Shown: positions 1-35,687 of the stretch, in pieces
How the letters are laid out: every line of letters begins with the position of its first letter
Position numbering within the stretch: position 1 is the first letter of the stretch
Virus record (IMG/VR): IMGVR_UViG_3300020045_013145
Location: 1-35,687 of that record
Reading direction: 5' to 3' (one strand)
Length of the DNA: 35,687 nucleotides
DNA from: a virus
Lineage: Duplodnaviria; Caudoviricetes
The notes under the pieces: generated by a model
The model's input: the letters and a program-made list of their open reading frames with translations, nothing else
The model's database searches: none
Told to the model about the DNA's origin: nothing
Program-made: the position numbers and the translations under genes

Positions 1-387
1 AAAAAACTTCCAAGCTACGTATAGGCTTTAAACTCGCCCCACGTCCTTTGTTTTGAAGCAGATTATACCATCTCATGTATATATTCTGAGTTTTCGCTTT
101 GGTTTGCAAATGCAAATGAGGTTGATAATCTAGAAGATTTGGGGGTTATTGGTGATGTATTGCGTGGCTGCTCTTTGATGTTAGACCAAAGGCTTATAGA
201 GGCTGGGGTCGAAATAGAGTCTGCCGCAGAGTTAATAAAAGATTGACATAATATTAAGGAGACAGCATGAGCATCAAAGTGAGTAATGATGTAAAAACTC
301 AGAATATATACATGAGATGGTATAATCTGCTTCAAAACAAAGGACGTGGGGCGAGTTTAAAGCCTATACGTAGCTTGGAAGTTTTTT
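1..387. repeat. 94 bp perfect inverted repeat (1-94 = reverse complement of 294-387); probable fold-back chimera at contig start
   Basis: Direct base-by-base comparison; the junction at 94/95 truncates an open + frame that ends near 246. Confidence 0.9.
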
Positions 388-473
388 CGTTAGAGGAAAT
401 ACACGAATTAATTTGGTTGCTTCATGAGAGATTGAAAAGCGTAGATAGGGGTAATGATGCAAAAAATAATTGA
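267..473 (+). CDS. hypothetical protein
   Basis: AAGGAG RBS upstream; overlaps next gene. Confidence 0.7.
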   Translation: MSIKVSNDVKTQNIYMRWYNLLQNKGRGASLKPIRSLEVFSLEEIHELIWLLHERLKSVDRGNDAKNN

Positions 474-642
474 TTACATGGTGGTTTGGGCTTCCACTTT
501 AGATGACCTTGCCGCTCAAGTTAAAAGCAATTTTCCAGAATGGCAGCCGTTTGGCGGAATGCATAGCGAAATGTTTTTTGAAAACAATGAAAGACAGTGC
601 AAGTTACTACAGCCGATGGTGAAATATGAAAAAACTAACTAA
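454..642 (+). CDS. DUF1737-like small phage protein
   Basis: Y..V....L...V.....W.P.GG ... Q.MVKYE pattern. Confidence 0.6.
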   Translation: MMQKIIDYMVVWASTLDDLAAQVKSNFPEWQPFGGMHSEMFFENNERQCKLLQPMVKYEKTN

Positions 643-985
643 AGAGCAGCGTGACCATATTTTAAATCTTATGGAAAATAAATCTATAGGTTTGACTTTG
701 TCTGCTGAAAGAGGGCGTGAGGGCGCTTATATTCGCTATGATGATATAGAGTTGCTGTTGGATAAATGCACTGAAAAAGAGTTTCCTAAGTTTGAAACAA
801 AAACTGAGCATGATGGTTTTATAGAGATAACCCAATTACAACGAGCTGATTTAATCGATGTGTGTGTTAATTATAAAGGCGTAAGTGGCGCTATTGTTTG
901 TAGCGCATTAAGATTTGATCAGTTCAAACAATTCACAGAAGGCTGTAACAAAATCGTAGAATGGATAGATGAACAGGAGGAATAA
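626..985 (+). CDS. hypothetical protein
   Basis: Tightly packed ORF in + operon. Confidence 0.7.
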   Translation: MKKLTKEQRDHILNLMENKSIGLTLSAERGREGAYIRYDDIELLLDKCTEKEFPKFETKTEHDGFIEITQLQRADLIDVCVNYKGVSGAIVCSALRFDQFKQFTEGCNKIVEWIDEQEE

Positions 986-987
986 TT

Positions 988-1203
988 ATGCCACCACCAA
1001 ATCACGGTAATACACCTTATGCATTATTGGTAAATTTCCATAGAAATGAGTCTCCATCCCCTAGCTCATTGCCGGCGGCTTCTGAATGGGTGGAGGTTCC
1101 AAATCCGAATTCAAAAACATTATGGGAAAAGTTCTTGGAAAATTGTAAATGCGAGTGCGCTGGGGATAGAAGCAGCGAAACACCCAAATGCGTAATTAGT
1201 TAA
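988..1203 (+). CDS. hypothetical protein
   Basis: AGGAG RBS; operon packing. Confidence 0.6.
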   Translation: MPPPNHGNTPYALLVNFHRNESPSPSSLPAASEWVEVPNPNSKTLWEKFLENCKCECAGDRSSETPKCVIS

Positions 1204-1212
1204 GGAATAAAA

Positions 1213-1443
1213 ATGAGTATAAATTTAAACGCATTTGCCACAGAGGCAAAGCGAACACATAGGGTTTTGAATGCATATTGCGATTTATATAATGTTATTG
1301 GTATTCTTCAGGGCTATGCTTGTGTTCTGGGGGCAATAGACCGTCCGTATCTAGAGTTGATGATGGACGGATTGAAAGAATGCTCTCAAATTCTTGAACA
1401 AGTAGGTGCAACATTTAGGGCGGAATATGACAATTGCAATTAA
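1213..1443 (+). CDS. hypothetical protein
   Basis: AAGGA RBS; operon packing. Confidence 0.65.
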   Translation: MSINLNAFATEAKRTHRVLNAYCDLYNVIGILQGYACVLGAIDRPYLELMMDGLKECSQILEQVGATFRAEYDNCN

Positions 1444-1969
1444 TTGGATTACTGCTAAACGAAAAATATCTGAGCTTAAAGATTATGATCGCAACCCTCG
1501 CAAGCTTGGCAAAGAAGAATTTAAAAAACTAGTGGAGAGTCTTAAAGAAGATGGGTACCATAATAGGATTGCTATTAATCTTGATAATGTCATTTTGGGT
1601 GGCCATCAGCGAAAGAAAGCTTTACTTGCTGCTGGATGGAAGCCAGATGACGAAATTGAGGTTCTCGTGCCTGATAAACTATTGGTTGGCGATGAGTTTG
1701 ATCGTATTAACATCCGTGATAATCTGCCTTACGGTTCATTTGACTTTGATATCTTAGCAAATAATTTTGACGCTACTCAGCTGATAGAGTGGGGCATGCC
1801 AGCTGAATGGTTGCCTGTAAATAGCGAGTCTGAAGAAGAAGGTATTGATAATCAAGAAGTTAAAAGCGTATTTAATGTTACGGTTGAATGCGAGGACGAA
1901 TCAGATCAAGAAGCTGTGTTTAAACTCATGCAATCCAAAGGCTATAAGTGCAAGGTATCTAGCATATGA
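1406..1969 (+). CDS. ParB/Srx N-terminal domain protein (likely start 1427)
   Basis: ISELKDYDRNPR...LVESLKEDG...ILGGHQR...DN motifs of phage ParB-like proteins; short C-terminal domain (V.CE.E.DQ). Confidence 0.85.
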   Translation: MQHLGRNMTIAINWITAKRKISELKDYDRNPRKLGKEEFKKLVESLKEDGYHNRIAINLDNVILGGHQRKKALLAAGWKPDDEIEVLVPDKLLVGDEFDRINIRDNLPYGSFDFDILANNFDATQLIEWGMPAEWLPVNSESEEEGIDNQEVKSVFNVTVECEDESDQEAVFKLMQSKGYKCKVSSI

Positions 1970-3033
1970 CAGATGTAAATATCCAATTAACTTGCGAATT
2001 CAAAGAAAGCTTTCGTAATAGTAAAGTAATAGGCATGTTTGATTTGCCAGCAAAGCAGAAAATAACTAGAAACATTATCGCGCACTTGCCAATTGATAGT
2101 TTTGACTGGCAAATAGGATTAATTATAGGCGCTTCTGGCTCTGGCAAAACTACACTTGCTAAACATTTATTTGGAGATGCTTTTCATAAAGGCTTTACCT
2201 GGTCGCCCGAAAATAGCTTGTTAGATGATTTTGACTCAGAACTAGGAGTCAAAGAAATAGTAAATGCTTTATCGCACGTTGGCTTAAGCTCTCCTCCTAG
2301 CTGGCTTTTGTCATACGATAAATTATCTAATGGGCAGCAATTTAGAGCAGAGCTTGCTAGATTGTTAGTTGATAAAAAATCTTTAGTTGTATTTGATGAG
2401 TTTACTAGTGTTGTAGATAGAAGTGTTGCAAAAATAGGGTGCGCCGCAGTTAGCAAAGCCATTAGACAAACGGACAAACAGTTCGTTGCAGTTTCTTGTC
2501 ACGATGACATAACAGAATGGTTGGCACCAGATTGGATCTATGATATGACTAAATCTGAATTTAAACGGGTGTTTCTTAGGCGGCCAGATATCAAACTTGA
2601 CGTATTCAAAATCCCTAGAAAATATTGGTACATTTTTAAGCACTATCACTATTTAGGAGAAGACATAAGCGATGCTGCACAATGTTATATGGCTTTGTTT
2701 GAGAGGAAGCCCGTAGCCTTTTGCTCTTTTATACATTTTCCGCACCCAAGAGCTAAAAATATTAAGCGTGAACATCGAACAGTAGTTTTGCCAGATTTTC
2801 AGGGCGTGGGCATTGGGGTTAAGTTTAGTGAATATGTGGCGCAGCTATGCATAGATGATGGCTATAGATTTATATCGACTACTTCTAACCCTGCTTTGAT
2901 TCATGCTAGAGCGAAGTCAAGGCTTTGGAAGATGACAAAAGAGCCTGGATTTGTAAGCGCACCTGGTAAAAAGGCTGCAATTAAAAATGTCTCTCAATCA
3001 AGATTGACTGCATCATTTGAATATTACGGGTAA
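1966..3033 (+). CDS. ABC-type ATPase fused to GNAT (Mom-like) acetyltransferase
   Basis: Walker A GASGSGKT, signature LSNGQ, Walker B VVFDE, H-loop; C-terminal HHY(L) region and acetyl-CoA motif VLPDFQGVGIG. Confidence 0.85.
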   Translation: MTDVNIQLTCEFKESFRNSKVIGMFDLPAKQKITRNIIAHLPIDSFDWQIGLIIGASGSGKTTLAKHLFGDAFHKGFTWSPENSLLDDFDSELGVKEIVNALSHVGLSSPPSWLLSYDKLSNGQQFRAELARLLVDKKSLVVFDEFTSVVDRSVAKIGCAAVSKAIRQTDKQFVAVSCHDDITEWLAPDWIYDMTKSEFKRVFLRRPDIKLDVFKIPRKYWYIFKHYHYLGEDISDAAQCYMALFERKPVAFCSFIHFPHPRAKNIKREHRTVVLPDFQGVGIGVKFSEYVAQLCIDDGYRFISTTSNPALIHARAKSRLWKMTKEPGFVSAPGKKAAIKNVSQSRLTASFEYYG

Positions 3034-3481
3034 AAAGGAGTGTAAATTGAAAGCATATGTAGTAACCACTGGCAGCTATAGCGATTATACTATCGACTCT
3101 ATATTCTCTACTAAAGAAAAAGCAGAAGCATATAAAGACTTGTATTCGCGTTCTGACGAATACGATGCTTCGGATGTTAACGATATAGAAGAGTATGAGA
3201 TAGACGACCCGGAAAAATGTTGGGCACTAAAAAGTCAAAAAATATCCCATTATCGTATAAAATTAAATCTTGATTTTACCATTGTATCACTTAAAAAATT
3301 TACTGTAATACAAAAACAAAATAACATCCCTAGAATTAGAGAGACTCGCAAAAGAAAAGAATTTGAAATCCAGTGTTATGCAGAGAACATTAACAAAGCA
3401 GTTAAAATTGCGGCTGACATATTAACTCAATACTTAATAGAAACGCCTGGTTACAAAATCAAAGAATCCCATGAAGTATAA
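3017..3481 (+). CDS. hypothetical phage protein
   Basis: YVVT.G.YSDY.I..IFST.EKAE N-terminal motif common in phage ORFs. Confidence 0.7.
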   Translation: MNITGKKECKLKAYVVTTGSYSDYTIDSIFSTKEKAEAYKDLYSRSDEYDASDVNDIEEYEIDDPEKCWALKSQKISHYRIKLNLDFTIVSLKKFTVIQKQNNIPRIRETRKRKEFEIQCYAENINKAVKIAADILTQYLIETPGYKIKESHEV

Positions 3482-3818
3482 AACCATAGAAGACATCTAT
3501 TCTAAAATACCACACATTCATTGCAAGCAGAAATGCCAGCAAGCTTGTGGCCCTATCATGATGTCGGATTTTGAACAAAGGGCTATAAATGCTATTTATG
3601 GTGAAACTGACCTTAGCTTAGAGTCAGCAATGGAGCGTAAATGCTTAACGTGTCCAAAGCTTGTTAAAGATAAATGTAGTATCTATGAGCATAGACCATT
3701 GGTGTGTCGATTATTTGGCGTAGTTAAAGAAATGAGATGCCCATGGGGGTGTAGCCCAAAGAGATGGCTAAAACGAGAAGAAGTGCGAGAATTAATTAAA
3801 GCAGCGGAGAGTTTATGA
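3471..3818 (+). CDS. YkgJ/CxxCxxCC-like Zn or Fe-S cluster protein
   Basis: C...C..AC, CP.L...CSIYEHRPLVCRLF motif. Confidence 0.75.
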   Translation: MKYKTIEDIYSKIPHIHCKQKCQQACGPIMMSDFEQRAINAIYGETDLSLESAMERKCLTCPKLVKDKCSIYEHRPLVCRLFGVVKEMRCPWGCSPKRWLKREEVRELIKAAESL

Positions 3819-3988
3819 AACTAGAAGAAATAAGCAAAAAATCTATAAAACTTAGAGATTATATTTTTGATGTAATTGAAAAGTTCGGCAAAGAGAATGA
3901 CATCCCAGAACATTTGCAGCTTGCAACCATCGTGGCCATGGGGAAAATGATAGAGCGTCAGATAGAAAAAAAGGCGAATGAAAAATGA
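3815..3988 (+). CDS. hypothetical protein, 57 aa (not in ORF track)
   Basis: GGAG RBS; ATGA overlaps at both ends; MKLEEISKKS...KANEK. Confidence 0.65.
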   Translation: MKLEEISKKSIKLRDYIFDVIEKFGKENDIPEHLQLATIVAMGKMIERQIEKKANEK

Positions 3989-4314
3989 ATGAGCTAAAGC
4001 CATGCCCATACTGCGGCGATAAATGCGTAATGACTTTTGAAAAAGGTGAATTTAAACTTCGATGCTATAGCTGTCATGCAAAAATGGAATGGTTCACTAA
4101 TGAAGATGAAGCTATCGAAGCATGGAACAAAAGAGATTGCAATTGCGATGAGCTTTCATATTTTGAAGGTGGCGTTGAATTAGCCTCTTCCGTTATTGAA
4201 AGATATCAGCGCACAATAGAGCAGGCGATTGGCAAAGAAAGCGCAGCATATGCGCTACTTAAAGGTTTGTTAGATGAAATTGAAACAAAATTAAATCATG
4301 CGATAAATCCATGA
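3985..4314 (+). CDS. lar: Lar-family (restriction alleviation) zinc-finger protein with C-terminal extension
   Basis: LKPCPYCG...C..C...EAIEAWNKR. Confidence 0.75.
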   Translation: MNELKPCPYCGDKCVMTFEKGEFKLRCYSCHAKMEWFTNEDEAIEAWNKRDCNCDELSYFEGGVELASSVIERYQRTIEQAIGKESAAYALLKGLLDEIETKLNHAINP

Positions 4315-4562
4315 TTGACGATGATGTTGAAGAAATAATTACAGAGCTGCAAAGCTCTAAAGAGCAAACTAAAGAAGAGGTGCGAGCGGAGGCTTTTGGA
4401 TTAGGGCAAGCATTTGGCTATGAAGATGCGATCGCATTTCTGGAGGATGAGCTTGTTTCGTTACGTGAACAAACAATAGAGGGCGGCATCAATAAAGATT
4501 TTCTAAAGGGAGTAGATTACGCAATTCAAATGCTGTTTGAAAATCTAAGAGGTGAGTTATGA
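4311..4562 (+). CDS. acidic hypothetical protein
   Basis: ATGA overlaps; operon packing. Confidence 0.7.
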   Translation: MIDDDVEEIITELQSSKEQTKEEVRAEAFGLGQAFGYEDAIAFLEDELVSLREQTIEGGINKDFLKGVDYAIQMLFENLRGEL

Positions 4563-4735
4563 ATAAATTAGCACACTGCCCATTTTGCGGTTATAGCGCC
4601 CATAGAGAAAGTGTCCGTGATTGGCTTTTATGGGGTAGGAAATATTGGTATATAGAGTGTAATTATTGTTTTGCCACCACTAATTTTTGCAAAACTTTAA
4701 CAGAAGCCGAGGCGGCATGGAATGAGCGCACGTGA
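4559..4735 (+). CDS. lar: Lar-family zinc-finger protein, 58 aa (not in ORF track)
   Basis: GAGGTG RBS; MNKLAHCPFCG...IECNYC...EAEAAWNERT. Confidence 0.75.
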   Translation: MNKLAHCPFCGYSAHRESVRDWLLWGRKYWYIECNYCFATTNFCKTLTEAEAAWNERT

Positions 4736-4917
4736 ATAAAGAATTAAAACCTTGTCCGTTTTGCGGCAAAAAAGTAGCAAAATATATAGAAGATACTTTG
4801 CCCAATGGGCATCCTGTTTGTTATGTGGAATGCCAATATTGTCTGGCTAGAAGTCAACCATTTGTTGTAAATTATACACCTGACATGGTTAAGCGAGAAT
4901 GGAACAAACGAGTATGA
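4732..4917 (+). CDS. lar: Lar-family zinc-finger protein
   Basis: LKPCPFCG...VECQYC...WNKR. Confidence 0.75.
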   Translation: MNKELKPCPFCGKKVAKYIEDTLPNGHPVCYVECQYCLARSQPFVVNYTPDMVKREWNKRV

Positions 4918-5237
4918 AATTCCCAGAAAAATATAGAACCCTTCATGGGCTAGATGGTGGCATGTATAGCATTCCCTTTGAAGGACGAGAGCTAAAAATA
5001 ATTGCATCAAGCGGTTTAGAATGGGAACATGTTTCAGTATCGCTTAAAAATAGATGCCCTAATTGGCGTGAGATGTGCTTTGTAAAAGATTACTTTTGGG
5101 ATCCAGATGAAGTCGTTATGCAGCTTCACCCAGCTAAAAGTGAGTACGTGAACATGCACCCCTATTGTCTGCATCTATGGAAGCCAATTGACTTAGATAT
5201 TCCTACCCCTCCATCAATACTCGTAGGATTTAAATAA
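4899..5237 (+). CDS. conserved phage protein (likely start 4914)
   Basis: WEHVSVS..RCP.W.EMC.VK..FW..HP...YVN.H..CLHLW motif, widespread in phages; function unknown. Confidence 0.75.
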   Translation: MEQTSMKFPEKYRTLHGLDGGMYSIPFEGRELKIIASSGLEWEHVSVSLKNRCPNWREMCFVKDYFWDPDEVVMQLHPAKSEYVNMHPYCLHLWKPIDLDIPTPPSILVGFK

Positions 5238-5238
5238 A

Positions 5239-5442
5239 ATGCCTTATTACAACAACACGCTAGATAAGATAACCGAAGGATTGATAAAGGTGCTCGTAAT
5301 GCAACCAAGGCTTTCAGGCTATTGTGTAGAATCCATCGAGCTTTTTGATTGCGGTCATCAGTTAGGAATCGCTTTAATTGACCCAAAAACCAACACACGA
5401 ACTAGTATTCGATTTGAAATAAATCCCTGCACTCCAATATAA
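5239..5442 (+). CDS. hypothetical protein
   Basis: Operon packing. Confidence 0.55.
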   Translation: MPYYNNTLDKITEGLIKVLVMQPRLSGYCVESIELFDCGHQLGIALIDPKTNTRTSIRFEINPCTPI

Positions 5443-5448
5443 AAATGT

Positions 5449-5480
5449 TTGACAAATGTTATTAACATTGTTATTATAAT
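5449..5480 (+). promoter_or_regulatory. sigma70 promoter with overlapping operator-like palindrome
   Basis: TTGACA (5449-54), 17 bp, TG-n-TATTAT (-10 at 5472-77); palindrome AATGTTA-T-TAACATT at 5455-69 in the spacer. Confidence 0.75.
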
Positions 5481-5510
5481 AATACATGAGACATAACAAG
5501 AGGCATAAAC

Positions 5511-5855
5511 ATGAGTCAAGCAGCACAAATTCTACATTTAGTAAGTAATATCGAATTACCAGAGCATACCTTGGTTGCTAATAGCGCAGCAGTAACGCTT
5601 ATCAATGAAATTGATTTGTTAAAGAAGCAAGAAAAAGCTCTTAAAAAAGCGATAGAAGAAAAGATAGCCAAGGCTAAAGCATTGATGGGCAAAGCTGAGA
5701 CTTTGATAACCAAAGACGGTATAGAGCTAGCTACATGGAAATATAACAAAGATTCTGAAAGAGTTGATAGCAAGCGTTTAATGAATGAATACCCGTCGGT
5801 TTATAACCAGGTTGTTGAGTTGGTGTCGGGTAGTCGCGTGTTTTTGATTAAGTAG
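5511..5855 (+). CDS. protein resembling the coiled-coil/C-terminal part of YqaJ-like recombination proteins
   Basis: Coiled coil then ATWK...VDSKRL..EYP.VY...SRVF; no PD-(D/E)xK nuclease core. Confidence 0.55.
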   Translation: MSQAAQILHLVSNIELPEHTLVANSAAVTLINEIDLLKKQEKALKKAIEEKIAKAKALMGKAETLITKDGIELATWKYNKDSERVDSKRLMNEYPSVYNQVVELVSGSRVFLIK

Positions 5856-5864
5856 GGGAAAGCA

Positions 5865-6245
5865 ATGGGCTTAGATATTATGGTTGGTAGGGAAGAGATA
5901 TATAGACGATCATATATCAGTTTTGGATATTTTAGAGATGCAATTGCCAATGCTGCTGGCTATCCATTATATAGTCAATGGAGAATAAAGAGTGTACTGA
6001 GAGATCCAGAGGCCGAAAAACTTTGGCCTTTAGTAAAACAAGAATTGAAGGGGTCTCCATTGCGCATATTCCTATTACATAGTGACTGCGATGGCTATTT
6101 AGGAGTAAACACGCTTAAAAAAATGACACCAATTTTGGAATCTCTAATAGATAAAATAGAAGAAAAATATAAAGAAGAGTTGAAAGATTTATTAACCGGC
6201 ATAAACAAAGCTATTTCTTTAAATAAAAAATTGGAGTTTTGTTAA
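5865..6245 (+). CDS. conserved phage hypothetical protein
   Basis: MGLDI...SY..F..FR...FL.HSDCDG motif. Confidence 0.7.
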   Translation: MGLDIMVGREEIYRRSYISFGYFRDAIANAAGYPLYSQWRIKSVLRDPEAEKLWPLVKQELKGSPLRIFLLHSDCDGYLGVNTLKKMTPILESLIDKIEEKYKEELKDLLTGINKAISLNKKLEFC

Positions 6246-6437
6246 ATGAGTCATGTAGCAAATGATAAGATTATAGATAATATTTCAGATCAAGAAACGA
6301 CGATTTTAGAAGATATAGATCACCTTCAATATCTTCTAGAAGTCGCCAAAGTATGGTGCAATAACAGCATCACGCTTAAAGAAGCCTACAGACAAATAGA
6401 TGAACTAAAAATAAAGTTTGCAATAGTAGAGAATTAA
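6246..6437 (+). CDS. hypothetical protein
   Basis: Operon packing. Confidence 0.6.
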   Translation: MSHVANDKIIDNISDQETTILEDIDHLQYLLEVAKVWCNNSITLKEAYRQIDELKIKFAIVEN

Positions 6438-6562
6438 TAAGATGATAATAATCGCAACAGTAATATTAATATATGTAGGAATGACGTGCGGCAAAGGCTG
6501 GCTAATATGGTGCTTGCTGGGTGGCATGTTAGGAGCCGCTCTTGATAACAGCTAAGGTTAAT

Positions 6563-6742
6563 ATGAGAAAACAGGTTTATTCGATGGCTCTCGATCAACA
6601 ATTAGTCGAAGCCGTAGACGGGGCAGTACATTATTTTAAATACAAATCAAGAAGCGCATTTATTAATGCCGCTATTGAAAATTTATTGCAAGAATTACAC
6701 GAAACTTTATTAAAGGAGCAAAGTAAAATTGAAAATCAGTGA
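6563..6742 (+). CDS. ribbon-helix-helix (CopG/NikR-like) regulator
   Basis: YSMALDQQLVEAVD....YKSRSAFINAAIENLL; ATG at 6563 in frame with track ORF 6542. Confidence 0.7.
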   Translation: MRKQVYSMALDQQLVEAVDGAVHYFKYKSRSAFINAAIENLLQELHETLLKEQSKIENQ

Positions 6743-6950
6743 AGCAATAGCAGGGTTAGCTAATACTCTACGTGACAAAGGCGATATAGATGTATGGTTT
6801 TGCATAAGAGATACAAATGCAGCTACCAATCAATTAAAATCATTGCCGTTAATTAGCGGTGGATGGGTAAATAATAACGAAGGTTTCCCAGTGGCTTTTT
6901 TATCTCCTGAAAATTTAGAAGGTGTAGTAAATAATGATAAACAAGAGTGA
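6729..6950 (+). CDS. hypothetical protein
   Basis: AAGGAG RBS; MKISE.I..L......GD.DV motif. Confidence 0.65.
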   Translation: MKISEAIAGLANTLRDKGDIDVWFCIRDTNAATNQLKSLPLISGGWVNNNEGFPVAFLSPENLEGVVNNDKQE

Positions 6951-7533
6951 TTCCATTGCTAAACTTGCTCTGGCGCTCTCCCGTCTTCAGGGTGAGGTAA
7001 AAGATGTTGTAAAAGATACAGAAGCCTATAACTACAAATACGCAAAATTAGAGGGAGTGTTAGAAATAGCTCGTCCTCTATGTTTGAAGTATGAGTTCGC
7101 AGTAACGCAGCTATGCACTACTGCACATGAATTAAATATAGGCGTTACTACGATTCTAATGCATTCATCAGGTGAGTGGGTTGAGTCTACTTTAACAATG
7201 CCAATATCATCAGTTAAAAGCGCCAATCAAGCTCAAGGAGCTGGCTCTATAATAACGTATGCTAGACGCTATGCATTAGCAGCCATTCTAGGAATCACTC
7301 AAATAGATGACGACGCTTCTAACGCTCAAATACATGAAGTATTAGCTAAAAAACCTGCGCCCGTGACTTTAGATCCAGAACAACGCTATCTAACATTAAA
7401 ACAATTAATTGAAGATAAAAGACTACACGATAAAATACCTGCATGGTGTGAACACTTCAAAGTAGAGCAGTTAATAGATTTATCTGACGCACAAATGCAA
7501 TTACTTGCTAGCAAAATAAAGGAAATAAAATAA
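6934..7533 (+). CDS. erf: ERF-family single-strand annealing protein
   Basis: YKYAKL, TILMHSSGEWVES, Q..GS.ITYARRYAL.AILGI...DDDA. Confidence 0.9.
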   Translation: MINKSDSIAKLALALSRLQGEVKDVVKDTEAYNYKYAKLEGVLEIARPLCLKYEFAVTQLCTTAHELNIGVTTILMHSSGEWVESTLTMPISSVKSANQAQGAGSIITYARRYALAAILGITQIDDDASNAQIHEVLAKKPAPVTLDPEQRYLTLKQLIEDKRLHDKIPAWCEHFKVEQLIDLSDAQMQLLASKIKEIK

Positions 7534-7967
7534 TGACTGATAAATTGCTAACGCCTGGCAAAGGCAAGTTTTTAATTAAACGAGTAAAAACACACGATAA
7601 CGATGGCTGCGTTTTAGAAACTAGAAAAGGCGATCGAAAAGTCATGATTGTAATAGATGCAACAGACGCTAAAGGCCATAAAAGCACTGTGTTTGAACAT
7701 CTAACCATGAATGTAGCCTGGAAAGTAGAGCAAATCTGCAAAGCCTGTAACATGGGACATGTATTTAAATCTGACGCTGTATGTTTAGATAACCTAGACG
7801 AACTCGAAGGCTCAGTCGGAGATTGCATCATCGGTATATCCGAAGCTAATGGACAATGGCCAGAGAAAACAGTCATTACTAAATATGTAGTGCCAAAAGC
7901 ACCAAAAGCCACCGATACAACCGTTAGTGATTTTTTTGAAGAGATAGAAGATCAGATCCCATTTTGA
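7533..7967 (+). CDS. SSB-like (DUF669-type) protein
   Basis: Follows ERF; LLTPG..F.I N-terminus; acidic tail ending DQIPF. Confidence 0.65.
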   Translation: MTDKLLTPGKGKFLIKRVKTHDNDGCVLETRKGDRKVMIVIDATDAKGHKSTVFEHLTMNVAWKVEQICKACNMGHVFKSDAVCLDNLDELEGSVGDCIIGISEANGQWPEKTVITKYVVPKAPKATDTTVSDFFEEIEDQIPF

Positions 7968-7998
7968 GATAAAACTAACTAATATGGAAGTTTAAAGC

Positions 7999-8196
7999 AT
8001 GACGCAGGAAGAAATAGCTTATTTTAGGGCGAATGTTCGTCGAGCACTAGATCACATTTTTGCCGGGCAAAGTATTACAACAGCTACGGAATACTTTGCT
8101 ATATGGCAAGAAATTAAACGTGTGCTAGAAGAAGAATTTCATGTATTAGTTAACCATGAATGCAACGTGGAAGTTAAAAAAATTCGCGGTGAATAG
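7999..8196 (+). CDS. hypothetical protein
   Basis: Last + gene; abuts convergent - operon. Confidence 0.6.
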   Translation: MTQEEIAYFRANVRRALDHIFAGQSITTATEYFAIWQEIKRVLEEEFHVLVNHECNVEVKKIRGE

Positions 8197-8391
8197 CTAA
8201 GGCTCTTTGCTATCTGGGGTCAAATCAATGATTCCAGGTGGCAAGCCTAGCTGCTGCTCTATAACGCTTTCTGCAATCTCTTCTATATGGCTATCGTCTT
8301 TCTTGGTTGCAAATATAGATATCATTCCAATGATAACCGCTATAGCTACGATAACTACCACCTCAACAAAACCATTATTATTAGATTTCAT
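8197..8391 (-). CDS. single-TM membrane protein, possible lysis accessory
   Basis: N-terminal hydrophobic helix; IEE.AE.VI...IDLTP; downstream of endolysin-like gene. Confidence 0.55.
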   Translation of the reverse strand: MKSNNNGFVEVVVIVAIAVIIGMISIFATKKDDSHIEEIAESVIEQQLGLPPGIIDLTPDSKEP

Positions 8392-8554
8392 ATCAGATCC
8401 CCTGTTAGCTACTTAAAGTATAGAGCTAATTCAAGAATTATCTACCCAGGTTTTTATAGTGTCGCATGTCTCGCAATAAAATAACCAGTAATTTGGAGGG
8501 TTTCTAGTTGTTATATATTGAGGTGCAGGAGGGCTTAAGCATTTACACAAATCG

Positions 8555-9031
8555 TTATTCTGCGTTATGCTCGCCATATCTGTCGTATCTATTAATGAAT
8601 CTTTTAATATCTTTTTCATTGTTACGAGTATTATATATCTTTGCCCAGTATCGAGCCAGACCTTCAATATCGTCTGCTCCTGGAAGTGGCGCTGGGTTAT
8701 ACCAGTATTTTAGTCTGGCTAAAATGCATGCTAAGGCCATATTATTAATCAATTGATGTGGATCACTAGGCAGCGTAGCCATTCCTAAATATTTTAAAAC
8801 ACGCAGCATTAAATCTCTATCAGTTGAAAGTCTATGAATTAACCAGGTAAACGTAGGAGGCTCTATTTGCCATGGTGACAATGCCGGCCCTTCAATTTGA
8901 GCTAAATATTTAAATTCGCTTTCAACTAAACCTGTGCCAATTATTAAATTTTCAGATGCGCGTGACCATATCCGACAATATTTAAATGCTGGGCGAACTA
9001 AATATAGTCGCACATCCATGATACTAAGCAT
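8555..9031 (-). CDS. lysozyme/transglycosylase-like endolysin candidate
   Basis: GT..VES...YL.Q..GPAL..WQIEP.T...A.YW.K.YNT; lysozyme-fold ES and Q motifs; lies after tail genes. Confidence 0.65.
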   Translation of the reverse strand: MLSIMDVRLYLVRPAFKYCRIWSRASENLIIGTGLVESEFKYLAQIEGPALSPWQIEPPTFTWLIHRLSTDRDLMLRVLKYLGMATLPSDPHQLINNMALACILARLKYWYNPAPLPGADDIEGLARYWAKIYNTRNNEKDIKRFINRYDRYGEHNAE

Positions 9032-9063
9032 TTTAAAATCCTTTTAAAACTAACGATTTAAAA

Positions 9064-9189
9064 TTACTTGCCTCGAAGCTTGCCGTTAGTTCTAAAATAC
9101 CATTGTGCGTCAGTCTCTGTTTCTCCACGCTCGTTTACGCGCTTTTGAAATGGAGTTTTAGTGCATGGAGCTTTAGTTTTGGATGTCAT
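9064..9189 (-). CDS. 41 aa basic protein (not in ORF track)
   Basis: ATGA overlap with upstream ORF; MTSKTKAPC...KLRGK. Confidence 0.5.
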   Translation of the reverse strand: MTSKTKAPCTKTPFQKRVNERGETETDAQWYFRTNGKLRGK

Positions 9190-9350
9190 TTCTTTTTCCC
9201 CTTAGATTGACTCTTTTTTTTAGTTTTATTGTATTCTGCATAAGCAATAGCCACAGCTTGCTTTGGTGGCTTCTTTCCCATTTTAACTTCTGTCTCTATG
9301 TTTTGTTTAAAACCTTTGCTCCCAGGCTTTGCATTTTTAATCAAAGGCAT
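9186..9350 (-). CDS. 54 aa basic conserved phage protein (not in ORF track)
   Basis: AAGGAG RBS; MPL.K...NI.TE...GK.PKQAVAIAY motif common in phages. Confidence 0.7.
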   Translation of the reverse strand: MPLIKNAKPGSKGFKQNIETEVKMGKKPPKQAVAIAYAEYNKTKKKSQSKGKKK

Positions 9351-9425
9351 TTAACACTCTCCTTTCTTTTTGCTATCTTTCTTGGGCTTTTTAGTTTCTT
9401 TGCGTTTGCTCATACCTTTTGCCAT
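9351..9425 (-). CDS. 24 aa Lys-rich peptide (not in ORF track)
   Basis: AGGAG RBS; MAKGMSKRKETKKPKKDSKKKKEC. Confidence 0.5.
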   Translation of the reverse strand: MAKGMSKRKETKKPKKDSKKKGEC

Positions 9426-9433
9426 GATATCTC

Positions 9434-9682
9434 CTATTTAACTACAATTTTATTAATTAATTGCTCTTTTAATGCAATATCCTCTACAGCTACTGGCTGC
9501 GCTATTTTCAATAAAAACTTAATAGCTTCTTGCTGCGGATTGGCTGAAAATTTTTGCCCATCATAATCGCTGCCCATTTCAATATCTTCATCAGATTCTA
9601 CCCATATATCCCGATGAGAGACCACATCCATTGGATCAGAATACTTAGCAGCAACTCTTCCTGATCTAATTAAATAATACAT
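9434..9682 (-). CDS. tail fibre assembly/chaperone-like protein
   Basis: Immediately after tail fibre; W.E....G..YDG.KF motif. Confidence 0.6.
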   Translation of the reverse strand: MYYLIRSGRVAAKYSDPMDVVSHRDIWVESDEDIEMGSDYDGQKFSANPQQEAIKFLLKIAQPVAVEDIALKEQLINKIVVK

Positions 9683-9691
9683 GCTTACCCC

Positions 9692-11542
9692 TTATGAGAA
9701 TTCATGAATAATAATAATACCAGCACCACCTGTGCCGCCGTTTGCGCTAGAGGCCGATCCTAGCCCAGCAGCTCCTCCGCCCCCTCCACCAATTGTACCG
9801 CTAACGCCAGCCTGCACTGTAGAGGTTGTTACATAAGCATCAGTTCCGCCACCTGAAAAATGAGAGTTACCACCCCATCCGCTTTGAGCTATATTTCCTG
9901 AAACATTTGAACATATCCCAAAGCCACCTGAGCCACCATCGGTTATGATTGTGCCACCTGTTGCACCATTACCTTCACCCCCAAAACCGCCAATACTACC
10001 AGCTGTTAAAACTCCACCAGCTCCACCACCAGCGCCGCCTATTGCTGTCATGGTATATGTACCATCAGCGTATGAAGTTGTACCACCAGCGGAACCTGCT
10101 GCGTTGCCAGTACCGCCTGCGCCACCAGCAGGCACTGTATATGTTGCAGAATAACCTCCGGTCACGCCAGTTATATAACGCATACAATATCCGCCAGCGC
10201 CGCCACCGCCGCCTGCCGCAAAATTGCTTACGCCAGGTGATACTCCGCCACCGCCGCCGCCAGCGCCCATAAGCTCAACAATAATTGAAGTTGTGCCAGT
10301 GGTTGGGGTATACGTTGCTCCAGTACCACTTGTTAGAAATTGCACGCCAATCAAATTGCCTTTAGTTGTAAGAGCCAAAGTTCCAGACCCAGTTACAGGC
10401 GAGCCAGATACCGATCCAGCCGCAGATGGGCTTATGCTTAATCCAACGCTAGTAACAGTGCCGCTACCAGGAGCTATGGCTACTGCGCTTTGTAATTGCC
10501 ATGATGGGCCAGCAGAGTCATATATAACAGTGACTATTTGCCCTGCTTCTATGTCGCCAGTAGACAATGCTTGATCGTGAAATTTCAATATCGCAACTGC
10601 GCCTAAGCTGTTTACGTTAAGAGTAGCGCCAGTGGTGTTGGCAGTGTTGGCTTTGAATCTAACCTCCATACCATCTGTATAAGCAGCTGGGGCTGGCGAT
10701 AAAGTAATTGCGTAAGCATCTGTAACTTGGGCGTCAACTCCATAAATAGGAGAGCCGTCTTGAAGCACAACATATGGATTGTCTGACGCTTGAGCTAGCT
10801 GAGATTGCATTTGAAATTTAGGGCCGGTGCTATTATAGACAACGGTAAATATTTGATTAGCTTCAATGTCGCCTGTAGCTAAAGCTTGATCATTAAGCTT
10901 ATTAATAGCAATTGCACCAAGACCATTGACGTTTAATGTAGCAGCCCCAGTATTTGCAACGTCGGCCTTAATATTAAATGTCATACCGTCAACATAGCCA
11001 GTAGGAGCCGGACTAAGTGTTATTGCATATGTATCTGTTCCGCCGCTAGATGCCCCATATATTGGCGAGCCATCCTGCAAAACCACATCATCAGGAATCA
11101 CACCACTAGCTGGAATAGCTGAATTATTAGGGCTTAAAATAGATAAATAAGCAGAGCTAAAGCTGTTGGTTAATGATCCAGAATCAACTGTAACAGTTAT
11201 ATTAATTAAAGAGCCTGACAGAGACGCCTCAGAAATAGTGGCATACATAGTGCTAGTGTCATATAACTTTAAACGTCTATTTGCAACAAAATTAGCAACC
11301 ACCGAAGTGGTGGCAGAATTCGTACCAATGTTCATTTCAAACTTATTGCCAGCAATGCGTGTGCAAGTATAACCCCAGTTAAACCACTGCGCGTCTTGCA
11401 TTTGAATACGTAAGGCAGCCATCATTTGTCTAGCGCAATCATTAACTGTGCTTGGAGCTTGACCTTCAGGCCAATATATAGGTGGTGAGCCACGTGTTCC
11501 ATTTTGCGCTGGAACTATTGACCACACAGAAATTTCTGACAT
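9692..11542 (-). CDS. tail fibre: N-terminal anchor, two ~95 aa repeats (105 aa period), glycine-rich C-terminal domain
   Basis: W.EG.APS.VND.AR.MMA anchor; VVLQDGSPIYG...YAITLSPAP...ATLNVN.LGA repeats at about 10802-11086 and 10487-10771; GAGGGGG-rich tip. Confidence 0.85.
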   Translation of the reverse strand: MSEISVWSIVPAQNGTRGSPPIYWPEGQAPSTVNDCARQMMAALRIQMQDAQWFNWGYTCTRIAGNKFEMNIGTNSATTSVVANFVANRRLKLYDTSTMYATISEASLSGSLINITVTVDSGSLTNSFSSAYLSILSPNNSAIPASGVIPDDVVLQDGSPIYGASSGGTDTYAITLSPAPTGYVDGMTFNIKADVANTGAATLNVNGLGAIAINKLNDQALATGDIEANQIFTVVYNSTGPKFQMQSQLAQASDNPYVVLQDGSPIYGVDAQVTDAYAITLSPAPAAYTDGMEVRFKANTANTTGATLNVNSLGAVAILKFHDQALSTGDIEAGQIVTVIYDSAGPSWQLQSAVAIAPGSGTVTSVGLSISPSAAGSVSGSPVTGSGTLALTTKGNLIGVQFLTSGTGATYTPTTGTTSIIVELMGAGGGGGGVSPGVSNFAAGGGGGAGGYCMRYITGVTGGYSATYTVPAGGAGGTGNAAGSAGGTTSYADGTYTMTAIGGAGGGAGGVLTAGSIGGFGGEGNGATGGTIITDGGSGGFGICSNVSGNIAQSGWGGNSHFSGGGTDAYVTTSTVQAGVSGTIGGGGGGAAGLGSASSANGGTGGAGIIIIHEFS

Positions 11543-11584
11543 TTGACACGCCTCCGTGCATTGTTAATACAAAATCAATAAAAA

Positions 11585-12853
11585 CTATTCGCTGTAATTA
11601 TCAAAAGCTTTTTTGCCACCTAATGCAGTAGCGCCAAGTATTGAACCCCATTTAGCAGTTTTATTAATTAAATCTCTATAAACCGCATCTGGAACAATTT
11701 TCTTTAAGGTAGCTCGTCCAGTTTTAGATTTAACTATATCTTTTACAAAATCTTCATCAGTAAGTAATTTTGCATCATACCTTCTTAAAAGACTGCTATA
11801 TTTTGGACCAACTACATTGTTAGCCCAAAACTCATTAGCATCTACATATTTTGCAACAGCTGCCTTTCCACCTGCTTTTTCAAGCTGGCTTTTAATGCTG
11901 TCTTCTATCTGCTTTCTAATAGCCAAGCCACTTTTATATATTAAATTACCTTCACTAGTTTTTGAGCCAGGAGGTAATTTTTTATAATTGTTAGTCCAAT
12001 TCCATAAATCAGATGATAATTTTTTAGCATTATCTAATGTTGGGCTGCCAAGATATCTATTAAAAGCTTCCGCGTAATCTTCGTTTGCTGCAAATTTTCG
12101 CAAAGATTTTAAATTTTGTTTTCCTAAATTAATAGGATTTACAGTTCCTAGGCCTTTATCAATTGCTGGCTTAAATGCTTGCGTATATTTATCAGAGCCT
12201 TTTTGAGTTACAGCAGTAACAGCGCGTCTAGCCTCTTGAGCAATTCGTGGGTATGCTAATCTAGCTGGATCTGTAATAGCCCTTACTACAGGTCCCGCAT
12301 GCTTGCCAACTCCTCTAGCCAAAGCCCCCAAGCCACTACCAGCCAATCCAACTAATGGGGCTGCAACTGCGCCACCTATAGCAGGCATAGCCACATCACC
12401 GAAGGTCTTATCACGCCCCTCAACCTTCTGAGCCAAGCCAAAACCTGCACCACCTAAACCACCCCCAATCATAGGGTTACCAGTAAGAGCAGCGCCTCCA
12501 ACATAAAATGGTAAAGATGCCATAAAGTTACCAACGCTCTCGCCTCTTCGCGTAGCATCAGGAGCTATAAGCTCTGCTTCTTTGGCGGCAGCTCTAGCAT
12601 TTTCAACATGAGGCCCAAAACCAAATGTATTTGCAAAAGCACGGTTAGCTCCAGATATTCCAGTTTTAGCGTAAACGTCAGCCATTTGATTTTTAAATGC
12701 TTCTGGATCTCCAGCTATATTCCAGCTTTTAGGACGACGACGCATTAGTTCGTTTAAAGCTTCAGTTTTAGACAATTCTAAAGGCGCTTCTACTACGCTA
12801 TCTGTTGAAACACCGCGTCTTTGTAATTCTGCTAAGGCTGCTTCTCGATCCAT
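11585..12853 (-). CDS. internal virion / DNA ejection protein
   Basis: Position before tail fibre; Gly/Ala-rich hydrophobic segments. Confidence 0.65.
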   Translation of the reverse strand: MDREAALAELQRRGVSTDSVVEAPLELSKTEALNELMRRRPKSWNIAGDPEAFKNQMADVYAKTGISGANRAFANTFGFGPHVENARAAAKEAELIAPDATRRGESVGNFMASLPFYVGGAALTGNPMIGGGLGGAGFGLAQKVEGRDKTFGDVAMPAIGGAVAAPLVGLAGSGLGALARGVGKHAGPVVRAITDPARLAYPRIAQEARRAVTAVTQKGSDKYTQAFKPAIDKGLGTVNPINLGKQNLKSLRKFAANEDYAEAFNRYLGSPTLDNAKKLSSDLWNWTNNYKKLPPGSKTSEGNLIYKSGLAIRKQIEDSIKSQLEKAGGKAAVAKYVDANEFWANNVVGPKYSSLLRRYDAKLLTDEDFVKDIVKSKTGRATLKKIVPDAVYRDLINKTAKWGSILGATALGGKKAFDNYSE

Positions 12854-13747
12854 TTATTTGCCTCGGTTAACAATTGCCCATAATTCTTCATCTGTATATT
12901 CTTTAGCATTTTTATTTTTTGTAATAGATGCTTTTGGTTTTGATTTTCTTTCAACTGGCCTTACTGGCTTTACCACACTAGATGCATAACTGCGCTTGCT
13001 CTCTAAGTCTTCAATTATGCCGTCAATGCGCTCGTTATATTGCTCTTGGGTCTCACCAGGGGCCTTAGATAAAACATCAACCGCTGCCTTGATAGAAGAA
13101 TCAGTAATATTAGTTTGTTTAGCTGATAGATAATCTTTAGCGATATCTTTAATTGCTTTTCTAGCTACACCTGTTTTTGTTGGATTAGTAAGCGATGATA
13201 AAAGACTGCCACCAGGGATTGGCTTAATATCTGGTTGATCAAGTTCTTTTAATCTCTCTAATGCCGGAATAGCTGCGTCAATAGAGCGCAACTGCTCTTG
13301 AGTGTTGGTGATGGTAGATGTAGTAGGAACTAATGTTGGATCTTGTTCGGTTGCAACTCGCGCAGCAGCTTCCGGCCCACCTAAACCATAAGCTAAAAGC
13401 AATCTTTGTTTTTGCTCGGAAGATAATTTACTAGATAATGATGATCCTTCACCACCACTGTCGCCATCGCCAAGCAATGAAGAAACTAGACGATTTTGTA
13501 ATTGTTTAAGCTTAGCTTTTTCTCTCCAATCGCCAGCTTCAGCTCTTTTCAAACCAAACTCTTCCATATTTTTAAGACCAGTGCCAAAGCCTTCAGAAAA
13601 AGATGATGACCCTAATAAACCAGATGCCAAGCCAGCAGCCTCTGGCGAAGATAAAAAAGCCATTACCTTATCTTTAGTAAATTCTTCACCTAACGAATTT
13701 AATAAACCAGCTCCGCTTTCTTGAAAACTATTTAACAATCCAGCCAT
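12854..13747 (-). CDS. internal virion / DNA ejection protein
   Basis: Position; MAGLL start, GLASGLL segment, helical. Confidence 0.6.
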   Translation of the reverse strand: MAGLLNSFQESGAGLLNSLGEEFTKDKVMAFLSSPEAAGLASGLLGSSSFSEGFGTGLKNMEEFGLKRAEAGDWREKAKLKQLQNRLVSSLLGDGDSGGEGSSLSSKLSSEQKQRLLLAYGLGGPEAAARVATEQDPTLVPTTSTITNTQEQLRSIDAAIPALERLKELDQPDIKPIPGGSLLSSLTNPTKTGVARKAIKDIAKDYLSAKQTNITDSSIKAAVDVLSKAPGETQEQYNERIDGIIEDLESKRSYASSVVKPVRPVERKSKPKASITKNKNAKEYTDEELWAIVNRGK

Positions 13748-13936
13748 TTATGCATCCTCGCTTATAAGCTTCTTCACTTGCGCTACGCCGTCCTTAATCT
13801 TTTTTCTAACATGACTACAAAAGCTACAACCAGTTTTTCTATATACAACTGGCGCTATGGGTTCTTTAGCAAGCTTATTAGCAGCCTCAATAGCAGCTTT
13901 CTCTCTAATCTTTTTAACTTGATCGACTCTATTCAA
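13748..13936 (-). CDS. small basic CxxC protein
   Basis: Abuts both neighbours; CSFC. Confidence 0.55.
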   Translation of the reverse strand: MNRVDQVKKIREKAAIEAANKLAKEPIAPVVYRKTGCSFCSHVRKKIKDGVAQVKKLISEDA

Positions 13937-14386
13937 TTAAAGTCCACTTCTGTTCATGCCGTCCATACCGTACATGCTGCTCATATCGCCCATAGGAGAT
14001 GGTTGCATCATACCGCCAGCTTGACCTCCCATGCCGCCTTGACTCATAAGCTGTTTTAATAACTGCTGAATTAAGTTCTGACGCAAATTACTATTAGTAT
14101 TCATCTGTGGTGCAGTTTGACCAAATCCAAAACCTTGCAAATCTTCTGGCAAATTAGGAAGACCAGGAGGTACGCCAGCAAAATCTGTTGGATATGGATT
14201 CTCTGGACTCTGAGACATAGTTGACGGGAATCCTTGCATTTCTTGCATTCCCTGCCCTGGCATACCGCTTAAATATTCCGAGCCAGGAATCATTCTTGTA
14301 AATGGATTAGCTTGCATTTGCTGATATTGTGCAAAAGGATTTTCCTGCATAGCGCCACCACCGAATATCGAATCTAACATTCCCAT
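13937..14386 (-). CDS. Met/Gln/Gly/Pro-rich low-complexity virion protein
   Basis: RBS AAGGA; located in ejection cluster. Confidence 0.6.
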   Translation of the reverse strand: MGMLDSIFGGGAMQENPFAQYQQMQANPFTRMIPGSEYLSGMPGQGMQEMQGFPSTMSQSPENPYPTDFAGVPPGLPNLPEDLQGFGFGQTAPQMNTNSNLRQNLIQQLLKQLMSQGGMGGQAGGMMQPSPMGDMSSMYGMDGMNRSGL

Positions 14387-14396
14387 AATTTAATCC

Positions 14397-15161
14397 TTAT
14401 AAAAATCCGCCACCAGCCGCACCCAAAAGACCACCAATAATTGCAGCCTCTGGACCAAAAGTTGCACCTAATTTAGCGCCACCTAAACCACCGCCTAATA
14501 TTCCAGACAATCTTGATTCAGACTTCCCAAATTTTTTCTCGGTTTCGGTATTGCCATAATTGCCAGTAATAATACCCATATATTGACGCAATCTATCCCA
14601 TGGCTCCATCTGCGCATATTCATGTCGCATCATAGCTTCGTCAATAGCTTTTTGCTCCATATCACGCTTGGTTTCGCCAACACCAGCTAACTTGGCAATA
14701 TCTTCATATTCTTGAGGGCCTAATTGCATCAACTTTTCAGCGGCATTTTCTTTAAGTTTAGATAGTTCACGCATTATCAATTCTTGCTCTGCGCCTCTGG
14801 CCAAAGAGCTTGCGCCCATGCCAGCACGATTAAATTGACTTTGTAACGACGGTAATAACTCCCCAACTCGTGGGGCAAGCATAGATTGCATGGCCTCAGG
14901 GCTGCCACTTAATATGCCCATGTAATAATCTCTAGCGGCTTTGGTTGCTGGGGATCCACTTCTTGCGCGTTGTTCCCCTAAGCTTAAAGCCTCTTGCTCA
15001 ATAGGGTTAAACCCAGCATAGGTTTGACCGGAATAGAAAGGTCTCATGGTACTATGAAGACCAGAAGCATTGGCAAAACCACCAGTCAAATAGCCCTGTT
15101 GAGCTGGCCATGGATCAGTCGTCGTTACGTTTACTTGCGGAGAGCTTTTCTTCTTGCCCAT
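14397..15161 (-). CDS. DNA ejection (pilot) protein, P22 gp7-like position
   Basis: PW..QQ.YL, Y.GQT.A.F, PW..L..Y, C-terminal GGxxGG hydrophobic tail. Confidence 0.7.
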   Translation of the reverse strand: MGKKKSSPQVNVTTTDPWPAQQGYLTGGFANASGLHSTMRPFYSGQTYAGFNPIEQEALSLGEQRARSGSPATKAARDYYMGILSGSPEAMQSMLAPRVGELLPSLQSQFNRAGMGASSLARGAEQELIMRELSKLKENAAEKLMQLGPQEYEDIAKLAGVGETKRDMEQKAIDEAMMRHEYAQMEPWDRLRQYMGIITGNYGNTETEKKFGKSESRLSGILGGGLGGAKLGATFGPEAAIIGGLLGAAGGGFL

Positions 15162-15186
15162 GATAATCCTTTAGTTTGCAATTACA

Positions 15187-15606
15187 CTAGTTTACGTCAA
15201 TACTCATAACAATGTAAGATTTTTTAAAACCCATATTCTCTAAAAGCTTTTCTAAACCAAATCTTCCACCACATTCTATATCTTTCGCCCCAATCTGTCT
15301 GGCATATTCCATAAACTCTGGGAATAACGGCTTAACATCTTCAAAATTATCAGCCGATAATAGAAATATATGCAAAGTTCTCTTTTGCGGCTGCTCAACA
15401 ATTTGAGTGGTCATAGCTCCAAATGCCCTTTTCTTTTTCTCATTATAGAACATCCAAAGAGTTATCTCACCAATCTTCAAAAGATGCCAAACATCTTGAA
15501 CCGTGTACTCTGGCGTCAAAACTAAAGCTTTTTCAATATATGGCATTGCGTCTGGCCATGCCAAATTAAGATTGTCTTTATCAATTTTAATTAATCTAGC
15601 ACTCAT
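15187..15606 (-). CDS. GNAT-fold virion assembly protein (P22 gp14 / T7 gp13-like position)
   Basis: LW...A.TT.I...P..R.LHI....A...GA..IE..GR.G..K.L...GF. Confidence 0.65.
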   Translation of the reverse strand: MSARLIKIDKDNLNLAWPDAMPYIEKALVLTPEYTVQDVWHLLKIGEITLWMFYNEKKKRAFGAMTTQIVEQPQKRTLHIFLLSADNFEDVKPLFPEFMEYARQIGAKDIECGGRFGLEKLLENMGFKKSYIVMSIDVN

Positions 15607-15974
15607 CCTATTAATACATATGCAAATGTTTTGTCAGTATTAGCATCAGAGGTATGTGTTAAACCCAAGACAGAATTAGCAACATCACGGCTAGACATAA
15701 ACATAGCCCCATCATGAGCCACGGCTGATGCATTAGCAGTTAGTGGAAAGTAAATAAATACGGTATTTTGCCCTACCATTCCATTTGCAAATTTAACCTC
15801 AGTTGAAACTGTTGATGCTGCCAAAGTAAATGTGCCCGTGGAATTTAACTTTCCATTTAAATTATTATTAATGGCATTTTTAGCTTTGAGAGTCCATTCG
15901 TCAATGTTTGCACCGTTAAAGACTGGAACTCCATTAAAAGGTATTGTGGTAAATATCGCAGTTTTAGTGGTCAT
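15603..15974 (-). CDS. tail/virion structural protein
   Basis: GK.N.TG.FTL, P.T.NA, TH...DKTF.Y..IG; follows nozzle gene. Confidence 0.6.
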   Translation of the reverse strand: MTTKTAIFTTIPFNGVPVFNGANIDEWTLKAKNAINNNLNGKLNSTGTFTLAASTVSTEVKFANGMVGQNTVFIYFPLTANASAVAHDGAMFMSSRDVANSVLGLTHTSDANTDKTFAYVLIG

Positions 15975-17527
15975 CGTCGCCCCACCACAGTTGACTGGAT
16001 AACGTCTATACCTTCGGCAATCTGAAATCCATTAGAAATCTTTACATAAGCTCTATGAAATCTTGAGTTTGAGCGTACATTGCCAAAGCCTGACGAGTTG
16101 ATAGTTGTAGTATTTGAAAAGCTTGCCGTAGATTGCTCGGTATCGCGCCCTGAGATTGCCACAACAATTGTACCTGTTCCTGCTGGATCATTAATAAACG
16201 GTCTCAACATCGAAATAGATGTACGATTTGGTGGATTTAGCTGATATTCGCCAGTTTCAAAATACGCATCATAATATAAGCCACTACTAAAAAATGCTAA
16301 TTCTAAATCTTCTGTTATAAGCCCTAATACTTTTTGCTGGCCAGCCCATACTGGAGAATCTAACGATATATCGTTTGGAGGTGGTACTGGCAACGAATCT
16401 ATATTGGTAGATACCGCATCTAGGCCATCTAGAGTATAACCTTGGGATAATGGGGAGGCTAAAATATAGTGATTAATATCGGTAGTGCCTGGGTTTGCAT
16501 CTGTAGTATTGGTTCTAAGAACTGACCATTTAGTTTTAGCATTCGGGCCATAGTTAAAAAATAATATAGTGTCTGAAATGCCAACTGGATCAGCATTTAC
16601 CGATGGATATGACCAGCAAATAATAAGCTCGTTAGGATAAATACAAGAGCTAATTCTATCTACATAATTTCTATCTAATGCAATAGGGCCATCTTCGGCG
16701 AAAAATGCTCTATCAATCTTGCCGTCTCCAATAGGGATACTTTGTCGCCCGTCGAATACAAAAAAGCCATCTTGGGCAATATAAGCAATGTTATCTCCAA
16801 TAGGCTGAATTCCACCAGGGGCATACGCACCTCTATCTTGCTCTAATAAATCAAATTGCCACACCAATGGGCTACCAATATATGACATGCGGCTTATGCA
16901 AAATTCTTGGAAAATAACCCCTTGGTCGCCCCCAACAATGCCCATAATCCAGCCGCCATTATTTACTAAATCTAAAAACCCAGCTTGCGTTGTGGCACTT
17001 GTAGCCCAAGAATTATTAACATTATAACCAGACCACTGCACTCGCTGCGGATAATAGCTAGAGCCATCAAGAATGTTTCCAAGCACTACAAAATTATCTA
17101 CGGTTGCAATATAACGAGCTTGTGGAGGTGATCCACCTAATGCAGAAAAAGCACCGCCGCCTAATGTTTTAACTTGAATTGGATCATTAAAATTAGTAGC
17201 TATAACCTCATTACCCCATTGAGTAAAATTCCAACGCTCTTCTGGGGCTGTAGTGTAAACTGCCCCTGACATATCCTGCCATGCAGCACCATCTAATTGA
17301 TAAATCTTATCTTCAGTGCCCACAAATACGTAAGTAGTACCAACAGCGGAAGGGTCTCGCGCTGTAAACATTCCTTGTGGACGATTATCAATAGGAGTAG
17401 TTGTGACGTCAGAAAATTGATTAATAGGAACATAACCAATTTCTTGTGGCAAAACTCCTTCAGCACGCGTTAAGCCATCATTTAGAAGAGGAGGGACGTC
17501 AGGCTTGTATTCACCAAATTCTAACAT
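15971..17527 (-). CDS. tail tubular/nozzle protein (P22 gp10 / T7 gp12-like)
   Basis: FGEY.PD, beta-rich, RVQWS, R..SRFHR at C-terminus; synteny. Confidence 0.8.
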   Translation of the reverse strand: MLEFGEYKPDVPPLLNDGLTRAEGVLPQEIGYVPINQFSDVTTTPIDNRPQGMFTARDPSAVGTTYVFVGTEDKIYQLDGAAWQDMSGAVYTTAPEERWNFTQWGNEVIATNFNDPIQVKTLGGGAFSALGGSPPQARYIATVDNFVVLGNILDGSSYYPQRVQWSGYNVNNSWATSATTQAGFLDLVNNGGWIMGIVGGDQGVIFQEFCISRMSYIGSPLVWQFDLLEQDRGAYAPGGIQPIGDNIAYIAQDGFFVFDGRQSIPIGDGKIDRAFFAEDGPIALDRNYVDRISSCIYPNELIICWSYPSVNADPVGISDTILFFNYGPNAKTKWSVLRTNTTDANPGTTDINHYILASPLSQGYTLDGLDAVSTNIDSLPVPPPNDISLDSPVWAGQQKVLGLITEDLELAFFSSGLYYDAYFETGEYQLNPPNRTSISMLRPFINDPAGTGTIVVAISGRDTEQSTASFSNTTTINSSGFGNVRSNSRFHRAYVKISNGFQIAEGIDVIQSTVVGRR

Positions 17528-17535
17528 GTTATCCT

Positions 17536-18438
17536 TTAAAAATTAGTAGCTCTAATTGCCCCGTGTACACTGTTAAAATTAGTAGTAATTTTACGACAAG
17601 TTTTTAACGCTTTGTCACGATTTTCTAAACACTTTGCGGCCATTATTGGATCTAAAATCACAGTATCATATAACTGATATTCTGCTTCTTGCTCAATTAA
17701 CTGTTCAGTTTCTGGATTGTTTGTAAAATCGTTAGAGTCGCTGCCAGCGGATAAGTCAGCATAGTATTTTTCATAGAAAACTTGGATAACGTATGTTTGA
17801 TCTGGTATAGGATAAAAATAAATGCTCGAATCAAACCAAGCATAATTAAGCGGTAAACCAGGATTATCATTAACATTACGCCTAATAACCAAATCAATTC
17901 CGGCCTCATCTAATTCGTAATAAGTTCCACCAATTTCCTGCAAATAAAAACCTGCCGCAGTACTATTGTATTTAATAGTATAAACTTGCCCAGCTGTTAA
18001 ATCTCCAGCTTGCAATGCAATCGCATTTGGACGCGTAATACTTACAGCACCCAAAGAAGATATATTTATCGTACTAGCCCCAGTGTTGGTTGCAGATGCC
18101 TTTATAAAATAACTATCGCCATCAGAATAGCTCGTTACCGCAGGTGATGGCGTTAACGTATAAGTATCAGCTACTCCACCAGTAGTTGTGATTGTGGGCG
18201 TTGATTGATTTACCCTCAAATAATCAACGATTCTAATATTGCTTGGTAAACCATCAGCAGTATCATAGCTCCATTGACCGTTGGCTGTTGTAAAGTTGGC
18301 ACTTGTGGATGAAAACCAAAACGGCATTGAAGCATATTTTCTAATAGCTCTATTTATTTCGCGCTGAATTTGACTGGTCAAGTCAGAGCGGTTTAAGTCG
18401 TCAGCAATCTTTGCTTGCATCTGCGCATATGTACTCAT
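17536..18438 (-). CDS. head-tail adaptor carrying an inserted tail-fibre-type domain
   Basis: TYA.M...IAD.L.R.DL...I..AI, G.P..Y....I.FYPIPD..Y; insertion at about aa 80-168. Confidence 0.75.
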   Translation of the reverse strand: MSTYAQMQAKIADDLNRSDLTSQIQREINRAIRKYASMPFWFSSTSANFTTANGQWSYDTADGLPSNIRIVDYLRVNQSTPTITTTGGVADTYTLTPSPAVTSYSDGDSYFIKASATNTGASTINISSLGAVSITRPNAIALQAGDLTAGQVYTIKYNSTAAGFYLQEIGGTYYELDEAGIDLVIRRNVNDNPGLPLNYAWFDSSIYFYPIPDQTYVIQVFYEKYYADLSAGSDSNDFTNNPETEQLIEQEAEYQLYDTVILDPIMAAKCLENRDKALKTCRKITTNFNSVHGAIRATNF

Positions 18439-18689
18439 TTTGCCTCACAAGTTTTATTTCTTATGTGCGATTTTAAACCTTTAACAGCCTTGAATTCTTT
18501 ATGGCATTTAGGACAATCTAACGGCGCTGTAGCTGACCCAACATCTTTCAACTCACTCTCAGGCTTAACAATGACTACGGGCGGCGCGTTTTTTGCAGCA
18601 GCCTCAGATTCTTTTAATAACTGATACTCTAAATTGCGCCTGGCCTGTAAATATCTATGCCGTGCTTGCAACATTCTGTTGTTTTGCAT
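18435..18689 (-). CDS. small protein with C-terminal zinc finger
   Basis: CPKC.K.F....GL..H....C. Confidence 0.6.
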   Translation of the reverse strand: MQNNRMLQARHRYLQARRNLEYQLLKESEAAAKNAPPVVIVKPESELKDVGSATAPLDCPKCHKEFKAVKGLKSHIRNKTCEAK

Positions 18690-19365
18690 TTAATCTCGCT
18701 TTATATTTTGGAACACGCTTACCATTTAAATCCATAGCATGTATAGAATTGCCCATCAATTCTTCCCACGGCTTAATAGAATTCATATATTGATGCTCTC
18801 GCGCCCACTCTAGAGCATACGGACTATCTTGGGTTAGCTCGTAACAAGGCATAGCTTGAGTATAATGAATAAGCTTAGGCATAACCTCTGGAGGCTCCTG
18901 ATATCCAACTAAAAAGTTAAATTCTCTAGGCAAGTCGCCAATCTCATTCTCAGACGCCCATGCAATAGTATGCAAACCAGTGGCGGTTTCAATATATTCA
19001 GGCGTTAGAATCTTGCATTTAGCACAGTTAAAAAGCATAACCGATGCCCATTCGAACCTATGATTTTCATCTTTTGAAACCATAACAGTATATTTGTCAT
19101 CAGCTTTTGCAAATAATTCTGCAATATCAGCTGTCAATAAAATATCGGCATCTAAAAACAATGCCCAGCCTTCGTAGTTACATAGGTATGGAACTAAAAA
19201 TCTAGAAAATGTAAAAGGTGTCAACCCAGTACGCTTAATAGGCAACTGCTCAATAACCAGCGGAGTAATAGCCACTGGCTCGGAAGAATGTCTATAAACG
19301 CTCTGGGCGAGCACAGACAAGGATACGGGCTGACGTGGATCAGCTCCAATAAAAATACGTAGCAT
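18655..19365 (-). CDS. GT-A fold glycosyltransferase (GT8-like)
   Basis: IFIG.D.R, T.FTFSRFLVPYL, FLDAD (DxD), WASVMLFNC, LP.E.N.LVG, IHYT. Confidence 0.85.
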   Translation of the reverse strand: MLRIFIGADPRQPVSLSVLAQSVYRHSSEPVAITPLVIEQLPIKRTGLTPFTFSRFLVPYLCNYEGWALFLDADILLTADIAELFAKADDKYTVMVSKDENHRFEWASVMLFNCAKCKILTPEYIETATGLHTIAWASENEIGDLPREFNFLVGYQEPPEVMPKLIHYTQAMPCYELTQDSPYALEWAREHQYMNSIKPWEELMGNSIHAMDLNGKRVPKYKARLNAKQQNVASTA

Positions 19366-19373
19366 CGATACTC

Positions 19374-19559
19374 CTAATACTTCGTAGAGCGCGCAACTCC
19401 AGACACAGCGTCATGTCTAACTGATTTATTGCACATCTTAGAATTAGTTGTCATATCAACTGGGCCTGCAACTACTGAAGTGCGACCAGCAGGATTGCTC
19501 ATAGATGATATAGATTTGTAAGATGGAGATGATACACGTCCCTTAGATGCATTTTTCAC
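19374..19559 (-). CDS. hypothetical Ser-rich protein
   Basis: Overlaps upstream gene; fills the gap before the GT gene RBS. Confidence 0.5.
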   Translation of the reverse strand: MKNASKGRVSSPSYKSISSMSNPAGRTSVVAGPVDMTTNSKMCNKSVRHDAVSGVARSTKY

Positions 19560-20134
19560 TTTACGGTCTCCTGTAGAGCTTTCTTAAATTCCAAATAGCC
19601 GGGTCTAGGCTCGGCAACTATCCTATATTCTAGCACAATTTTGTTATCTTCATCATGTCTAACCTGCTCACAATGAAACATTCTAACAATAAATCGTTGC
19701 ATAATCAGCGTCAACCAAAACTGCTCATCTTCCTGAATTAAATGGGCATTTCTACCATCTGGCAAATGTTTTTTTGCTGGGCCATGATGTATAACTAAGA
19801 GTATAGAATGCTTAGTGACCCTATACAAATCATCTAACACATCTAACAAGCAGTCAGGCTCTATGTGCTCTAAAACATCAGAGCAAATCACAATATCAGC
19901 TGGCTCTGGAGTGTTGGCGTGCTCTGGTACACATGGATCATACTGCTTTATATCAAATGGCAAATTGGCCGCCAGTGTACCTTTACCACAGCCGTAATCT
20001 AAAATGTCTGTAGTTTTTAATTGCTCAGAAACGCCTTTTACATAATTGGCCAACTTTACCCCAGATGTTCCATATGCTTTTTTTTCAACATGCATTTGCT
20101 CGTTTAACTTTCTATACTCATCGGTAATTAACAT
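19556..20134 (-). CDS. class I SAM-dependent methyltransferase
   Basis: ILDYGCGKG, YDP, DIVICSDVLEHI. Confidence 0.9.
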   Translation of the reverse strand: MLITDEYRKLNEQMHVEKKAYGTSGVKLANYVKGVSEQLKTTDILDYGCGKGTLAANLPFDIKQYDPCVPEHANTPEPADIVICSDVLEHIEPDCLLDVLDDLYRVTKHSILLVIHHGPAKKHLPDGRNAHLIQEDEQFWLTLIMQRFIVRMFHCEQVRHDEDNKIVLEYRIVAEPRPGYLEFKKALQETVK

Positions 20135-21570
20135 CCAAACTCCCCTTTTACATTTTCAATTGCCATTTTAATCACTGCCTCCCAATCACCAACGCTTGGT
20201 TGCCAAATATTAGTAATAGAGTTGTACCAAGGCATATCTTGCCCATACACTCCCATTTGCCACAAATGCCGATACGGGCATAATTGATAAGCCCTTAACC
20301 CCGCAGCACCTGCTAAATGAATAACTGATTGCGGCACAGAGATAATTAAATCTAACTCGGTAATAAGCCCAAGCGTTAAATTATAATCATCTACCATATT
20401 TTTAAAATGGTGAATTTCTTTATGCGTGCTCTCGGTAAATCTATCAATCTCATGGATTACATTGTCATGATATTGTAGCGAGATAAAGTTTGCATCCAAA
20501 TCAAACAAAGGTAACAACTCGCCCATTGGCAACACTCTAGAATCTTTAGATGATTTATGTGTACCACCTTTCCATGATATGCCAATGTTCAGTTTTCTTT
20601 TGGGCAATCTAGCCAAGGTTTCTTGAGCCATCTTGCATGCATATTCTTCGGCAACCAGGTAAGGCTTTCTTGGAAAATCTTCCCATTTTTTTCTATAGAA
20701 TTTTGAAATAGAGCCAATAGGGATACGAGCATCAATGTCATAATTAGCGCACCAGGCAACTTCATGATCTTTACGTGTCCCATAACAATCTATATTTAAA
20801 TCCTTAAACCCACGTCTAAACATCTTATAAAGTCTAGGATGCGCATCGTAAATAACTTTTTTACAATCCTTAGCCATGTCAGGCAAAACCGTTGCAAACA
20901 TCAACTCATCGCCAATGCCCTGTTCACCGTAAACCACTACAGTTTGACCTTTTGTGCCATCCCATATGGGAGTCTCTTTTTTAGTTGGACAATAATTTCT
21001 AGCTTTCTTAGCGTTTTTTCTATCGCCAAAATCATAATTTATAAAACCATTCTCATAATCACCAACTTCTAAAAGCACTAAAGATTTATTCCATTTAGCA
21101 TTTTCATTGTCAGGATTTAATTTTAAAGCCTCATCAAAATGTATTAATGCTGTTTCTGCTGCATGCATGGCAACATGAGCCGAACCTAAGTTGGCAACAT
21201 AGTCTGATAGCATTTTGTTAGAGTTTGCGCCACAGTCTTGTTGAAATTTAGCACTTTTGCCAATCTCAATAGCACGCTTAAATGCGTTAATTGCCTTGTC
21301 AAAATATCCAAGTTTGCGATAACATCCGCCTACATTATTTATACATTCTGAAAAGTCAGGATGTAATAAAATAGCTTTTTCATAAGCCATAATAGCCGCG
21401 CCTATGTTTTCTTTTTTAGAATAATAGGAGGCCATTAGGTATAAGTAAAAAAAGTTATTTGGATCTTGATCTAGTAAGAATAAAATCTTAGGGTAAGCTT
21501 GCTCAACCTTCCCTTCCACTATCTGATTATGCGCCTCTTGCGCTAAATCCTTTAAATTAACTAATGCCAC
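20128..21570 (-). CDS. TPR-repeat + GT-B (GT9-like, FlmG/FlbA-type) glycosyltransferase
   Basis: N-terminal TPRs; W.G...VYGEQGIGDELMFA, IGISWKGG, FISLQY, LDLIISV..SV.HLAGA.G. Confidence 0.85.
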   Translation of the reverse strand: MALVNLKDLAQEAHNQIVEGKVEQAYPKILFLLDQDPNNFFYLYLMASYYSKKENIGAAIMAYEKAILLHPDFSECINNVGGCYRKLGYFDKAINAFKRAIEIGKSAKFQQDCGANSNKMLSDYVANLGSAHVAMHAAETALIHFDEALKLNPDNENAKWNKSLVLLEVGDYENGFINYDFGDRKNAKKARNYCPTKKETPIWDGTKGQTVVVYGEQGIGDELMFATVLPDMAKDCKKVIYDAHPRLYKMFRRGFKDLNIDCYGTRKDHEVAWCANYDIDARIPIGSISKFYRKKWEDFPRKPYLVAEEYACKMAQETLARLPKRKLNIGISWKGGTHKSSKDSRVLPMGELLPLFDLDANFISLQYHDNVIHEIDRFTESTHKEIHHFKNMVDDYNLTLGLITELDLIISVPQSVIHLAGAAGLRAYQLCPYRHLWQMGVYGQDMPWYNSITNIWQPSVGDWEAVIKMAIENVKGEFGC

Positions 21571-21693
21571 TATTAATCCCTATCCATATAGTTAATAGAT
21601 AGTGACAAAATTTTGTAAAACAAGCAAGAGCCAAGAGTCGCGACAACCCACGACTCCAGGTACTGTTTCTACACTTGGCAGATCAGCTAACAG

Positions 21694-21726
21694 AAAACTC
21701 ACCCGTGCTTTCGCAGAGGGGTGAGT
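21694..21726 (-). terminator. Rho-independent terminator after capsid/decoration genes
   Basis: - strand ACTCACCC-ctc-TGC-GAAA-GCA-c-GGGTGAGT followed by TTT. Confidence 0.75.
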
Positions 21727-21733
21727 CATATCT

Positions 21734-22189
21734 TTAAGCATTACCCTGGAAGGTATAAAACACTGTCATCGCTAAATGAATTGATGATGTAGCCGTTCCA
21801 GGTGTTACACCACAATACATTTTCGCATACTGAGTTGCCTGACTGTCAGGGCATGACACAGTAAACGGTAATTGACCCCCAATCGGAGTTACAAAGTAAG
21901 TAGTTCCTAATGTAACCTGGGAAGCAAATCGTGACAGAGTTGTAGCCCCTGTTGTAACCTCAATACCGATATCAACTGGCATAGTAGCAGCACCAGATGA
22001 ACCACGATATTCGATTTCAACAATCTGCGACCCAGTCGGTACTTTCATCATATATACAGTTAATGCATTAGCAGAGGCTGTGATGTCAGCACCAGAGTAT
22101 GTGTAATTTGTTGACTTGGTTATTAACCCAGTAGGCATGTTAACAATAACCGATGCGCTAGCTGCTGTTGCAGTAGTATTAGTAGTCAT
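21734..22189 (-). CDS. capsid decoration/cement-like protein (Thr-rich)
   Basis: Directly after MCP, before terminator; VP.G.QIV...DIG beta-sandwich pattern. Confidence 0.65.
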   Translation of the reverse strand: MTTNTTATAASASVIVNMPTGLITKSTNYTYSGADITASANALTVYMMKVPTGSQIVEIEYRGSSGAATMPVDIGIEVTTGATTLSRFASQVTLGTTYFVTPIGGQLPFTVSCPDSQATQYAKMYCGVTPGTATSSIHLAMTVFYTFQGNA

Positions 22190-22192
22190 TTA

Positions 22193-23260
22193 TTAAATAC
22201 CTCCATTTGCAAAACCAGTGGTGTAGATAGTGATTACACCAAAGTCTAGCGAGTTAAACACAGTCTTCTTCAGACCCCATATCATACCAGCTGAGACACC
22301 TAACTGATTGCCGTAGTCGAAAAGTTCCTCAACCCAACTGACTTTATTTCCGGCATTGTCTTGACCAAATGCTAGAACCGCTGATTGAGCACCACAAAGA
22401 ATCGCGCGGTAAGCACCGTTAGCGTCTTGAGTAATACGTGGAGTTTCGTGGAAAATAACCCCGTTATACATGCCGAGTGAGCCTGTAAAAATTGGGTTGT
22501 TAGTGATACCACCACCCTGTAGCACGGCTTGTTGAATATCAAACCATTGAGCCGCAGTAGTTGAAGTACGCATTGCTGTTACTTGGTATGGATGCAAGAA
22601 GCATACAAAGTAATCTGCGCCGTCAATCTTAATTGGGCGTAACGGATAACCAGTACCAGAGCAGCTATTGTCTAGCTTGGCTTGCTCTAGCGCATAGTCA
22701 ATCAGTTTAAGATTGAATACGTTAGAAGCAGTTGCGCCTGATGACACCAATGATGCAGTGGTCGAGCTGTTAGCTAAAACCACATTAGTTGGTGCAGTTG
22801 GCGTTTGTAGACCAGCTTGAGCTGGGGTAGCAGATGTTAAACCTATAAGCTGATTAAATCCGCCTAAGTCAAACACGCCGGCATACCAGTCAGACAATGC
22901 TTTTTGCATTTCTTCTCGTACTGAGAAAGGAACGCGTTGTTCACTCATCTTACCTGAGCTTCTAACCGCATTACGTAATTGATTGATAATCATGCTGTCT
23001 GTATAGACATTCATGGTTTCTTCATTACCTTCTAGAGTACCATCGCCGATGATACCTTGTGCACATAATTGAGCACGTAGTTGGTAAGTGATTTGGTCAC
23101 CAGGACCCTTTTGTGTGTCATCTAAAACTTGAATCATGGAGTTATCATCAGAACCCATGAACTTATATAGCCAAGTTTGACGCAACGCTTCAGACATTAG
23201 ACGTTTCGACCATAACTTGACCGCATTACTAGAGCCGGCGCCCCATCCAGTCGTTGACAT
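22193..23260 (-). CDS. major capsid protein (N4-gp56/DUF4043-type)
   Basis: VKLWS, GD.I...L, GDGTLEGNEE, I.QLR.AV, MSEQR..F..R, LHPYQ, GSLG.YNGV, GLKK.VFN..DFG. Confidence 0.9.
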   Translation of the reverse strand: MSTTGWGAGSSNAVKLWSKRLMSEALRQTWLYKFMGSDDNSMIQVLDDTQKGPGDQITYQLRAQLCAQGIIGDGTLEGNEETMNVYTDSMIINQLRNAVRSSGKMSEQRVPFSVREEMQKALSDWYAGVFDLGGFNQLIGLTSATPAQAGLQTPTAPTNVVLANSSTTASLVSSGATASNVFNLKLIDYALEQAKLDNSCSGTGYPLRPIKIDGADYFVCFLHPYQVTAMRTSTTAAQWFDIQQAVLQGGGITNNPIFTGSLGMYNGVIFHETPRITQDANGAYRAILCGAQSAVLAFGQDNAGNKVSWVEELFDYGNQLGVSAGMIWGLKKTVFNSLDFGVITIYTTGFANGGI

Positions 23261-23444
23261 AATAAAATCCTTTAATTAAAAAACCATTAATAAAACAAAA
23301 AGCTTTTTCCTTTATTAGCCTAGGATGGCTGTGTGGCTGTGACCCCAGCGCGGGCTAACTGTGACACCGTTAGCGCGGTTTGTGCAATTTATGACCATAT
23401 CGAGAATAACCTCGCTATGGCACGGCTTGCAGAGCCTTAGCCTT

Positions 23445-23472
23445 AATATAGCACGCTGAATTTAAAATGCAA
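23445..23472 (-). promoter_or_regulatory. sigma70-like promoter for capsid gene
   Basis: - strand TTGCAT, 16 bp, TG-c-TATATT. Confidence 0.55.
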
Positions 23473-23474
23473 AA

Positions 23475-23703
23475 TGCTACCGATTTGCTACCGATTTTTT
23501 ATAATCAGGAGCAATTGCAATCAGTCTTTGGACTAGTTAGCAATATTGCGGCGGAGTTTAGTCCGCTCTAGAGCCCTTGCGTACCAAGGCTTCTAGTGCG
23601 AAATGGACTAATTACCATCTGTGGATGGTAAAATCTTCCATTTGATAATCTTATCAGAGGTTATCAGATATGATTTGCTTTTAAGCACTAGAAGCCTTGG
23701 TAC
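23475..23703. repeat. cluster of recombination-site-like repeats
   Basis: TGCTACCGATT x2 (23475-96); 19 bp perfect IR 23581-99/23685-703; palindromes TTACCATC-N4-GATGGTAA (23612-31) and TGATAATCTTATCA (23643-56). Confidence 0.8.
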
Positions 23704-23723
23704 ACCTAGGTTTTTATTTATTT

Positions 23724-23751
23724 GATGGCCATTTGACGGTTTGCGTTAAAT
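23724..23751 (+). other. dif-like (XerC/XerD) site
   Basis: GATGGCCATTT-GACGGT-TTGCGTTAAAT vs E. coli dif GGTGCGCATAA-N6-TTATGTTAAAT: 6/11 and 9/11 matches, 6 bp spacer. Confidence 0.45.
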
Positions 23752-23799
23752 CACTTTTAAGTTTGCTCTATAATTAACTTGTGACATCAGGGGGATGTT

Positions 23800-24297
23800 A
23801 TGAGCGAAGATAAGGAATTTAACAATAACTACAAACAACATAGATCATATATTCACCATGTCATTGGGCGATATATCTCTGATGCGTGTACTGTCGATGA
23901 TTTAACCCAAAACACCTTTATGAAGGCATGGCTTGCTAGACACACATTTCGTGGCGATAGTGCTTATCGTACTTGGCTACATAGAATTGCAGTTAATACA
24001 GCTCTTGGATATTTAGTTTCTTTCAAAGAGAAATCATATAGATATAGGTATTCGTTTAATGATTATGACTTTAAAAGCCAAGATGATGTTTTAGAGGATA
24101 ATATTACTTATGAAGAGATAGAAAGCATTCAAAAAGCAATCGAAGAACTTCCTACAAATATGCGAAATGCAATAATCTTATATACCATCTATGGAATGTC
24201 TTATGAGCAGTTAGCAGAAATGTACGAAATACCTATTGGAACCATACGCTCACGATTACATAGAGCCAGGTATATACTAAAGAATGCTTTAAAGTAA
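23800..24297 (+). CDS. ECF sigma factor, RpoE/AlgU-like
   Basis: Region 2 DDLTQNTFMKAW...FRGDSA..TWL.RIAVN; region 4 LP...R.AI.L...GMSYEQLA.....PIGTIRSRLHRAR. Confidence 0.9.
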   Translation: MSEDKEFNNNYKQHRSYIHHVIGRYISDACTVDDLTQNTFMKAWLARHTFRGDSAYRTWLHRIAVNTALGYLVSFKEKSYRYRYSFNDYDFKSQDDVLEDNITYEEIESIQKAIEELPTNMRNAIILYTIYGMSYEQLAEMYEIPIGTIRSRLHRARYILKNALK

Positions 24298-24298
24298 A

Positions 24299-24329
24299 TG
24301 GCGCGAGATGGACGGTTGATACATCTCGC
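24299..24329 (-). ncRNA. microhelix-like RNA ending NCCA
   Basis: GCGAGATG-11 nt loop-CATCTCGC-GCCA. Confidence 0.45.
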
Positions 24330-24455
24330 ATAGTGGTTGACAGCATTAAGTGACATCTGGCATTCCCGGGACGCTATATATTGCTTCTACCAAGTAACCC
24401 AAAATGCTTGCATGTAGCCAACCAATACATGCTCGTCTGACTAGACGAGTGCGCA

Positions 24456-24512
24456 TGGAGCACGGCTATTTACCGAGGGGCTATCTAGATTCACCCGCCA
24501 GGAACACCGCGC
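24456..24512 (-). ncRNA. 57 nt tRNA-like mini-RNA
   Basis: GCGCGGT...GCCGTGC-TCCA 7 bp acceptor-like stem; central 7 nt loop ATCTAGA. Confidence 0.5.
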
Positions 24513-24603
24513 ATAAAAAGTTGGCCGTCTGTTCCGGCCTGTCAGAGTCTTTCCTCCGTCAGCTACCCGCCGCTGCGCCGTGAGTAGCATTTCGCAGCAC
24601 GAG

Positions 24604-24680
24604 TGGGAGCGCGGCTCGTGGAAGCACTTATCATGCGAACCGAATCGCTAATAGTCTGCCGCTATTTGTCACTGCCGCGC
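24604..24680 (-). ncRNA. 77 nt tRNA-like RNA
   Basis: GCGCGGC...GCCGCGC-TCCCA; internal AATAG/CTATT stem with 7 nt loop CGGCAGA; GCGA/TCGC and GTG/CAC hairpins. Confidence 0.5.
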
Positions 24681-24686
24681 ATAAAG

Positions 24687-24760
24687 TGATCGGGGGTGTA
24701 GGATTTGATACCTACATCTCTGGTGGCCTACCAGCGCAATCAATCTTAGGCTAACCCCCA
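24687..24760 (-). ncRNA. degenerate tRNA (Pro-like scaffold), non-canonical loops
   Basis: Acceptor TGGGGGT/ACCCCCG-ATCA; TA at 8-9; anticodon stem CTGGT/ACCAG with 5 nt loop; T-arm GTAGG-TATCAAAT-CCTAC. Confidence 0.65.
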
Positions 24761-24763
24761 ATT

Positions 24764-24820
24764 TGGAGCGTGGCAGAGGTAACTAACCCCATTCTCTGGT
24801 AGTTAAGCAGAGTGCCACGC
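24764..24820 (-). ncRNA. 57 nt D-arm-less tRNA-like RNA
   Basis: GCGTGGC...GCCACGC-TCCA; CTCTG/CAGAG stem; GGGG-TTAGTTA-CCTC T-arm-like. Confidence 0.55.
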
Positions 24821-25023
24821 ATAAATTGCAGGGGATTTGTTTATTACTCAAGACTCCCCAACTTAAGGCTTGCTATAACCCATGCAAGCGAGGGAAGCGC
24901 CCACGTTGAGCATACAAGCGGCCAATGGCTGACCACATCAGGATACTTCCGGCTAGCTTTGCCATACCTACCTTTGCTACCATTCTTTCCTCTGCTCTCT
25001 GCCGCACTTTCGACCGTTAAGCT

Positions 25024-26034
25024 TTAATAAAAGTCCTTTCTATAATCACCATTTCTTTTGGACTCTAGCTTTACTTGATTAAAGAATTCATCAAACTCTG
25101 AATCAGACATCTCATTAATACGAGATATATCATAACTCTTTTCTAAGTTTTTGCCACCAGCACGAGGTAATGATTTACCTTTTTGCATACCTTTAGAAAC
25201 TTTATCTAATTTGCTTTCAGTATTTGGCGAATTAAATCCTCGTGCTTTAGCAGCAGCATAAATGCGTTGCGCAGGATTAGCTCTTTCTTTGAAAGACTTA
25301 GCCGCTAGTGCTCGCTCATCTTCTCGCAGTAATTGCGCTGATTCTTGCGGCGAATACCCTAATGCCATGTATTCTTGAATCCTAGAGTTTTCTAAGAACT
25401 TATAAGCATCCATAAAGTCTGGCGCTTCTTTTATATATTCCATGGCTGATGCTTTATAAGCATTATCAAGAGCTGCTTCTGCTTGTTGCTGCTTGTAAGC
25501 TTGAGCTTGCTGCTCTAGATACTGCTGTTGAGCGGTAACAGTTTTATGTAGATTTTCCAATTGATAGGATTGGTAGCCCAGTGGATCTTCATTTGGATCA
25601 GGAATCATAACCTCTGGAGCTTTCTTAGGCGCACTCATACCTTGTTGCTGTTGTTGCATTAACATTTGTATTTGCTGTTGCAACAATTGATTTTGATACG
25701 CTTGCTGTTCTAGCTGAGCTTTTAATTCTTGTCTTTTGGATTCTGCGATACCATATGCTTTCGAAAAGTCCCGCTTAGATTGTTTTGTTGTATGCTCTGG
25801 TTGATACTGCTCATCTTCTGCTGAACTAGTCTCATATCGCTCTGTCTCTTGTCCACCATCGCCTGCTGAAAGCTGCTCATTAGATCTCTCGCCAAGCTCT
25901 TGCTCTTCTCCTGCATCTCCTTCTGTCTCGCTATCTTGTCCAGAAAGTTCACCGTATCCTTCGGGTTCATAATCACCTCTGCTTTCAAAGTATTTCTTTT
26001 CATCTTCATTCAAAACATTCATCGCATTTGCCAT
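25024..26034 (-). CDS. scaffolding protein
   Basis: After portal; acidic N-terminus, Gln-rich coiled coil, PDP.EDP, MSD.EF C-terminus. Confidence 0.8.
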   Translation of the reverse strand: MANAMNVLNEDEKKYFESRGDYEPEGYGELSGQDSETEGDAGEEQELGERSNEQLSAGDGGQETERYETSSAEDEQYQPEHTTKQSKRDFSKAYGIAESKRQELKAQLEQQAYQNQLLQQQIQMLMQQQQQGMSAPKKAPEVMIPDPNEDPLGYQSYQLENLHKTVTAQQQYLEQQAQAYKQQQAEAALDNAYKASAMEYIKEAPDFMDAYKFLENSRIQEYMALGYSPQESAQLLREDERALAAKSFKERANPAQRIYAAAKARGFNSPNTESKLDKVSKGMQKGKSLPRAGGKNLEKSYDISRINEMSDSEFDEFFNQVKLESKRNGDYRKDFY

Positions 26035-26045
26035 ATACTTCTCTC

Positions 26046-28007
26046 CTATAATCCTCTAAAGGCGCTTATTGCTGTTTGCACTGATTCTCTAGCATCCTTG
26101 ACTCCCTCTAATTGTGCAAGAGCTTCTTCATGACCAGCTTTGGCAATATTTAAAGCACTCTTTGTTTGCGTCTCTACAGTTTGTGCTTCTAGCTTGTTAG
26201 CTTCAGCAGCTTTTAGCTTGGTTTCAAGTTCAGCTAATTGCATGCGCAATGCTTCTTCTTTTTCTAATTTTGGATCAGGCTCTTTGCTATCTTCAATAGC
26301 TTTTTTCCAACTCATAACCAACTGCGCAGGGAATGGCGCGTAATCTAAAATATCAGGAGGTATCGGAATGTTAGCCTGCAATAGGCTTGGGAATAACATC
26401 ACCAATCTATCCCACACTAACTCACGCTGGTTAGGCGATGTAGGTGATTCATCAACTACAATGTCATACTTAAAGTTTAAATCTTTCTTAAACAATGGCA
26501 CGTATTTACCTAATCCTTGACCAGTAACTTTAATCAAACGACCGTCAGAAATATATTTCATTATATATTCAGCTAAAATACGTCCTTCTTCTTTGCGATA
26601 ACGACGCAACGCATCAAAGAAATCTGATACTACCGTGATACCTGCTTTCTTGCGCTCTTGCTCTAAGCGTGCTGCCTGCTCTCTGTCAGCCATACCAAGC
26701 ATTTCTAAATTAACGCCAACAACATCCGCAATAGAATCAATAGCATAACGCAATAACGAATCTATTTGAGCTGGGAATAATGGCGGCTCTTTCTTTTGAA
26801 TCTTACTTATACCGTTTTCATTTAACCAAGTAATTGAAGTGGTGGCTAGTGATTGTTCAGCTTGTCGGTTATCCTCAAACGCATCTGTTTCTGCAAAATA
26901 TCCGCCCTTGGCATTGCTATTAACAATATGTAAAGTTTGTGATAACCATTTATTGGCCCAACGCTGTGGATCTTTCATAATCTCAATTAATCCCAGCCAA
27001 ATGCCTTTGCTATGGTCAACTAATCCAGTCATGGCTCTAATAGTAAATCCATCAACCGGGCAATCACCTTGCTCTAAAATCATATTGCCAGCTAAAAATA
27101 TCTGTCTGTATTGTTTGCGATATTGTTTTAAATAACGCTTAGCAGTTAATACTATTTCTTTACGTTGGGCTTTGAATTCTTCACGGGTATATTCTTTGAC
27201 TGAACCGTCAATAAATTCGGCTCTATAAAATACTTCACGAATCCAATATTGATATTGAACCACTTGAACTTCGTCTTGTTTGTCGCGTTGCTCTTCAATT
27301 TTATCTGATTGATCATTAAGATAAAACGGTGCAAGTGTTGCATCATGTGGCTGCATGCCTCTTGGATCTGAATCCATATCACCTGTCATTTCATCTTCAG
27401 CATCAGGCCACATGGCAAAGAAATCTTTCTTGTTATAATGTCTGACTCTGGCTATCCAGTTAGCATCATCGAGATTGCGTTTTTGAGAGGTAGGATCATA
27501 TAACATATCAAGAGGATCCACACGCTCAACCAAAATAACGCCATCCGGATCAACTTCATAATCTAATCTCGTTTCAACAAACCCCATACCAGTCATCAAA
27601 CAATCTTTAAACGCTTGCGATTCTTCATCCTCAGCGTCGCAATTATCACGCACCCAATTGGCAGCAGATGTTAAAATATCCGAGCCAACCACATCGCCAT
27701 TAGTGCGAGGATAATAAGTAACTTCTTGTCGATTTTGGATTTCCAACCCAGCAACAGCATTAATGACACGAGGGATGCGGTTAAAAACAATTGTAGGTCT
27801 AGATTCTTCATTTAATTTCTGGTGATCCTCTTGTGACCATTGATGACCAGCAAAGAAGTCGTAAGATTCCCTAGCGGCTTCTTTCCATTCGTGCAAGTGA
27901 TCACGCGCATCTTTCAAGTTCTTATTAATTTCTCTGATGAGTAACATATCAGAGCTTGAAGTCATGAACCCTGGATCATCATCTTGACTGCCTGCTGCGC
28001 CTTCCAT
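26046..28007 (-). CDS. portal protein (P22 gp1-like)
   Basis: F.AG.QW, RP..VFNRI..I..V.G.E.QNR, G.GF.E.R.DY, KDPQR..NK, YDIVVDE.P. Confidence 0.9.
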   Translation of the reverse strand: MEGAAGSQDDDPGFMTSSSDMLLIREINKNLKDARDHLHEWKEAARESYDFFAGHQWSQEDHQKLNEESRPTIVFNRIPRVINAVAGLEIQNRQEVTYYPRTNGDVVGSDILTSAANWVRDNCDAEDEESQAFKDCLMTGMGFVETRLDYEVDPDGVILVERVDPLDMLYDPTSQKRNLDDANWIARVRHYNKKDFFAMWPDAEDEMTGDMDSDPRGMQPHDATLAPFYLNDQSDKIEEQRDKQDEVQVVQYQYWIREVFYRAEFIDGSVKEYTREEFKAQRKEIVLTAKRYLKQYRKQYRQIFLAGNMILEQGDCPVDGFTIRAMTGLVDHSKGIWLGLIEIMKDPQRWANKWLSQTLHIVNSNAKGGYFAETDAFEDNRQAEQSLATTSITWLNENGISKIQKKEPPLFPAQIDSLLRYAIDSIADVVGVNLEMLGMADREQAARLEQERKKAGITVVSDFFDALRRYRKEEGRILAEYIMKYISDGRLIKVTGQGLGKYVPLFKKDLNFKYDIVVDESPTSPNQRELVWDRLVMLFPSLLQANIPIPPDILDYAPFPAQLVMSWKKAIEDSKEPDPKLEKEEALRMQLAELETKLKAAEANKLEAQTVETQTKSALNIAKAGHEEALAQLEGVKDARESVQTAISAFRGL

Positions 28008-28052
28008 AGTCTGTATCCTGTTATATTAATTTAATATGCCGATAAGTATAGC

Positions 28053-29609
28053 CTATACACCCCATGCGCTGCTAGGCACACCTTTGCCACCTCTTGGAGC
28101 ATATCTATCACGCTTTTCTATTAACTTTGGCCACTTTAGCCCCAAGTCTTCATCTGTTATTCTAGCTAAGCTGTCCAGCATATCATCATGCAAACTAACC
28201 GGGAAGTTTAAATACTCCTCGTTAATAAACGCTTGCGTCAAGTCCTCGGTACGACCCTCGATGTTTGTACGATTCTGGCTAATAGGCAAGTAAATACGAT
28301 GCGACTCAAATAATGGTATAAGCTTCCTGACTCGATCAATCTTAGAAAGATTCCCACCCAGCTCGGTTATCTTAAATCGATAGTTAACCCGATTCTGTAA
28401 ATCTTTAATATGTGCTATGTCAGCCTGCATGCCGTAACGCTCATAGCCAACATTTAACGGTTTGTACTTACGATGTAGCATGAATAAAACATCAGCCCGC
28501 TCAGTAAGAGATAATTTATCACGCACCCATTCAAGTATGTAGAAATTATTATCGGCTGATAAGCCAACCACAGTAATAGCGGTAAAATCAGATGTTTTCT
28601 TTTTCTCATTTGCTGGATCAACCAAGATATAAACATTCATATTGCCCCACGTGGAACACTCATGAAACTCTAACCAATCACGCTTAAAGCCTTGTGATTC
28701 ATCGGCTGCCGGGGATTGTAGCATCTGTGAGTTGAACACATAGCTACCCATGTCGCGACGCTTTTGTGCCAAGCTTTCACGCGTCATAAGCACTGGCTCG
28801 CCATCAATGGAGCCGTCAATAGTTGCCGGATGAATACGCGGTTTAGCAGCCCCTCTGCGCATCATCTCAGCATAACTGTCGTTATAGTGATATCTAGTGC
28901 CAATATATCTACGCAAGCCATGCTCAGAGCCTAGATTAAGCGACAGCGCCCATGCTTCGGTCGTCTTCTCAATCATTTGCGGCGAGCGTACATTTTCAAT
29001 TGTCACCACGTCATCGTAAATCGACAAGTAAAAGTGCTTAGATGTAGGCTGCCCATCGACCAAGCCATGCGCCTCAACTGTACCTTCTTTTGGATTAGAC
29101 TTGCGCTTTAAAATAATGCCAGCATCTAACGACCAGACCGGGGCTTCTTTGTCAGGGTTTTGCCAAATAACATCAGGGAATAAACCGCGCAAACCTTCGT
29201 TGCTTTCAAATTCGCGCTTTATTTGCGCTAGGAACTGTTTTGCAATCGGACGAGTACAACTGAATATGCCACAAGTAATCTCCACGCCATGCCATTTAGG
29301 TAGCGGATTATCACCATGCGAACCTAATATGTCTTGTATTGTTTTAGCAAAGGTTATGACGGTAGATTTATAATGCCCACGAGACCATAAATCTAAATGG
29401 CCATCAGGCGATAATTCAACCTCGCGACATCTCTCTAGTATCCATTGATTAACCGCATCTTTACGTTTAAGCAGTACGGTAAGCAGAAAGAATAAGTCGG
29501 TTCGAGCCATGTCACGGCCAACTAAATGCTGGTCGTCTGGAGGCAGCTTAAAGAAAAGCTCACAGAACTTTTTGTAGTCGGCAATTGTTTTTAAATCAGG
29601 TTTTGGCAT
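28053..29609 (-). CDS. terL: terminase large subunit
   Basis: Walker A RGHYKST, Walker B IYDD, GTRY, nuclease VDPA, K..R, HDD.LD. Confidence 0.9.
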   Translation of the reverse strand: MPKPDLKTIADYKKFCELFFKLPPDDQHLVGRDMARTDLFFLLTVLLKRKDAVNQWILERCREVELSPDGHLDLWSRGHYKSTVITFAKTIQDILGSHGDNPLPKWHGVEITCGIFSCTRPIAKQFLAQIKREFESNEGLRGLFPDVIWQNPDKEAPVWSLDAGIILKRKSNPKEGTVEAHGLVDGQPTSKHFYLSIYDDVVTIENVRSPQMIEKTTEAWALSLNLGSEHGLRRYIGTRYHYNDSYAEMMRRGAAKPRIHPATIDGSIDGEPVLMTRESLAQKRRDMGSYVFNSQMLQSPAADESQGFKRDWLEFHECSTWGNMNVYILVDPANEKKKTSDFTAITVVGLSADNNFYILEWVRDKLSLTERADVLFMLHRKYKPLNVGYERYGMQADIAHIKDLQNRVNYRFKITELGGNLSKIDRVRKLIPLFESHRIYLPISQNRTNIEGRTEDLTQAFINEEYLNFPVSLHDDMLDSLARITDEDLGLKWPKLIEKRDRYAPRGGKGVPSSAWGV

Positions 29610-30126
29610 CTACGGCCGCATAGTATGGATTATGGTTTAAAATCTTTTGCATTATATCCTCTCGAGAAGGGCGAGCTGCTGCAAAAACAAACTCTGCATA
29701 CCGATGTTCCCCGACTCTATAGCGAACATCCCAACCGCTCATGGGCAAGCGAGGATCACACTCAATCTCTCGCACAGCCTCTATCACAGGACTCTTGTAT
29801 GGCGTAATATTGACGCCCTCATTTATTAGACTGACAGCCTCGCTAACTAGCTGGGAGTGATCAATCCTATCTTCCCATCCATTTTTATAAAAAAAACGTT
29901 TAACTTTAGGCTCGATTAAAAATTGAAAACCGAAATCACGTATCTTACAGATAAAAATGGGCCATCTCTGTTCGCTCCAATAGTCGACATCCCTGAAAAA
30001 CAGATGTTTTTTAAAGGTGTGCAAACTAGTGACATGTTGAGGATTATCTGACGGAGATATTTCAACCTCATCTATGCCAGTAATCTTTTTAATCGCTGGC
30101 AGCAAAAAGGGCGCGACAGTAATCAT
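29596..30126 (-). CDS. hypothetical protein inserted between terS and terL
   Basis: 176 aa ORF overlapping both neighbours. Confidence 0.7.
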   Translation of the reverse strand: MITVAPFLLPAIKKITGIDEVEISPSDNPQHVTSLHTFKKHLFFRDVDYWSEQRWPIFICKIRDFGFQFLIEPKVKRFFYKNGWEDRIDHSQLVSEAVSLINEGVNITPYKSPVIEAVREIECDPRLPMSGWDVRYRVGEHRYAEFVFAAARPSREDIMQKILNHNPYYAAVDAKT

Positions 30127-30203
30127 TTTTCCTGTGCCACCTTACGGTCTTCGTCTTCCTCATGCTCACAGTTTTTACATATTTTTAAATCAGGTTTTGG
30201 CAT
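30123..30203 (-). CDS. 26 aa ORF starting MPKPDLK, like TerL (relic of original terL start)
   Basis: TAATG and ATGA coupling with neighbours. Confidence 0.5.
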   Translation of the reverse strand: MPKPDLKICKNCEHEEDEDRKVAQEK

Positions 30204-30304
30204 TATTTAAATGGCGAATAAGTAGATGGATCACTAAGAACCCACATTACAGCTAAAAACATTATAACCATACCAGTAACCAATCCTATAAAAAACCAAG
30301 TCAT
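30203..30304 (-). CDS. 33 aa single-TM peptide
   Basis: ATGA overlap with terS; MTWFFIGLVTGMVIMFLAVMWVL. Confidence 0.5.
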   Translation of the reverse strand: MTWFFIGLVTGMVIMFLAVMWVLSDPSTYSPFK

Positions 30305-30702
30305 TTTTCTTCTATAGCCTCAACTGCAAACGCATCTTGCATGCAACCGTAAATCTGCTCTAAATGCGCCGTATGATTAACTTGCAATGGCTGACCATCT
30401 TTGCCCGTTAACTCAACCTTATCGGATAACTTGCCATAATGCCTATCAAATATTTCTTTAATCGCCGGTATGTCACCACGCGTAGCTTTATGCAACAAAG
30501 CCAATACAGTCGCATCTATAACCGACCGCTTATCTTTGGTGCCATCAGGTAAAATAACCGCTGTATCAAGGTTTAAATACTGCTCTAGCTTGGCTTTCAA
30601 CGCAGCCTGACCACTACCAATAGGCCTGCCACCACCAGGATTACCAGGTTTGAATCTAGTTTCAATGCCAATATTGTTGCCTAAATTGGGGTCGGCATAC
30701 AT
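30301..30702 (-). CDS. terS: terminase small subunit
   Basis: RFKPGNPG.GRP.GS, A..GD..AIKEI.DR..GK, VELTGKDG.PL. Confidence 0.75.
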   Translation of the reverse strand: MYADPNLGNNIGIETRFKPGNPGGGRPIGSGQAALKAKLEQYLNLDTAVILPDGTKDKRSVIDATVLALLHKATRGDIPAIKEIFDRHYGKLSDKVELTGKDGQPLQVNHTAHLEQIYGCMQDAFAVEAIEEK

Positions 30703-30766
30703 AACTTAGCTCCCCGAATTTTACCCGTTTTTATCTTTATAACTAAATTGTTCAATTTTTGAACAG

Positions 30767-30949
30767 CTATCTTTCTTCGTTCCAATATTTAGCCGCTGCT
30801 AACGAATCCGTATAAAACCCAGGCTGTGGATATTTGCAATCAAGACATACAATAAATACAGCATTCTTGCTCGGCCTTTCAAACATTAGCTTGCCGCTAT
30901 TACATTTCGGACAATTCAACAATAACTGTGGTTCTGCTTTCATAATCAA
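30767..30949 (-). CDS. Lar-like zinc-finger protein
   Basis: CPKC...VCLDC....AA..WNE. Confidence 0.55.
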   Translation of the reverse strand: MIMKAEPQLLLNCPKCNSGKLMFERPSKNAVFIVCLDCKYPQPGFYTDSLAAAKYWNEER

Positions 30950-31136
30950 ATGTTAAACATATTACGCCCAACTGTCAAGGATTCCTCGGTAGTTGCTTCT
31001 CCACAATAGATTTTAAATACTCTATCTGCGCCCTAGCTCTAGCCTTAGTCGAACGACTATAGCTTGCATACCTAAGCAATAGCTTCATAGTCTCTGCATA
31101 CGAGGGCACTGGATACGGCATTTCATTCTCATCTGG

Positions 31137-31907
31137 CTATTTTTGAAGCACAGAGCTTAACATCTTTTCTCTCCAATCGTTAGGGTCGCTTAATTTCTCA
31201 CGCTCGCGACAATCACGCTTATATTTCGCCTCATCCCATACTTCATGCGAACTAGGTGCAAAAACGGCTGTATTCGCTTCAGGCTGCGTATAACCATGCT
31301 TGAGAGCATCGGTTAACCATGCAATAGGACTTCTCACCCCCTTAGCCTTTAGCAAAGCCTCTAAATGAAACTCTACCTTCTCCCTAGAGTTAGCTTCAAT
31401 TAAGTACATCAGCTCAAATTCCTTTATGCCAAGCCCTAATGCTTTTCTAATAATTTTTTCATCAACAACGACGGCCTTGTTGTTGTTCTCTTTAGTCTTA
31501 CTCTCAGGTTTAGTATTACTAAAGGGCGGGTTTACCACTTGTGGGTTATCCACTTGTGGAAAATCCGCTTCTGGACAAACCTCTTGTACCGCAACGCTTG
31601 TAGGGATTTCGTGTACCTCCATTATCCATTGTTTAATTCTTCCCCTTTCGTCTCGCTCATTGCTTATAGATAGGTGCCCAGCTAACTGCAATTCTTTGAT
31701 TCCAGCCTTCAAGGAGTCTTTGCCATCAGAGCTTAGCGTTACAAGGTGATCTCTATGGAAGTCCCAAGTATCTGGAAGACTAAGCATGATACACATTAAC
31801 CCCTTGGCTTTAAGGCTTAGTTTGGCGTCATACAAAATGTCATTAGATATCTGCGTGAAGTTGCGATTTTTGATTACTCGATAAATGGTCTTAACTGTCT
31901 CGGACAT
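31137..31907 (-). CDS. phage replication initiator (wHTH)
   Basis: NFTQISN..L.D..LSLKAKGL...LSLP..W; P-x4 repeat linker; SP.AWL..AL..GY. Confidence 0.8.
   Translation of the reverse strand: MSETVKTIYRVIKNRNFTQISNDILYDAKLSLKAKGLMCIMLSLPDTWDFHRDHLVTLSSDGKDSLKAGIKELQLAGHLSISNERDERGRIKQWIMEVHEIPTSVAVQEVCPEADFPQVDNPQVVNPPFSNTKPESKTKENNNKAVVVDEKIIRKALGLGIKEFELMYLIEANSREKVEFHLEALLKAKGVRSPIAWLTDALKHGYTQPEANTAVFAPSSHEVWDEAKYKRDCREREKLSDPNDWREKMLSSVLQK
31528..31575. repeat. iteron-like 15 bp tandem repeats (putative ori)
   Basis: GGGTTTACCACTTGT / GGGTTATCCACTTGT / GGAAAATCCGCTTCT inside rep gene; includes TTATCCAC. Confidence 0.65.
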
Positions 31908-32478
31908 AACTAACTCCCTGTTAAATTAAAACGAACGAAATTCTCCAACAATAAAGTGGATCAACTGAACTAAATAGGTCTGATGGGTTGCGTGCTGCTG
32001 CGGATATGGTATGCTTAGCTCATTCATGTTGTTTGTCCTTGATGCCCTGGCTGAGCGCGGTCAAAACACAAAGCCAGGGCAAACTTAAAAATAATTCCTC
32101 AAATCTACGTGTAAACTCACATAAGATCAACTCTACCAACCAAATATATTTTGTGGCATTATATATCTCCACCTTTTTAAGCGCGCCCCAGTGACGTTTA
32201 ATGATTTTGCCTTGGGTAAGCAACTCCAGGGCGCATTTACGAGTATAGAACATGGAACACTCCAAAACCTTCGTTTTTCAAGAAATAACACACGGCAACT
32301 CTATATTCTATCTATGGTTCAAAATGGCCGAAGAAACAGATACCAATGCCGGTATAGTACCAGATCGACTCCTAACCCCAGAAGAACATTGGGGCGCTTT
32401 GATGTATGAATAATTCTTTCCTATACTCAAATGGCGTACTGCGTTTACTCCTAACATAATAATTCCCTAAATTTACTT

Positions 32479-32498
32479 ACCCTCTTAACAAAGAGGGT
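32479..32498. promoter_or_regulatory. 8 bp hairpin/operator at the divergent control region
   Basis: ACCCTCTT-AACA-AAGAGGGT. Confidence 0.5.
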
Positions 32499-32523
32499 TC
32501 TTCTTATATACTTTGTTTAACAA

Positions 32524-32709
32524 ATGTTTTACAATAGCTATATGCAAAAACTTAAATGTGACCGACATCTTGGAATTAGATTAACCTCGGAGGACAACGA
32601 GGTTTTAATAGCTCTTGCTCGTAAAGCACGAGTATCTAAATCTCGATATTGCCGCGACCTACTGCGTAAAGCAATGATGCAACAAATTAGAAAGGATTCA
32701 AAATCATGA
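32524..32709 (+). CDS. ribbon-helix-helix regulator (likely start 32542)
   Basis: HLGIRLT.E....L..LARK..VSKS.Y.R.LL. Confidence 0.7.
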   Translation: MFYNSYMQKLKCDRHLGIRLTSEDNEVLIALARKARVSKSRYCRDLLRKAMMQQIRKDSKS

Positions 32710-32867
32710 TCCAAACCATAACTTTTGGCTTAATTGCCTTCTTCTTAGGCATACTAATGGGCGCCGCTGCCTATGCCATAATTATACCTCAACAGCCTTG
32801 CGGAAGATTTTATGTAGAGCTGTTAGACGAATCTGTTATTAACGATCCCGACAAAAACCATCAATAA
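32706..32867 (+). CDS. 53 aa membrane protein (not in ORF track)
   Basis: ATGA overlap; hydrophobic N-terminus. Confidence 0.5.
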   Translation: MIQTITFGLIAFFLGILMGAAAYAIIIPQQPCGRFYVELLDESVINDPDKNHQ

Positions 32868-32947
32868 CCATATAAGGCTGTTGACATCCGTATAACATTG
32901 TGTAACAATACAACCATATTGCTGAAGGCAACAAATAGGTGGATAAA

Positions 32948-33097
32948 ATGACAGCATGTAGAGTAACTGTAGATTTAAACAAGTGGCAGTCTGAGCAGTG
33001 GGATTGTACATGTGCTCCTGGTGTGACATTAAATGATATAGAAAAGTTATGTCAAAACTGTTTATGTAATCACCCTGATTATTTTGAGGAAGATTAA
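32948..33097 (+). CDS. 49 aa Cys-rich protein (not in ORF track)
   Basis: AGGTGG RBS; TTGACA at 32881 upstream; CTC...CQNC. Confidence 0.5.
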   Translation: MTACRVTVDLNKWQSEQWDCTCAPGVTLNDIEKLCQNCLCNHPDYFEED

Positions 33098-33279
33098 TGA
33101 GTCATCCATATGCTGATGGTGGCTTTACATATATAGACAAAGAGCTTCTTAGTATTTTGGACAAGCTTATTAAAAAGAAATTTATATGTGATCTAGACGT
33201 TGTCACTCGAATAAAAGATTTACAGAGATTTGCAGCTAGATGCGCGAATTTTACGGAGCGAGGCTTAGATGATAAGTAA
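33097..33279 (+). CDS. hypothetical protein
   Basis: GAGGA RBS; TAATG overlap. Confidence 0.6.
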   Translation: MSHPYADGGFTYIDKELLSILDKLIKKKFICDLDVVTRIKDLQRFAARCANFTERGLDDK

Positions 33280-33433
33280 TGAAACATATAGCGAGACAAT
33301 AGGCATGCGCTTAAAGCCAAGCATGCTTAATAGATTAATAGCAGCAGCGGCAATGCATAATTTGCCAACTGCGGTATTTGCACGTTGGGTAATATTAAAT
33401 TATTTGGACAAGATGCCAACGGCGAAAAAATAG
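33269..33433 (+). CDS. 54 aa RHH-like regulator (not in ORF track)
   Basis: GAGG RBS; TIGMRLKPSMLNRLIAAA....LPTAVFARWVI. Confidence 0.55.
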   Translation: MISNETYSETIGMRLKPSMLNRLIAAAAMHNLPTAVFARWVILNYLDKMPTAKK

Positions 33434-33459
33434 TTAATCAAACACAGGGAGGTGTTTTC

Positions 33460-33807
33460 TTGGTTGCGTTAGAATTGCCGTGGCCGCCCAGTTCTAATAC
33501 ATATTGGCGGCGCAATGGTGGGAGATATTTTATAGCTGCGCCTGGGATTGCATACAGACAGCAAGTGGTAATATTGGGTAGATGTTATCGTGATTATTTC
33601 AGCAAAGATAAAAGGTTGTCGGTAATAGTGGAGGCATACCCTCCTGATAGACGCAGACGTGATGTAGATAATATTTTTAAGTCGCTATTGGATGCCATGA
33701 TGTGGGCAAAGATTTACGTTGACGATAGTCAGATTGATAAACTGTTTGTAGAAAGGAAGGATGTGACACCACCTGGTCGGGTAATTGTAACAATTGAAGA
33801 GGCTTAA
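33460..33807 (+). CDS. rusA: RusA Holliday-junction resolvase
   Basis: LPWPPS.N.YWR, PPDRRRRD.DN..K.LLDA, DDSQID; GGAGG RBS before TTG 33460. Confidence 0.9.
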   Translation: MVALELPWPPSSNTYWRRNGGRYFIAAPGIAYRQQVVILGRCYRDYFSKDKRLSVIVEAYPPDRRRRDVDNIFKSLLDAMMWAKIYVDDSQIDKLFVERKDVTPPGRVIVTIEEA

Positions 33808-34026
33808 ATGGATTTAAAGCGATGGTGTTGGGTTATGTTGTTGGTGGGTTTTACTATTGCGTGTTTGATAGTGATTCGTACTGAGATAGTGTTAGTAAGG
33901 CGAGAGCTAATTAAGATTAGAATAATCTTAGATGAGTGTGGGTGTGAATGTGAAGAGGTGTACATGGTTGATCCAATTGAGCAAACGATCCAACCATGGC
34001 CATCGATAGATGATGTAGCAGCATGA
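33808..34026 (+). CDS. single-TM hypothetical protein
   Basis: GAGG RBS; hydrophobic N-terminus. Confidence 0.6.
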   Translation: MDLKRWCWVMLLVGFTIACLIVIRTEIVLVRRELIKIRIILDECGCECEEVYMVDPIEQTIQPWPSIDDVAA

Positions 34027-34041
34027 TAAGGAAAGCTAAAC

Positions 34042-34395
34042 ATGAAGGTTCAAGGCAAAGTATGGGGCGCGAGTTACCCTCTATTCAATAAAAACAATGT
34101 AGAAATCTCCGCAATTTCAATTAAAAAAGGTGGCTTTTGTTCAAAGCACCTGCATACCACAAAATATAATATGTTCGTAGTAAATAAAGGCAAGCTAAAA
34201 GTTACCATATGGAAAGATTATGGCTCTGAAGTATTGGAAGATGTAAGCTTTTTATTTCCTGGCATGGAAACAACTGTATCCCCTGGCGATTATCATATGT
34301 TTGAAGCCCTTGAAGATACCGAGGCGTTAGAGATTTACTGGGTGGAGTTAGACGCTAACGATATTAAGCGAGTTAATCATGGGGGTATGAAGTGA
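34042..34395 (+). CDS. cupin (mannose-6-phosphate isomerase-like)
   Basis: KVWG, G..CS.H.H..K.N.F.V..G, V.PG.YH.F, EIY. Confidence 0.8.
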   Translation: MKVQGKVWGASYPLFNKNNVEISAISIKKGGFCSKHLHTTKYNMFVVNKGKLKVTIWKDYGSEVLEDVSFLFPGMETTVSPGDYHMFEALEDTEALEIYWVELDANDIKRVNHGGMK

Positions 34396-34811
34396 TCCCA
34401 AAGTTTCGGGCGTGGCATAAAAGCTTAAAGAAAATGTATGATGTGATAAAGATTGAAACACGCACATTAGATGATAATTTAATGCTTGGGCTTGCCGAGA
34501 TAAATAAACTTGCTGGGTTTTTAGACAATGTTCCAAGTGAGCACACAGAGCTAATGCAATGGACTGGGTTTAAAGATATGCCTGGCATTGATATCTATGA
34601 AGGCGATATTTTTTATCATAGAATTTTTGATCAAAAAATACCTTTATATTTTGTAGTGATTTGGGAAAATGGCGGTTTTAGGATAAAAGATACAAAATAT
34701 GATTTGTATACTTTTTTAAGAGAAATGGGATCGGATACAAAAGTAGTCGGTAATATTTACGAAAACCCAGAATTATTGGAAGAATCAAATGATAACCAAG
34801 GAAGATGCTGA
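34392..34811 (+). CDS. YopX-family protein
   Basis: KFRAW, LMQ.TG.KD..G..IYEGDI, VVGNIYENPELLE. Confidence 0.9.
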   Translation: MIPKFRAWHKSLKKMYDVIKIETRTLDDNLMLGLAEINKLAGFLDNVPSEHTELMQWTGFKDMPGIDIYEGDIFYHRIFDQKIPLYFVVIWENGGFRIKDTKYDLYTFLREMGSDTKVVGNIYENPELLEESNDNQGRC

Positions 34812-34953
34812 TTTTATAATTACTGAAATTATAAAAAAAGAAACACTAGAGTGGATGGATGCTACTGGGACTAGCCAGAAAGGCAAGTTAGTGGTTAATT
34901 TTGAGAATGTTAAAGATATTATCTATGAATGTGTCAGCGAGAGACGAACATGA
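34789..34953 (+). CDS. 54 aa hypothetical protein (not in ORF track)
   Basis: Overlaps both neighbours; MITKEDADF... Confidence 0.5.
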   Translation: MITKEDADFIITEIIKKETLEWMDATGTSQKGKLVVNFENVKDIIYECVSERRT

Positions 34954-35135
34954 GCTTTGAAAAAGAAACCAACATTACTTTATTTTTTACTGTTGTAGTG
35001 TTGGCATTTACCAATGGACTTTGTTATTACCTCTGGCAAGACACTAAAGAACGGTTAAGGGTTATGACTTTAGAGAATAGGGTTATGACTTTAGAGAATA
35101 AAGTATGGCGAGATATAAGACATAATGATCATTAA
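34950..35135 (+). CDS. single-TM protein with a tandem 21 bp repeat
   Basis: TM helix; AGGGTTATGACTTTAGAGAAT x2 (35058-35099) = RVMTLEN x2. Confidence 0.55.
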   Translation: MSFEKETNITLFFTVVVLAFTNGLCYYLWQDTKERLRVMTLENRVMTLENKVWRDIRHNDH

Positions 35136-35201
35136 GCAAATATTAGTGATGAGCTTGATAATTATATTAGTGTATTTTGGAGCACTTGTTGCAGCCAGTT
35201 T

Positions 35202-35516
35202 ATGGGGAATACTATGAAATATAAAGAAAAAGTCATTGGTTTTCAAATAAATGGTGTAATCTATACTGGCGTTAAAGCTATTAAAATGTTTAAAGCCGCG
35301 GGTAATTATGAGCGTGTTATTACAAAACAAATTGCTCAGTTTATGGCGGCGCTTGATTTAGGGTATCAATGGGAGCAATTAGCTAAAGCCCCGATAATAT
35401 TGATAATAGAGGATGGCGAAATTAGATTGCCAACTTTAGAAGAAAACGAATACAAATATTATGTATGGGATAAAAATAATACTGTGAAGCAAGAAAGGTT
35501 TGAGCATTTAGAATGA
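35202..35516 (+). CDS. hypothetical protein
   Basis: Operon packing. Confidence 0.6.
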   Translation: MGNTMKYKEKVIGFQINGVIYTGVKAIKMFKAAGNYERVITKQIAQFMAALDLGYQWEQLAKAPIILIIEDGEIRLPTLEENEYKYYVWDKNNTVKQERFEHLE

Positions 35517-35566
35517 AAAGTTTTGTAGCGCGAGCAATTATATATTGGTGGACTCTATTAGGTATG

Positions 35567-35687
35567 GTGGGTGTGAATGTGAAGAGGTGTACATGGTTGA
35601 TCCAATTGAGCAAACGATCCAACCATGGCCATCGATAGATGATGTAGCAGCATGATAAGGAAAGCTAAACATGAAGGTTCAAGGCAA
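35567..35687. repeat. 121 bp exact direct copy of 33938-34058 at contig end; probable chimera
   Basis: Direct comparison; junction interrupts an ORF starting at 35513. Confidence 0.9.

Follow-up and report, generated by a model that had tools for sequence, protein, structure and literature searches.

The T4 RNAs RNAC and RNAD have CCA ends and are processed by RNase P, and the P4 CI RNA is likewise a phage small RNA with a terminal stem that is cut by this enzyme. The dimer-initiation kissing loops of retroviruses are self-complementary hairpin loops whose sequence varies and stays palindromic. As described in PMC3014915 and PMC9697503, RNAC and RNAD are small late RNAs from the phage tRNA region with no established role. 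The C4 RNA of P1 and P7, a phage small RNA with a terminal closing stem, is cut by RNase P (PMC10731613), and synthetic tRNA-Gly minihelices are modified by the toxin FaRel2 (PMC11559606). The units described below would, like RNAC/RNAD or C4 RNA, be small phage RNAs with tRNA-type ends, but belong to neither kind. No sequence match to RNAC or RNAD was found in 50,697 phage records, and instead of a T4-type tRNA region the units occupy, as modular elements of 31-93 nt, operons of head genes in phages of 35-40 kb, most of which have no tRNA genes. They share the terminal closing stem of C4 RNA, and differ from C4 and CI RNA in the lack of an Rfam match, the late-operon place, and the tRNA-identity ends. 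A 7-bp acceptor, U73, and CCA without an anticodon recall the synthetic minihelices; unlike these, the units are genome-encoded, lack a canonical T arm, have pair 4 flipped, and contain an extra conserved interior. We consider them a variant of a loosely known kind, phage small RNAs with tRNA ends, whose function is predicted here; no published account of such units was found in the literature (mainly open-access main texts).

Array of units behind the scaffold gene

The window, i.e. the whole stretch of 35,687 nucleotides analysed, is a phage record of 35.7 kb encoding a P22-like portal, a large terminase, and a major capsid protein. Seven units and a structured spacer of 81 nt form an array with hardly any gaps on its late strand (Table 1), flanked by the stop of the presumed scaffold gene (25024) and by an ECF sigma gene in convergent orientation.

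Table 1. Features of the array and its surroundings in the window
Feature	Position	Strand	Description
Presumed scaffold gene	25024..26034	-	5' of array; named by position between portal and capsid; no family match
Weak unit	24827..24859	-	33 nt; 5 pairs only; z -0.9
u1	24764..24820	-	57 nt; Gly-type acceptor of 7-8 bp, two hairpins, U73-CCA; z -3.9
Degenerate cloverleaf	24687..24760	-	A73-UCA; 7-bp acceptor, anticodon-like and T-like arms, no D stem
u2	24604..24680	-	77 nt; Gly-type acceptor, long irregular hairpin, U73-CCCA; z -2.2
Structured spacer	24520..24600	-	four hairpins; folding z -2.9; nearly unchanged in two public contigs
u3	24456..24512	-	57 nt; Gly-type acceptor with G3-U70, internal loop, palindromic-loop hairpin; z -1.6
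Palindrome of u3 loop	24484..24489	-	TCTAGA, 6 nt; predicted dimerisation site
Closed unit	24331..24423	-	93 nt; 7-bp stem, A73-CUA; end one base before u4; z -1.2; weaker than u1-u4
u4	24299..24329	-	31-nt microhelix; 8 bp, G73-CCA; z -4.1
ECF-type sigma factor	23800..24297	+	convergent cargo gene; end 2 nt from u4
Sigma-70-like promoter	23445..23473	-	extended -10, before capsid gene; consensus match only; kept in relatives

The sequence-only reading that this analysis followed up had described part of this array. Its positions and ends for u1-u4 and the weak unit were all confirmed, and the length of 57 nt was indeed common to two units (u1 and u3); the list stands but was incomplete, since the degenerate cloverleaf and the 93-nt unit had been missed. 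The block was GC-richer as reported (52.6% in 24501-25000 versus 32-45% in nearly all other bins), and the proposed TAT-GCG start was borne out by four copies of TATGCG in 24290-25023, versus a mean of 0.32 and a maximum of 3 in 300 dinucleotide shuffles. A GCG-started 7-bp stem followed by N-CCA occurred three times in the same interval (0.013 expected; maximum of 1 in shuffles), and a search of the whole window, outside ORFs and on both strands, for AT directly before G, a 7-bp stem, and N-YY returned exactly u1-u4 (four matches). Since a bare 7-bp stem with NCCA in non-coding DNA was at the chance level (13 versus 8.5 and 7 versus 6.5 expected), the signal lies in the combination with the leader, G+1, and place. 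The units are real and discrete, and far above chance.

As had been expected, canonical tRNA calls were lacking in the window: ARAGORN found no gene, and the best Rfam hit had an E value of 0.73. The cloverleaf D, anticodon, and T arms were not formed (ARAGORN, Rfam, and folds). The degenerate cloverleaf was called by ARAGORN only at a lowered threshold; its mitochondrial mode at a low threshold called everything and was discarded. 

The leader, six outer acceptor pairs, and U73-CCA of u1 are identical to those of phage tRNA-Gly(TCC) genes (e.g. L084), in which D, anticodon, and T arms stand where u1 has other structures, and the ends and leader also equal those of a 43-nt unit in L333. These tRNA-Gly(TCC) genes are the likely source of the frame. 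Two loops of u1 (24805-24800 and 24785-24780) are mutually complementary over 6 nt. No homologue of the interior of u2 was found, and u3 is the founder of a four-member family. The ends of u4, which is present in two public contigs, resemble a tRNA-Asn gene that closes the array of L269, a phage of another lineage. The weak unit is probably what a deletion has left of a 59-nt G73-CCA unit, as seen in L310, as suggested by a gapped alignment and a common junction to the next unit.

From the gene order, the transcript of the scaffold gene likely continues into the array. Since the capsid gene has its own conserved promoter-like site, the array is probably the tail of the preceding transcription unit. 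The last hairpin of the spacer (24539-24523), followed by a U run, is terminator-like and lies mid-array. The spacer (24600-24520, - strand), for which no Rfam or phage match was found, may be drawn by eye as an H-type pseudoknot. Ahead of the array, a possible 36-codon ORF (24983-24873, - strand) has a GAGG ribosome site, and shows one silent and two non-silent changes in one public contig. Only four close homologues (48-85%) were found for the phage-borne ECF sigma factor, which opposes the late direction; its gene is missing from the slot in L081 and L202. Elsewhere in the window, glycosyltransferase, methyltransferase, and TPR genes within the structural operon (18655-21570) suggest virion glycosylation, and a 40-nt hairpin ending with GCCA is present twice on the + strand (33963-34002 and 35592-35631).

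Related units in two phage lineages

In total, 21 units were found in two distantly related P22-like phage lineages: 19 tabulated units, chosen by a scan and by eye, and two from the whole record of L309; two doubtful matches (L308 and L003) were left out of this count. The lineages are separated by portals with no match in a protein search and by capsids belonging to different PHROGs. For the lineage of the window, 80 capsid loci were available, most distant (45-65%), and ARAGORN found no tRNA in the 60 that were scanned. In L081 (scaffold identity of 70%), the slot is occupied by three different units, one of which (6069-6150) is a tRNA-like body (Rfam tRNA, 36 bits) within an extended stem, the extra GCG/CGC stem resulting in an over-long acceptor arm. 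L202 (69%) has a single unit, a u3 homologue 6 nt past the scaffold stop, and no unit was found in the slot of L001 and L002 (capsid identity of 88%). Further searches showed ~20 scaffold homologues at 62-87% and ~50 capsid homologues above 64%.

The second lineage was reached by a pattern scan, in which one of 71 loci, L269, contained a true u3 homologue. In L269, the capsid family of which differs from that of the window and the record of which has no match to the window's portal, a 79-nt Gly-type unit 5 nt past the portal stop is followed by the u3 homologue and then by a canonical tRNA-Asn. Nineteen of its 20 capsid relatives were inspected: three units were found in L310 and a single one in each of L316, L319, and L323, and the slot of six loci contains a tRNA gene in reverse orientation. 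Two additional Gly-type units precede the large terminase in the whole record of L309; one of them is the fourth u3 member. The order of units differs between phages, and the same slot is also home to tRNA-Asn, tRNA-Met, tRNA-Ile, a sigma factor, and a CAP-like gene; it is a cargo slot of late operons. The comparison of these loci showed that modular elements under selection, predicted to give RNAs with tRNA-like ends, are carried in such slots.

In four public contig sets (single contigs with a depth of 2-5; two are labelled RNA, but are probably DNA), u1 or a GCGCGG element starts straight after the scaffold stop, u1 is joined to the spacer, and u3 is followed by 44 other letters and then by u4. 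A u3 variant is changed at acceptor positions 3 and 5; it was not counted as compensatory because the partner bases are too near the contig end.

Wider searches added little. A pattern scan of viral contigs gave 119 loci, comprising phage tRNA-Gly genes and pseudo-tRNAs and mostly due to chance; nearly all of 28 inspected non-tRNA candidates were located within ORFs, and a further pattern scan gave one true match of four. Model R1 recovered from 88 sources the three seed units, L310 (E value of 4e-4), and end-only matches, and nothing else; from 15 further loci it recovered only a duplicate of L333. Its search of 38 records gave no match and was insensitive, since the known L310 match was missed. 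Against cultured phages and plasmids the units had no match beyond chance, apart from the tRNA-Asn of L269.

Several other elements were noted in these searches. A family of tRNA-Gly-ended pseudo-tRNAs of 74-75 nt, with odd D and anticodon arms, is intergenic in other phages (L104, L107, L152, L156, L160, L166, L169, and L181). An odd 86-nt tRNA-like element precedes the capsid gene in L034 (~1457-1700), and a reversed tRNA- or tmRNA-like 3' end lies in the scaffold-capsid gap of L006 (~5680-5725, - strand). Homologous cysteine-rich cargo genes follow the arrays of L202 (1040-1708) and L269 (2180-2866) (26% identity, E value of 2e-23), and a eukaryote-like CAP/SCP fold was suggested for the protein (Atlas, TM ~0.57, low-confidence model). 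These CAP/SCP-like genes may hint at a eukaryote-associated host. In the host search, the scaffold alignment had no match in genome contigs, the capsid matched only 18 distant loci (40-53%), and 101 genomes of one order gave one weak match; the sole name given by cluster look-ups was 'Pseudomonadota bacterium'.

Acceptor ends and the u3 family

All seven acceptor pairs were formed in 16 of the 19 tabulated units. Glycine-type ends, the commonest (9/21), had been claimed for the whole array; G1-C72, C2-G71, and U73 are indeed found in u1, u2, and u3, but not in u4 (G73) or the weak unit. These three elements, known as identity elements of E. coli tRNA-Gly (PMC9976931), recur on nine units with at least five unrelated interiors. 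The further Gly elements C35 and C36 of the anticodon have no counterpart, and the loop positions that correspond to them are variable among the u3 members. CCA is encoded in ten of the 21 units, the others ending with CCCA, CCG (as in one u3 homologue), CUA, CCU, UCA, UCU, or GCA. 

An A-2U-1 leader precedes 18 of the 21 units, a proportion partly due to the choice by scan; in a leader-blind scan, it was present in 11/16 late-strand slot matches versus 3/25 elsewhere (Fisher p 4e-4). A-2U-1 and RCCA are optimal for RNase P (PMC10731613), and A-2, U-1, G+1, the helix, and N73-C-C were all present in u1-u4. A T loop placed 12 bp from the cut may form in u1 (8+4 bp with a 7-nt loop), but not in u2-u4; this loop is dispensable for RNase P on C4 or SRP RNA (PMC10731613). 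Overall, the predicted ends fit the RNase P consensus.

The u3 unit is 78% identical to its homologue in L202 (scaffold 3' end: 71%) and 85% to that in L269. These three homologues have compensatory stem changes, and 95.6% of the cells of their alignment are paired, versus 38-56% in slid controls; the fourth member was recognised with model R1 (E value of ~1.5e-6). The conservation predicted for relatives was thus found, in the form of acceptor-stem units with compensatory changes. Covariation was a mixed result: two of 15 u3 pairs were changed on both sides, whereas the three-sequence alignment was not significant (53/500 shuffles). Conserved ends with divergent middles described the units within one array correctly, but not homologues, the middles of which were conserved at least as well as the acceptor stem.

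All four members have a 6-nt palindrome in the same columns before a closing UA, with three different sequences: TCTAGA (window and L269), GTCGAC (L202), and CGTACG (L333). The palindrome was noted after the second member, and the fourth, found later, had the third sequence. Although the outer pair may be plain stem pairing, intramolecular pairing is impossible for the inner CTAG, TCGA, and GTAC. That two independent replacements both remain self-complementary would be expected by chance at ~1/256 (hand count), or ~1/4000 at the genome 6-mer palindrome rate of 0.016. Loop palindromes were present in 8/19 units versus 2.5 expected from shuffled interiors (Poisson p ~0.01, post hoc and with two related units merged). 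In cofolding, the homodimer gain was 8-15 kcal/mol in the u3 family and 5-7 in palindrome-free units; the values were -14.6 for u3, -13.3 for L202, and 0.0 for the u3/L202 pair. Since four of four members keep a self-complementary loop, loop-loop homodimers are predicted: u3-type RNAs would pair into two-headed tRNA mimics. This is a prediction, because palindromes in such terminal loops may also result from inverted duplication. The loop resembles retroviral dimer-initiation loops in varying and staying palindromic, and differs in its place on a tRNA-ended phage RNA of 55-58 nt and in its dimerisation being predicted only.

Three further readings were rejected. A minigene (the leader makes ATG, and three homologues have a 7-codon ORF) lacks a ribosome site, its changes are non-synonymous, and the frames of L319 and L323 differ. 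The loop triplet of an armless decoding tRNA is not conserved, and an alanine mimic through G3-U70 in u3 is contradicted by homologues with G3-C70 or C3-G70.

The array might also be a decaying tRNA cluster, in which middles have been deleted and ends persist for a while. The tRNA-Gly(TCC)-like ends and leader of u1, the tRNA-Asn-like ends of u4, the alignment of the weak unit as a deletion product, the cloverleaf remnants in the window and L081, and many non-CCA tails are in line with such decay. On the other hand, interiors make new helices rather than eroded cloverleaves, and in the u3 family an interior unlike that of a tRNA has been retained, together with paired stems and the palindromic loop, in four phages from both lineages; we consider decay quite improbable as a general explanation. 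Decay is the probable explanation for the weak unit and a possible one for u4 and the cloverleaf unit, whereas u3 is not explained by it. The original claim that simple decay does not apply is thereby upheld for u3 and weakened for these three eroded-looking units. A canonical tRNA in the same array, as would be expected from decay, was found in one relative (tRNA-Asn of L269), and the u3 family is not decay-like.

Possible function of the units

The tRNA-like frame may serve only to recruit RNase P and 3' trimming, either as punctuation of late mRNA or for the release of an ordinary small RNA in the interior, as in phage C4 RNA. Besides C4 RNA, RNase P also cleaves a hairpin in an operon (PMC10731613). 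The first unit lies 5-8 nt past the stop of a head gene in six loci (L202, L269, L310, L316, L319, and L323), the 43-nt unit in L333 ends ~15 nt before the terminase start, and pyrimidines are retained at 74-75 in the tail variants, where pairing with the GG of RNase P may still take place. L319 and L323 also share an identical 27-nt interior run, whereas N73 and three acceptor pairs are changed (two on both sides), so what is conserved in this pair is not identity. This reading is opposed by the recurrence of U73, the RNase P optimum being R73, and by antisense targets in the own genome at the shuffle level: no contiguous match exceeded chance (best 13 nt, p95 12, nine queries), although short split targets would escape this search. 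It is also opposed by tandem arrays of three to seven units without a gene between them (window, L081, and L310), more than one cut needs. We judge it somewhat unlikely. Since up to seven units occur without a gene between them and Gly identity recurs on unrelated interiors, the released RNA itself appears to be the product, which favours a decoy.

The best reading, to which we give a probability of roughly 40%, is therefore that the units are modular small RNAs in an acceptor frame, released by RNase P and CCA-finished, likely as decoys for proteins acting on tRNA ends, the u3 type being predicted as dimeric. Read-through from the head genes would transcribe the array late, host RNase P would cut between U-1 and G+1, and 3' trimming or CCA completion would finish the end; CC-ended tails are completable by the CCA-adding enzyme. 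RNAs of the u3 type would dimerise through the palindromic loop. The released RNAs could then occupy host proteins that recognise tRNA acceptor ends, at a guess an anti-phage toxin or another tRNA-end enzyme. Gly-tRNA is a common target of GNAT toxins (PMC9177977), and a Gly minihelix serves as substrate for a toxSAS (PMC11559606). FaRel2, a Gly/Thr-specific toxSAS and the only Gly-specific one with mapped determinants, requires G4-C69, the flip of which abolishes its action on minihelices (PMC11559606). Its elements G1-C72, C2-G71, and Pu5-Py68 are present in u1-u3, but all nine Gly-type units have a pyrimidine at position 4 (G4-C69 flipped), so that a decoy target would be a protein other than FaRel2. 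Against a decoy we count this flip, the close relatives L001 and L002 without a unit, the encoding of CCA in fewer than half of the units, and the conserved interior, which a pure decoy would not need; the changes of N73 and acceptor pairs in L319/L323, the shuffle result for covariation, the possible origin of palindromes by inverted duplication, and their presence in only 8/19 units count against the best reading as a whole.

Alternatively, the units may be ribosome-invisible glycine donors for a tRNA-dependent transferase of the phage, e.g. a DNA-modifying enzyme of the Mom type. The precedent is Mom of Mu, a dimeric GNAT whose glycine comes from Gly-tRNA-Gly; its authors speculate that it reads the acceptor end only (PMC13219725). 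A ParB-like gene and an ABC-ATPase/GNAT fusion are present in the window (1406-3033); this pair, also found in 91 cultured phage records, is probably a modification system. In addition, U73 recurs in the units. Evidence to the contrary came from the GNAT itself (1966-3033; model pLDDT of 92.8), which keeps an invariant Q-G-x-G, an acetyl-CoA-type motif. Its top structural matches are acyl-CoA GNATs (1y9k: Z 14.8, rmsd 3.0, 135 aligned); the fold matches listed are generic GNATs, and Mom was not among the 50 listed in either search, a result compatible with kinship. Furthermore, the gene pair is shared (46%) by phage SL25, in which no unit or tRNA was found, complete genomes with non-Gly units have no ABC-GNAT gene, and C35/C36, a GlyRS element, is missing. 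In the Gly-unit records G001 and G106 the gene is absent from the half of the record covered. We regard glycine donation as likewise quite improbable.

In the most far-reaching reading, hairpins of 55-58 nt released by RNase P, with a Gly acceptor at one end and the self-complementary loop at the other, might dimerise into bivalent mimics, the two CCA ends of which would be offered to dimeric enzymes that use tRNA (toxins, synthetases, or a DNA-modifying enzyme dependent on tRNA). We think this unlikely; if true, counter-defence or the supply of a substrate would be achieved here by RNA alone. The ends of tRNAs are attacked by many anti-phage systems, to which the known phage answer is resistant whole tRNAs (PMC11559606). 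Acceptor mimics without an anticodon would, if the decoy reading is true, be a different answer. Since ARAGORN and Rfam are blind to the units, such cargo goes unannotated in phage genomes. The units also offer a handle on an old question, the role of the CCA-ended stable RNAs of the T4 type.
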